DNA from: Stegostoma tigrinum
Lineage: Eukaryota
DNA length: 64,000 nucleotides
Reading direction: 5' to 3'
Assembly (NCBI RefSeq): GCF_030684315.1
Contig: NC_081400.1
Location: 8,437,464-8,501,463 of the forward strand
Part shown: positions 1-64,000 of the stretch, one piece after another
Layout of the letters: every line of letters starts with the position of its first letter
Position numbering within the stretch: the first letter of the stretch is position 1
Made by a program: the position numbers and the translations under genes
The notes under the pieces: model-generated
Databases searched by the model: none
Seen by the model: the letters and a program-made list of their open reading frames with translations, nothing else
What the model was told of the DNA's origin: nothing

Positions 1-2235
1 GACGTTGTCTTTCAGCTGAGATACTAAACCCAGGTAGGTTTTAGGTATTTCAAGACATTGTAAGCATCACCCGGCCTAACATTATCAAAAGTTGCAGGTG
101 AATTTCTCTGATTTACTTTGGGTAAAAGTTCTCCACTCGCAGCAGTGCAAAAAAAAAACAAATAAATTAGAGTGTTATTTGACTTCATTTTATAATAAAT
201 TGCTGGTTTATGCTTTGCGTTGAGATAGTGATGATAATTAAAATCATACGACCTTGTTGGGAAGGTACTTTGAAACATCTTTGATGCATGCGTTGTAATC
301 TGCCTTACATTTCAACAGTGTTTTCCTCCTTGCTGTTACAAACATTCATTCCAACATAACAGGCAACTCGAATCGATTGTTAGCGTACAGTTGGAGGCGA
401 AAAGTTTGTTTTGATGATAGTGGTACAGTAAACAATATAAGCTGCAACAAAAAGGTAAGTCATTCATGTCTTAGATCAAGAAATGAACAAGTTGCTTGAC
501 TGTGACAATAGGTTGCATGTGTACAAAAATGATTATATTTGTGACACAGGTAATAAGCTTACTGTTGGCTATTGTTATCTCACAAAACAAAACACGAAGG
601 AATAATGCATTTGATGTCAGTTTGGAATGTTATGTTTGCTTTATATAATGAATTACAATAACACTGCCTAGAGGAAGAAAATAACAGATAATTTATTCAA
701 ATCTCAGGTCGTATTTAAGAAAAGCAATTGATAGTTCCATTCACTGTATTCCTGAGCGTGTGCTCGTTAAAATCTAGTGATTCCTTAAATTATGCTTGAT
801 AATCAATATAAAGAATTATTTATTTACTGTTACAAGTGGTTTTATGCTAAATGTCAATAGGCTTTTTAAAAAGCCTGCTGTTGGCTGTTAAATGACACAC
901 CAGTGATTATATTTACAGTTAGTTGCTACATTCTGTTTAATATCATCATTTGGGGGAATCCAATTTTATATCAAGATGAAAGTCAATTCATCTGCTACAG
1001 TTAAGTGTTAAAATGGACTTTATCATCCATAACCAGAATGCCAAATTACAATATTTTTCTATATGAGAACATAACTAATGCACAAAGGCAAAAAAAAAAT
1101 TTAAGCCTTACACTGAAAATAACACAACACGTGAATAAATATAATCCAACTGAGTTTGGCAAATCAGACAGTTATGAATAGCATCAGATATATTGTTGAA
1201 TGTGCACTATAATGAATCTAAGCAGGGATTCAAGCACACAAAGATATACTTCATTGGTCAAATCAATGTTAACAGTACAGTGTGAGCATGTATGCTTCTT
1301 TCGTCATGAGAATCAGCACTTTGGTGTCATGGATGTATCATTTTCGAAATGAGGCAGATAATTAGGCACACAGTTTTGGAAATTTTCACTTAATTCTCAA
1401 ATATATCATTGAAGCAAGAACACAATAGGCCAGGATGGTATGTACAACCCAGAAGAAAATTCAAAAACTGTGCGAACAAATGTGAAGGCAGACAATGGTA
1501 CTGTTAATAGAGCAAACTTTGTTATTTAATACACACATGATGATATCATATGTTAGTAGTCCTGCACTGTAGGTTAATTTCTTGCAGGCTCGTTTTTCAA
1601 TCCCATTGTCAGAACTGTTGGAAATTAAAGAACAATGGACAAGGCCATTATCCATAATAAAAGTACAGGCAAAAATGTGCAGAAGGATTAATTGAGAGGT
1701 GAAGTTCAGGAATCTTCCAAAAGACACAGAGTGAAATAGATTGTGCAAAAAGAAACAAACATGGCATAACATGGGGAAATATCAACTTGTCCACTTTGGT
1801 AAATATGAAAAAAAAAGCAGACAGAGGGTTTAAAGATTCTGGTGGAACTTAAAAACAAAAGGATTGCAGGATCTGGAAATCTGAGAAAATGCTGAAGAAA
1901 CTCAGCAGGTCTTGTAGCATGTGATGGCAAAAAAAAGTCACCGTTTTTCTGTTCAAGTCCAGTGATCGTTTGAAGGAAATAAAAGTAGTTAGGAATGGGT
2001 GGTATTTATGTTCATGGTGGTTTTCAGTTCAAGTCCAGTGGCCCTTTGAAGGAAATGAAAGTAGCTGGGAAGAGATGGTATATATGTTTATCATGGGGTG
2101 AGTCGGGGGCCACGGGTAAATGGTAACCACACACGGACACATTGCCCAGAAAAAGAGGCAGAACAATATGGAACAAAGACATGGCTTCTAATTAGACAAG
2201 ACAGAGGTTAATAGTGGATGAGTGATGACAAGAAG

Positions 2236-2535
2236 TGGTGGCCTGGTGGCTCACTGGTTAGCACTGTTGCCTCACAGCACCATGGAGCTGGATTTGCTTC
2301 CAGCTCTCGGTGACTATCTCTGTGGAGTTTGCAGGTTCTCCCTGTGTCTTCGTGGGTTTCCTCCAGGTGCTCCGGTTACCTCCCCCAGTCCAGAGATATG
2401 CAGGTTTGGTGGATCGACCATTCAAAATTGCCCAAAGTGTTCAGGAATGTCTAGATTAGTGGGGTGAGTCTGGGTGAGATATTCTGAGATCAGGTTGGGC
2501 TGAAGGGCCTGTTTCCATACTTTAAGGATTCTATG
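2236..2535 (+). mobile_element. HE1/V-SINE-like tRNA-derived SINE
   Basis: tRNA-like head (gtggctcactggttagcactgttgcctcacagc) and V-SINE-like core (tgtggagtttgcaggttctccctgtgtcttcgtgggtttcctccaggtgctccgg). Absent from duplicate copy B. Confidence 0.8.
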
Positions 2536-2609
2536 ATAATTGCAAATGGCTCAAAGTGAGTTGATTGCTGGGAACAGCCCGTACAAAACAGGGCCTAGTG
2601 TAATGATAA

Positions 2610-5110
2610 CACGGAGCAGGAAAGCTTGACGTTTTGGGACAGGACCCTGCTTCAGAAAAAGCTTTCCTGCTCATCTGATACTGCTTGGCCTGCCGTGTTC
2701 ATCCAGCCTCACACTGCGTTATCTCAGATTCTCCAGCATCAGCAGTTCCTACTATCCTAGTAGTCTGGTGTGAACTTTCTGAAAGTGTGGTGCAGAATTT
2801 TGTGTCTCGAAGACTGAAAAGTAATTCAGTGCAAAATTACAAGTTCTTCATTCGATTTGCACTGAGTCTTGCAGAAATACTGCAACAGGCCTGAGACACA
2901 AATCTTGAAGTAGAAACACGGAGGGCTATTGATTTGAGTGGCACTTGGAAGCTAAGGATTTTTTTTTATTTTGGAAAGAGCAAAAGTGTTCGACAAAGTG
3001 TTCGTCTAGTCGTTTTTGTCTTCACTCCAGTGTACAGGAGGCCATGTTGTGAGCAGCAAATGAGATGGAGGCAAATTGTTGCTTCAACTGAAAGATGTGC
3101 CTGGGCCGTTGAACGATGAGGAGGCAGACGGCAAACTGATACGTTTTGCACCATCGGCATGGGAAGTTTCACCATTGTTTGGGAGTGGAGCTGGTGTCAG
3201 AGAGGAACAGTTTCTGCGAATGTTGTTGATGGATGTAAGATGAAATATGGGCCTGAGGCAATATCCTGCTGCAGGTGGTGGAAATGGTAACATGTGATCC
3301 TTTGGATACGGAGATAGGTAGGGAGAAATAGAGGACTAAGGGACCGTATCTTGGCCGTGATTGGATTGGAGAAGAGTAAGGGAGATGTGCAGGGAATGGA
3401 TCAGAGATATCTGAGGCGTGTCTCGACGAATGTGACGAGGGTTCTACAGTTGAAGAAAATAGTTAAAATTTTTGAGGTTCACCTTTTATAAGATGGTTTC
3501 ATCAGAACAGATGTGCCAGAGATGACAATTCTGGGAAAACGGAATGGTTGTCCTGACCAGTACCGTGGTATCAGGGTGTGTACTAAAGGACGGGACTCAG
3601 TGGGTCTGTAATGGATGACAGTGGCCATTTTATCACCAGATATACAAATGAAGATGTCAAGAAAGGGACCAGTTGAAAGTAAGACAGGGGTAGAAATTGG
3701 AATCAAAATTTACGTTGTTTTTTTTTCCAATTCTGCATGAAGGATGAAAACAACACTGACGATGTCATTGATACACCACAGGAAGAGTTGTTGGTTGTGT
3801 CCTGAGTAAGACTGGATTAAGAAGTGTTCCATGTAACCCAAAAAGAAACATGCATATCTGGTGCTCATGTGCAAGTCTTTTACCTGAAGAAATGAGACGA
3901 GTTAAAGGAGAAGTTGTCCAAAGTGAGGACAACCACGTCAGTAGAAAGAGAGGACAAGGTGACCATCACGTTGTCGTGATTGGATTAGATAGGGGTAAGG
4001 ACAGTTGTGCAGGGAATGGATCAGAGATATCTGAGGCCTGTTTCGACGAATGTAATGAGGAATCCTCAACTGGCCTGGTAGAAGAGCATGGTGGTGCAAG
4101 GCAGCATACAACTCAAGGAAGAAGCGGAAACCATTCAACCTTGATGGAAATGTAGGTGGAATGCAATTCCTTTGTGAAGATGAGGTATCTGATAGTCGCA
4201 AACTGGAAATTTTGAGACAGACGTATTGGCTCAGATGATTTGCAGATGTAGGTCAGAATAGGCTGGATTAAAAAAAGAAATGAGGTAAGGTAGGACGAAA
4301 TAAGTTCAGTAGGGTAGGAACAGGCTGAAACATTGGGTTTTCCAAGGCAGTCGTGTTTGTGAACTTCTGGTAGAAAGTAGAAGGACCATGAGATGGGCAG
4401 CTCTGAGGCAGTGATACTCAGCTGAGATATAGTTACTGTAGGCGGCCTGAGCGCTGGTGCTCAGTCTCAGCAAGGTAATAGTCAGTTTTCCAGAGAACAA
4501 CACCACTCTTGTCAACTGGCTTGATTACAGAGTCAGAGTTGGATCTAAGAGCACAAAAAAATGCTGACAATAGAGGAAGATCGTTGAAACTGGTAACAGG
4601 ACCCGGGAAATATCACGAGTCAAGTGTAGGTCAGGTCAGGATGGCATGGTGGTTAGCACTGCTTTGGAGCAGCACCAGTGACCTGGGTTCAATTCCACTT
4701 TCGGGCGAGTGACTTTGTGGAGTTTTCATATTCTTCACATGCCTGCGTGGGTCTTCTTTGGATACTTCTGTTACCTCCCACAGTCCAAAGATTGTTACTT
4801 AATGCGGATTGGCTGTTGGAGTTGCTGAGTTACAGCGACATGTTGGGGAATGGGGTCAGGGTGTGATTCTATTTGCAGGGACTGTCTGGATTCAAAGGGC
4901 TGAATGGTGAGATTCCACACTGTATGATTGTATGAAGAAATCGGCGATCATAGGAAGAGGTCCTTTTGGTGGGAGAGTGTTGGAGGTGGGTGAAGTATTC
5001 TGTTGGACGGGCAGAGTAGTAGCCCTATCAAAAGAGTGATGAAGGTGACAAAACAAAAGTTCAATGTCATGTCAAACCCAACATTCAGAGAGTTGGGGGT
5101 GTGAAGGGAT
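2610..5110 (-). mobile_element. Highly decayed Penelope-like element (pLTR remnants plus RT/GIY-YIG relic)
   Basis: pLTR remnants near 2610-2755 and patchy nucleotide similarity to the better-preserved element at 32560-34630. No intact ORF. Confidence 0.6.
4640..4935 (+). mobile_element. HE1/V-SINE-like SINE (degenerate)
   Basis: ggcatggtggttagcactgc...gacctgggttcaattcc head and V-SINE-like core. The matching copy at about 48815-49100 shows it predates the duplication. Confidence 0.75.
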
Positions 5111-5881
5111 AAAGGAACTGCCTGCTGGGATGTTCAGTGAGGGGTTAAGGCAGGAGATTATCGTGAGGGCTGTGGAAATGCTGCCAGCAGGTGAAGGAAC
5201 ACAGGAAAAGGAGCAGGCATTCAGCATGTCTCGCCTATTTTGCCATTCATTGAGATCATAGCTGATCTGTGGCCTGGCGTAATTTACCTGGCTTTGGCAC
5301 ATATCTCAGAATACTTTGATGAGCAAGAAGTTGTGCATCTCAAATTTCATATTAACAACTTTACCAACCATTTTTGAAAGAGAGTTCAAACAGCTGACAG
5401 GTTTTGTGTGCAGAATTGATTTCGAACATCCCTCCTAAACGGTGTGGCCCTATTTTGTAGACAGTGCATCCTAGCCAATCAGTGGAGAGAAATATATTTT
5501 GATTTGCCCTGTCTTTTCCTGTTCATATCGTGGAGACGTCGATCAGATCTTCACTTATTTTTTCTGAATTCGTGGCAAAACAGATCTAATTTGTATAATC
5601 GCTACGTATATCAACAAATAGCATGGAAAATAAACCAGGCATTAGATGTTGTCAGAGAGATGATTGTTTAAGAACAGTTCAAAAATTCACTGCCGGAAGT
5701 AATGAGAAGTCACGTGGAAGAACAGAGAGTTAGTGCTGCAAGATTGGCAGCTGAAATGGTCAATGATTGTGAGCTAGATCATGAATCAAAGTTTGTCTTA
5801 CCACATCAATTTCAATCCGTGAGGGACAGAAAGTTGGGAAAAGAGAAATTCTCAGGTGGCAGGGGAAAAGGTGATAATAGA

Positions 5882-7660
5882 CAATAGGCAATAGGTGCTG
5901 GAGTAGGCCATTTGGCCCTTCGAGACAGCACCACCATTCATTATGATCATGGCTGATCATCCACAATCAGTATCCTGTTCCTGCCATATCCCCATAATCT
6001 TTGATTCCACTATCTTTAATAGCTCTGTCTATCTCTTTCTTGAAAGTATCCAGAGAGTTGGCCTTCACTGCCTTCTGGGGCAGAGCGTTCCATACATCCA
6101 CCACTCTCTGGGTGAAGAAGTTTTTCCTCAACTCTGTTCTAAATGGCCTACCCCTTATTTTTAAACTGTGTCCTCTGGTCCTGGACTCACCCATCAGCGG
6201 AAACATGCTTCCTGCCTCCACAGTGTCCAATCCCTTAATAATCTTATATTGTCTCAAACAGATCCCCTCTCATCCTTCTAAACTCAAGAGTATGCAAACC
6301 TAGTCGCTCCAATCTTTCAACATATGATAGTCCCGCCATTCCGGGAATTGACCTTGTGAACATACGCTGCACTTCCTCAATAGCATGACTGTCCTTCCTC
6401 AAATTGGGAGACCAAAACTGCACACAATACTCCAGATGCGGCCTCACTAGGGCCCTGTACAGCTGCAGAAGGACCTCTTTGCTCCTATACTCAATTCCTC
6501 TTGTGATGAAGACCAGCATGCTATTAGCTTTCTGCACTGCCTGCTGAACCTGCATACTTGCTTTCATTGACTGATGTGCAAGAAAACCTAGATCTAGTTG
6601 TACTTCCCCTTTACCGAAATTGACTCCATTGAGATCATAATCTACCTTCCTGTTCTTGTCACCAAAGTGTATAACCACACATTTATCCACATTAAACTGC
6701 ATCTGCCATGCATCCGTCCACTCACCTAGCCTGTCCAAGTTACCCTGTATTCTAATAACATCCTCCTCACATTTCACACTGCCACCCAACTTTGTGTCAT
6801 CAGCAAATTTGCGAATATTACTTCTCATGCCTTCGTCTATATCATTAATATATATCGTAAACAGCTGCGGCCCCAGCACTGAACCTTGTGTACCCCACAG
6901 GTCACTGCCTGCTATTCCAAAAGGGACCCATTTATCACTACTCTTTGCTTCCTGTCAGCCAGCCAATTTTCAATCCAACTCAGTATTTTGCCCCCAATAC
7001 AATGTGCCCTAATTTTGTTCACCAATCTCCTATGCGGGACTTTATCAAAGGCTTTTTGAAAGTCCAGGTAGTCTACATCCACTGGCTCCCCCTTATCCAT
7101 CTTCACAGATACATCCTCAAAAAAATCCAGAAGATCAGTCATGCACGATTTCCCCTTCGTAAATCCATGCTGACTCTGACCTATTCTGTTACTGCTATCC
7201 AAATGAGTCGTAATTTCATCTTTCATATTTGACTCCAGTATCTTTCCCACCACTGACGTCCGGCTAACCGGTCCGTAATTTCCTGTTTTCTTTCTCCCTC
7301 CTTTCTTGAAAAGTGGGACAACATTTACCACCCTCCAATCCGCAGGAACTGATTCTGAATCTATACAACCTTGGAAAATAATTAGCAACGTGTCCACAAT
7401 TTCTAGAACCACCTCCCTTAGTACCCTGGGATGCAGACCATCAGGTCCCAGGGACTTATCAGCCTTCAGGCCTAACAGTCTATCCAACACCATTTCCTGC
7501 CTAATATAAATACCCTTCAGTTCGTACATTACCCTCAGTCCTTCAGCCACTGCTGCATCAGGGAGATTGCTTGTGTCTTCCCTCGTGAAGACAGATCCAA
7601 AGTACCTATTCAACTCATCTGCCATTTCCTTGCTCCCCATAATAAATTCACCTGTTTCTA
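5882..7660 (-). mobile_element. CR1 LINE, 3' portion of ORF2 (reverse transcriptase), frameshifted
   Basis: ORFs 6912-7694, 6244-6879 and 5967-6257 carry CR1 RT motifs (QHGFTKGKSC, LDFQKAFDKVPH, KFADDTKLGG, RPHLEYCVQFWSP, NFFTQRVV). Confidence 0.95.
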
Positions 7661-7669
7661 CAATTTGCA

Positions 7670-10600
7670 CTTGGTAACGATATAACTGGATCACAGGTGG
7701 GAGTGCTACCTACTGTGATTGAAAACTTAGAGGAAAATCAGGCAACTGAGGTACTACAGGAATTACATATTGAGACTTTTCCTGACTGCATGGTAACAAA
7801 ATCACAAAGGCACAGGCTGAAGGAGGAGGAGAAACCAAAGAATAAAGTTAAGGAAGTCAAAGAAGAACCATGCGAGATCATGTTTGATGAAATGGTTGAG
7901 AAAGAAAAACAAAAACCTCTGGGGGATCAAGTCAATATTTTTAGTTTAGAGATTGTAAACAAATTACAACAGAACGGTGAAAAGCTGAAGCAGTTGCATT
8001 AAAAAGCAACACAGAAGAAGAATCTGAGTGTAACCCAAAACGTTACTATCTGAAAAATGATGTTTCAATGGGGAAATGGAGACATATTCAGGTGATGGAG
8101 AAATGGGCAGACATTCATCACGTTTGATGAGAGGAAGGGTTGTCATGGCTTGCACATGAATTACCCAAATAAAATTATTTGGGAGTGAGCAATAGTTTTA
8201 GCTGCCTGAAAACATAAGGATGCATTTGAATTTTGCCAGATGTGTCATACGTTTCAGTCAATTGAAAACCTCAGGCAGTGATAAAACGAACATCTCTAAT
8301 GACCATTCATGCATTTGAGGATCATTTCCAAAGGTCTTAATTGATCACGTGTGACCCATACATAAAACATAAATTTGGTGTTCGGTGTTTCTTGATCATA
8401 ATCAATGTGCACACTGAATTTCCAGATGCTATTCCATTGCACAAGATAATGATGGATAAGGATTACAGAAGAGTTACTCAAATTTTCCGCCAAATACAGG
8501 TTACCCACAGAGATACAATCGGATCATGGGTCACATTTTATGTAAAAAATACTCAAAAAAATTTTAGATAGCCTAAGAATAAAACAACTCAAAAACACTA
8601 CTGACCATCTCGATTTGCAGGGAACATCAGAGCGGCAGCATCAAACTTTAAAGATCATGTTGCAGTGTAACAGTTAAGACTTTTCAGAGGATAGAGGCAA
8701 AGGAATTCATTTTGAAATAAAGGATGTACCAAAGGAATCTATCAAATTCAGCCATTTGAATTTTGTTTTGGCATGAGGTAAGATGAACACTAATTAATTA
8801 AGGATAAATTAGTGAGTCAGAGCTCATAGACTGCATTTTCGGATGTGTGTCAAATGTTAGGAAAAAGATTAAATTGAACAGGTGAGTGCGTGAGACAGCA
8901 TTTAAAAGTAGCACAGCATGTGATGAAACAAGAAGCAGGCAAGGAATCAAAAGTTCGCAGCTTTTTGAGTGGAGTTAATGTGTTGGACTTATTTCCACTG
9001 AACGTCTAAAAGCAATGAAACATCACAGTGTGTCATGTAAATATACTGAGATGGCATTTTATTCGGGAAAGAATGCAAAAGGAAGTGTGTTATTTGTTGC
9101 AACATAGAGTGTCAATGCTGCCACGTTAAGAAGTAATGTGTCTTTTATGAAGAGATATTGTAAGGCAGAGGTGACAAGCTTGTCTAAGAAAGTAAAATAT
9201 TTGGGAGGCCTTGTTTTCTTTCACGTCAGAACGATGGAAGCAACCTGGATATGGCCAGCTCTCACAGAGCAGGTATTTAGGGTTTTGTTGCTTGTTTTTT
9301 TCTTTTCTTTTAGTTTTAAGCAGGGGCCTTTGGGGTCTGAAAAGACTTTGGAGCTTCAGTGAATGCCTCCGAGTTACTATTCTCTCTGAATCTTCTCTTG
9401 ATGTTTGTCTTTTTCCTCCTGGATTGGAGAACTGCATGTGATAATCTGTGCCCGAAGTTGCCTTTTTCTCCCAAAATGTCTGTTAATTGAATGTTATTAT
9501 ATTTAAACGCATAATTAGCAATAGTTACTGCATCTATTATTTGGTTAACTTTCTCAATGGTTAACACAAATTCTTCTTTATTCTGTATGTATTTTAACGT
9601 GAGTGTTTAAATAAGTTGTATTTTGCTGAATGTCAGTACCTTGACAAGTCACATTGCATCTGGAACACAAAAAATCATATGTAACTTTTAAATAATAAGT
9701 AAAAAAGGCTCTAGGCTCTCTTGTTAAAATATTTTGAGGGGGTCTGGTCTGGTCCATAACACCAAGATAAGAGCATTCTGAATTGACCATTCTTCAAATT
9801 AAATTGGCCAATGAGGAAGTTCTCAGAAATTGGGATAAACTGTTGAGTCACCTTCCAGAGGAAATTCAAAATGACCTGAAAGAGTTAATACTATTGCCTG
9901 AGATGTCTGGGAATATGGTGGGAATTACTAATATAATTATGCATAATGCAGAAATAGGAAATGCTGTTCTAATTAAATAACATCCTTGTGGATCTAACCC
10001 TCTGAAGTTGGCATAGGTTCAAAAAAGAGGTTGAACACTTGCTCAAAGACAACATAATCAAAGTGAGTTACAGAGACTGGAGCTGACCCATACCAATGGT
10101 GCTCAAACCAGATGGTAGCCAATGATTATGTGTGAACAGTCAAAAAGTCAGTGCAGTTCCAAAGTCAGATGCATATCCTATTCCACATTCAGAAGACTGC
10201 ATTGATAAGATGGGATAAGCAATTATGGCTCGAAGCGGGCATACTGAAGTGAAAATGGCATGAATCTTTATCTGAAAGAATGACATTGGCCATGCCAATT
10301 TAAAGTCATACCATTTAGCACGAAAAATGGACTGCCATATTTCAAAGACTACACAAGAAAGTCATTTCTGGATGGCCAATTGTGTGAGACACATCGCCAA
10401 TATGGTGACTTCTAAGCATTTGTGGTGTCTGTTGGAATTGTGTGATCAACTTTGGAATGCAGGCCAGGCAAGATCAACCTGGCTAAGAGGAATTTCACAA
10501 AAATACCAAGTCACATTGCTAGGCCATGTTATTGGGCCTGGGCAGATGGGCCACAGAATGTAGAAACAAAGTTTTCTGGGGAGATTTCCAGACCATCATT

Positions 10601-11984
10601 GAAGAGGGAAGAACTAAAATTCCTGAGATTGAGTGGGATTTATCAGATGTTCATGTGATAATTGAGTAGTGTGGTCAGCCCATTGACAAATTTACTGAAA
10701 AAGTGCAGAAAATTTCAGTGGGCAGTCGACTGGCAGAAGGCATTTGACAGCCCTAAAGCTGTCTTAAGCAGTACCCTAGTGTTATCCACATCTAATTGTG
10801 CAAAGCCTTTCGGGGTCGCTATCTATGCAAGTGACATAGGTGTTGATGCTGTGCTCTTACTAGAAGACGATGAGAAGATAGAAAGACATTTTGGGTATTA
10901 TTCCAGAAAACTGAATACTGAACAGAAATGTTCCATGATAGAGAATGAAACCTTGAGCCTGATATTGTGTAACATCATTTCAACATTTACATTGCCAGTA
11001 GTTTGCCTGAGAGAATTATATGTACTGATCATAATCGATTAAAGATTTGGAGAAATTTAAGGGCAAAAATTCCATACTGTTTTGATGCAGCTTATTATTG
11101 CAGCCATTCAATTTGAACATTATATACATGGCAGTACGAGCAAACATAATTGACAGTGGATTGTCATGAATTTGATGAAGTGGAGGCAAGAAAAATGGGA
11201 GTGAATTGATTGACACAGACTGTAGTAGTGAATACTCGAATGCTGAGAGTCAGTGTAATGTGAGAAGTATTGTAGTGTACTAATAGAGTTAGACCAATAA
11301 TTTTGAAAAAATAAAGCCAACTTTGTATATTGATGTTTCACTCTTTTTTAAGGGGGCAATTGTGGAGATATTGTGACTTCAGTATTTTTTTAGAGAGAGA
11401 TCGTAAATCAGAGGTGAGAACAGTCAACAAGAACTGAAAGAGTAAACAGTTTGGGAGGCCATCCATTAAAAAAAAACACCGTCTGAATGGGTGTGGTCAG
11501 CTCTCACAGATCCAGATTTCTGCTTTTTGTTTAGTTTACAGCAGTATGAGAAGAAATTTAGTTCTCAAAAGAGTTTGAAGCTTCAGTGAATGTCTCCTAG
11601 GTGCTTACGTCTCTGTATTTCCTCTTGATTTGTTTTCCCCCTGGTTTGAAGAACTGCATGGGAAAACCCATGCCTGAATTTGCCTTTTTGACAGAGGGTG
11701 TGCTTATGGGATGTTACTCTATTGAAACAGTTAATTAGTAATAATTGCTGTATCTCTTCTTCGATTAAGTGTTCCAATAGTTAATTTGTTATAAACCCCT
11801 CATTATTTTGTTTGCATTTTAACTAGTGTTTGAATAAAATGTGTTTCGCACAACTATGATTAGTTTGATCAGTCACAGCACATATGGAACATGACACTTG
11901 GCATCTTCATGTGAAATATGAACATGTCAATGTTCAGGCTATCTTCTTAAACAATCTTGAGGGAGGCCCATCTGATCCATAACA
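7670..11984 (+). mobile_element. Gypsy LTR retrotransposon relic, Gmr1-like order (integrase, then RT, then RNase H), with PPT and 3' LTR at 11361-11984
   Basis: Integrase-like relic at about 8000-9060, RT relic at about 9780-10650 (LLGHVIG), RNase H in ORF 10662-11042 (ASDIGVDAVLL, GYYSRKLN). Purine tract taagggggcaat precedes an LTR running TG...TAACA. Confidence 0.75.
9110..9761 (+). mobile_element. LTR (probably solo) nested between the integrase and RT relics
   Basis: Similar to LTRs at 11361-11984, 18330-18796 and 52587-53217, and ends ggtccataaca. No clear TSD; start approximate. Confidence 0.65.
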
Positions 11985-12064
11985 CATGTCAGCAATTTGC
12001 CATCCATTCTGTGGGATTCTTCCTTTAGTGGTTTTCTTTTCTAATGTTAGCATTCATTAAATGC

Positions 12065-12764
12065 CATAACACATGGAAGTGCATGGTAAAATAGGGCAAT
12101 GTCAGCCCATCTTCATCAAGGGGAGGTCATGCCTGACAAGTCTGTTCAAACTCTTTGAGGAAATAATGAACAAGTCAGACCAGGGAGAGCTAATAGATGT
12201 CATCTATCTGGGCTTCAAGAAGGGCTTTGACATGGCGCCACACAGGAGTCTGCTGAGTAAGGACCCATGGGGCTAGAGGCAAGGCATTAGAATGGATAGA
12301 AATTTGGCTGACTGGCGGAATGCAGAGAGTGGGGTTAAAAAGAATCCTGCTCAGGATGGCAGCCAGTGACATGTCGTGTTCCACCAAGCTGCACCACGCT
12401 TTTCACTTCATATATTAATGATCTAGATAAAGGAACTGAGTTCATTCTGGCTACATTTGCAGGAGATACAAATGCATGTAACGGAACAGGCAGTATTGAA
12501 GAGATCAGGAGGCTGCAGTAGGATTAGGAGAGTGGTCAAATAAGTGGCAGATGGAGTACCACATAGGAAAGCATGAGGTCATACACTTTCATAAGAATAG
12601 AGGAATGGCTTATTTTCTAAACGGGGAGAAAATTCACAAGTCTGAAATGAAAAGCGACTTGGGAGTTCATGTTCAGGATTTTCTCAGAGTTAACTTACCG
12701 GTTGAGTCAGTAGTTGGGAAGACAAATGCAACTTTGGCATTTATTTTGCGAGGGCTTTAATATA
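12065..12764 (+). mobile_element. CR1 LINE RT fragment
   Basis: ORFs 12073-12276 (KGRSCLTSL, KGFDMAPHR) and 12551-12760. Paralogous to 55145-55906. Confidence 0.85.
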
Positions 12765-12992
12765 CACTGACCCTCAGACTTTCCCACCCAAACCCATCCC
12801 CAGACATTATGGGTAATTTAGCATGGCCAATACACCTAGCCTGCACATCTTTGGAATGTGGGAGAAAACCCATGCAGACACGGGAAGGATGTGCAAACTT
12901 CACACAGACAGTTGCCCAAGCGTGGAATCGAACCTGGGTCGCTGGTGTTCTGAGGCAACAATGCTAACCACTGAGCCACTGTGCCACACCCA
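12765..12992 (-). mobile_element. HE1/V-SINE-like SINE
   Basis: Reverse-strand head ggtgtggcacagtggctcagtggttagcattgttgcctcag with B-box-like gttcgattcc. Confidence 0.8.
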
Positions 12993-12994
12993 CC

Positions 12995-13602
12995 CTACAC
13001 CCATCCGCTGACAGCACATTCCATATGCATACCATCCAAAATTTCCCCTCAGGTTCCCATGTATATTTTCCCCTCTTACTTTAAACTGATTTTCTCTATT
13101 CTTCACTTCCCCAACCTTGGTATAAAGACTGAGTGCATTTCACCTTATCCATGCCTCTTATGATCTTAATCACTGCTCTCAGATCCCCATTATGTCTCTG
13201 ACTCGCTGAAGAAAAATGCCCTAGCTTGTTGAACATCTCTCTATAATTCAGACCTTGAGTCCTGACAAAATTTTTGTAAATTTCTTCTGCATTCTTTCCA
13301 GTTTAATGGTATCCTTCCAGTAGCAAGATGATGAAAACTGAACACAACACTCCAAGTGCGGTCATTCCAACTTCTGGTATAACTGATTCATAACTTCCCC
13401 ACTTCTATACTCAACATCATGAGCGATAAAAGCCAGTGTGCCAAAAGCTTCCTTCACTGCCATATCTACTAGTGACTCCACCTTCAGAGATCCATGCACC
13501 TGAACTCCAATTTCCCTCTGTTACTCTGCACTCCTTAAGGCCCTATCATTTACCATGAAACTCCTACTTGGATTTGACTTTCCAAAATGCACCACCTCAC
13601 AG
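12995..13602 (-). mobile_element. CR1 LINE 3' ORF2 fragment (decayed)
   Basis: Nucleotide similarity to the CR1 3' region at 6000-6700. Confidence 0.7.
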
Positions 13603-13603
13603 T

Positions 13604-13633
13604 TATCTATCTATCTATCTATATATATATCTA

Positions 13634-13671
<38 letters not shown>

Positions 13672-13690
13672 CCTCTATATATATATAGAT
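13604..13690 (+). repeat. Compound microsatellite (TATC)n/(TA)n/(TC)n
   Basis: Directly visible. Confidence 0.9.
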
Positions 13691-14744
13691 ATGTTTCTCT
13701 ACCAAGCTTGAGAAACAACAGGCAAACTTCAAAATAGATAGCTGAATGACTTGTGGATACAACGCTGAATTCAGAGAAGAAACAAGATTACACAATCTGC
13801 CCTTCATTCGGGCATTTCTTTTTCTTTATTTTAACTGTTTTTGTTTCTAAAATTCTGGCCAGGGCTATTTGTTATGGTAGCATTTAAAATAACATTGGAG
13901 TAATACATTCTCTTTCAATATAACCATACAACTCTTTTTATCTATTTGCCCATGTCATATTTATAATGTCACGTTCACTCCACCCAACATCACAAACTAG
14001 ATTTTGTTATTTCTCCAGCCAAGTAGCAAATTGTCTGCACTTCATGACATTTCTACGATGCAATAAGTTCTTATGAGCAATCGAGTTAGATTTTAAACAT
14101 GGGCTTTGCAGTTTTAACAATGTTTAGGGACACACCAAGTATTTCTCGCACTGCTGAATGATGTTGCATTACACGTCACCTCTGCATTATCCAGGGTGTG
14201 GCAGAAGCACAACTGTCCCCTCTTCTCTCACTCTTTACATCGCTGTGTCTTGTCTGTGAGTTTTGACATGACCGATCGAGTTCGTGGCAATGAAAGCCAA
14301 TAATAATATCGAACAGTAGCCAGTATGGGTAAGCTAGTTGTGGGACACAATGCATGATGGTGTCTTGGATCACAGCATGTACCCAAGCATTTCTTTTCAG
14401 AGTTGATTAAATATAATAAGAGAAGGCTTGACAACAGCAATTTGCTAAAATATGACTGACTGTGCATGGCTCGTATCTCTGACTGTTCAGGCATCTGTGC
14501 AAATGCTGTGTTCCTAGAACTATCACCACTCTGGCAGTGCTTCCAGGCACTGAGCACCCTGTGTGTCTTGTGCATTTATTTAAACATTCCCACTTCTCAA
14601 ATTAAACCTACAGCCTCTAGTATTTATCATTTTGACACTGATAACAAGAATCTGGATATCCATAGAAGTTACATCAGCAACTTTAGCACTGATGTGAATA
14701 ATGCATTGGAGAGAATACAACATTCTCGAAGTCATATAAGTGAT

Positions 14745-14970
14745 AATCAGAACTGCAGATGCTGGAGAATTCCGGATAACAAAGTGTGGAGCTGGATGAA
14801 CACAGCAGGCCAAGCAGCATCTCAGGAGCACAAAAGCTGACGTTTTGGGCCTAGACCCTAAATCAGAGACGCTCTCTGATGAAGGGTACAGGCCCGAAAT
14901 GCCAGCTTTTGAGCTCCTGAGATGCTGCTTGGCCTGCTGTGTTCATCCAGCTCCAAACTTTGCTATCTCG
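14745..14970. mobile_element. Inverted pair of Penelope pLTR fragments, each with a degenerate hammerhead motif
   Basis: About 14775-14869 is the approximate reverse complement of about 14872-14969. ctctgatgaagggtacaggcccgaaatgccag lies at 14874-14905. Confidence 0.8.
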
Positions 14971-15189
14971 AGTCATATATATTATTTTTAGCTGTTTAAG
15001 TCTCAGGGATGAAATGACAATGCAACACAATAGTAATCTAATAAAAATGATCTGGTTCAGTTGCAATTCATGCTAATTGACATGAAGTATTCCCTTTGTT
15101 GCACTTTCTTTAGTAAATAGCTCTACTTTGGCTGTGTGAATATTCAAACTATAGACAGAACAAGATGCATTTCACTTGCCCAGGTAAAA

Positions 15190-15487
15190 CACGAGGCAGC
15201 ATTACTGAATAGGCACCATTAACCCATCCCCAAATACCCACAGGGCAGTTGAGAATCAAACAAATTTCTGTGGGTCTGGAGATACATGTAGACCAGCTTC
15301 CTTCCCGAGAGGACATTAGTAAACCGGGCCAGTTTTTTCTTCCCTGATAATCAACATGGTTATCATAATTCCAGATTTTTATTAGTTCTAATTCCACCAT
15401 TTCCTCTGGGAGGACCTGAACCTAGCTCCTCGGGATGTTGTCTGGGTCCCTGGATTAACAATCCAGTGATACCACCACTGGACCATG
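15190..15487 (-). mobile_element. Second SINE family (same as 28062-28395)
   Basis: Reverse-complement similarity to 28062-28395 (aatctggaatt, actaatgtcc, tacatgt, aactgccct, ggatggg segments). Family not named. Confidence 0.6.
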
Positions 15488-16571
15488 TAGCTTACATGAT
15501 AGTCGAGCACTGAATGCTGTCCTGTTATATATCCTTGTGTGTTGTATCACTTTTAACTTCATTTTTATGGGATGCGGGTGTCACTGTATTGGCCAATCCT
15601 CGTCGGCTGAGAGGGTGGTAGTGAGCCGGCCTCTTGACCTATTGCAGTTCACTTACGAAGCTTTATTGCTGTTTCAATACCCCGAGGACTCTCTTGAAAT
15701 AAAATTCTCTACATCAACTTCAATGCACTGATATTTCTTCCAAATCCCATCCCAGCTCCTACTATTCCAACATATTACATGTGTATTCATTAAATACAAA
15801 ATTGCCATCTTTTGGATAAATCTTGCCTTTCCCTCACTTTATTCCATTTTCGCAGGCTCAAATCGCTCAGGAAATCTGACGAGGACAACAAGAATTTTCT
15901 GCATTGGTTCTTTTAAATTTCTGAGATCCTTTCACCTTTCTCCAGACTTATTTCCACTTTGGTAGCCAGGGCACCTGCATCCCTTTTCCACAGTATCACC
16001 ATTTCTTCCGCCCTCTCTGAGCATATAATTTTTCGGTCCTGTGTTCTGCTTCTGCCATTTTACACTTTCAGGTCATGCCATCCAGCACAAATTTGTTGAT
16101 GTCCCTCCCAGATATCTAGGTCCTCATTTTGCAGTGATCTCTTCTGAATAGTAAGAAACTTGTTCCAATCGAAAACAGTGACCTATGAGTCTCTAAAATC
16201 CAACATCATAAAAAAATGCAAATCATTTCCACCATTCCAACCCTCTCTCTGCCATCTCAGAACAAAAATATGTGCAAATGTGGAAATTTACTTCCGCCTG
16301 TTCTCTGCACAAATTGCGTCTTAAATCTGAGTCGATCATAAAAAGAGGAATTTTACCAACACATTGTGGGAGAGTTCTTGGAGTTAAGTACCAAGTCACT
16401 CTGCCGGTCACAGTTCACAATATTTCTGCATTTTTAAGCCACAATGGTTACACACAAACATTGGTATAAAACAATGCTTTACTGCAAAAGCAGGATGCAC
16501 CTTTTTGTGATGATGTGAGTTTTATTCTGAAGAGACATAGTGAAGGCAGAAGTGGAGACACAGCTACTGAA

Positions 16572-18326
16572 ACAAGATAACAAAGTGTGGAGCTGGATGA
16601 AAACAGCAGGCCAAGCAGCATCACAGGAGCACAAAAGCTGACGTTTCAGGCCGAGACCCTTCATCAGAGAGGGGGATGGGGAGAGGGTTCTGGAATAAAC
16701 AGGGAGAGGTGGGAGGTGGACTGAAGATGGTGAGAAAAGAAGATAGGTGGAGAGGAGTGTATAGGTTGGGAGGTAGGGAGGGGATAGGTCAGTCCAGGGA
16801 AGATGGACAAGTCAAGGAGGCGGGATGAGGTTAATAGGTAGGAAATGGAGGTGCAGCTTGAGGAGGGAGGAAGGGATGGGTGAGAGGAAGAACAGGTTAG
16901 AGAAGCGGAGACAGGCTGTGCTGGTTTTGGGATGCAGTGGGGGGAGGGGACGAGCTGGGCTGGTTGAGTGATGCAGTGGGGGGAGGGGGTATTTTGAAGC
17001 TTTTGAAGTCCACATTGATACCATTGGGCTGCAGGGTTCCTAAGCGGAATATGAGTTGCTGTTCTTGCACTCTTCGGGTAGCATTATTGTGGCACTGCAG
17101 GAGGCCCATGATGGACCAGTCGTCTGAGGAATGGGAGGTGGTGTTAAAATGGTTCGCGATTGGGAGGTGCAGTTATTTATTGCGAACCGAGCGGAGGTGT
17201 TCTGCAAAGCGGTCCACAATCATCCGCTTGGTTTCCCCAAAGTAGAGGAAGCCACACCGGGTACAATGGATACAGTATACCACATTGGCAGATGTACAGG
17301 TGAACATCTGCTTAATATGGAAGGTCATATTGGGGCCTGGGATGGCAGTGAGGGAGGAGGTGTGGGGGAAAGTGTAGCACTTCCTGAGGTTGCAGGGGAA
17401 GTTGCCAGGTGTGGTGGGGTTGGAAGGTAGTGTGGTGCAGACAAGGGAGTCACAGAAGGAGTCGTCTCCCCGGAAGGCAGACAAGGGTGGGGCTGGTAAA
17501 ATGTTTTGGGTGGTGCGGTCGGATTGTAGATGGTGCAAGTATCAGAGGATGATGCGTTGTATCCGGAGTTTGGTGGGGTGATATGTGAGAACGAGGGGGA
17601 TCCTCTTGGGGCGGTTGTGGTTCAGGCGGGGTGCGAGGGATGTGTTGCAGGAAATGCGGGAGACATGGTCAAGGGCGTTCTCGACCACTGTGTGGGGAAA
17701 GTTGCTGTCCTTGAAGAATATGGGCATCTGGGATGTGCGGGAGTGGAATGCCTCATCCTGGGAGCAGATGCGGTGGAGGCGGAGGAATTGGGAATAGGCG
17801 ATGGAATTTTTGCAGGAGGGTGGGTGTGAGGAGGTGTATTTTCGGTAGCTGTGGGAGTCAGTGGGCTTGAAATGGACGTCAGTTTCTAGCTGGTTACCTG
17901 AGATGGAGACTGAGAGTTCCAGGACAGTGAGAGATGTGTTGGAAATGGCACAGGTGAACTTGAGGTTGCAGTGGAAGGTGTTGGTGAACTGGAAGAACTG
18001 TTCGAGCTCCTCTGGGGAGCAAGAGACAGCACTGATACGGTCATCAATGTAACGGACCTGTCTGTCTTCCCTGGAATGACCTATCCCCTCCCTTCCTCCT
18101 CAACTATACTCTCCTTTCCACCGTTCTTCTTTTCTCTCCATCTTTGGTCCACCTCCCCCTCTCACCCTATTTATTCCAGAAACCTCTCCCCATCCCCCTC
18201 TCTGAAGAAGGGTCTGGGCCTGAAATGTCTGCCTTTGTGCTCTTGAGATGCTGCTTGGCCTGCTTTGTTCATCCAGATTCACACTTTGTTATCTTGGATT
18301 CTCCAGCATCTGCAGTTCCCACAGTC
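16572..18326 (-). mobile_element. Penelope-like element, 5'-truncated (RT C-terminus plus GIY-YIG endonuclease), with an inverted pLTR at 18053-18325
   Basis: ORF 17173-17538 has NVVYCIHCTRCGFLYFGETKR (GIY-YIG). Flanked by a 13/14 matching TSD (acacagctactgaa 16558-16571, acacagctgctgaa 18327-18340). Confidence 0.9.
16638..16669 (-). ncRNA. Minimal type I hammerhead ribozyme motif in a Penelope pLTR
   Basis: Minus strand ctCTGATGAagggtctcggcctGAAAcGTCag: intact CUGAUGA and GAAA cores, stem II, palindromic ACGT stem III, GUC site. Confidence 0.75.
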
Positions 18327-19399
18327 ACACAGCTGCTGAAGACAGCTTAAGTAAAGAACTTTCAGACCTCTCAGATTTTTTGAAAGTTAGAATAATAGAA
18401 GCAGCTGGAATCAAATGGCCAGCGCTCAAAGACCTGGCCATCTCTCCGAAGAGTTGGAGATTCAGTGACTGATTCCTGATTGCTACCTTCTCTAGAATTT
18501 CTCTTGCTTTTTTTCTCTCTCTCTCTCTACTTGATCAGAGAACTGCATGGAAGGATCTGAATTTGCCTTTTTGACAAAAGGGTGTTTCTGGGGCATTGCT
18601 AAACTGGAACAGTTAATTAGTAATAGGTGCTGTATCTATTGTTCAATGAAGTCTTCCAATATTTAAGTATTTTGAAATTAATCTTTCTTTTGTTTGTATT
18701 TTGATGATAATATTTAAATAAATTGTGTTTTGCTTAAGTTAGGGTATGGGCTACCTGTTGAAAATATCTGGAGAGGGTCTGATCTGGTCCGTAACAAAGT
18801 ATGTGCTCTTGTATGTCTTAAAAATCTACACTTCCAATTTGATTGTTCGACTCAAAGGTGGCAAATGGTAGGTGTTAGTGTCTTGTCTCTCATGTTGAGT
18901 TTGGTTGGCATCAACAGGGTGAGCCTTTCGTAGTAACTGTTCTTTCAGGGACTAACAGTTTTCTGAGTCGGGAAGAAGTTACAAAAAGTGAGCAAGGCAA
19001 AGATGGTGGAAACGGCAGGCAAGCTGGAGTTGTTGTCGCCTGGGTCTAAGGGAAAATGGGAGATAATTGCAGCAATAGCTCAACACTTGAAATTGCTGGG
19101 AATACCATCAGAATCTTTGGAAATGACTAGAATTCAATTGCCGATGGAGCTGCTGGAACATGAAAAGGAAATGGATGTCAATCTTCAAAGTTGTGTTCAT
19201 AAGTGCGCAACCACATTAGGATGCAATCTTGGGACCAAATAGCTTCTACTGTTTTCTCATTGACGTTTCTACCATTTCAAGTTCAGAGCTGGGGAACTTC
19301 ACTGATAATTGTACGATATCCACATCAGTGAAGACTCCTCAGAGTTTGAAGCTGGTCGTGCCAATTCACAGCAAACCAAGACCAAAATTCCCCGAAAAC

Positions 19400-19570
19400 A
19401 GAGTGTGGGGCTGGATGAACACAGCAGGCCAAGCAGCATCTCAGGAGCACAAAAGCTGACGTTTCAGGCCTCAACCCTTCATCAGAGAGGGGAATGGGGA
19501 GAGGGTTCTGATACTCTTCTCTCCAAATGTCTTCTCCTCTGTCCAGCTTCGATACACCTCCCCCTCTTTC
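19400..19570 (-). mobile_element. Penelope pLTR fragment with hammerhead motif (19456-19487)
   Basis: ctgacgtttcaggcctcaacccttcatcagag is the reverse complement of the hammerhead core. Flanks match the pLTR at 16575-16690. Confidence 0.75.
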
Positions 19571-20074
19571 CCTTACTATTTCACAAGTGTTACGTTGAAG
19601 GAGCGTTTTTTTTGGATTTGGGAAACTGCAGAAGCAGGAAGATCTCTACTGGCTTCAGAAACCGAAGTAATAGTGGAAGTCCCACGTTGTGAGAAGAGAT
19701 GACAGGTATAATATTTCAAGAAGTTTCGTGATCTCACGATGGATTTGGTTTTTGGGCAGCTTTCAGAGATTGGATGGATTGTAGGAGCTGGGTGATTTTT
19801 CAGAAATATTTTGTTCAGGAATTGCTGGAGAGCAACATTTTTTGCATGCTAGGAGTGTGTCATCAAATGGAGAGATGAGCAGTATTGCTGAGAACAAAAA
19901 TGAAAACAATAAATAACCAACTGGCACAGGACAAACATACGTGCATAGATTTGGCTACAGGCTGGCATAATATGCAACAAAAAGCAAAACAATCATGACT
20001 ATAAAGTAAAATCAGATTGCAACTTTCATGACTGACCCAATTTTAGGATGGACTTGGAGATATGGGCAGCATTT

Positions 20075-20891
20075 TACACACTACAGCACAGAGGAACTAC
20101 GAAGAGCAGAAGAAAATCACCTATACAGCATATTCAAACAGAACGTGTACCCAATGAACACAGTCCCACGATTTCTCAGCAACAAACCCAAACAAACAGA
20201 CAAAACGGGCCCAGAAACCATAACCACTCTTCCCTACATGAAAGACATTTCGGAAATGACTGCCAGACTACTCAGATTTCTTGGCATCAGGGTAGCCCAC
20301 AAACACACCAACACTCTAAAACAGCAGCTAATGAACTTAAAAGACCCTTTACAGACAACAAGCAAAATGAATGCCATCTACAAAATACCTTGCAAGAACT
20401 GCAACAAACACTACATTGGACAAACAGGCAGAAAGCTAGCCACCACGATGCATGAACATCAATTAGCCACAAAGCGACATGATCCACTGTCACTAGTATC
20501 CTTACATACAGATGAGGAAGGACACCACTTTGATTGGGACAACACATGCATCCTAGGACAAGCCAAACAGAGACACGCACGCGAATTCCCAGAAGCATGG
20601 CATTCCAACCGGAACTCCATCAACAAACACATTGATTTGGAGCCAATCTACCATCCACTGAGAAAAGGAACAGGAAATGACATCACCAACGCAGGAAATG
20701 ACATCACCACCCCAAGGAAACCTGAACAGATCAATAGAAAGCGGGACGTAACACCAGCGCTTCATCGGAGGCTCACTGATGATGTTACCTAGAATGGTGA
20801 CGAAAACGTCTGAAAACTAACCTTCCAGCTCAGCGAGCAAACTCACATCCAAAACTCAACCTGAGCTACAAATCTTCTCCAAACTCGCTAA
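20075..20891 (+). mobile_element. Penelope-like element, second (Poseidon-like) family: 3' GIY-YIG endonuclease and pLTR
   Basis: ORF 20028-20792 contains AIYKIPCKNCNKHYIGQTGRKLATTMHEH and HHFDWDNTCIL. Confidence 0.9.
20773..20813 (+). ncRNA. Type I hammerhead ribozyme motif of the Poseidon-like pLTR
   Basis: tca-CTGATGA-t-gttacc-tagaat-ggtgac-GAAA-ac-GTC-tga: stem I tca/tga, stem II gttacc/ggtgac. It has one extra A relative to the copy at 57648-57662. Confidence 0.75.
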
Positions 20892-20894
20892 TAC

Positions 20895-23600
20895 TTGATG
20901 AACTTCTGTCTATTTCTTGTGTGCACGACCATGTCACGTTCCTCATTTCCTGACAGCGACTGTAATTTTAAGATCTTAACATTCGCGGATATATTCAGAT
21001 TCTTCTCTCGTCAAAGTTTTGATTAAAAAACTGCATTAATTTTTCATTTCTATCCTGTAATTCAGTTAATTTTCTGCACTGAAAGTATCCAGTTCTTCTC
21101 CACCTATTCTTATTCTTTTTCTCAACTAGTAGATCAAACATTTTCTCTGAGAAATGAACTTCAGTTATCTTCTATTTATTTTCTGGTTTCTCCTCCTGCT
21201 TCAACTTAGTTCCCACACATTCAGGAAGCAGCTCACGTTGTTCTTCCTGGATCACCTGAGTTGTCTGATTTTCTGCTGGCACTTCAAACACATTCGGGAT
21301 CATTCCCACCTGCAATCCCGCTATTTCATTACTAAGGATAAATTGAATTCCTGGAATTGCGATTTTCTCTATCAGGCCTATCACCCCTTGACCACTTTCC
21401 CCCGGACTCCCAAAACTTACTTTATACAATGGAACACTAATATATTTTCCGCAAAATTGCACATATTACCCTTCTTTTTTTCTGATAGTTGCCCTTCTGA
21501 AATATCTATCTCCTCGTGTCTCAACATTAAATATTGATTTAATCCCGTGTCTCTTAAAATTTTAATTTGTTTAATTAATAAACATGCTCCTCCTGGCATC
21601 TATGAACAAGTAAATTTGTTAAAGAATTCTGACACGGTCCTCTCAACCAACCCGTTCTGTGGCACCCATTCTGGGGCAGCTTTTTTTTTACATTTCACTG
21701 TGCTTTCCTCTACAGTGATAAACTCACTGGTTTATCCTGTTTTGCCACAAATGTGTTCCAATTCTTTTCTTTTGTAAAAGCTATCAACACTGTGACTTCA
21801 CGTGGCCTCCTTCATTGCACTGAAAAGAAGTGATTGTTTTTACTTATCTTTCCCCTAATGGGTTTACATTTTATGCTTTGATATCCTTATCCTCGTCAGG
21901 ATATCCTTTAACCTTATTCCAGATTTCACTTTTTCACAATTCCTAACTATCACAGACTGGATTTGATGTCGGAGGTGAAAATTGATTTGTGAGCGAAGTC
22001 ATAACCAACTGCTCCAAATCTTGCAGTTTTAACCCTCTGCTCTTCCCCATGACTTCTCGATAGTTGAGAATGTGAGTTTTTGAACACCTACAAACTAGAC
22101 GTCTTTCCAAGATGTTGGTCCATTATAAAGTCCTTTATCTATCTCTCAAAATTAGTTTGCTCCTTTCAAACTCGATGTACATTGGATGAGGGTCCCTCCT
22201 TAGATTCCTGAAACATTGTCTTTTGGTGCCTGGTAATAGCTCATATGCACTGAAGATGACATTTTTCAACTTGTGACGCTCCCCAAATGCCTCCTCTGGT
22301 AGAGATGCAAATACTTCACCACCTCTACCTATCAGACTTGTTTGGTCATTACTACCCACATGGTCACTGGCAATCTTATTGGTTTAGCTCCTTTCTCAAC
22401 TGAAACACAAAAGCTCCTATATCCTTCCTGTCAAATGTAGGCAATGGTTTCACATATTTAAACAAATCTACATCGGACTTTTGGCTACGATAAGATTGGT
22501 CATCATCACTATCCTTCTCACTAAACCTACCTTCTAACAGCTCTTCCACCCTTTTGAATTGACTATCTTTCCCAACTGACTTCTGACTTTCAAACACTCC
22601 TACTTTTTGCATTTCATCTGCTTTGGTCTTTGTTTTTTTTTCTCCTTCTCCTGCCTTCACTAGTAATTCAAAAGGTTTCATTTCATTACTCTTTCTTTTT
22701 GTTCAGCTGTGGGTATTCTTTCCCTTCATTTAAATTCTGCAGGGGCTATCACTTCCCGTGCAATTGTATCTCATTCAATTTGCTTCACTTGCAATTGAAT
22801 TATCGCCATTTCCAATCACTCCAATAGCATTCTTGGCAATTGCAAATTCCACGTATTTGCCACAATTATTTCCCTTTTTCTCACTGACATAGGCAACTCA
22901 ACTCCATTTTTCTTTTGCCAAGTATAAAAGGTTTTCCTTACTCACTTTTTGTAAAACTTCACAAGTAACTCACTCAACCCTCAGGAACGGTTCATTGACT
23001 GAGCTATTGCTACAAAAAGTACAAACTCATTAACCCAACTGAATTCAACAACTGAGACAAAAAAAGCACTCGATGCCTTTGAGTGCAATAACTCTAAATC
23101 CTACTTTGAATTTCAGATTTTGATCCCAACAAGCGCTTTCAATTTCTTAAGTGCCAGACAAAACCCCTTCAAACTATTCAGAAGATGGTATAGATGCTAA
23201 CTTGGTCTTATTTCCAATGTAATATTTTGCATTCCAGATGAAATTCAAATCGTCAAATGTTCCAGACTCAAAACAAAATACATTTTATCTGTCTTTAATG
23301 ACATCAGCAATGTAACTCTATTGGAAAACTTAACAGGATAATAGATGCAATGACTATGAAGATTTCCCTGACCGCTGCCTTAAAACCCCTCTTCAAAATA
23401 CCCAGTACAAAATAACCTGTGGAAGCCTCAGCCTCAACACAGTTAGTAATTGACACTCCCCAACTGAGCTTTTCTTTTGTATACAGATGTAACTCAGATG
23501 TTGTATAAAGGTCAAAATTTGTGGAAGAATGCTTCTCATAGAGATAGAATCTGCAACTCACTGCCTATACCCCTGATAACGGGAGCTTTCCTCAACACCA
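20895..23600 (-). mobile_element. Gypsy (Gmr1-like) gag/protease relic with adjoining LTR relic
   Basis: ORFs 22376-22681 (DLFKYVKPLPTFDRKDIGAF), 22135-22359, and 21417-21599 with protease motif ILRDTG. LTR boundary approximate. Confidence 0.65.
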
Positions 23601-23949
23601 CTGAAGACTATTTCAATGCATGAACAAGGCATACAAGGATATGGGCCACGATCAGGACAAGTAATCTGAGGTGATTGGTTTTGTCTGGTCACATTTCAAT
23701 GGACTTACCACTGCTTGTCAGAACAGCATAATCACTATGAGTCCACCACTACTGTCACAAAGTGACAGTCACATGATCAAGATAATAGGTCTGCACATCA
23801 TTGAACTGTGAAACTCCCAATTCAACCCTCGAGTGATCAGTCACTTATTAAAAGTTATAGTTATCGATCTGATAGCATTCTTTACTCGAAGGAGTTCCCC
23901 TTATTATTTACAACACTATCATTTTTCATGCCAGCTGCAAGCGCAGTTA

Positions 23950-25220
23950 TCATACTTCTTGCATTCAGTCTATGTCATTAATGTATTCATCGCGCACCAA
24001 ATCCTCTAACTCTCCAGTGAATGCAGGCTTCCTGTCACAAGAACACCCATCGACTATCACCCAATGCATCCTGCCTAATTAAGTCTGATAAGGATTCAAT
24101 TGCCAAATTCCCCAATATCCTAGCATCTCTTCACAACTTTCCAGTCTGCCCAAGTCTTGTTAATGGTCATCACTGAAGTCTATGTATTCTATATCATCTG
24201 CATTTCCCTCATGTACGCAGCTGGTCACCTCACCAAAAAAAAAACAATGAATGTTGTAGACAGTAGTCCGTTTATCAAATCCATGCTACTTTATTCTTGC
24301 CTGCCCCACAGAAGATTAATTATGCTCCCCTGATGCTTCCCAATATCCGCTTTCAACCATTTTAAAACTGCAAATATCTGTTTTCCTTTAATATACTTTC
24401 TTCAAGTATCCTGCAGTCCCCTTCATGATTCATTTGCCTACATTATTCTTTTCTACAGTGAAACCAATGCTAACATTTTATTTGAAAATCCAACTCTATC
24501 TTCTGACTCCAAACACATTCTGACACTTTCGTTACTAATGGTCAATATGATGTGCCTGGCAGCATTTTCAAGTATTTATGAATCGCACTTAAATTTTCCG
24601 TAAAGTTAGCCATTCGTATTTTTTTAAAATTTCTACTCTTTTGTCTTAAAGCAAACAGTTTCACGTCATATACTTCTCTATGTCGTAGACTATTTTGAGC
24701 CTATTTACAACAAGCTTCTTTTTCCCGTATTTAATCCTGCACATCCCTTGACATTCAGGGTTCTTAACCTTATTGTTTCCACTGTTCACCTTTGTATGAA
24801 AACGTCGAGGCCACATTTTCACTATTGTTCTATATTACAAGATCCCACGTTATCATATTAAAATTGGCATTCCAAAATTCATAACCTTTATCTATGACTA
24901 CCTTAAGTCTGATTGTGTTCTGGTCATGATCACTGAAATTGACCCCTCCTGTCATGTCTGAAGCTTGACCCGCTTTCTTGGCTAAAATGGGTCCAAGGCC
25001 AATCCGTCTATCGTTGATGTTCTATATGCTCTCTTCAAAAACAATTCTCCTGCATGCATTTCAAGAATTATGAAATGCATAAAATCCAATGACATGCTTT
25101 TCATCCTAATTAATATTGAGGAATTTGGAATCTTCTATTATTACTATCAATTATTATTACACACCCCTGAGCTATGCCTGCATATCTGTCTCTCTATTTT
25201 TAAGGTATATCCACATATTT
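23950..25220 (-). mobile_element. Very decayed CR1 ORF2 relic
   Basis: Patchy similarity to the CR1 relic at 38500-40200. No ORF. Confidence 0.45.
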
Positions 25221-26254
25221 AAAACCTTTTAACATATCAAACTTCGATTCTTCAGGAAGTGACACTTTGAGCAATAGTGGAACAAAATCTTCTCTTCGAC
25301 ACACATCCTCGTCTTCCAAAGGCATCTCGACTGAAGACCTCAGTGCCCGAAATATGTTGTAGAATCAGAGCAAGGACGTGAATTTTATAAAACTTAACCT
25401 CAGCTTTCTACCTTTGATTATCTTCAAACTATAAAAACTGGTCATTCTCTTGGTAAACCATTGCAATAGAGAATGCCTATAGTCTCATTATCAATAATGT
25501 TTTAAGCAGAGTATGTTAAAAAAATTGAATTCCACAGCTGCTGAGTGGTAAGCTCATTGTGCTTGCAGTTCTGGCGCTGAAAAAAAATTGGTTTCTATGT
25601 GTGTGTTTTTTTTAAAAAGAGGATAGATAATGATGTAACATATAACATAATGGGAAATGTTTCGGGACAAGTACAATGTAGCTTCCTCGCTGTGCTGGAT
25701 TACAAGAGTCATCAGGAGCTGTTGCAATCCTTCAACATGTGGAGAGATGCAGCAGTGAGTAACATAAAGCAAATTGTGTTTGAAGAAATGACTGAAAGGA
25801 TGGGTGCACGTGATTGAAAGAGTGATAACTGAATTGCATTTGGATACTGGATCGCAGTCAGGAGTAAAAGGATGACTGGATATCTATCTAGAAGACAGTA
25901 AACTCAGCAGATGCTGGAATCAGAGATAGCGCAGTCTGGAGCTGTAGGAGCACAGCAGGCCAGGCAGCATGAGAGGAGCAGGAAAGATGTTTTGTTGTTC
26001 TGGGTGTCACACTGTGCACAAAACGCTTTACCCTACATGAATTTCAAGGAGAAAGTACTCTTTTGCCATTGATTTTGTGCCCTTTGGATATTTACGAGAC
26101 TGTGCATGTGCAATTCTTCATGACTGAAAATGTATGTACAGAAAAAGAAGAAATAAAGAAGGTCTCCAATTCGAAACGTGGACTTCCAAGCTTCACTTGT
26201 ACTGTCTGACCTTCTGCGTTCCTCCAGATCCACACTGTGTTCTTTCTGTCTGTC

Positions 26255-26315
26255 CATCTATCTATCTATCAACCTACCTACCTACCTAGCTACCTCCCCA
26301 CCTACCTACCCACTT
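26255..26315 (+). repeat. (CTAT)n/(CTAC)n microsatellite
   Basis: Directly visible. Confidence 0.8.
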
Positions 26316-27849
26316 ATTTACCTTCACACCAGTTGCAGTTCCCATTAAATCATTTTGTCGATCTTGCTTGTTTTCAATTGCAAAAGTGTCTTATTCATTT
26401 TCAGTGCATAGTCACTCCATGAAAGAATAAGAACTATTTAAATCTATCCATAATCTCCCTCCATTAGAAAATGGACGTGGATCTCAGAACCTAATGTGAG
26501 CATTGTCATAATTGTCGATTGTAGTGTGAATGAATATCCTCAATTCCTTACACGAATGATTTTCATTCTCCAGATAAATTTCTCTTTTCCTTTCTTTTAT
26601 CCATTTCCTTACACACGCTGAAAGCATCAAATCATGAGAGCTAGATCTTTTGATGTTAAATTTTAAATTTAGCCTTCACCTTTCACGTGTCTGACATGTC
26701 AGTTGGTTGCAAAAAGAATGGCTTCAGCATTCACCTTAATGTTGTGCTTGAACACTGTTTCTTTTGCAGTGCCTGAAGTCAAAAAGTTTGCTCTCCATGT
26801 AATCCTTCCACCTGCCTGCCAAATCTGACTTCATATTTTTTAAAGTTACCTTGGAAGGAAATCTTCCCTTCATTTTAATAGCTCTGCCAGATCTGTCTTC
26901 CACCAATAATGCTCAATGATTTGGATGTTAGTCATTGTTACTTCCATATGCAATGATACAATCGACTCTCCCACTTACAGTAATAACGCTAATTTAATTT
27001 CTTATTCTCCTGACGCAAATTCGCAACCTACTGTCCATCATCACTGATATACATTGAATGTTCACATTCAGTCACAGCTCTGATACTTCTGACAGCCCTC
27101 TTATCTAATAAGGCATACATCTCCCCTTGTTCCTTTCCTTTCCTTGCACCATACATTGATATTCATTATTTAAGCTTATTTTTAACACTTAGCCACATAT
27201 TATAAGAATGTTTTCTTATTCCGGATGTCACACTATGCACAGGATGCTTCACCTTACCCGAATTTCTGGAATTTTTTTTTTACATTTGTGTTTGCTTTTA
27301 TGATTTTTTGGATATTTATTTGACTGAGCATGTGCAATTCTCAGTAACTGCAAATTAGGTTCAGAATTTATCGTTCATTTATTTTTCTAAGTTTTCATGG
27401 ATAAAAATATGCGTATTTAAAGCTGTAGTTGATGGATACATTGGTCAAGTCTGACTTAGACAAGGCACTTAATTTGCCATCATGGTAACTGCAAAATAAT
27501 ATTTGACCCGTGGAGCAGATGACTAGAGAGATGGGCATTGTTCCAGCTTCAGAGAAAACAACTTACAAATATTACACTAATCCTTACCTATTCATCGTCT
27601 TTCTATGGTTGGGAACAAAATGCTGAAGCAGGGAAAAGCAGATCTCTTTCCAGGTTCTTTATCGACCGCAACCCTGTGATGACAAGTTCAGCGCAGAAAA
27701 ACAAGTTTCACTTGCTCATGATCCCTATGATCAGCTCTGTCCCGATCAGGAAGTAATTATTAATTAGAAGTTTTCTGTTGCATTTTCCATGCCACTCTGG
27801 GCTCCATCTTCACATTTCATAATAATGAATATCCTCTGTTAATATTCTG

Positions 27850-28720
27850 GTCGTACAGACATCGAGTTGTACACCATGATAAAAGACCCTACAATCCAGC
27901 TGTCCGTGCAGACCAGGTGTCAGAAATGAATCCAATCCCATTTGCTAGCATTTGGTCCACATCCCTCCGAACTAGTCCCATCCATGTAGCCATCCATATA
28001 CTTATTAATTACTTCAATTGTACCAGCTTCCACCACTTCTTCTAACACCTCATTCCATGTGTGGGAAGGCGGTGCCTAGTGGTATTGTCATTGGTCAATC
28101 AATCCTGGGACCTGAATTCCAGGTTCTGCATTTGAAGCCCACCACAGCTGACGGTAGAATTTGAAATTCAATAAAAATGTATGGAATTAAAAGCCTCATG
28201 ATGACAATGAGCCGATTGTCAGGGGAAAAGCCCACGCACTAATGCCCTTTAGGAAAGGAAACCTCTGTCATTATCTCATCTGACCCACATGTGGCAGCAA
28301 TATGGTTGACTCTGAACTGCCCTCTGGGCAATTAGGGATGGGAAATGATTGCTGCCCCGCCAGCAAAACCCTTGTCCCAGTAAGGAATAATAAAAGCAAA
28401 ACGAGCAGCATCTGTGAGAAAACATTCCCCCTCAGTCCCTTTTATACTTTCCTGTTTCTACCATAAACCTATGCCCTCTTATTTTTGTTCACCCTCTGCA
28501 GGGGTCAAATACCTTGACTATTCACCATATCTATGCCCGTCATGAATATATTTAAAAAATTATAAGGTCACTCCTCAACCTCTAACATGCGAGTGGAAGT
28601 AACGCCAGTCTATATAGTGTCTCCCTACAACTCAAACTCTTGAACTCTGACAAGATCTTTGAGAATATTTTCTGCGCAATATCACGTTGAATGACATCGT
28701 TCCTGCGGCAGTGAGACAAG
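27850..28720 (-). mobile_element. CR1 3' end relic interrupted by a plus-strand SINE (28062-28395)
   Basis: CR1-like 3' sequence flanks a SINE with head ggcggtgcctagtggtattgtc and A-rich tail gaataataaaa. Confidence 0.6.
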
Positions 28721-29829
28721 ATGTGTTCGCAGCACATCTGGTTCCTGAGACATTGACATGGACTGGAGACGAGGGTGCTGGACCACAGGCCGGTATTGCT
28801 AGAAAAAAATCCATAATCAGGTTCTGGAACAGTGAAACAGAGAAAACTAATTAGAATTTTAAGGAGTCACTTGAAGGAGGAATGCAGAAGCCATTTAAGA
28901 ATCGTAACACTGGAGGGCAGCAGATATAATGGGCAGGGAACATGATTGCGCTGAAGGCCATAATACTGCTGCTGAATTTATAGTTTTGTCACGAATAGTT
29001 CTGTTCACCAGACCACAGTACCAAAAAGATATAGGAGCAGAATGTGGGGACTCAGCTCATCAAATCTGCACGATCTTTTGATCATGTTTCTCAAACCCAT
29101 TCTCCTGCATTTTCCCGATAAACCTTGACCCCATCACCAACATCTCTGTCTTAAGTGTGCTCAATAATTTAGCCTCTACAGGACTCGAGTGGAAATATTA
29201 CTGCTTGCCGTTTTATTTCCCGAGAGGAGGTCAAATCATTTCCTGACGAAGACAGTATAATTGCGATTCTTGGGCCTGAGTGATTTTTCTTTCTGGAAAT
29301 TTATGTCAAATGTACAGTGTTTTGCGCCACATACTGACCCATTGAGGAAGTGCAGGAAATGAGAGTAAACGCATCAATGTATGAAAGCATTTGACAGCCT
29401 GGAAACTGTGTTGAGCATCGCTCTGGCTTGACCAACACCCAATCACATGCACCTGTTCAGGGTGATTATTAATGCAAGTCAGTGAGTGTACAGAAACAAC
29501 ATATTCGGTATTGTTCCATCAGCGTGAAGAGAAATGATGAAGCGTTGAGAGCTTGAGTTTGGAATTGACGTCGCTACATTTCAACAATCATTTCTGAGAG
29601 GAAGGTGTCTACTAATCTGAAACCCTTGACAGTTCTTTTATTTTTCTTTTTATTCAGTAGATTAAAGGAGAAAAATACCAAATGATTTTAATAGAGTCTA
29701 TTATTCCATAGATTCACTTTGCAAATTAGACATTTGGCAAAATTGGAGACTGTAATCCCCAATGTGTTTCATAAACAGTGCTGGAGAAGAATGGAGGTGA
29801 ATGTTTGCATGCTAGAGTCAATATATTTC

Positions 29830-30170
29830 ACAAGTAATGACGCTGGGAAGTTGTTTCTGTTTGGCGGGAAGACTCAGACCCGTGGCACAGCCTTTGAACT
29901 GGAGGGGGTAAATTTAAAACGGAAATGAGGAGACATTTCTTCAGCCATAGTGGGAGGCCTGTGGAATTCATTGCCACAGAGCGCAGTGAGGCCGGGACGT
30001 TCAATGTCTTCAAAGCAGAGATTAATAAATTCTACATCTCAGAAGGAATCAAGGGCTATGGGGAGAGTGCAGGGAAGTGGAGTTGAAATGTCTATCAGAC
30101 ATGATTAAATGGCAGAGTGGACTCGAAGGGCCGAATGGCCTTACTTCCACTCCTATGTCTTATGGTCTTA
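29830..30170 (+). mobile_element. CR1 3' end (5'-truncated)
   Basis: Similar to the reverse complement of 5885-6200. Ends cctatgtcttatggtctta. Confidence 0.8.
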
Positions 30171-30254
30171 ATGTAGAACACTACCAGCGTGAGATTAAAC
30201 ACTTTGAAACTGGAGCTGTCTTTATACATTGGTAAATCTTTTCTTAAGGCGGGT

Positions 30255-30940
30255 GTGTGATGACACTTTGCCTTTATAGATTTGTTTCTATCCTGCTTCT
30301 CTTGTAGAGCGGTGTTGTCACAGTGGTATCAACATGTCTCATTCATACATGCAGTTGGTTAACATCTTTGAGTTCTCCCTGTGTGGTTTTTTTAAAAATT
30401 GTTATGAAATTTAAGATAAAACAATCACAAAAAGTTGGAGTCAGGATCAGAGAGTCGGAAAAGGACTTTAGCTTTGCTTTCCGTTGTTCGAGTAGATTTT
30501 TGCTGGCTGCAGGAGCTAAAAGCTTCAGTTCTGTGCTGCTGGATTAACGTCTTAGACAGAGAGGTTGACTTTTAAGATTAAACAAAATGGATTTTATTTC
30601 TTAACGGTGTTAATTTCTATTGGATTGGAGGCAGACAGCACGTGGGAATAATAAGTGTTTTGCTGAATTGTGTTTGCCAACAGTGTGTTTGTGACATGCC
30701 GTCTGCCTTGGAACTGTTGTGGATTAATGGTTAAATAATTCATTATTTTACTAAGAATTTAATAGATTAAAGCAATGCCAAATCTTCCTCCCGCTGTATT
30801 TTCATTGTTTCATTGCAATAACATGTACTCTGATTAAGGTTTAGCAATCGTCCAACTGAATCTTATCTTTAACTGCACTTCATATGTGCCTGTCAAAAAA
30901 TTCAATGTTAGGGTGTTGGCTATTTCCATGATATACTTGG
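30255..30940 (+). mobile_element. Degenerate solo Gypsy LTR
   Basis: Starts tgtgatgac and shows patchy similarity to the other LTRs in the window. Confidence 0.45.
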
Positions 30941-31519
30941 GCAGATTAGTTATGGGAAGTGCAGGCTTGTTTGGATAGGTTGGGGAGTTCGATCTAAGTG
31001 TGCTGTTCTCCAAAATGGACTCGATAGGCCTAATAGAGTTCTTCCACGCTGAAAGTTACTTCTCATGAGATAATGCTAATAATTGGTTAAGTAAGAAAAT
31101 CGAAGAAAATGAAGTTAGTCAACTGATTAAGAAAATCAATTTATTGACAGATCTGGCTGCGGTGATGACATTCGGTTAATATGAATCTGCAGTGAATACT
31201 TGAATTGGACTTGGTAATTATTGCAGGCAAAGAGACATTTAAAGTTGGCCTGACACAAATTAGTTTTCAGCATTTTCTCTTCACATGTCATTGAATTAAA
31301 AACTTTGACATATGCAACATGTGCAATGTTTGTAGATTCTAGTTTGTAACATTCAAAATAGTGGTGCACACCATAAGCCAGTAATTGCAACGTTTTGTCT
31401 TTGTGAAAGAGGTGTCTTATTTTAAATTCTGCACTTGTGCGATTTTATTTGCGAAATTAAGATGAAGAATTCTGGTCTAGTTTGCTACATTTAAACTCCA
31501 ATTAATTAGCTATTTAGTT

Positions 31520-32560
31520 TGACTTGATTTATTGTTGTCAAATGTACCAAGATACAGTGATGGTACAAAGTGCATCAGACAGCAATACAGAGTGCACAAT
31601 GCAGTGTTACAGTTGCAGACAGAGGGAGCTCAACATTGACATTTGAGAATGCCAGTTAAAAGTTTGAAAAGGGAAGAAGCTATTCTTCAATCTCATCATA
31701 AGTGTATTCAAACTTTTGTATCTTCTGCTTAATGGAAGAAGGCACAACCAGGCTGAGAGGTTACTTCATTATGTTGGTGCCTTTCCCATGGCAGCAGAAA
31801 ATTTCGATGGAGTCAATCGATGCAAGGCTACATTGCATGATGGATGGGGCTGTGTACATGCCTCTGCACGTTCTTGTGGTTTTAGGAAGAGCAGTTGTCA
31901 CACCATGCTATGACATATCCAGACAATATGCTTTCTCTGGTGCAAATGGAAACATTAATAAGAGTCTTTGTGAACATGTCAAATTTCTTTAGCTTGCAGA
32001 GGAATTAGAAGCGTTGTTCTGCTTCTTTGACAGCCACTTTCACATGGATGGGCCACAACAGACAGTTGATGATCATCATTCACAGGGTCTTGACACTCTG
32101 TATGACCTCTACTTCAGCATCATTGATGCAGACACGGGACGTGCACTCCAGTCCGCTTCCTGAAGTCGATGACCAGAGCCTTCATTTTGCTGATGTTGAT
32201 GGAAAGATTGTGGTCCTTGAACGATGCTGCTCAGCTCTCAGTCTCTTTTCTGTACTCTGTCTCTTTATTGTTGAAGATCCAACCCACAATGCTGATGCCA
32301 TCATCCCATCCCAATGGAGTTGTGGTGGAAATTGACTTCACGGCCGGGAGTGCATTAGGAGTACAGTAGAGACATGAGTATGAGGCCTGTGGGGCTCTGG
32401 TGTTGATGTTTATTGTGGAGAATGAGTTTGCAACTATTCTCACTGATCAGGACTTTGTTGATCCATTTACAGAGAGGGAAGCTGAGACCTAGGTCTTGAG
32501 GTTTTGAGGTATATTTGTTTGGAATTATGTTGTTGTTGAAGGCATAGCTATCGTCCTCCC
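31520..32560 (-). mobile_element. Rex1/Babar-like LINE 3' RT relic
   Basis: ORF 32231-32443 (ININTRAPQ) is a decayed form of the Rex1-type TGAPQG RT motif. Truncated by the adjacent Penelope insertion. Confidence 0.6.
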
Positions 32561-34630
32561 ACCCACAGCCTCCAACCTCATTATTCCCCAACCCCGCATG
32601 GCCTGTTTCTATCTCCTTCCCAAAATCCACAAACCTGCCTGCCCTGGGCGACCCATCATTTCAGCCTGTTCCTGCCCCACCGAACTCATCTCCACCTATT
32701 TGGACTCCATTTTCTATCCTTTGGTCCAGGAACTCCCTACCTCCGTCCATGGCACCACCCATGCCCTCCACCTTCTCCAGGACTTCCAATTCCCTGGCCC
32801 CCAACACCTCATTTTCACGATGGACTTCCAGTCTCTATATACCTATATTCTTCATGCAGATGGCCTCAAGGCCCTCTGCTTCTTCCTGTCCCACAGGCCC
32901 GACCAATCTCCCTCTACCACCACCCTCATCCACCTAGCCAAACACGTCCTCACACCAAACAACTTCTCTTTCGATTCCTCCCACTTCCTACAGACAAAAA
33001 GTGTGGCCGTGGGTACCCGCATGGGCCCCAGCTATGCCTGCCTCTCAGTAGGTTACGAGGAACAGCCCCTGTTCCGCACCTACACAGGCCCCAAACCCCA
33101 CCTCTTCCTCCATTACATTAATGACTGTATTGGTGCCGCCTCTTGCCCCCCAGAGGAGGTCGAACAGTTCATCCTCTTCACCAACACCTTCCACCCCAAC
33201 CTCAGGTTCACCTGGACCATCTCCAACACATCCCTCACCTTCCTGGGCCTCTCAGCCTCCATCTCAGGTAACCAGCTAGAAACTGATGTCCATTTCAAAC
33301 ACACTGACTCCCACAGCTACCTAGAATACACCTCCTCCCACCCACCCTCCTGCAAAAATTCCATCCCCTATTCCCAATTCCTCCGCCTCCGCCGCATCAG
33401 CTCCCACGATATGGCATTCCACTCCTCCCGCACATCCCAGATGTCCACGTTCTTCCAGGACCGCAACTTTCCCCCCACAGTGGTCGAGAACGCAATTGAC
33501 CACGTCTCCCGCATTTCCCGCAAAATATCACTCACACCCCGCTCCCGCCACAACCGCCCAAAGAGGATCCCCCTCATTCTCACATGCCACCCCACCAACC
33601 TCCGGATACAACGCATCATCCTCCGACACTTCCGCTATCTACAAACTGACCCCACCACCCAAGACATTTTTCCATCCCCACCCTTGTCTGTCTTCCGGAA
33701 AGACCACTTTTCCGTGGCTCCCTTGTCCGATCCACACTCCTCTCCAACCTCACCACACCTGGCACCTTCCCCCGCAACCACAAGAAGTGCTACCCTTGCC
33801 CCCACACCTATTCCCTCACCCCTATCCCAGGCCTCAAGATGATTTTCCATATCAAACAGATGTTGACCTGCACATCTGCCAATGTGGTACATTGTATCCA
33901 TTTTAACCGGTGTGGCTTCCTCTACTTTGGGGAAACCAAGCGGAGGCTTGGTGACCGCTTTGCAGAACACCTCTACTCGGTTCACAACAAACAACTGCAC
34001 CTCCCAGTCGCAAACCATTTTAACTCCCCCTCCCATTCCTCAGATGACATGTCCATCATGGGCCTCCTGCAGTGCCACAATGATGCCACTCGTAGGTTGC
34101 AGGAACAGCAACTCATATTCCGCTTGGGAACCCTGCAGCCCAATGGTATCAATGTGGACCTCATAAGCTTCAAACTCTCCCCTTTCCCCACTGCATCCCA
34201 AAACCAGCCCAGTTCTTCCCCTCCCCCCGCCGCGTCACACAACGAGTCCAGCTCGACCCCTCCCCCCACTGCATCCCAAAATCAGCCCAGCCTGTCTCCG
34301 CTTCCCTAACTTGTTCTACCTCTCACCCATCCCTTCCTCCCACCTCAAGCTGCACCTCCATTTCCTACATATCACTTCATCCCGCCTCCTTGCCCTGCCC
34401 GTCTTCCCTGGACTGACCTATCCCCTCCCTACCTCCTCACCTATACTCTCCTCTCTACCTATCTTTTTTTCTCTACATCTTCCGTCCGCCTCTCCCTCTC
34501 TCCCTATTTATTCCAGTTCCCTCTCCCCATCCCCCTCTGTGATGAAGGGTCTAGGCCTGAAACGTCAGCTTTTGTGCTCCTGAGATGCTGCTTGGCCTGC
34601 TGTGTTCATCCAGTTCCACACTTTGTTATG
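32560..34630 (+). mobile_element. Penelope-like element: RT (ORF 32598-33842), GIY-YIG (ORF 33839-34309) and pLTR; frameshifted
   Basis: FYLLPKIHK, GRPIISAC, MDFQSLYT, GTRMGPSYAC, YIND (catalytic YIDD altered), LYFGETKRRLGDRFAEH. The pLTR hammerhead at about 34538-34568 has a mutated core (GTGATGA). Confidence 0.95.
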
Positions 34631-34779
34631 TTATATACAAATATTGCTTTTTCGTAATTAGCCAGCGCAACACATACATATTACATTAACTCTAATTATG
34701 CAGTCACTACGACAGTCTATTTCAGTCTGTCTTTTCCCCACCACTGAACACTTCTATCTTGCTTCGGCAAAATCACGAA

Positions 34780-35530
34780 ATTGCCTCAGCAATTAAGCCT
34801 GGATATATTTAAACAGATCCACACCAAGCTTCTGGTTAAGATGGTTTCATCTTTGTTACTGACGTCATCACTGCTGCAACTTTTTACATTAACGTCTGCC
34901 ATTTCAAGCCAACTGCCACTTTCAAGTCCCAACTTCTGAAATTCAGAATTTCTCTGTCTCTCTCTCTCTCTCTAGCTCTTTCTTCTGCTTTTAATCATAA
35001 CTCAAACCTTTCATTTCCTTTTCAGTTTCAAGCTTTTTAAAGATTTTGTTCTTCGTTCTGCTGCATCTTTTCATCCCTCTGCTTTGACTTCTGCCTCCCC
35101 TTTCATTCTTCCTCTTTCCATTGCCATTGCCATCTCAATCAAACTGCTTCATTTGCAGTAGGATTTTAGCTCTTTCCAAGTATTCGGAATGCATTTCTTG
35201 CAAAATAAGTATTAGGCTATCACTGCAATTTCCTCCCTTGTCCTCACAACAAAGGCAACCCCTACCTCTGCTCATCTAACAATTCCACAAGCTCTGTCTT
35301 CTTCATGTTCTGTCAGCCACTCCGAGTGATTGCTCTCACACCCAGGAAACTCTTAAGCTCTCATGAAGCCATTGTGACACAACGCACTCCCTGTTTAAAT
35401 GAATCAAATGCTACATTTAAAACAGAATATGAATCGTCTCCAATCACTGTTTTTCAGTCCAATAATTCTAAACCCAAGACCAATTTAAAGATCTTGATCT
35501 CAGACGAGACTCAATTTTGTTATGAATCAG
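34780..35530 (-). mobile_element. Gypsy gag N-terminal relic
   Basis: Reverse-strand similarity to the gag relics at 22400-23100 and 53400-53900 (e.g. atatttaaacagatcc), with an LTR end (taaca) near 35520. Confidence 0.5.
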
Positions 35531-36204
35531 ACTGGCCTCCTAGTTCCCACCATATAGTAAGTAAATAGCCTAAACACGAACTTGCTATTTATGTAAAGGT
35601 GATGTGAGATTTTTTTTGTCAGATGCAATCTGATGTGGTCCACCACTAGGCTTCTAGAAAAAGATACTAAATTGTTACAACACAATTCAAACACAAATGA
35701 AAAGACTACTGAATACTTAAGAAGATAATATATGAATTAACTACGAATGAGCAACTGTTCCAGACTTTCAGACTATTTTCCCCAGAGGACACATGTCAAT
35801 TACAACATCACTTAGGTTTAAGGTAAAAGGGGATCAGTTTAAATGAAATGTGAGAGGCTTTTTCTTTCGACAGAGGTTGAAAAGTACCTGGAACGCGCGA
35901 GCAGTGGATGTTGTGGAGGATCAAAGTTTGAGGGTCATCTTGGCAGATAAATGGACAGGTAGGGAACAGAGATACAGGCTGAGTAGAAGCCAAAGATTTT
36001 TTTGTTTAGAAAGGCATCCCGTATTGGCAGGACCTTGTTCGAGTGAAGGCCTGTCCCTGTATTGCACTGTTGGTTCTTTACACCAGGTCAAGTGCCCATA
36101 AAAGCAGCGACACACACGTAATAATGGTGGTAAGTGGAGTGGTGACATTTATGTTACGGAAGGTGGCATATAGATTTTCTTATGTCATTATACTATTTTA
36201 TAAG

Positions 36205-36465
36205 ATTAGATTCCCTACAGCGTGGAAACAGGCCCTTTGGCCCAACAAGTCCACACGGCAACTTGAAGCATCCCACCCAGACCCATCCCCCTATAACCCA
36301 CACACCCCTGAACACGACAGGCATCTTTGAACTTGGGGAGGAAACCCATGCAGGCATGGGGAGAATGTGCAAACTCCACACAGGCAGTCGCCCTAGGTTG
36401 GAATCAAACCCGGGTCACTGACACCGTGAGGCTGCAGTGCTAACCACTGAGCCACCGTGCCACCC
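36205..36465 (-). mobile_element. HE1/V-SINE-like SINE
   Basis: Minus-strand head gggtggcacggtggctcagtggttagcactgcagcctcacgg and tail ctgtagggaatctaatct. Confidence 0.85.
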
Positions 36466-37384
36466 TAATGCTGATCAGATTACACTTGAAGCCTGTGGTC
36501 TTCAAGCAGCTGATGGACTGTGGACATTCCAAGGAATGCTCGTATTAGACTCAAAAAGGTAGCACTGCTTCTCTATCCACAGGCACTGCTGGACATATTG
36601 AGTTTCGGCGTGACCAAAAATAAAGCAAATCATTTGATTGACATGGAATACAACAGAGTAAACTCATTCTCTGCCTCTCTGACCATGATAGTGAGAGCAG
36701 TGTGTCGACTGCATGCAGATATAAATTTTACAAAGATTATTTGTAAGTAACATTCAAAACTGTAATTAGTAATGGTTAGCAATGTAAAGTTGGCCGTCTC
36801 CAGACAGCAGAATAAACTAAATGTTCTATTCTAATTTTCTGGTAATTTCTGGTCTTGAGATGTATTGTTATTCTTCCAATATTTCAACATTCAACACACT
36901 GCAACAGACCCTGTAATCTAACTTTGATGGTGCAAAATACTACATATATCCATATGAAACTTTGCATCAACTCAAACAAAGTAAACATTTTGAATTCTGA
37001 CACATTATTGGTCTTATCAACAGTGTATGTATACTTAAAAGGATAATAACAAGAAATAAAACTGTCCTCAGTAACAGGTGAATCTTTACAACTTTGATCA
37101 TTTCCATGTTGGAATGGTAATTCATTAATGACAGTTGGATATCACATTGGTGAAGCACAGTGAAATCTTCAATTGGTGGAACAGATCCGTGTTCCAGGTT
37201 TCATTGTGTTACCTCCTCACATGAATTAAACATCCACTTCTACACAAATGGGTCATAAAATACATGGAGACAACACAAATTTAGGAATACATTTCTTTGC
37301 AAAGTACTGAAGCACACTTCTTAGGTGACTTCCCATTCAGAGAAAACATGCCACATGTTCTTCAAGTCATGAATGCCCCGTTCA

Positions 37385-37429
37385 TCAAAGTATTGGATCT
37401 TCGTTAAACTTCAAGGGAGCATAAAAAGT
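37385..37429 (-). CDS. VJ-C1 receptor exon 6: cytoplasmic terminus TFYAPLKFNEDPIL* with ITIM/ITSM-like motif
   Basis: Acceptor tttctgatttattatccag|ACT is phase 0, matching exon 5. The join gives QE|TFYAPLKF, resembling inhibitory-receptor tails. No transcript evidence. Confidence 0.7.
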   Translation of the reverse strand, partial: TFYAPLKFNEDPIL

Positions 37430-37519
37430 CTGGATAATAAATCAGAAACTATTATCAGAGAAACTTGGGAGCAGGGAACAGTAATTCAACATTTGTTTAT
37501 CAACTTCAGTTGAGTGTTA

Positions 37520-40200
37520 TAGAGTCATAGAGTTATACACTGCAGAAAAGGCACTTCGGCCCAATGGATCTATACCAGCATAACTACTGCTGATTACACT
37601 TTCTTGCGTTTCTCTCATATTGCCGAATTTCCTCCAATTTTGTAAGGATTGCAATGTTTACAGTCTCCACTATATCCCCAGGAAGTGCATTCCCGATTCC
37701 CACTGCCTTCTGCCTGAAAATGTTTTGCTTTATTTTTCTGCAACGCCCCACGAATTATCGTGACCCTCTCATGAATGACAATCTCAATCACGGACATTTC
37801 TGCTCTCTATTCTGCCTGCGCACACCCTTCATAAACTTATACACCTCAGTCATATACCCTCTCGGTCTGCTAGACTCTTCAGAACACAATTCAAGCCTGT
37901 CTAATTTCATCCCACAGATCAATTTCTCCAACCCAGGCAACATACCAGTGACCCCCTATGTACCCCATCGAATGATATCACATCCTTCCTGTAGTGAGCT
38001 GACCAGAACTGCACATAATACTCCAAATGTAATCGAAGTAACGCTTTGCAGAAGTCCAACATTAACTCCTTGATCTTATATGCACCATAAATCATGAACA
38101 TAAGCGTCCCATATGCCTCCTTAACGGTCTTATTCACGTACTCTGCGTACAGCAGGGATCTGTGAGTCATTAACGCAAGATACTTGGCTTCTGCTAAGCT
38201 ACACAATGTCCTGCCGTTAACTAAATATTCCCTCAACTTGTTACTTCTTGAAAAGTATATCAACCCAAACTTATCAGAGTTAAATATTATTTGCCAAACC
38301 TGTGTCCCGATGAATGAACTATCTATACCCTCTTGCAACCGTCAATCATTTTCTTCAATATTAACCACATTACCAATTTTGGTGTTGGCTGCAAACTTAT
38401 TAAAGATCTCCCCCTAAACCCCACCACACATACGCACACTACATTTTCATCTATATCATGTCTGTACAAACAATAAGGTTTATAATAAGGTTTATAATCC
38501 TCGCATTCCACCACTGGACACCGGCCTCCCATAATTCGAACTGTTTTCTAGCACAAGCCCAGTTTGCGCTCCATCTCGCCAAGTTTCCCTGTATTCTGTG
38601 TGTTTTAATCTTATCAATTATTCTCCCATGTTAGACTTTCCCAAAACCTTTGCAAAGATCCATATAAAACACAACTACTGATCGTCCCCCATCTGCACTC
38701 TTGATTATATTTTCTGAAAGATTCTAACAAATTTAATTGGCATGACCACCCTCTGAAAAAGACATACTGACTGTCTTTAAAGAACCCATGATTCTCCATA
38801 TGGGTATTAATTCTGTCTCTCAGAAAATTTTCCAAAAGTTCCCTATCACTAACATATGATTCACCACCTGTTTTCCTGGTTCATTGCTACCACGCTACAT
38901 AAAATGTGGAACCACATTAGCATCTTCCAGTCCACTGGCACGTCATCTGGAGCCAGATAGCAATTGCAAATTTGTGTAAGAGGCCTTGAAATTACCTCCC
39001 TCATCTCCCAGAGCAGCCTAGGATGAAATTCATTCAGGACTGGAGATTTGTCCGTTTTCAGCCTGACAAAGCCTCCAATACCTTCTCATTTTAACAGTTC
39101 CTCCAAACCCCCTTTCCTGAATTCTAGTATCTCCTTTTCTAGACAGCGACCGAAGAGAAGTATTTCTTCAACACTCTTCCAGTGTCCGTTGGATTCAAAC
39201 ACAGGTCGCCCCATTGGTGCCTAATGAAGCCTCCTCTTTCACTGCTTAACCTCTTCCCTTTAATATACTGAAGTAAAACACGGTTATGCAGACTTGGTCA
39301 TTTGGCCAGTGTTTGTGATTGCAGACATTTCGTCACCCTGTCAGATAAGATCAGCGTGCCTCTGGTGAAGTGTTCGTGTTCTGGCCAATTTGTTACTTAT
39401 ATGCCTCCGTTCGGCACAGCAAGCAAGTCTGCAAACTCAGCCACGACCAAAGTACAATCCTTCTCAAAAAGGCTTTAAAATTCAAAAAGCAGCATTCTCA
39501 CTAATTCTCTTCGTAAGTTCTCCTTCATGCCCCCTTTTTTGAGCTTCTAGTTGGTCTATTAAGTTCCCTCCTGCACTTTCTGTATTCCTCTAGGGCCGCA
39601 ACTGAATTTCTCCTTTTGAACTTGCTAAAAGCTCTACTCTTTTTCTTTATTCAGTCCTGAACATATTGCTCTTATATTACCCTCTACCTGGTATATGTTT
39701 GACTTGTACCCTCCCCAGCTCAGTTTTCAATACCTCCTACTGCTGTGCTGACCTACCTGAAAAGAGCTGCTCCCAGTCACTTTTGGCCAGATCCTGCTTT
39801 GCTTTAATAAAATCTGGCTTCTCCCAATCCAAAGCCATAGCTTGAGGGCTATTTCTTCCTTCTCCAGAACAAATTTGAATCATATTTTGTGACGGCCTCT
39901 ATTGCTCAAATGTACCCCCAGTCCCACAAAAAACACGTCTTACTGCTTTACCCAGAGCAGATTCAAGCAGTGTGCCATTCCTTGTACCGCATAATTCAAA
40001 AAACTCCCCTCGATAGGTTTCAAGAAATCCATTCCCTCTAAACCCTTAATGCTATGACTATCTTGGTTTATGTTGTGAAGGATGAAATCTCATCGTATAA
40101 TTTTGCAATTATTACTCTTACACGTTTCTTACTTCGTGCTGACTCTTTGGGCCCTATTATACACATCCATTAAAGTAACTGGCCCCTGAACATTTCTGAC
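37520..40200 (-). mobile_element. Decayed CR1 LINE in the last intron of the receptor gene, with a Poseidon-like pLTR remnant at about 39300-39370
   Basis: ORFs 37919-38338 (LHLEYYVQFWS) and 38614-38835. Confidence 0.8.
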
Positions 40201-40732
40201 AGAAGATTGCTATATCCCTGTACTCATTATAAATTGCAGTTGATCATAACCAAAAAGGAAAGCTCCCCCACCCACCCTCTGTCACCATTAAATTGCATGA
40301 GCTCAATTTAACGTTTTTGGGCTTTTGGAACAAGCACAGAGTGAACCGAACAGTTCTCTGTTTTCACCCAATGATACGCTTTTAATAATCTAGTTATTTC
40401 AACGAGATCATGTTTTTATCTTCTTTTTATGCAGGAATACTCTTCGCATCTGTATCGTCTGTTCTCAGAATGCAAAAGGAAACAAAATGCTGTCATCACA
40501 GGACAGAATACTTATTTTGTAGATCTGTGTAATTTTGAGGATATATAGATCTATGTTTTTCAATGATTTCACTTCTTTCAAAATGGAAAACTGTGCCACT
40601 TCATATTGATCGCTAATTAAATTTTCGGTCGACTTATGTCACTGCAACTGCTACTATTAAACGTTTTCTAAAACTGGTGTAAGGAGAACTCACGTTTTGA
40701 GAGAAAATTTATATCAGTTTTCGTGCACTTAC

Positions 40733-40791
40733 CTCCTGGTTTGAATCACGTGTTTGAAAATCTGCTGATTCCTTATCTGTGTTCCAGTTGC
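40733..40791 (-). CDS. VJ-C1 receptor exon 5: cytoplasmic (G)NWNTDKESADFQTRDSNQE
   Basis: Acceptor ttactttacatcag|GC (phase 1) and donor GAG|gtaagt (phase 0). 59 nt, open frame. Confidence 0.8.
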
Positions 40792-40923
40792 CTGATGTAA
40801 AGTAAATAGCCAGTTTGTTAAAGAAATGTATGGCTGATTGGGTTAATTAACATGAAAAGTCAAAATGCACAAAACGCATGTGTAGATCACAAGGAATGTG
40901 TAGCACCAAGGTTCACTTCCTAC

Positions 40924-41052
40924 CTGAGCCGCAATTTCCATAGATACATCCACCAACGACAATTAATATCATGACGAGGGAAATCAATGGCAACGTACTC
41001 CCATAAAGCATTAAAGAACAAGCGATATGTTGCGACTCTGAAGAAGGCAGGG
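40924..41052 (-). CDS. VJ-C1 receptor exon 4: connecting peptide and transmembrane domain
   Basis: Acceptor tttaatcacag|CC and donor TCAG|gtagga. 129 nt, phase 1-1. Encodes (A)LPSSESQHIACSLMLYGSTLPLISLVMILIVVGGCIYGNCGS, a hydrophobic uncharged TM. Confidence 0.88.
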
Positions 41053-42912
41053 CTGTGATTAAATATAAACAAATTAGGTATCCAATACTTACAAGCAACT
41101 CAAGAGGCCCATCAACGTCAATCCAAGCTGCTCATTGTGCAATCCACAAAACCCCCGCAGTAAATAATGGAACCCTTAAAGTTAGACGCAAGACCAATAA
41201 AGTAGCACAAAGACAGAATGAGACACTCAGAGGCAAAAGAAGGTAGAGACACATCTGAAACAAAACGTTCGTCATATCGAACAACATAAATTTGGAAACA
41301 TCATCCTGTTGGGCACAGAATGAGATTATTGAGTCCTCCAAATATTGCTACACCGAACCAAGTTGAACTAATTACTTGGAACCCTCTCGGCATACGTCTA
41401 TCAATCCGAATCGAATCCGGAATTCAGCCTGTCTCCTAGAATAAAAGTATTTCAAGTTTCACAGTGTTTTTGCGCCTGTCATTCGGATTTTCTCTTGACA
41501 TGACTTGCAGCGGACATGTATTTGTATCCACTGAACATTGTTGGAAGATCCATTACCACGATTTCCTGGTACATGCTCAATGTCCTTTCAGCATTTAACT
41601 GTATAAGTAGGTGTTTAGAGAAACTGTGTTAAATATTATCGCCTCCAGTTTCATAAACCGTTACTGAAGTAGCCCTCTCCAAATTTATAATATTTCACCA
41701 CATGCTTTGAAACAGTCAATCTTTCTCCAATCCCCAGTCTTCGCTTTCAGCGAAAGCCAAAAGATCATAAGACATAGGAGTGGAATTAATACTGTTCGGT
41801 CATTAGTCCACTCGATGCTCAGTTCATCATGGGAATTTCAGCTCCACTTGTTTGATAGCTTATTTTTTAATAGATTGAGGAGGCTTTTTACAAGTTGGAA
41901 AAATCACTTCCGAAACAGACAGAATAAAGGAGCGATTTGACCCCACGTGATCAAGAAAAGCCAAAAAGAATGAAGCAAGCTCAATCAGACTGATAAGGGT
42001 GTCAAAGACAGAAGGGAAGCATGGACATTACCATTCCTAACACTAAATTATGGATAATATGTGAAAAATGTTGATATAATAAAACTTGGAACACGATGAG
42101 TAGATATGCTATTGTTGTAACAAATAGATAAACCCGTATTACATATAAAACTCGTTTTAAAAATTCTATGATGAGAACAGAACAGAATGCCTGAACCAAT
42201 GAAAAAAAAATTGGAAAAACAGTTGCCGTTGTTGTTCTGAAAGAGGAAGTCGGTCAATGAAACCAGTAGATTGAATCGACTTCAACAAGATCTTTCCACT
42301 TCTGAGGCAACTCCGATCTCGAAGAGATCAATGTAACTGCGCCACTCTAATGAAAGCGAATCTGAAGTATGATGAAGCGGAGGAGGTTGGGTGAGTTGGA
42401 AACTCGGGCGTCGATAGAAAGCATAAAGCTTTCTTAAATATGCACGAGAGAAAGGGATGCGAAAGCAGGTGCGGCTAATAAAAGTACTATCAAAATAAAT
42501 ATTTGGGAGGAAACGAGAGAAACTAGAGCTCTAGTTCAAATTTATTTTAGCATTAATCACAGTATGTCTTTTCCAACGTGAATGCTATGATAAATAGAAA
42601 AATATTCATAGGCATTAATAAGAAATGTAGCGAACTGGGAAAAAAGTTATTATTTCCCATTTTAATCAACAAAACCTCAGACTCGTTCATTATACCCTGC
42701 TTTATGTGCAAATTGCCTGCTTCAATAAATTATGATAAGAATTGAGAAAGCTAAGGAGTGTAAGGCTGAGTTATGTGAAAGAAGTAACTATCTGGACAAT
42801 CAGACGTCGATGCAAAGAATGGGAAGACTTTGAAGATGAAAGGTCATAAAGTCGCAATAAGCTCTAATGTTGGCACTAAACGTAATCATTAATTGTTGTT
42901 GCCAATACTTAC

Positions 42913-43215
42913 CTTTCTGATATGAGATACTTTCACTGTTACGGATCGCAGTTGAGCTGATTTGTACTGAGCAAGTACAGACAGCGCCATATTTCCAAGC
43001 TTCTGCTGGGACTCTGATGTGACTCCTGATACTGTAGACACCAGTGGAGTCCATTGCCGCAGAACCTGTCCAACCCTCGGCATCCCAGGTGGATATATTC
43101 CAGTCGATGGGAAAGTTATTAGCGATCACGTTGCTCACTAAACACATCAAAGTGAGAGTTTCCATGGAAACCATTTCTTGCAGCGGTGGAGATAAAAGAT
43201 TTACGTTGGGAGGGC
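42913..43215 (-). CDS. VJ-C1 receptor exon 3: C1-set Ig constant domain
   Basis: Acceptor tttccaatctcttcag|GC and donor AAAG|gtaagt. 303 nt, phase 1-1. PPNVNLLSPP, TLMCLV, W, YSIRSHIRV, W, CTCSV match the antigen-receptor C1 pattern. Confidence 0.93.
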
Positions 43216-43302
43216 CTGAAGAGATTGGAAAGTAACATGAAATTATTGTTGAACATTGCTTTGTATCAATAGTGAAATCCGTCAAACTGTCTTTACTCTT
43301 AC

Positions 43303-43641
43303 CTGTTATGAGCAAGTGTGAACCATTTCCGAATATGAAGGGGTTAGGGTACGATTTCCTACCAGCGCAGAAATATACACCGGAATCACTTCTCTGGACG
43401 TTGTGAATCACAAGAGTATAATCAGTCGATTTGTCATTAACTTCTCCAGAAAATCTTCCAGTTGGAGTGGAGTAATTGCTCACAATGTAAACGAAATGCA
43501 GATTTCGTCGGACCATCTGTTTGTACCAGTGAACACCTCCCCATGCATACCAGCTCGTGTGGCATTTCATCCTCGCAGTGCTTCCAATGGAGACACTCTG
43601 AAGTGCCGGACTTTGCGGGAGCGTTGTCTGAGGGACAGTAA
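43303..43641 (-). CDS. VJ-C1 receptor exon 2: V-set Ig domain with germline-fused J motif
   Basis: Acceptor ctctgttttcaaag|TT and donor ACAG|gtaaga. 339 nt, phase 1-1. Motifs MKC, VHWYKQ, GRFSG, YTLVI, DSGVYFC, FGNGSHLLIT. No intron or RSS between V and J. Confidence 0.95.
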
Positions 43642-44226
43642 CTTTGAAAACAGAGCGTGTCACAAACTTCAGCTGAAAACTTAAGTTTTGGTTCACGCAA
43701 ATTTAGTGCCTTAAGTGAAACAAATATGATCATTTCGAGAATGAGCACCGATTCTAATTCGAAATTAGTATGTTAAATGCGCTAAAATACGTCAAAACCA
43801 CGAGGCAGGAAGAAAGAAAGAACGAAAGAAAGAAAGATAGAACGAAAGAAGGAAAAAAGAGCAATACCATATATCCATTCGTCAAATGCGGTCAATTATT
43901 GCAATTTAAGAAAACGAGCACTGACTTTTGCTCAAAGAAATATTCAGCAATAGCAATTCCATACGATCACAAAAGCTGTATTCGTCATTTTGGTGAAAAG
44001 ATAAGCATCGACCCAAAACAGTAAAATAACTCCTCAACTTGTTTCCATGTGCAATACACGAAGTATGAAAACGTTTATCTAATTTCCAGATCTTTGATCA
44101 TGTAATTGTTCACCGCTTAAAGAACGCTTTTCTTTGAAAGGAATACTTCATTTACTGCTTCACCTGGCCGGATTTCCCATTGGTCTTACTCCAAATATAC
44201 CTTACATTAGAAGCAAAATCTCGAAC

Positions 44227-44269
44227 CTGGCACAAGATAGCACAGCATACAGAGAATAACGAGATCCAT
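44227..44269 (-). CDS. VJ-C1 receptor exon 1: leader MDLVILCMLCYLVP
   Basis: ATG at 44269 in gcaATGG context. 43 nt with phase-1 donor CCAG|gttcga. The join gives MDLVILCMLCYLVPVTVP|QTTLPQSP. An alternative leader frame exists (see findings). Confidence 0.7.
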
Positions 44270-44339
44270 TGCATGAAGGTGAAGTTCTCACTGTGAGATT
44301 TGACCAGACGTATGTTGTTTGTGGAGCTCAAACTTGAGG

Positions 44340-44432
44340 CTCAGCTGCGGAAATTATCTGCGGCATTTAAAAATAGCTAGATGGAAAGTACAGAATTATT
44401 TACATGATTGCTGTGGGTTTCCTGTTTACACG
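44340..44432 (-). promoter_or_regulatory. Candidate proximal promoter of the VJ-C1 gene
   Basis: Minus strand: GTAAACAGGAA (FOX:ETS-like composite, 44419-44429) next to a RUNX-like CCCACA (44412-44417), TATA-like TTTTTAAA (44366-44373), AGATAA (44354-44359) and CAGCTG (44342-44347). Motif inspection only. Confidence 0.4.
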
Positions 44433-46839
44433 TTAAGCATCCACATAGAGATCTGTTAGCAAAGTTCAATCAATGATTGTGCAGGTTGTAATTTTTTTTA
44501 ACTCAGTAAGGCATCACACGAAATGAGCAGACTGCCGAACTCATTCCCTCTTGATTCTGCCCCAACGTGCCATCAAGGTTTAATTGTCCATCATTTCAGG
44601 CTTCATTTCGGATGTTAAAATAAAACACGGACAATATGCCATTCCACAACTTTAAGTTCAAAGTAAATGTCAGTCACAGTGTCTGTGTTGGAGGAATGCA
44701 ATATATTCCGACGTTGTCTTTCAGCTGAGATACTAAACCCAGGCAGGTATGAGGTATTTCAAAACGTTGTAGGCATCATCCAGCCCAACATTATCAAAAG
44801 TTGCAGGTGAATTTCTTTGATTTTCTTCGGGCAAAATTTCTCCACTCGCAGCAGTGCAAAAAGAGAGAGCTGTTTGTTGTTTGACTTCATTTTATAATAA
44901 ATTGCTGGTTTATGCTTTGCGTTGAGATAGTGATGATATTTAAAATCATACGACCTTGTTGGGAAGGTACTTTGAAACATCTTTGATGCATGCATTGTAA
45001 TCTGCCTTACATTTCAACAGTGTTTTCCTCCTTTCTGTTACAAACATTCATTCCAACATAACAGGCAACTCGAATCGATTGTTAGCGTACAGTTGGAGGC
45101 GAAAAGTTTATTTTGATGATAGTGGTACAGTAAACAATATAAGCTGCAACAAAAAGGTAAGTCATTCATGTCTTAGATCAAGAAATGAACAAGTTGCTTG
45201 ACTGTGACAACAGGTTACATGTGTACAAAAATGATTATATTTGTGACACAGGTAATATGCTTACTGTTGGCTATTGTTATCTCACAAAACAAAACGCAGA
45301 GGAATAATTCATTTTATGTCCGTTTGGAATATTATGTTTGCTTTATATAATGAATTACAATAACACTGCCGAGAGAAACAAAAGAACAGATAATTTATTC
45401 AAATGCTCAGGTCGTATTTAAGAAAAGCAATTGATTATTCCATTCACTGTATTCCTGAGCGTGCACTAGTTAAAAAGTAGTGAATCCTTAAACTATACTT
45501 GATAATCAATATAAAGAATTATTTATTTACTGTTACAATTGGTTTTAGCTTCAATGTCAATAGACTTTTTAAAAAGCCTGCTCTTGGCTGTTAAATGACA
45601 CACCAGTGATTATATTTACAGTTAGTTGCTATATTCTGTTTAATATCCGATTTTGGGGAACCAATTTTAAATCAATATGAAAATCAATTGATCCGTTACA
45701 GCTAAGTTTTAAAGTGGACTTTATCATCCATAACCAGAATGCCAAATTTCAATATTTTTCTATATGAGAACATAACTAATGCACAAAGGCAAAAAAATAA
45801 TAATTTAAGCCTTACACTGAAAATAACACAACACGTGAATAAATATAATTCAACTGAGTTTGGCAAATCAGACAGTTATGAATAGCATCAGATATATTGT
45901 TGAATGTGCACTATAATGAATCTAAGCAGGGATTCAAGCACACAAAGATATACTTCATTGGTCAAATCAATATTAACAGTACACTGCGAGCATGTATGCT
46001 TCTTTCGTCATGAGAATCAGCACATTGGTGTCATGGATGTATCAATTTCGAAATGAAGCAACTAATTAGGCACATAGTTTTGGAAATGTTCACTTAATTC
46101 TCAAATATATCATTGAAGCAAGAACACAATAGACCAGGATGGTATGTATAATCCAGAAGAAAATTCAAAAAATGTGCGAACAACTGTTAAGGTAGATAGT
46201 GCTACTGTTAATAGTGCTATTAATTGCAGTAACTTTGTTATTTGATACATGCATGATGATATCATATGTTAGTAGTTCTGCACTCCAAGTTAATGATCTG
46301 CAGGCTCGTGTTTCAATCCCATTGTCAGAACTGTTGGAAATTAAAGAACAATGCGCAAGACCATTATCCATAACAAAAATACAGGCAAAAATGTACGGCT
46401 GGATTAATTGAGAGGTGAAGTTGAGGAATCTTCCAAAAGACACAGAGTGAAATAGATTGTGCAAAAAGAAACAGACATGGCATCATATGGGGAAATGTCT
46501 ACTTGTCCACTTTGGCAAATATGAAAAAAATAAGCAGACAGAGGGTTTAAAGATTCTGGTGGGACTTAAAAACAAAAGGATTGCAGGCTGTGGAAATTTG
46601 AGAAAATGCTGAAGAAACTCAACAGGTCTTGTAGCACGTGTAGGCGAAAACAAAAGTCATAGTTTTCAGTTCATGTCCAGTGACCCTTTGAAGGAAATGA
46701 AAGTAGCTGGGAATAGATGGTATTTATGCTTATCATGGGGTGAGTCGGCGGCCACGGCTAACTGGTAACCACACGTGGACACATTGCCCAGAAAAAGAGG
46801 CAGAACAATATGGAACTAAGACATGGCTTTTCAGTAGAC

Positions 46840-49560
46840 TCCTCTGATGCTGCCTGGCCTGCCGCATTCATCCAGCCTCACACCGTGTTATCTCAGATTC
46901 TCCAGCATGGGCAGTTCCTCCGATCCAAGTAGTATGATGTGCACTTTCCGATAGTTTTGCGCAAAATTTTGTGTCTTGAAGACTATAAAGTACCTCGGTG
47001 CAAAATAACATGTTGTTCATTCAATCTGCGCTGAGTCTTGCAGAAATACTGCAACAGGCCTGAGACACAAATCTTGAAGTAGAAACACGGAGGCCTATTG
47101 AATTGAGTGACACTTGGAAGCTAAGGATTTTTTTTATTACGGAAAGAGCAAAAGTGTTTGACAAAGTGTTCAGCCAGTCGTTTTTGTCTTCACTCCAGTG
47201 TTCCATATTGTGAGCAGCGAATGAGATGGAGGTAAATTGCTGCTTCAACTGGAAGATGCACCTGGGCCCTTGAATGGTGAGGAGGAAGGAGGCAAACTGA
47301 TACGTTTTGGATGATCTGCATAGGAAGTTTCACCGTCCTTTGGGAGTGGAGCTGTTGTCAGGGAGGAACAGTTCCTGCGAATGTTGTTGATGGATGTAAG
47401 GGGAATATAGGTCTGATGGCAATATCGTGCTGAAGGTGGTGGAAATGGTAACTTATGATCCTTTGGATATGGAGGTAGTTAGGTAGAAAGAGAGGACCAA
47501 GTGACTATATCTTTGTCGTGATCAGATTGGATAGGAGCAAAGGCAGATGTGCAGGGAATAGATCAGAGATATCTGAGGTGTGTCTCGTCGAAAGTGCTGA
47601 GGATTCTTCAGTTGAAGAAAATAGTGAACATTTTTGAGGTTCACCTTTTATAAGATGGTTTCATCAGAACAGATGTGCCAGAAATGGAGATTCTGGGAAA
47701 ATAGAATGGTTGTCCTTACAGGAAGCATGGTATGAGGAAGTATACTAAAGTCTGGCATTCAGTGGGTTTGTAATGGATGACAGTGGCCATTTTATCACCA
47801 GATATATAAATGAAGATGTGAGAAAGGGAGGAGGCAGAGATGGACCAGTTCAAATTAAGAGAAGGGTAGAAGTTGGAATCAAAATTTATGTTTTTATTTC
47901 CAATTCTGTATGAAAGACGAAAGCAACAGTGATGATGTCATCGATATACCACAGGAAGAATTGTTGGAAGTGTCCTGAGTAAGACTGGATTAAGAAGTGT
48001 TCCATGTAACCCAAAAAGAAACATGCATATCTGGTGCTCATGCGTAAATCTTTTACCTGAAGAAATGAGACGAGTTAAACGAGAAGTTGTCCAAAGTGAG
48101 AACAACTAGGTCAGTCGAAAGAGAGGACTACGTGACCAAACCTTTGTTGTGATTGGATTGGATCGGAGTAAGGGCAGATGTGCAGGGAATGGATCAGAGA
48201 TATCTGAGGCATGTCTCGACGAATGTGATGAGGAACCCTCAGCTGGTCTGGTAAAAGAGCATGGTGGTGCAAGGGAGCATACCACTCAAGGAAGAAGCAG
48301 AAACTCGTCAATCTTGATGGAAATGTAAGAGGAATGCAAATCCTTCATGAAGATGAGGTGCCTGATAGTCACAAACTGGAAATTTTGAGACTGTCGCATT
48401 GGCTCAGATGATTTGCAGACGTAGGTCGGAAGGGACTGGATTAAAAAAGAAATGAGGTAAGGTAGGAAGAAATAAGTTCTGTGGGGTAGGAACAGGCTAA
48501 AACATTGGGTTTTCCAAGGCAGTCATGTTTGTGAACTTCTGGTCAAAGGTAGAAGGCCCATGAGATAGTCAGCTCTGAGGCAGTGATACTCAGCTGAGAT
48601 GTCATTACTGTAGGCTGCCTGAGAGCTGTAGCTCAGCCTCAGCAAGGTAGTGGTCAGTTTGTCAGAGAACAACACCACTCTTGTCAACAGGCTTGATTAC
48701 AGAGTCAGAGTTGGATCTAAGAGCGCAAAAAAAAGCTGACAATAGAGGAAGATAGGTTAAAATGGGTAACAGGACCTGGGAAATGTCACGAGTCAAGTGT
48801 CGGTAAGGTCAGGAAGGCATGGTGCTTAGCATTGCTTTCGAACAGCGCCAGTGACCTGGGTTCAATTCCACCTTCAGGCGACTGACTTTGTGGAGTTTTC
48901 ATATTCTTCACATGCCTGCTTGGGTTTCCTTTGGGTGCTCCTATTTTCTCCCAGTCCAGAGATTTTTAGTTTCTGCAGATTGGCCATCGGAATTGCTTAG
49001 TTTTATGGATATGTCCGGGAGTGGCCTGGGTAGGATGCTATTTGTAGGGTCTGTCTGGATTCAAAGAACTGAATGGTGAGATTTCACACTGTCTGATTCT
49101 ATGAAGAAATTGAAGATCATAGGAAGAGGTCCATTTGGTGGGAGAATGTTGGGGGTGGGTGAAGAATTCTGTAGGATAGGCAGAGTAGTAGCCCTATCAA
49201 AAGAGTGATGAAAGTGACAAAACAAAAGTTAAATATCATGTCAAACCCGACATTTACAGAGTTGGGGGTGTAAAGGGATAAAATTATGTCCTTCACTGAT
49301 TACTACCATTCATCACCAGAGGACAGAACATCAGAAGGTATGGTCCATACTCAACAAGAGGTTGTGTCAGAGGAAGTGATGGAGTCAGAGGGGAAGGGAA
49401 GGGAGGAAGATTTCAGATAGACGTGGGTGCCTCTGTGCTGTTGTAGCTGAGGTACATTAAGACCTGAAAGAAAGCAAAAGATGTTCTTGCTGAAACGTAA
49501 ACAGAGCCAAAGAACAAAGAGGAACTTGATCAGCACTACAACCTGTCGCTTCATATAATC
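46840..49560 (-). mobile_element. Decayed Penelope-like element (paralogue of 2610-5110) containing an HE1-like SINE at about 48815-49100 (+)
   Basis: Colinear with the copy A relic. Confidence 0.6.
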
Positions 49561-52500
49561 ACTATTGAACCCAACTACCCTTTCCATTACACCTCTTTAT
49601 TTAGCCATTGGCCATCATGTTACAAAACAACCATTCTCCCTTCTGTTCCTGGTGGGAAACTTGGACCTCGGCCCATTTAATATCTTCCAATTTGACGATA
49701 TGAGGAAATATGAACCACTCACAGTGTGATGCTGAAACTCGGACAATGAATTAATGAAAACGTACCAAAATGAGAATTACATAGGTGGCGAGATGAAGCA
49801 GTAATGGGGGATTTATATGTGATGAAAGGGGGCTGGAAAATGTTTTGGTGCAACATTTGACAGTGATGACTACAAATTGTATCTTGTGTGAGCATGAAGA
49901 AACAATGGAAGCAATAAATGTTTCAAAAGGTGACAAGTATTGTAGTTTGAGATTGGAGCTTGAGAAACAATAGATAGAAAGAGGTATTTGCTTTTAAAGT
50001 TCTATTACAGAAGTACTGAGGGGCATAGTCAATAGGCAATGGGATCGTAATAGAGAAGGGTAATGAGTTTGAGCCAATAGGATAGGTTTGGAGGATGAAA
50101 GTGTGTAAAACATGCGAATGGGATATCACTCATTCGAAACTAATACAGGCCTGATGTCAACAAGATTTCATCTGATTCACTGTTTGCTTGTCTGGGTCTT
50201 TTCATTTGTTTCAATGTATTTGCTCATGGAGGATAATCTTGAATAAGATATGTTGCTAACATTGAGTAAGTGGGTCAAATGACCAGACAGAACTGTCTGT
50301 GCACCCCTCGAGTTAATGGCCCACCCACATATTATAAAACAAGAACAGTAATCACACATATGTCAACTTTTGATGCAGAAGTGGGCATGTAACATAATAA
50401 CAGGGAAAAAAAAATCAGATCATGCTTAACAACTTTGATGATAGAATGAAATGCATAGGCTGGGAAGTATTGAGAAATTGTGAGTTTGTGAATTTTGCCA
50501 AAGGAATGTAAATATTTTCTTTGTTTTTGCTTGTTTGTGTAGATGATCAGGATCACTCTCTTGTCCACCGTATCTTTCAGAATTATTTCCAAAAGATCAA
50601 ATATGCAATCAAACTTGAAATATTCCTGCTACACAAACAATCCGACTGTCCTCATTGCCATAACTGGATGAATATTCCCTGGGAAGATTCAGTGATACAG
50701 GAGTGTCGCACTGTCAGATGTTTAATACCTAGTCAATCCTACATTGCTAGGTGCAGCACTGAGGTAGAGGTTATGTTTTGGAAGGGATTGGTCAAGACAG
50801 CATTGCATTCTCGGAGAGAGAGAGAGAGATGAATATTGCCAGACATACGTAATTAATGCTCTGAATGGATCAATTAAATCTGCAGTGGTGAGTCGATGAT
50901 TTGTTATCCTTTTGGCAATAATAAAGGAGCAATATATTTGGAGAGTGACTTTGTTGTTTGGAGTGACACGGTCTATTCACACAGTTGATCCTATTGGAGG
51001 TACTCTGCTGCTGATTATGAATCTTGTAGACGTATTTTCTGTATGAATTTGTGTATGTTTAATCAGTGAGAAGGTGGGAAATGATTGGAGGGCTGTGTCA
51101 GTGGAGAAACCACATGGACTGCAGGAACTGCTATGGCTGGAGTTGAAACATCTGTTGATTAGTTTCTTTGGGGAGAATGTATGCCCTAATATTGAAGAAT
51201 TGAAAATGGTGTTCATATTGTCCCATTTTTAATTGTTATACAAGCGATGGTGTATTGTGGTTCTGTCAGTGGAAAAGCTGTATCCAGTATAGAAGTTTCA
51301 ATACTTTCTTGAGAGTTCCAAAAAAAGTGTGTCCTTGTGAAAGATTCTGCTTTCATCTAGGATAAGAATAACAAATGATAGACACACAACTGCAGATTTG
51401 ATTGTTCCATTCAGTGCCTTAAGTATGGACATAAGGATCATGCACTCAGGTTGAGTTGGTGTATGGATGGTGATATGGGTGGAGTGCAGAAGCAAGGAAC
51501 TGACTGGTGGGATGTTAAGTAGGGGTTAAGGCAAGAGATTATCGTGAGGGATGCGGAAATGCTGCCAGCAGGCGAAGGAACACAGGAAAATGAGTAGACA
51601 TTCAGCATGTCTAGCCTATTTTGCCATTCATTGAGATCATGGCTGATCTGTGGCCTGACTTGATTCATCTGTCTTTGGCCCATATTTCTTACTACGTTGA
51701 TGAGCAAGAAGTTGTGCATCTCAGATTTCATATTAACAACTTTACCAACCGTTTCTGAAGGAGAGTTAAGACAGCTGAAAAGTTTTGTGTGCAGAATTGA
51801 TTTCTAACATCTCTCTTAAACGGTGTGGCCCTATTTTTTAGACAGTGCATCCTAGCCAATCAGTGGAGAGAAATATATTTTTATTTGCCCTGACTTTTCC
51901 TGTTCATATCGTGAATACATTGATCAGATTTCCGCTTAATTTTCTGAATTCATGAGAAAACAGATCTAATTTGTATAATCTCTACGTATATCAGCACAGG
52001 TGAATTCAAGATTATAAACTTCTAGACCTACGATATCCACCTCCATGGCTAACCTACGATATAAGACCCAAATCCACTCCATGTAGAGTCAAAGCAGCAC
52101 TGTATATAACGGCAGCATAATGTCAATGTCCTCATAATCCTTTCTGAAGACATAAAGACAGACTTTCTATTAGTCTTTGTGGTTATTTATTGTAACTGTT
52201 CATGGCATTATAAAGATCTATGTACCAGAAGCCCCAAATGTCTCTGGGCATCCTTTGTATTTAACTTCAGAATGTCCACAAAGTATCCTGGTAAATCCTT
52301 TCTCAGTCCAAAACGGACAACTCACACTTTCTTACATAGAATACCATCTGCCACAATTTTGACCAAACTCTTAGTTTATATTAGGTTATAATTCATTTTC
52401 CTACTAATTTTGTACCATCAGCAAATTTTGATATATGACATTTTATGCCATTGTCCAAACTGTTAAAAAATAATGGCCCTCACGCAGATACGTTTGTGAC

Positions 52501-52586
52501 AGCACAGGTCACATTTCCTTCAATTTGTGTACTTACCCATTATCACTGCTTTTGTTACACCTGCTACTCAATCAGCTGCCGAGCCA

Positions 52587-55064
52587 TGTATGATGACAGT
52601 GTGAAATTCAGAAGCTGATTTTTTTCCTCCTTTTTATTTATTTGGGGAGAGGCTGCAACGTCAGGGCACAGAGCAGTCCATCAGAATGATTGGAGTAAAC
52701 TGCTTGAGGGGCCTTGTTCTTTTCTCACAGTCCGAGTGGGTGTGGCCATCTCTCGCAGAACCAGATTTCTTGGGTTTATTTTAGTAGCAGAAGAAACCAC
52801 TGGAGTCTCATCAGAATTGGAAACTTTAGTGAGCATCTCCGAGCTGCAAATCTCTCTAAATCTTCTCTCGATTGTGCTCCCTCCTGAATTGGAGAACAGC
52901 ATGTGAGAATCTGTGTCTGAATTTGCCTTTTTGTCAAGCTGTGTGTTATTCAATGTTGCTGTGTTGGAACAGATAATGAGTATTAAGCTCTGTATCTATT
53001 ATGTGGTTAAGATTTCCAGTACTTAAGTTATCCTAAATTCCTCTTTGCTTTGTATGTATTTTAAATATTGTTACTGCTTAACGTTGAGTGTTTGACCAGT
53101 TGCATTTCATCTGGAACATGGCATTTCACGTGCACCTTTCAAATTTTAACAAAATTAAAAACAAATCTGGGCTACCAGCTTAAAATATGTTGAGGGGGTC
53201 AGGCCTGATACATAACAAATTGGATGTTGTTTTTGAGATTCAAATCTACAATCACAAATTGGATTTTGGATTTTTGGAGTCAAAGGTGACATAAGGCAAG
53301 TGTTACGTTATTTTCTCGAATGTGGAATTTGGTTGGATTAAGCAGGGTATGCCCTATGTAGCAAATGACTCTTTCACTCTCTAAGAGTTTTCTGAAGGTG
53401 GAAGAAGTGACTTCACGTGTTCTACAAAAAGTGAGAAAGACAAATCTTTTCGGATTTCAAACAAGCTGGGGTTTGGTTTATCTGGATCTGGGAGGTATGA
53501 TGAGATATTTGTGGAAATTTCACGGTATGTAATGTTACCAGAAATGACATTGGCATCTTTGGAATTCACTAAAAGTCAATCACAAATGAAGCAGCTTGAA
53601 TTAGAGGCAAAGGTAAAAAAAAGAATGACTTTGACAGAACAAAAAGAAAGAGAGAAGGAAATTGAAACAATTTGAATTATGATTAAAATACCTCGCATAA
53701 GAAAGAAAGAAAAACACTAAAGAAAAGCAGAAAGAGAAAGAATTTGAACTTTGGAAATAAGCAATTAGAAAGAAAAGTCGATTTAAAATGATGGTGATGA
53801 AGTTAGAAGGTAGGTTAAGTGAGGAGGATAGTGATGATGGGCAAGTCCATAGTTGAAATGATATGGTGGGGATCTGTTTAAATATATCCAAACATTGCCT
53901 AAATCCAATGAGTAGGGCGAATAATCATTTCTCATTACATTTGAGACAGTGGTTACCCAAGTGAAATGGCTTATAGCCATGTGGGTATTGCTGATCCAAA
54001 CAGAGCTGTCAGGCAGAGCTGTGAGGTATTTGCATCATGATCAGAGGAGGTATTTGGAGAGTACAAAGTGGAGAAGAATGGATTCTAAAGTGCATCTGAG
54101 TGAGTGCCAGGAGCCTACAGACAGTATTTCAGGAATCGAAGGAGAGACTCTGGTCAAACGTACATTGAGTTTGAAAGGAAAAAACAAAGTAATTTTGATG
54201 GAGAATAGCATGGAAAATAAACCAGACATATGATGCACGAGCAGACGTACGAGCAAACATAATTGACAATGGATTGTCACGAATTTGATGAAGAAAATTG
54301 GAGGCAAGAAAAATGGGAGTAAATTGATTGACACAGACTGTAGTTGTAAATATTTGAATGCTGAGAGCCAGTATAATGTAAAAAGTATTGTAGTGTACTA
54401 ATAGAGTTAGACCACGGATTTTAAAAATGAAACCAACTTTTTATATTGCTGTTTCACTCTTTTTAAGGGGGCAAGTGTGGAGATATTGTGACTTTAATAA
54501 CTTTTTTCTCTTTTTTTAAGAGAGATCGTAAAACAGAGGGAGGCCTTTTGTTTAAAAAAATGTGGTCTGAATGTGTGTGGTCAGCTCTCACAGATCCAGA
54601 TTTCTGGTTTCTGTTTAGTTTACAGCAGTATGACAAGATATTAAGCTCTCTAAAGAGTTTGAAGCTTCAGTGACTGTCTCGGAGGTGTTAATCTCTCTGA
54701 ATTTCCTCTTGACTTTGCCCCTGGATCGAAGAACTGCATGGGGAAACCCATGCCTGAAGTTGCCTTTTTGCCGGAGGGTGTGTTTGTGGGATGTTACTCT
54801 ATTGAAACAGTTAATAAGTAATAATTACTGTATCTCTTCTTCAATTAAGTATTCCAATAGTTAATTTGTTATAAACCCCTCATTATTTTGTTTGCATTTT
54901 AACTAGTGTTGGAATAAAATGCGTGTCGCATAACTTCAATTAGTTTGACCAGTCACAGTGCAAATGGAACATGACACTTGACATCTTCATGTGAAATAAG
55001 AAAATGTCAAGGGTTAGGCTATCTTCTTAAACAATCTTGAGGGAGTCTTGTCTGATCCATAACA
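52587..55064 (+). mobile_element. Internally deleted Gypsy element: 5' LTR (to 53217), gag relic, RNase H end, PPT and 3' LTR (54476-55064)
   Basis: Both LTRs end in taaca. The gag relic has gatctgtttaaatatatcc. 54240-55064 matches 11130-11984. Confidence 0.75.
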
Positions 55065-55144
55065 CATGTCAGCAATTTGCCATCCATGCTGTGGGAGACT
55101 TCCTTTGATAATTTCCTTTTCTAATGTTAGAATTGATCAAATGC

Positions 55145-55906
55145 CTTAATACATGGAAGTGCATGGTAAAATAGGGCAATGTCAGCACAGCTTCATCAAG
55201 GGGAGGTCATGCCTGACAAATATGTTCAAACTCTTTGAAGAAATAATAAGCAAGTCAGACCAGGGAGAGCCAATAAATGTTATCTAGATTCAAGAAGGGC
55301 TTTGACATGGTGCCACACAGGAGGCTGCTGAGTAAGGACACATGGTGTTAGAGGCAAGGCATTAGCATGGATAGAAGTTTGGCTGACTGGCAGAATCAGA
55401 GAGTGGGGTCAAAAAGGTCTTTCGCAGGATGGCAGTCAGTGATGTACGGTGCTCCACCAAGCTGCACCACAGCTTTTCACGTCATATGTTAATGATCTAG
55501 ATAAAGGAACTGAGTACATTCCGGCTACGTTTGCAGGAGATACAAATACAGGTAGAGGGACAGGCAGTATTGAAGAGATTGGGAGACTGTAGAAGGATTT
55601 GGACAGGTTAGAAGAGTGGGCAAATAAGTGGCAGATGGAGTACACATAGGAAATTATGAGGTCATGCACTTTCTGAAGAAGAATAGAGGGATGGACTATT
55701 TTCTAAATGGGGAGAAAATTCGGAAGTCTGAAATGCATAGAGACTTGGGAGTTCTGGTCCAGGATTTTCTCAGAGTAAACTTACAGGTTGAGTCAGTAAT
55801 TGGGAAGACAAATGCAACTTTGGCATTTATTTTGCGAGGACTTGAATATAAAGGCTGGGATGTACTTCTGAGGCTCTACAAGGCTCTGGTCAGGCCACAT
55901 TTGGAG
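55145..55906 (+). mobile_element. CR1 LINE RT fragment
   Basis: ORF 55628-55933 (LYKALVRPHLE). Paralogous to 12065-12764. Confidence 0.85.
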
Positions 55907-56058
55907 GTTTTTTTTGAAGATGTGTGCATGTGAATTTTAGATGTTGACTCAATGAGAGATGGTGCTTCTGGGCAAGTCTGACTGAGAGAGACTGTGTTCG
56001 TGCACAAGAGAGTATTATGTTATCATGTTATATTGTATGGAGTGAAAGGTCTCTGTAT

Positions 56059-56059
<1 letters not shown>

Positions 56060-56107
<48 letters not shown>

Positions 56108-56112
56108 TGTGT
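56060..56112 (+). repeat. (GT)n microsatellite
   Basis: Directly visible. Confidence 0.95.
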
Positions 56113-56789
56113 TTGTATGGAGAGAGAGAGAGGTTGCACCTACTACAAGTGACAAGGCAGTCACAAATCCCTCCCAAAAATATTTGCAAGGTAGGCCAGG
56201 GAAAAGAGGATTGTTCAATCAACTTGCTTCAAATCCCAACGTTGAACGAATTCTGCAAATTCCACCTCAAAATTACTCAACACCAGACATGGAAACAACA
56301 TCAGTACTGGAAAAGAGCAAATGCAATCCCCTTGTGACTGTAAACAATCTGTCTTTACTTCGTGTTTATTGTTATGCATAACAATTGTTGTTATTAACTT
56401 CTGTTCTCTGTTTTTCTTGTTAAGTACAATGTCCTGAAAACAGGAACCTTATGATTATTGCGCTGATTTTTGGGAGAATCATTTCCACTTTTTCTTTCTT
56501 ATTCACACATCAACCTTTCAAAAGTAAAGTGATGTTCGATGGTGTTATAAAATGCATTGCGATTTGGCAAAAAGTAAAGTTGCCACAACCCGAACAGGCA
56601 AAGATTAAAGATTCTTGTGATTTAAACTGAGGTTCACAATTCCTCAGGTGAGAGAAAGTGTTGAGAAGTGGAACCTTCATGGGATCCCCAGTCAGTGAGG
56701 GAATTAATCGCCCTCTATTGGCATTATGGTGAATTGCAAAGCAGCCGTCCAGCCCCTCACTGAAATGAGTTCACAGAATTCGAAGATGA

Positions 56790-57500
56790 TGAAATGTGAG
56801 GCTGGATGAACACAGCAGGCCCAGCAGCATCTCAGGAGCACAAAAGCTGACGTTTCGGGCCTAGACCCTTCATCAGAGAGGGGGATGGGGTGAGGGTTCT
56901 GGAATAAATAGGGAGAGAGGGGGAGGCGGACTGAAGATGGAGAGAAAAGAAGGTAGGTGGAGAGGAGCGTATAGGTGGGGAGGTAGGGAGGGGATAGGTC
57001 AGTCCAGGGAGGACGGACAGGTCAAGGAGGTGGGATGAGGTTAGTAGGTAGGAAATGGATTTGCGGCTTGGGGTGGGAGGAAGGGATGGGTGAGAGGAAG
57101 AACAGGTTAAGGAGGCAGAGACAGGTTGGACTAGTTTTGGGATGCAGTGGGTGGAGGGGAAGAGCTGGGCTGGTTGTGTGGTGCCGTGGGGGGAGGGGAC
57201 GAACTGGGCTGGTTTCTGGATGCAGTGGGGGAAGGGGAGATTTTGAAGCTGCTGAAGTCCGCATTGATACCATTGGGCTGCAGGGTTCCCAAGCGGAATA
57301 TGAGTTGCTGTTCCTGCAACCTTCGGGTGGCATCATTGTGGCACTGCAGGAGGCCCATGATGGACATGTCATCTAAAGAATGGGAGGGGGAGTGGAAATG
57401 GTTCGCGACTGGGAGGTGCAGTTGTTTATTGCGAACTGAGCAGAGGTGTTCTGCAAAGCGGTCGCAAAGCCTCCGCTTGGTTTCCCCAATGTAGAGGAAG
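56790..57500 (-). mobile_element. Penelope-like element 3' fragment (GIY-YIG C-terminus plus pLTR)
   Basis: ORF 57131-57367 (MSIMGLLQCHNDATRRLQEQQLIFRLGTLQP) is nearly identical to the end of ORF 33839-34309. Confidence 0.9.
56847..56878 (-). ncRNA. Minimal type I hammerhead ribozyme motif (consensus-intact)
   Basis: Minus strand ctCTGATGAagggtctaggcccGAAAcGTCag. Confidence 0.8.
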
Positions 57501-57568
57501 CTGCTCAGTAAGGCAATGTCTACAGCAATGTGTGCAGCTTAAATTGTTTGCCAAAAGAACACTGTTGG

Positions 57569-57662
57569 TAGCGAGTTTTGAGAAGATTTGTAGCTCAGTT
57601 TGAGGTTCTGGATGTGAGTTTACTGGCTGAGGTGGAAGGTTCGTTTTCAGACGTTTCGTCAC
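57569..57662 (-). mobile_element. Poseidon-like pLTR 3' part, cut inside its hammerhead (Tx1 target site)
   Basis: Reverse complement aligns with 20797-20891. It begins gtgacGAAAcGTCtg exactly at the Tx1 poly(A) junction. Confidence 0.9.
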
Positions 57663-57935
57663 TTTTTTTTATTTGAAAAAATATACTTTATTCATAAGCT
57701 GTACAAAAAATAAAACATTTATTCACCTACCCAGTCATGCAAGCCATTCCGGGTTACCCAGGGGTACGTACACCAACTAAAGGGAAAAAAACAAACAAAC
57801 AAATAAAACCAAATAAAATACCCCGGCAGTTGTCACCCCGCACAGTCCCTGTTGGCCCCCTGACCAGTTGGGGAAGGCGCCAGCTGGGCCCAGTTACCAG
57901 ATAGGGCCTTTTTTTTCTATTCTGGATGCGGGGTT

Positions 57936-60900
57936 TCATACGATGGTCTTTCCCCACCGCGCCTTGGCGGCGGCTGCCCCAAGCTTTAGTGCGTCCCTCA
58001 GCACGTAGTCCTGGACCTTGGAGTGCGCCAGTCTGCAACATTCGGTCGGGGTCAGTTCTTTCAGCTGGCAGACCAGCAAGTTGTGGGCAGACCAAAGAGC
58101 GTCTTTCACCGCATTGATGGTCCTCCAGGCGCAGTTGATGTTGGTATCGGTGTGCGTCCCGGGAAACAGCCGGTAGAGCATGGAGTCCCGTGTCATGGAG
58201 CTGCTCGGGACGAACCTCAACAAATACCACTGCATCCCCCTCCAGACATCCTGCGCATAGGCACACTCCAGAAGGAGGTGATCAACAGTCTCCTTCCCCC
58301 CGCAGCCACCTCGAGGGCAGCGTGCGGTGGTGCAGAGATTCCGGGTATGCAGAATGGATCTCACTGGCAGAGCCCCCTCTCACCGCGGGCCAAGCAATGT
58401 CCTTGTACTTGTTTGAAAGTTCTGGCGATGAGGCATTCTGCCAAACGACTTTGGCAGTCTGCGTGTGGAACCACACGACGGGATCCACCCTCTCCTTTTC
58501 CCGAAGGGTCTCGAGAATACTACGTGCTGACCACTGCCTGACGGCCTTGTGGTCAAAGGTGTTTCCTTTCAAAAATTTCTCCACGAAGGACAGGTGGTAC
58601 GGAACGGTCCAACTACTCGGAGCGTTCCACGGCAACGATGCCAGGCCCATCCTTCGCAACACCGGGGACAGGTAGAACCTCAGTAAGTAGTGACACTTGG
58701 TGTTTGCGTACTGAGGATCTACGCACAGCTTGATGCAGCCGCACACAAAGGTAGCCATCAGGGCGAGGGTGGCGTTTGGTACACCCTTGCCCCCATTTTC
58801 CAGGTCTTTGTACATGGTGTCCCTGTGGACCCGGTCCATCCTCGACTCCCAAATGAAGTGGAAGATGGTCCGGGTGACTGCAGCGGCGCATGCCCAGGGA
58901 ATAGGCCAGGCCTGCGCCACATACAACAGTACCGAAAGCCCCTCGCACCTGACAACCAGGTTCTTACCCGTGATGGAGAGGGACCGGAGCATCCACCTGC
59001 CCAGCTTCTGCTTCAATTTGGTGATACGCTCCTCCCAAGTCTTAGTGCACGCCCCAGCTCCACCAAACCAAACACCCAGCACCTTCAGGTAGTCTGTCCT
59101 GATGGTGAAGGGGATGAAGAAGCGGTCGTCCCAGTTCCCGAAGAACATGACCTCGCTCTTACCCCTATTGACTTTGGCACCCGAGGCCAGTTCAAACTGG
59201 CCGCAGATGTCCAATAGTCTACTCGCCGACCAACGATTGGTGCAGAAGACGGTGACATCGTCCATGTGCAGGGAGGTCTTGACCTGAAGGCCTCCGCTGC
59301 CTGGGATAGTCACGCCCTTCAGGCTCACATCCTTCCTGATGCATGCAGCGAAGGGCTTCACACAGCATACGAACAAGGCAGGAGAGAGCGGGCAGCCCTG
59401 CCTGACTCCAGATCTAACAGGAAAACTGTCCGATTCCCACCTGTTGATCGAGACTGCGCTAATGATGTTGGCGTAGAGCAGCCGGATCCAATTACGGATG
59501 CCCTCCCCGAACCCCAATTTGGAGAGGACATCCCTCGTGAGCATGAGAGACCCTGTCGAAGGCCTTCTCCTGGTCAAGGCTGACGAGGCAGGTGTTCACC
59601 TGCCTGTCCTGCACGTAGGCGATTGTATCCCTGACGAGCGCGAAGCTCTCAGCGATCTTCCTGCTCGTCACAGCACAGGTTTGGTCAGGGTGAAACACCG
59701 ACTCCAGGACAGACCTGACCCGGTTGGCTATGACCTTGGCCAGGATTTTGTCGTCTACGTTCAATAGTGAAATGGGACACCGATTCTTAATTTCTTCCCT
59801 CTCCCCCTTCCTCTTGTAAATGAGGGCGATGATGCCCTTCCTCATGGACTTGTACATTTCCCCTGCCCGAAGCGCACTATCGTACACCTCCAGCAGGTCC
59901 TGGCCAACCAGGCCCCACAGAGCGGAATACAGCTTGATCAGTAAGCCGTCGTTTCCGGGAGTCCTATTCCTCTCCAAGGCCTTGAGGGCTAAGGTCAGCT
60001 CGTCCAGGGATATTGGCCGGTCCAGCCACTCCCTTGTGCCGTCGTCTAAGACCTCCATGATAGACGACAGGAACGACTTGGAGGCCATGCTGTCCATGGG
60101 CTTCATGTCGTACAGTCCAGCATAGAAGGATCTGCTAATCCTCAAAATGTCGGGCCGAGACGACGTCACCGAGCCGTCGTCCTCCTTCAGCCGGCTAAGC
60201 ACAGAGCTCTCTTTGCGCACCTTCTGAAAGAAGAAACGTGAGCACGTCTCGTCCTGCTCCACGGAGCGGACCCTGGACCGGAAGATTATCCTGGAGGTCT
60301 CCGCGGTGAAGAGTGAGGCTTGCCGGCCCCTCACCTCGCGGAGGTCCTCCGTGACATCGACCCCCATCAACTGCAGAAGGAGCAGCTTCTGCACCTTTTT
60401 ACTGGAGTCGCGACAGCTTTCCCCGCCTCTCTCTCACCTTCCGAACACCCTTGAGGACAAAGAACCTCTTAATGTTCTCCTTCACCGTTTCCCACCAGTC
60501 GCCCGGAGACTCAAAGAGGAGTTTTACGGTTCTCCAACTGGCGTACTCCCTCTTAAGCTCCTCGATGTTCTCTAGGGTCAACAGAGTCGTGTTGAGCTTC
60601 CACGTCCCCTTGCCGTCCGGCTGGTCGTCTTGTAAGTGACAGTCGGCCAGCAGGAGGCAGTGGTCAGAGAAGAACACCGGCTCGACGCCGGTGGACCTGA
60701 CCGAGAATGCCCGTGACACAAACAGGAAGTCTATCCTTGAGCGGATAGACCCGTCTGGCCGCGACCAGGTGGACCTCCGCTGCGCTCTGTCTGCAGGGGT
60801 GCTGAAGACGTCGAGCAGCTTGGCGTCCTTCACCGTGCCCATCAGAAATCTGGACATGACGTCCAGTTGACTCCCCCCACCCGCTGTCCCCACGCCGGAT

Positions 60901-61357
60901 CTTCCATCTGCATCAATGATGCAGTTGAAGTCTCCGCCTAGGATGACCGGCCTGGACGTAGCCAGCAGGGATGGAAGCCGCTGCAGGACGGCCAACCGCT
61001 CACTCCGCACCGCTGGGGCGGACACGTTGATCAGCCTCAGGGGAACGTTCCTGTAGGTGACGTCAGCCACTAGGAGGCGCCCCCCCCACCACGTCCTGAA
61101 CTTGAGAGATGGTGAAGTCGCGCCCCCGCAGCAGAATAGCCAGGCCCGAGGAGCGACAGTCGTTACCCACCGACCAGATCGAAGGCCCACCAGGTCCAGG
61201 CGCCGGACCATTTCCCGTAACTGCCGAGGTGCAGTATCCCGCACTCCTGCAGAAACAGGAGGCCTGCCTTGATGGTGGTCAGGTAGGCCAACTTGGATAC
61301 ACATCTTGCGGTGGACTTGACACCGCGCACATTAATGCTCGCAACTCGTACGCCCAT
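57936..61357 (-). pseudogene. Tx1 ORF2 (APE endonuclease, RT, C-terminal zinc knuckle) with several frameshifts
   Basis: Pieces in ORFs 61163-61387, 60399-61304, 59492-60394, 58282-59577 and 57936-58364. Motifs: SINVRG, LQE, GGDFN, RIDF, SDH, LDQEKAFDRV, GVRQGCPLSP, HMDD (expected YMDD), CPRGGCGGKETVDHLLLEC. Confidence 0.92.
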
Positions 61358-61389
61358 TGTGGGCAGTGACCGCAGTACCCTCCCCAAGT

Positions 61390-62793
61390 CAAAGGTCCAG
61401 CCCCTCCATCTGTCCCTTCATGCCCATTGCCCGGGCTATCTGCTGGATGCTCTCCGGGCTCAGGAAACCATCCGTGCTGCCTTCCAGGTGGCATCCCCCC
61501 GTAGGGGTGCGGAGGCAGGAGGGTCTGGCTCTGGGTCAGGCTGGGGACGCGCTGTTTCCTCCTTCCCGCCTGGAAGTTCCGGGGGGCCCTCCAGTGCCCC
61601 AGCGGCGCTTGACTGGGTGTCGGAGGGTGCCTCAGGATTCCTCCCGTCACCTAGAAGCGTGGTGCTGCTTGCCTTCTCCCTCGAGATCTTTAACTTCTGC
61701 TTCAGGCGGGCCCTCTCCGAATCCCCCTCGTCAGAGGAGCTCTTATAGCCCCCCTGTAGCTGCCTCTTTCCACCTGATGGTTGCGGTTCCTGGGCCCGTC
61801 GACGCACCTTCCTCCTTGCTTTCAAGACCGTCGTCCACTCCCCTGGGTCGGCTGTCGCCACCTCCTTCGACTCCAGGTTGTCGGGGGGGAGTGGAGCCTG
61901 CAGGGGCGCTTTGCTGGCCTCGGGCCCATCCTGTGGGGCTGGGCCCTCCTGCACGACCTGGCCCTCCTGCACATTAGTGGGGTCCTTGCTGGGCCCTGGT
62001 GCCTTCCTCTCCTCCGGGGGGGCTCGCCCCGCATTGCCCCTGCCAGCAACCTGGGCGTAGGTGGTCCCCCGCTGCAGGCATGCCCAAAGAGGTGGCCCGC
62101 TTCCCCGCAAAGGTTGCAGCTTTTCTCTTGTGGGCAATCTTTTGCAAGGTGTTCCTCCTCGCTGCAGTTCTTGCAGATGGTGACTTTGCAGTCGGCCGCC
62201 ACGTGGCCTGACCTATCACAGGCATGGCAGACTTTAGGTTGCCCTGCATAGGTCAGGTAGCCCTTGCTCCCGCCAATCGCGAAGCTGGACGGTGGGTGTA
62301 CAATGTTCCTGTCCGCGCCCATCCTCAGCGTCACCTTGACCTGCCTCTTACTGGTCCAGATGCCAAAGGGGTCCATGATGTCAGTTAGGTCCCCTTCCAC
62401 CTTCACGTACCTCCCAAGGAAGGTCACGACATCAACTGCTGGCACATGCGGGTTGTACATGTGTACAGTCACCATACGGCTCCTCTGCTCTGGCGTCACA
62501 AACAACGGGACAGTGGTCAATACAGAGAGTGGGCCCTCACTTCCTTTCTCCTTGAAAACCTCCAGGAAGCGCTCGCAAAGCTTGGCACTCCTGAAGGTCA
62601 TGTCGTAAAAACCTCCTCCTGGGAAATCCTGCAGGCAGTAAATGTCCGCAGCAGTGAACCCACAACAGTCCAACAGGACCCTCTTCATGAAGAAGGTGCG
62701 GTCCACAGGTGCACCTTCATCCACTTTCTTCACGGAAACACGGATGGTGTTCCGGACCCCCTGACCTGGGGCACGAGCACTTGCCGCAGCCAT
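61390..62793 (-). pseudogene. Tx1 ORF1 (gag-like, three CCHC zinc knuckles), frameshifted
   Basis: Starts MAAASARAPG at 62793. Knuckles CHACDRSGHVAADC, CKNCSEEEHLAKDC and CNLCGEAGH. Continues in ORF 61460-62137 (TTYAQV); end approximate. Confidence 0.88.
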
Positions 62794-63007
62794 CGTTGCA
62801 GGTTGGCTGCTCCCCTGAACCAGCGTTAGGCCGAAGCCAGCATTAAGATCCACCGGTTGCAAGGGTGCACAGCCAACCCGACATCCTCCTTTCACCTCCA
62901 ACACAGCACTCTCCTCCTCTCGGTCCACAAGAGAGTGGGTCTTTATTTTGTTCCAGATGTAAGCTGGTTCACCGAGCTTGAAGGTTTGTTCCCAGATGTT
63001 TTGTCAC

Positions 63008-63760
63008 TTTTTTTTATTTGAAAAAATATACTTTATTCGTGAGATGTACAAAAAAAAACATATTTATAGACCTACCCAGTCATGCAAGCCGCTCCGGGTT
63101 ACCCAGGGGGTACGTTCACCAACTAAAGGAAAAAAACAAAACAAAGAAGAAAAAAAACAAAGCAAAGAAAATACCCCGGCAGTCGTCACCCCGCACAGTC
63201 CCCGTTGGCCCCCTGACCAGTTGGGGACGGCGCCAGCTGGGCCCAGTTACCAGATAGGGTTCTTTTTTCCTATTCTGGACGAGGGGTTTCATACCGTGGT
63301 CTTTCCCCACCGCGCCTTGGCGGCGGCTGCCCCAAGCTTTAGCGCATCCCTCAGCACGTAGTCCTGGACCTTGGAGTGCGCCAGTCTGCAACACTCGGTC
63401 AGGGTCAGTTCTTTCAGCTGGCAGACCAGCAAGTTGCGGGCATGCCAAAGAGCGTCTTTCACCGCATTGATGGTCCTCCAGGCGCAGTTGATGTTGGTCG
63501 CGGTGTGCGTCCCGGGAAACAGCCCGTAGAGCACGGAGTCCCGCGTCACGGAGCTGCTCAGGACGAACCTCGACAAATACCACTGCATCCCCCTCCAGAC
63601 CTCGTGCACGTAGGCACACTCCAGAAGGAGGTGATCAACAGTCTCGTCCCCCCCGCCCCCCCCGCAGCCACCTCGAGGGCAGCGTGCGGTGGCGCAGAGA
63701 TTCCGGGCATGCATAAAGGATCTCACTGGCAGAGCCCCTCTCACCGCCAGCCAAGCAATG
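63008..63760 (-). mobile_element. Tx1 copy 2, 5'-truncated, flanked by a perfect 16-bp TSD
   Basis: ORF 63289-63744 matches the ORF2 C-terminus of copy 1. ccagatgttttgtcac occurs at 62992-63007 and 63761-63776. Confidence 0.93.
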
Positions 63761-63776
63761 CCAGATGTTTTGTCAC

Positions 63777-64000
63777 TTTTTTTTTATTTGAAAAAATATA
63801 CTTTATTCATAGAATGTACAAAAAATAAAACATTTATACACCTGCCCGGTCATGCAAGCCATTCCGGGTTACCCAGGGGTACGTACACCAACTAAAGGAA
63901 AAAAAAACAAAACAGAGAAAACAAAACAAAAACACAAAGCAAAGAAACCGCCCCGGCAGTCGTCACCCCGCACAGTCCCAGTTGGCCCCCTGACCCGTTG
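63777..64000 (-). mobile_element. Tx1 copy 3, 3' UTR, continuing beyond the window
   Basis: Same poly(A) junction and 3' UTR as 57663-57870. Confidence 0.9.

Follow-up and report, generated by a model that had tools for sequence, protein, structure and literature searches.

The targets known so far for sequence-specific LINEs comprise rDNA, snRNA, tRNA and 5S genes, microsatellites, DNA transposons and LTR elements.

Specific sites within Mariner, LTR and Harbinger elements serve as targets for Tx1 families, and a LINE is counted as target-specific when one sequence is found in more than 20% of its flanks (PMC4494074). SINEU-3, which is mobilised by Tx1 families, shows a 16-bp duplication and tandem insertions around that duplication; in the same work, truncated copies with differing truncation points flanked by target serve as the test for hitch-hiking (PMC4494074). 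The shark LINE described here resembles crocodilian Tx1-Mar and the other transposon-targeting Tx1 families with their SINEU partners (Kojima 2015, PMC4494074) in occupying one defined position in another transposon family. Like SINEU-3, it combines a 16-bp duplication with tandem insertions around the duplication by sequential insertion and, as for the crocodilian families, transcription from the flanking target is suspected (PMC4494074). Unlike those families, its target is the hammerhead motif of a Penelope-like element (PLE) and not a DNA transposon or LTR element, its host is an elasmobranch, its 5' end carries a 57-nt copy of downstream target sequence, and its clade is a putative one, judged here from domain content.

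Tx1L of Xenopus laevis, found in the piggyBac-type Tx1D, is likewise an L1-like LINE with an APE endonuclease and a site inside another mobile element (cited in PMC4494074); it is set apart from the shark LINE by its target and host. R2 is also site-specific; it has no obvious promoter and sits in a multicopy target that is transcribed. An HDV-like ribozyme separates the R2 5' end from the 28S co-transcript (cited in PMC4209133 and PMC4494074), and a self-cleaving ribozyme could similarly define the RNA 5' end of the shark LINE. R2 encodes a whole ribozyme and uses a restriction-like endonuclease, whereas the putative ribozyme of the shark LINE would be a hammerhead with one half coming from the host PLE and, in the copy seen here, with A at core position 12.

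The target motif itself matches the minimal hammerheads of PLEs (Cervera and De la Pena 2014, PMC4209133) in its catalytic boxes, the extra base between 9 and 10.1, the G10.1-C11.1 pair, the 6-bp helix II, the palindromic 15.2-16.2 pair and its location in the PLE terminal region. It differs in being an insertion target, a role not described for the published motifs, and in being a predicted ribozyme without an Rfam match. A search confined to published papers returned no description of a Tx1 or L1-Tx1 element with a hammerhead, ribozyme or Penelope target. Transposon-aimed Tx1 families, 16-bp duplications and tandem insertions are already published; the hammerhead of a PLE appears to be a new addition to the transposon targets of this group.

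A head-to-tail LINE array

The window, the whole stretch of DNA that was analysed, comprises 64,000 nt of Stegostoma tigrinum (GCF_030684315.1, NC_081400.1, 8,437,464-8,501,463, forward strand). Its minus strand carries three copies of an L1/Tx1-type LINE, head to tail and in the same orientation:

57663..63007, minus strand: copy 1, full-length L1/Tx1-type LINE, 5,345 nt, with a poly(A) of 8 nt at 57663-57670
63008..63760, minus strand: copy 2, 5'-truncated LINE, 753 nt, starting at copy 1 position 4609, with a poly(A) of 8 nt
63777..64000, minus strand: copy 3, LINE 3' end, partial, continuing past the window edge, with a poly(A) of 9 nt
62992..63007, minus strand: downstream 16-mer of the copy 2 target-site duplication, GTGACAAAACATCTGG, identical to 63761-63776
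63761..63776, minus strand: upstream 16-mer of the same duplication, also adjoining the poly(A) of copy 3, identical to 62992-63007

On the plus strand the poly(A) tails are read as T runs at 57663-57670 (8), 63008-63015 (8) and 63777-63785 (9). In the minus-strand reading, every copy ends in 8-9 A followed directly by GTGACRAAACRTCTG, so that the same insertion bond, before the same 15-mer, is used at three of the three LINE 3' junctions in the window. The corresponding plus-strand motifs are cagacgtttcgtcac at 57648-57662 and cagatgttttgtcac at both 62993-63007 and 63762-63776. An earlier note on this DNA had reported that the three poly(A) ends abut one motif, that copy 2 is bounded by a perfect 16-bp duplication and that the two differences from the 57648-57662 site are CpG-to-TpG changes. 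Sequence reading and motif counts bear out the first claim at 57663, 63008 and 63777, the 16-mers at 62992-63007 and 63761-63776 are indeed identical, and both differences are CpG-to-TpG on the plus strand. The junctions covered are these three, within the window, and two of them share one site inside the array; there are thus effectively two target contexts. The 15-16-mer is the sole sequence common to all three insertion events: at copies 2 and 3, the later inserter faced either poly(A) upstream or the body of copy 2 downstream.

By blastn, copy 2 shares 90.3% identity with copy 1, to which it aligns with 679 matches and 57 mismatches. Copy 3 shares 85.7% with copy 1 by blastn and, over aligned columns, ~90% with copies 1 and 2. 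Divergence is 8-10% and equal for all pairs. Together with the perfect duplication at copy 2, this identifies the copies as mutually independent, separate insertions. Local tandem duplication, which the earlier note had itself named as a threat to its reading, or unequal recombination of a single insertion would account for the adjacency and common orientation of the copies. It is contradicted by the unlike structure of the units (full-length, truncated at 4609, partial), by breakpoints that fall exactly at poly(A)/target boundaries, by the equal divergence of every pair and by the duplication around copy 2. Chance coincidence of the junctions fares no better, since the window holds precisely three occurrences of the last 25 nt of the LINE, where 0 are expected, and the junction 15-mer, with up to three mismatches, occurs five times against 1.0 expected per window, three of the five being LINE junctions. 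Tandem duplication or chance is therefore barely credible. RNA-to-RNA template switching was considered separately and rejected, as it cannot place a 16-mer before the truncated copy 2.

Coding content of the LINE

The following domains were recognised in copy 1, whose ORF2 is broken into at least four reading-frame pieces and whose 5' UTR is short (~210 nt):

61822-62928, minus strand: ORF1, with two ZCCHC3-type RNA-binding domains (RBD_ZCCHC3_1st, RBD_ZCCHC3_2nd) and zf-CCHC knuckles
60399-61304, minus strand: APE endonuclease (Exo_endo_phos), E=1.3e-10
58282-60394, minus strand: reverse transcriptase (RVT_1), E=5e-12 and 5.4e-15
57936-58364, minus strand: zf-RVT, 24.6 bits, below the 27.5 cut-off

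Homologues carry PF13966 (zf-RVT), which supports a zinc-binding motif at the C terminus of ORF2. Among solved structures, the closest relative is human L1 ORF2p (reverse transcriptase E=7e-25, endonuclease E=9e-4). An N-terminal APE followed by an L1-like reverse transcriptase in ORF2, and RNA-binding domains with CCHC knuckles in ORF1, are features of the Tx1 clade, and domain content points to an element of L1/Tx1 type; the ESM Atlas and the ZCCHC3 literature yielded nothing that separates Tx1 from L1 for this LINE. Relatives of the family occur across sharks and rays at 60-79% protein identity, and the relationship between LINE and PLE may accordingly be old.

The target: the tail of a Penelope-like element

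The identity of the target emerges from the sequence following copy 1 and from an intact counterpart elsewhere in the window:

57569..57662, minus strand: PLE-A tail, downstream flank of copy 1, 90.5% identical over 95 columns to 20797-20890
57647..57662, minus strand: target 16-mer GTGACGAAACGTCTGA, directly after the poly(A) of copy 1
20776..20810, plus strand: unoccupied intact type-A minimal hammerhead, the reference empty site, found by pattern match

The motif after copy 1 runs on into 94 nt of PLE tail, which contains the 3' part of the minimal hammerhead (helix II 3' arm, GAAA, CGUC) and post-cleavage sequence. The intact hammerhead reads CUGAUGA-U-GUUACC-uagaau-GGUGAC-GAAA(A)CGUC, with one extra A between GAAA and CGUC, and the insertion point of the LINE corresponds to bond 20796/20797 in it. 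The counterpart of the junction motif is thus the helix II 3' arm, the GAAA box and the GUC site, as the earlier note had proposed. A hammerhead pattern search of the window gave six matches where 0.96 were expected. At 20776-20810 the catalytic boxes CUGAUGA, GAAA and UH stand in type-I order, and the 3' boxes are present at 57648-57662. The intact copy has a U bulge between 9 and 10.1, a G10.1-C11.1 pair and a palindromic CG at 15.2-16.2; its helix II, GUUACC/GGUGAC, is of 6 bp and is also recovered in the minimum-energy fold. Such folds give helix II and not helix I, for the native and the modelled junction alike, which is uninformative for a dimer-dependent ribozyme. Rfam, whose models describe canonical hammerheads with helix III, reported no hammerhead in the whole window at gathering score nor in 20650-20950 at E<=10; the ribozyme call consequently relies on the published features of minimal hammerheads (PMC4209133).

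The PLE is represented by an ORF at 20028-20792 that ends inside the hammerhead motif. Pfam found no match on this ORF itself, and its assignment therefore comes from close homologues: relatives in Stegostoma (85-87% identity) carry RVT_1 and a weak GIY-YIG (E=0.003-0.02, below cut-off).

Contigs provide the empty sites. Among the loose ends listed for four Logan contig runs, in which almost no contig reaches 20 or more letters into the flanks, the end at 57662 continues as CATTCTAGGTAACATCATCAGTGAGCCTCC in 60 contigs of one species and 6 of another, and the consensus equals 20767-20796. Empty sites are thus present and copy number is high. Exact-pattern and protein scans of metagenome contigs gave no matches, nor did the bacterial and archaeal genomes scanned. 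That the motif is the LINE's own 3' end, a further possibility raised in the earlier note, is ruled out by the 94-nt continuation into PLE tail and by the empty sites in contigs.

The recurrent junction could alternatively reflect hitch-hiking, a single LINE insertion in a master PLE having been spread as cargo by the PLE machinery, so that the recurrence would be due to PLE amplification. The PLE-A tail behind the array stops at ~57569, inside another PLE, and the block could be one 5'-truncated composite arrival. Cargo copying cannot, however, yield a truncated copy 2 that has a poly(A) of its own and sits at the same bond within a perfect 16-bp duplication, nor three adjacent copies with 8-10% divergence; the array records two or three separate target-primed events at the least, wherever it was assembled. 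Copy 2 is the single example here of a truncated LINE copy flanked by target on both sides. We regard hitch-hiking as quite improbable.

A target-like 5' end

The 5' end of copy 1 holds a second version of the target:

62951..63007, minus strand: 57-nt 5' terminus of copy 1, the target mimic, matching the flank 57662-57605 at 41 of 58 positions (counted by hand from the alignment)

The mimic follows, in register and without gaps, the PLE-A sequence after the insertion point, from which it has diverged, and its first 15 nt differ from the PLE flank by two CpG transitions only. The junctions of copies 2 and 3 lie in this 71%-identical PLE-tail copy at copy 1's own 5' end. The earlier proposal of re-insertion at a regenerated site consequently stands as far as separate insertions are concerned, but the site that copies 2 and 3 used was the target-like 5' end of copy 1 and not a plain regenerated duplication.

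This arrangement leaves room for a LINE that targets only itself, the motif being its own 5' end, captured once from a PLE, with insertion into true PLE hammerheads rare or incidental. Two of the three junctions are in the target-like sequence of copy 1 and not in a PLE, and the mimic, being only 71% like PLE-A, has evolved with the LINE. Set against this, copy 1's own 3' junction uses the same bond in a bona fide PLE-A tail, and pure self-targeting appears improbable.

Probable sequence specificity and a model for array formation

Four further sites in the window, of which one is degenerate, fit the hammerhead pattern and belong to a second sequence family. All have GAAAYGTC and all are unoccupied; this family of minimal hammerheads shares GAAACGTC with the target family, and one of its sites is 800 bp away from the LINE array. 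The intact type-A site at 20776-20810 is also unoccupied. The empty second-family hammerheads indicate that specificity is for the DNA sequence of one PLE family. The claim that the family targets a ribozyme motif in another retroelement is partly supported, by the PLE-A tail at the copy 1 junction, and is not extended to hammerheads at large; the label 'ribozyme-targeting' needs care.

The reading that we consider likely is that of a sequence-specific L1/Tx1-type LINE which inserts in the hammerhead of one PLE family and builds arrays there. The APE endonuclease, which probably confers the specificity, would nick the antisense strand of the minimal hammerhead one base into the helix II 3' arm (bottom strand 5'-...CGTCAC^CATTC...), a nick that we place between 57662 and 57663. 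Reverse transcription would be primed on the short poly(A), and the sense strand would be cut 16 bp downstream, so that GTGACGAAACGTCTGR is duplicated and each insertion leaves the 16-mer on its own 5' side. Full-length copies would carry at their 5' end a diverged version, ~57 nt long, of what lies downstream of the cut. With 16-mer and mimic on the 5' side, the site would be recreated upstream and later copies would land head to tail. From three junctions in one window, we infer that the same-bond rule holds genome-wide. The array's upstream end, with the expected hammerhead 5' half (...CTGATGATGTTACCTAGAATG), falls past 64000.

Possible use of the hammerhead by the LINE

The LINE might also borrow a promoter and half a ribozyme from the PLE, an extension of the model that we judge rather unlikely. 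In a solo insertion, the PLE 5' half, the 16-bp duplication (GAAA, GUC) and the LINE's 5' copy of the helix-I strand would compose a complete hammerhead at the 5' junction, and PLE read-through transcripts cut after GUC would release unit-length LINE RNA. The 5' end of copy 1 keeps eight of eight helix-I pairs, one A-to-G change giving a U-G pair; this retention is not significant (P ~0.28). Counting against ribozyme use are the A at core position 12 and at 16.2 in the 16-mer at copy 1's 5' end, and the poor, dimer-dependent cleavage by minimal hammerheads of PLEs (PMC4209133). A complete ribozyme at a 5' junction is not found in the array, where poly(A) and not a hammerhead 5' half lies upstream.

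Two side observations concern the same end. The shortness of the 5' UTR was counted in favour of hammerhead use by the LINE. The CpG-only differences up to position 15 of the 16-mer are neutral, as a 16-nt duplication accounts for them at least as well as a cleaved 5' end would.

Implications

Should a genome-wide count agree, a retroelement ribozyme motif would join the safe, multicopy targets of sequence-specific LINEs. The hammerhead, as the most constrained part of the PLE tail, would make a durable target and, because every insertion breaks the ribozyme in two, one transposon would put another out of action. LINE insertions would offer a way to approach the function of PLE minimal hammerheads in vivo. 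The target-like 5' end provides a testable model for array formation by such LINEs and may show how a promoter-less LINE obtains the 5' end of its RNA.

Organization and coding content of the LINE array

The right end of the window accommodates three copies of one LINE family, arranged head-to-tail when read on the minus strand:

64000-63777, minus strand: copy 3, 3' end only, continuing past the window edge
63760-63008, minus strand: copy 2, 753 nt, 5'-truncated, beginning at full-element position 4609
63007-57663, minus strand: copy 1, full-length, 5,345 nt

The copies share the end ...GAATAAAGTATATTTTTTCAAAT and then a poly(A) of 8, 8 or 9 nt. The window contains exactly three instances of the terminal 25 nt of the element, against an expectation of none. 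ORF1 of copy 1 encodes two ZCCHC3-type RNA-binding domains together with CCHC knuckles; the copy also codes for an APE endonuclease and a reverse transcriptase, and displays a weak match to the zf-RVT motif. Among solved structures, human L1 ORF2p is nearest to its proteins. The proteins closest to those of the LINE (60–79% identity) belong to sharks and rays, namely Hemiscyllium, Cetorhinus, Heterodontus, Mobula, Scyliorhinus, Heptranchias, Rhinoraja and Mustelus. The label Tx1 was given in the earlier note, and the architecture of the element is compatible with it, which makes the element a putative Tx1 member. As ORF2 is broken into at least four frame pieces, copy 1 is dead. At least one of the frameshifts is private to this copy, since most contigs of the family from public runs show a one-letter indel relative to the window copy at 61190.

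In one organism represented among the public-run contigs (organism A), many contig joints share the end points 58283, 59414, 60901, 62276 and 62847. These joints skip 0.4–4.6 kb of the LINE and have short sides of 20–23 nt, and could represent either non-autonomous derivatives with internal deletions or artefacts of the assembly graph. A (GT/CA)n microsatellite, noticed as a CVCVCV... ORF translation, lies at 56017-56100, approximately 1.5 kb from the array.

The target site in a Penelope-like element

The poly(A) of each copy is directly followed by GTGACRAAACRTCTG, in agreement with the earlier observation that the three ends abut the same motif. Downstream of copy 1 the motif extends into 94 nt (57662-57569) that are 90.5% identical to 20797-20890, a stretch devoid of the LINE and preceded by ...GGAGGCTCACTGATGATGTTACCTAGAATG, which lies at the end of an ORF (20028-20792). 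Near relatives of this ORF exhibit RVT_1 and then a weak GIY-YIG match, an order that is the architecture of endonuclease-bearing Penelope-like elements (PLEs). The ORF, the PLE neighbour of the site, is 85–87% identical to Stegostoma proteins; taken with the shark and ray relatives of the LINE, this makes the host an elasmobranch, probably an orectolobiform. The whole site, at 20776-20810 on the plus strand, reads CUGAUGA-U-GUUACC-uagaau-GGUGAC-GAAA-CG-UC, with one additional A between GAAA and CG in this copy. It displays what Cervera and De la Pena listed for PLE minimal hammerheads (PMC4209133): catalytic boxes, one additional base separating positions 9 and 10.1, a G10.1-C11.1 pair, a long helix II and a palindromic 15.2-16.2 pair. 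No Rfam hammerhead model matches the site, which is unsurprising given that the motif lacks helix III; it is thus a putative PLE minimal hammerhead (type A), called by feature rather than by model. The LINE insertion point lies one base inside the 3' arm of helix II.

The empty site is independently documented by public-run contigs, which very seldom reach into the LINE flanks: at least 60 contigs of organism A and at least 6 of another organism, B, diverge at 57662 and carry on with the reverse complement of the hammerhead 5' half. The proposal that the motif belongs to a PLE is thereby borne out.

Relatives of the type-A PLE endonuclease region, at 50–53% identity, occur in the liver flukes Opisthorchis and Dicrocoelium and in one contig deposited under the bacterium Cetobacterium; the Cetobacterium match probably reflects host contamination of that assembly. 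Fragments of a different PLE, with a GIY-YIG region ...YIGETKRRL..RFAEH..., are located at 57300-57501, 33915-34116 and 17051-17252. The array-bearing type-A tail stops at a distance of approximately 67 nt from one such fragment, which makes this a case of nested PLEs.

Independent insertions at one site

On either side of copy 2 lies the same 16-mer, GTGACAAAACATCTGG (63776-63761 and 63007-62992), which upholds the perfect duplication described previously. These 16-mers, the 5' truncation and the copy's own poly(A) are the hallmarks of target-primed reverse transcription, in which the bottom strand would be nicked before GTGAC and the top strand 16 bp downstream.

Local duplication or recombination, which the earlier note had named as a refuting explanation, is ruled out: the three copies diverge by 8–10% in aligned columns, roughly equally for every pair, and their breakpoints match element ends. 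RNA-to-RNA template switching is also ruled out, being unable to place the 16-mer before the truncated copy. Irrespective of the order in which copies 2 and 3 arrived, the target of the later one had either poly(A) upstream or the copy 2 body downstream; the 15–16-mer is the only sequence common to all three insertion events. Judged by the junctions in the window, it is likely that the LINE inserts site-specifically and that the array grew by re-insertion.

Specificity within the window

A pattern search of the window yielded six minimal-hammerhead candidates against approximately one expected. Four of the six, one of them degenerate, belong to a second sequence family:

16640-16667, minus strand: second-family hammerhead motif
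18202-18229, plus strand: second-family hammerhead motif
19458-19485, minus strand: second-family hammerhead motif
56849-56876, minus strand: second-family hammerhead motif

These read CTGATGA-A-GGGTCTNGGCCY-GAAACGTC, sharing GAAACGTC with type A and lacking GTGAC, and are embedded in repeats of ~110 nt that are found too at 14768-14962 and 34519-34627. None of the four sites in the window is occupied by the LINE, including one 800 bp from the array, which indicates a preference for the DNA sequence of one PLE family rather than a general one for hammerheads. The intact type-A site at 20776 likewise carries no LINE. A further sequence, GTGACGAAATGTCTG at 39322-39336 (minus strand), has one CpG-type mismatch to the target. 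It follows a degenerate CTGATC box, contains no LINE and continues into sequence dissimilar to the type-A tail.

A target copy at the LINE 5' end and possible ribozyme use

Copy 1 begins with 57 nt (63007-62951) that give a gapless, in-register alignment to the PLE sequence past the insertion point, matching the flank at 41 of 58 positions. This is far above chance and far under the 90% identity between genuine type-A tails; the full-length LINE therefore has within its own sequence an old copy of the downstream target. The idea of re-insertion at a regenerated site is upheld as regards separate insertions, but copies 2 and 3 entered a site that is more than a plain regenerated duplication. 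Through position 15 the 5' end departs from the PLE flank by two CpG transitions only, so a duplication and a cleaved 5' end fit equally.

A solo insertion might restore a complete hammerhead immediately upstream of the LINE, able to cut PLE read-through transcripts after GUC; we regard this as rather unlikely. Such a hammerhead would combine the 5' half from the PLE with the 16-bp duplication and the helix-I-like LINE 5' end. The processing would parallel that of R2 by its HDV-like ribozyme. The short 5' UTR speaks in favour; copy 1 also retains 8 of 8 helix-I pairs, a retention that is not significant. Against it count an A at core position 12 of copy 1 and the poor in vitro cleavage of PLE minimal hammerheads, which require dimers (PMC4209133). 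Ribozyme use by the LINE is speculative.

Relation to known Tx1 elements

Scans of metagenome and prokaryote collections gave no match. A search of papers, as distinct from Repbase and Dfam, yielded no description of a PLE or ribozyme motif as a LINE target, nor of a LINE carrying a copy of its downstream target at the 5' end. Kojima (2015) reported Tx1 families inserting at fixed positions of Mariner-N4_AMi, LTR retrotransposons and Harbinger elements, with probable transcription from the flanking target; SINEU-3, mobilised by those families, generates a 16-bp duplication and forms tandem insertions 'sandwiching a TSD' by sequential insertion (PMC4494074). The behaviour of the shark LINE is the same in kind. 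Targeting of transposons by Tx1 is thus already known, and the new aspect is probably the PLE, or its hammerhead motif, as the target.

Follow-up and report, generated by a model that had tools for sequence, protein, structure and literature searches.

The window, that is, the whole 64,000-nucleotide stretch of DNA that was analysed, contains a tandem array of Tx1-clade LINE copies set in the sequence of another transposon, Penelope (Table 1). Positions are numbered here in element orientation, with +1 as the first G of GTGAC (window position 63007, minus strand); on this scale the cut of the Penelope hammerhead falls after +13. The array consists of a full-length Tx1 copy fronted by a Penelope-derived leader, a 5'-truncated copy and a third copy, also full-length, that extends past the end of the window. 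The sequence-only reading had placed a 16-bp TSD at the 5' end of the first copy. The duplication is real (62992-63007 is identical to 63761-63776), but it belongs to the truncated neighbour, which was inserted into the leader. In the junctions inspected, full-length copies on a Penelope target lack a TSD of their own, and Penelope passes into the leader without a seam. The 5' junction of the third copy with upstream Penelope (locus L249, near G000:C60:8506591) has a broken hammerhead core; at this outermost junction of the array, A9, stem II, G12 and G16.2 are all altered.

Table 1. Features of the Tx1 array and of a comparator Penelope end in the window
Feature	Position	Strand	Basis or remark
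Free Penelope 3' end, uninterrupted; comparator outside the array	20076..20890	+	Hammerhead 20776-20810, long tail
Penelope long tail (+1..+94) at 3' junction, intact half core GAAACGTC	57569..57662	-	Sequence comparison
Tx1-clade LINE body: 5' UTR, ORF1, ORF2, 3' UTR, short poly(A)	57663..62949	-	Domain search
Tx1 leader, 58 nt, Penelope-derived	62950..63007	-	+1 = 63007; front of full-length Tx1 copy
First 16 nt of leader (+1..+16): stem II, 3' half, with remains of the core	62992..63007	-	Sequence; target site of the truncated neighbour
5'-truncated Tx1 copy (body positions 4547-5283), inserted in leader	63008..63760	-	Sequence; locus L249
16-bp TSD copy of 62992-63007, itself target of the next copy	63761..63776	-	Sequence; L249
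Third full-length Tx1 copy, 3' end only, continues past window	63777..64000	-	L249

The hammerhead of the comparator Penelope end has one additional A in GAAA. This end, with its extra A and a shared flank, repeats at G000:C60:8366086, 8413272 and 8458063 (L093, L092 and L091), and the spacing of 45-47 kb points to a probable tandem segmental duplication of the region. The window also contains an open frame of 300 codons that encodes Ig V-set and C1-set domains (42800-43702, minus strand). Another repeat family that has a minimal hammerhead (CTGATGA..GAAACGTC, its stem II being different) occurs at 56847-56876 (minus strand), 16667, 18202 and 19485; among the loci examined, no Tx1 insertion was seen in this family.

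A fixed Tx1 insertion site within stem II of the Penelope hammerhead

The ORF1 of the window copy starts with the ATG at 62793 and encodes two ZCCHC3-type RNA-binding domains and a CCHC knuckle (Pfam). ORF2, which is frameshifted in the window copy, encodes an AP endonuclease, an RT and a C-terminal zinc region, as found by Pfam on natural copies (L300, L288 and the window copy); this gene content in both ORFs is that of the Tx1 clade. The naturally open ORF2 of L300 best matches amphibian and fish proteins (35-48%), one of them named 'transposon TX1 uncharacterized 149 kDa protein' (37%). An open ORF2 of 1,139 codons is present in copies L300, L282 and L231 of the youngest clade, which indicates that the family was active recently. 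With 2,744 exact 3' ends in the 3.2-Gb genome, the family comprises thousands of copies.

The target carries an RT (RVT_1, E 2.6e-10), a C-terminal GIY-YIG match that is weak (E 0.005, under Pfam's cut-off), a minimal hammerhead in the pLTR, tails and inverted copies, as Penelope-like elements do, and its ORF stop falls in stem-loop II of the hammerhead. Exact 5' halves of this hammerhead number 13,609 + 934 in the genome. An Rfam scan of the window returned no hammerhead family match, because minimal motifs score below threshold.

The insertion site is fixed: 29/30 Tx1 3' junctions lie at +1 (plus or minus 1) of the Penelope hammerhead. Among 38 copies anchored by their 3' ends, 25 are full length behind upstream Penelope, 2 are full length behind another Tx1, 1 is truncated off target with a TSD, and the remaining 10 are truncated and have a Penelope tail but neither the upstream half nor a Tx1 TSD. 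A TSD, of 15-16 bp, is visible at truncated insertions only (window, L222, L241 and L062), from which we infer that the second nick is placed at +16. Site-specific insertion is thereby accompanied by a TSD and a 3' poly(A). Target immunity conferred by the leader is not evident, tandem copies making up 4/30, 2/33 and 5/35 of the 5' ends; this share is about that of Penelope sites carrying Tx1.

The Penelope-derived leader

The likeness first noticed at the front of the full-length copy, an ungapped 38/55 match between 62953-63007 and 57608-57662, was reproduced and is far above chance. Its extension beyond the 16-mer also holds, with 25/39 matches over the 39 nt past 62992-63007; when these 39 nt were slid along the window in both orientations, no unrelated position matched at more than 22/39, and the other Penelope end in the window (20797-20852) matched at 27/39, with a BLAST E of 2e-5 for a longer query. 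The likeness continues to 62950, three bases past the segment originally noted, giving 58 nt. The 16-mer ends 3 nt beyond the GUC triplet, as had been described (+13 versus +16).

The leader is a fixed part of the Tx1 5' end. In 30 copies chosen by their downstream UTR alone, it is whole in 29 and mostly present in 1, which answers for other full-length copies the question raised by the single copy in the window. Its identity has a median of 53/58 to other Tx1 leaders and 43/58 to free Penelope tails, and this higher resemblance to other leaders rules out that it is a long TSD of the individual insertion. The leader at 62950..63007 duplicates, in frozen form, target sequence that lies downstream of the first nick. 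Since its length is about that of a short Penelope tail (tail ends +53 to +60), it arose either by joining of a Penelope end to the Tx1 UTR or as one long duplication.

At leader positions +37..+39 (window 62969-62971), a C>T change gives a stop in the Penelope frame that begins in stem II. TGA is present here in 68/72 Tx1 leaders versus 11/85 free Penelope ends; the position is a CpG site, and the window copy reads CGG. With this stop, the Penelope start would open only a short upstream ORF ahead of Tx1 ORF1.

State of the hammerhead and inheritance across the junction

The sequence-only reading held that, at the outermost junction, the upstream Penelope half and the TSD would rebuild a hammerhead, by which Penelope read-through RNA would be cut almost exactly at the Tx1 5' end. 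The upstream half does lie in register at outermost junctions. Cleavage by the borrowed hammerhead fares poorly: the core is intact in 4/72 5' junctions versus 47/85 free Penelope ends, the latter fraction being inflated because the free samples were mostly picked by an exact pattern including CTGATGA. The 72 junctions were chosen regardless of the hammerhead; part of the set omits exact matches sampled earlier, and sample L311-L350 omits copies sampled earlier. Loci L091-L120, which had been picked for upstream likeness, were excluded from the core-state, CpG-decay and tail-marker comparisons. The two least biased subsets have an intact core in 1/26 and 2/28 junctions, and the genome lists give ~0.53 x 0.18 = 10%, counted by eye among the matches listed. 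Altogether, the hammerhead core is broken in about 90-95% of junctions, and most copies appear to lack an active self-cleaving ribozyme at or near the 5' junction. Core substitutions of such kind would inactivate a hammerhead. The half core GAAACGTC is intact in 24/56 3' flanks versus 6/72 5' junctions (p 6e-6).

In the window leader, the core changes are G12>A at 63002 and G16.2>A at 62997, with the notional cut after 62995. The changes GAAA>AAAA and GTC>ATC, which had been taken for local decay, are instead alleles common to many copies (29/72 and 50/72 junctions). Alleles at -18, +6, +7, +9 and +11 are inherited with Tx1, and all of them lie 5' of the cut site, which argues that the template RNAs were uncut at +13. 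This inheritance speaks directly against the idea that a rebuilt hammerhead, now or in a few donors, cuts the read-through RNA at +13 and sets the Tx1 5' end. The topology of the junction does rebuild the motif, the nick lies close to the cut site, and about 5-10% of junctions keep an intact core (4/72 of those sampled, and 18 of the first 100 CTGATGA junctions listed, by eye). Additionally, AA>GG at +16/+17 is near fixed (70/72 and 69/72) and strengthens the predicted stem I (-0.4 to -2.4 kcal/mol), a change that may be left over from an earlier stage at which cleavage took place. However, AUC replaces GUC in all 9 members shown of the youngest clade, the one with open-ORF2 copies, and minimal Penelope hammerheads are weak, with inactive monomers (PMC4209133). 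We regard ribozyme borrowing as very unlikely.

Between -30 and +15, all variants enriched in Tx1 at p<0.01 hit the core positions A6, G12, A13, A15.1 and G16.2, and at both core CpGs the sole enriched change is the core-breaking G>A. This restriction to the core suggests selection against the hammerhead. Against selection stand the non-core variants at -31/-32, which are enriched too, and the finding that three of the core variants form one haplotype. Against it, too, A6U and the downstream core breaks look independent in the genome lists, the downstream core being intact in 18/100 junctions with A6U and 18/100 without it (among the junctions listed, by eye), but this test of epistasis is mixed: in the sampled loci, which include loci picked by likeness to the window copy, the figures are 2/63 with A6U versus 9/67 without. 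Selected loss of the ribozyme and relaxed, tolerated loss are about evenly balanced.

Across 79 composites, variation in the leader is linked to that in the Tx1 body (Mantel r 0.45, p 0.0005), so the leader travels in the RNA; neither Penelope at -61..-330 nor the 3' tail is linked to the body (r -0.06 to 0.08). The body tree is hardly linked to the alleles at -1..-60 (r 0.08, p 0.07), and A6U (-18) is dispersed across it, so patchy conversion and recombination are needed. A6U is present at 693/1,483 exact Tx1 junctions versus at most 241/13,060 other sites; since 29/30 sampled A6U sites are Tx1 junctions, its true background is nearer 0.2% (range about 0.2-2%). From +16 onward, Tx1-type bases are near fixed, and from about -40 to +15 the sequence is a patchwork of Tx1-linked and target alleles. 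The graded junction series TGATT / GGATT / GAATT-AAATT, together with target-type +16/+17 in 4/132 junctions, fits a moving switch point. Target sequence apparently carried in the RNA, uniform 5' junctions and inherited junction variants are thus found side by side.

CpG decay follows the same region. In a comparison of 132 Tx1-linked with 106 free Penelope copies, Tx1-linked copies show excess decay at +10 (0.90 versus 0.27), +5, -31 and -34 (p<2e-4), weakly at -39, and none at -55, -187, -217, -302 and -322. That the excess stops by -55 argues that Tx1-linked Penelopes are not merely older.

The mosaic, star-like body tree with its scattered leader alleles would also be expected if ectopic gene conversion among Tx1 copies had spread variants a few dozen bases into the 5' flank after insertion, the RNA itself starting in the leader. 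Such conversion would be expected to reach the 3' flank and the 13,000 free Penelope ends to an equal degree; the 3' flanks, however, resemble free Penelope, and A6U is nearly absent from free copies. We consider this explanation improbable.

We hold it unlikely, too, that hitch-hiking on Penelope is the main route, with the Penelope RT priming in the tail and copying the whole Penelope::Tx1 composite, so that the leader and the broken core are passengers. Composite tails do end where Penelope tails usually end, at either of two positions, and duplications of 10-13 bp flank whole head-to-head structures. Double-Tx1 structures in head-to-head arrangement are frequent (by eye, 12 pairs in the first 100 of the 3' ends listed). 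The two arms are mutually closest relatives in 6/25 double structures (p 8e-5), and the 10/38 truncated copies that have no upstream half would also fit. In 19/25 double structures, however, the arms are unrelated; the tail and far-upstream Penelope are not inherited together with the Tx1 body, and the excess CpG decay is gone by -55. Flanking duplications are present at 0/8 single-arm truncations versus ~5/13 single-arm full structures (by eye), a contrast in favour of deletion. At most, copying of the composite by Penelope is probably a side route, and head-to-head structures could also come from arm-to-arm conversion and central deletion.

Several head-to-head pairs of Tx1-bearing arms at most ~11 kb long lie on G000:C1 (for example, L319, L327, L329, L350, L292/L293 and L297/L298); one arm ends at the short and the other at the long Penelope tail, with 10-13-bp flanking duplications. 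At the 3' junction of L336, a Tx1-type leader runs directly into a Penelope long tail, and L141 is an A6U hammerhead on an otherwise free Penelope; the two are possible 'solo' leader-tail recombinants or aborted insertions.

A candidate insertion route and its relation to known systems

Taken together, the junctions make it probable that Tx1, with its Penelope-derived leader, is transcribed from about 40 nt upstream into an RNA uncut by the hammerhead, and that annealing of cDNA to the target yields the seamless junctions. Specifically, transcription would begin in a promoter of the Penelope end near -40, a position read from the CpG gradients only, 20-30 nt past ATAAATA. The uncut RNA would carry target-like sequence. 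A bottom-strand nick at +1 would prime on the poly(A) (TPRT), the top strand would be nicked at +16, and the cDNA would anneal to the target upstream of the +16 nick, forming a heteroduplex with a variable switch point and patchy repair. The leader would be a long duplication of the downstream target that was made once and then frozen into the RNA; it would recreate the target and so give rise to tandem arrays such as that of the window. The likely role of the shared sequence is precise joining of the front end, not cutting of the RNA.

We take ATAAATA at about -67 to be TATA-like, and the doubled GGAAATGACATCACC unit at -126..-85 is presumably a promoter motif; as the TATA-like region also codes for Penelope protein, no proof can be drawn from its conservation. 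Upstream Penelope is shorter than 100 nt in 3/132 Tx1-linked versus 25/106 free copies, and the upstream unit is single rather than doubled in 13/119 versus 34/72. This bias fits a preference for promoter-competent ends; it could also reflect protein recognition or longer conversion. No tail markers were found by which target choice could be told apart from conversion in the case of the doubled upstream unit. At 100+ nt, the bias exceeds the proposed RNA start, and the insertion route set out above would need target selection as an added step. The 10/38 truncated copies that have no upstream half would be accounted for by later deletion only.

A fuller reading, in which all parts hold jointly, is possible yet doubtful: Tx1 would be a LINE hyperparasite of Penelope that lands at the ORF stop/start of promoter-competent Penelope ends, where promoter and target homology replace 5' machinery of its own; it would have been selected repeatedly to kill a hammerhead that severs its transcript, and would sometimes ride the Penelope reverse transcriptase as a composite.

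If the insertion route is true, the co-transcript and heteroduplex 5' joining of R2 extends to an AP-endonuclease LINE that targets another transposon. The ~1,500 exact junctions would be a natural read-out of how donor RNA overwrites its target, a poorly understood step of LINE insertion. They also offer in vivo genetic evidence on the role of the Penelope hammerhead, as sequence crosses its site uncut and the core is retained in free Penelope and lost where a passenger transcript traverses it. A LINE with mostly full-length copies and precise 5' ends (27/38 of the 3'-anchored copies) is of relevance to gene insertion.

We found no report of Tx1 in Penelope hammerheads; Repbase, subscription journals and supplements lay outside the search, and a prior description there is possible. 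Target-specific members of the Tx1 clade include Tx1L (in Tx1D), Tx1-Mar (in Mariner-N4_AMi), Keno, Kibi and Koshi, and flank-driven transcription has been proposed for SINEU, in the available part of PMC4494074. Like these, the element described here is a two-ORF AP-endonuclease LINE with a fixed target, which in the clade sometimes lies inside a transposon. The targets named in that part of the source include no Penelope and no hammerhead, a leader derived from the target is not mentioned there, and the word 'penelope' has 0 occurrences in PMC4494074.

The target resembles the Penelope/Poseidon elements of PMC4209133 and PMC11167929 in its RT, its weak GIY-YIG match, the minimal type I hammerhead situated where the ORF ends/starts, its tails of two lengths and its inverted arrangements. 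Penelope/Poseidon minimal hammerheads have low activity and act as dimers (PMC4209133). In anole Penelope, unprocessed RNA is the main insertion substrate and the hammerhead needs protein; the tails result from internal starts of RT, extension takes place on both strands, and the ORF starts in stem II (PMC11167929). Unlike in those studies, Penelope is here the host of an insertion, and its hammerhead is known by sequence.

The parallel with R2 co-transcripts drawn at the outset is apt. R2 is described with a heteroduplex model and inherited junction variants, and earwig R2 has a fixed 22-bp duplication of the downstream target with 3 substitutions (PMC3774820). Tx1 would be like R2, and especially earwig R2, in the co-transcript model, in uniform 5' junctions made by cDNA/target annealing and in junction variants propagated by RNA, although its leader is a duplication of 58 nt. 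R2 uses a restriction-like endonuclease on rDNA, whereas the Tx1 studied here uses an AP endonuclease on another transposon; and R2 encodes its own HDV-like ribozyme that trims the RNA, whereas the ribozyme at the Tx1 junction belongs to the target and is broken. On comparison of its copies, Tx1 appears to resemble R2 with target-bearing RNA rather than a ribozyme-processed element.
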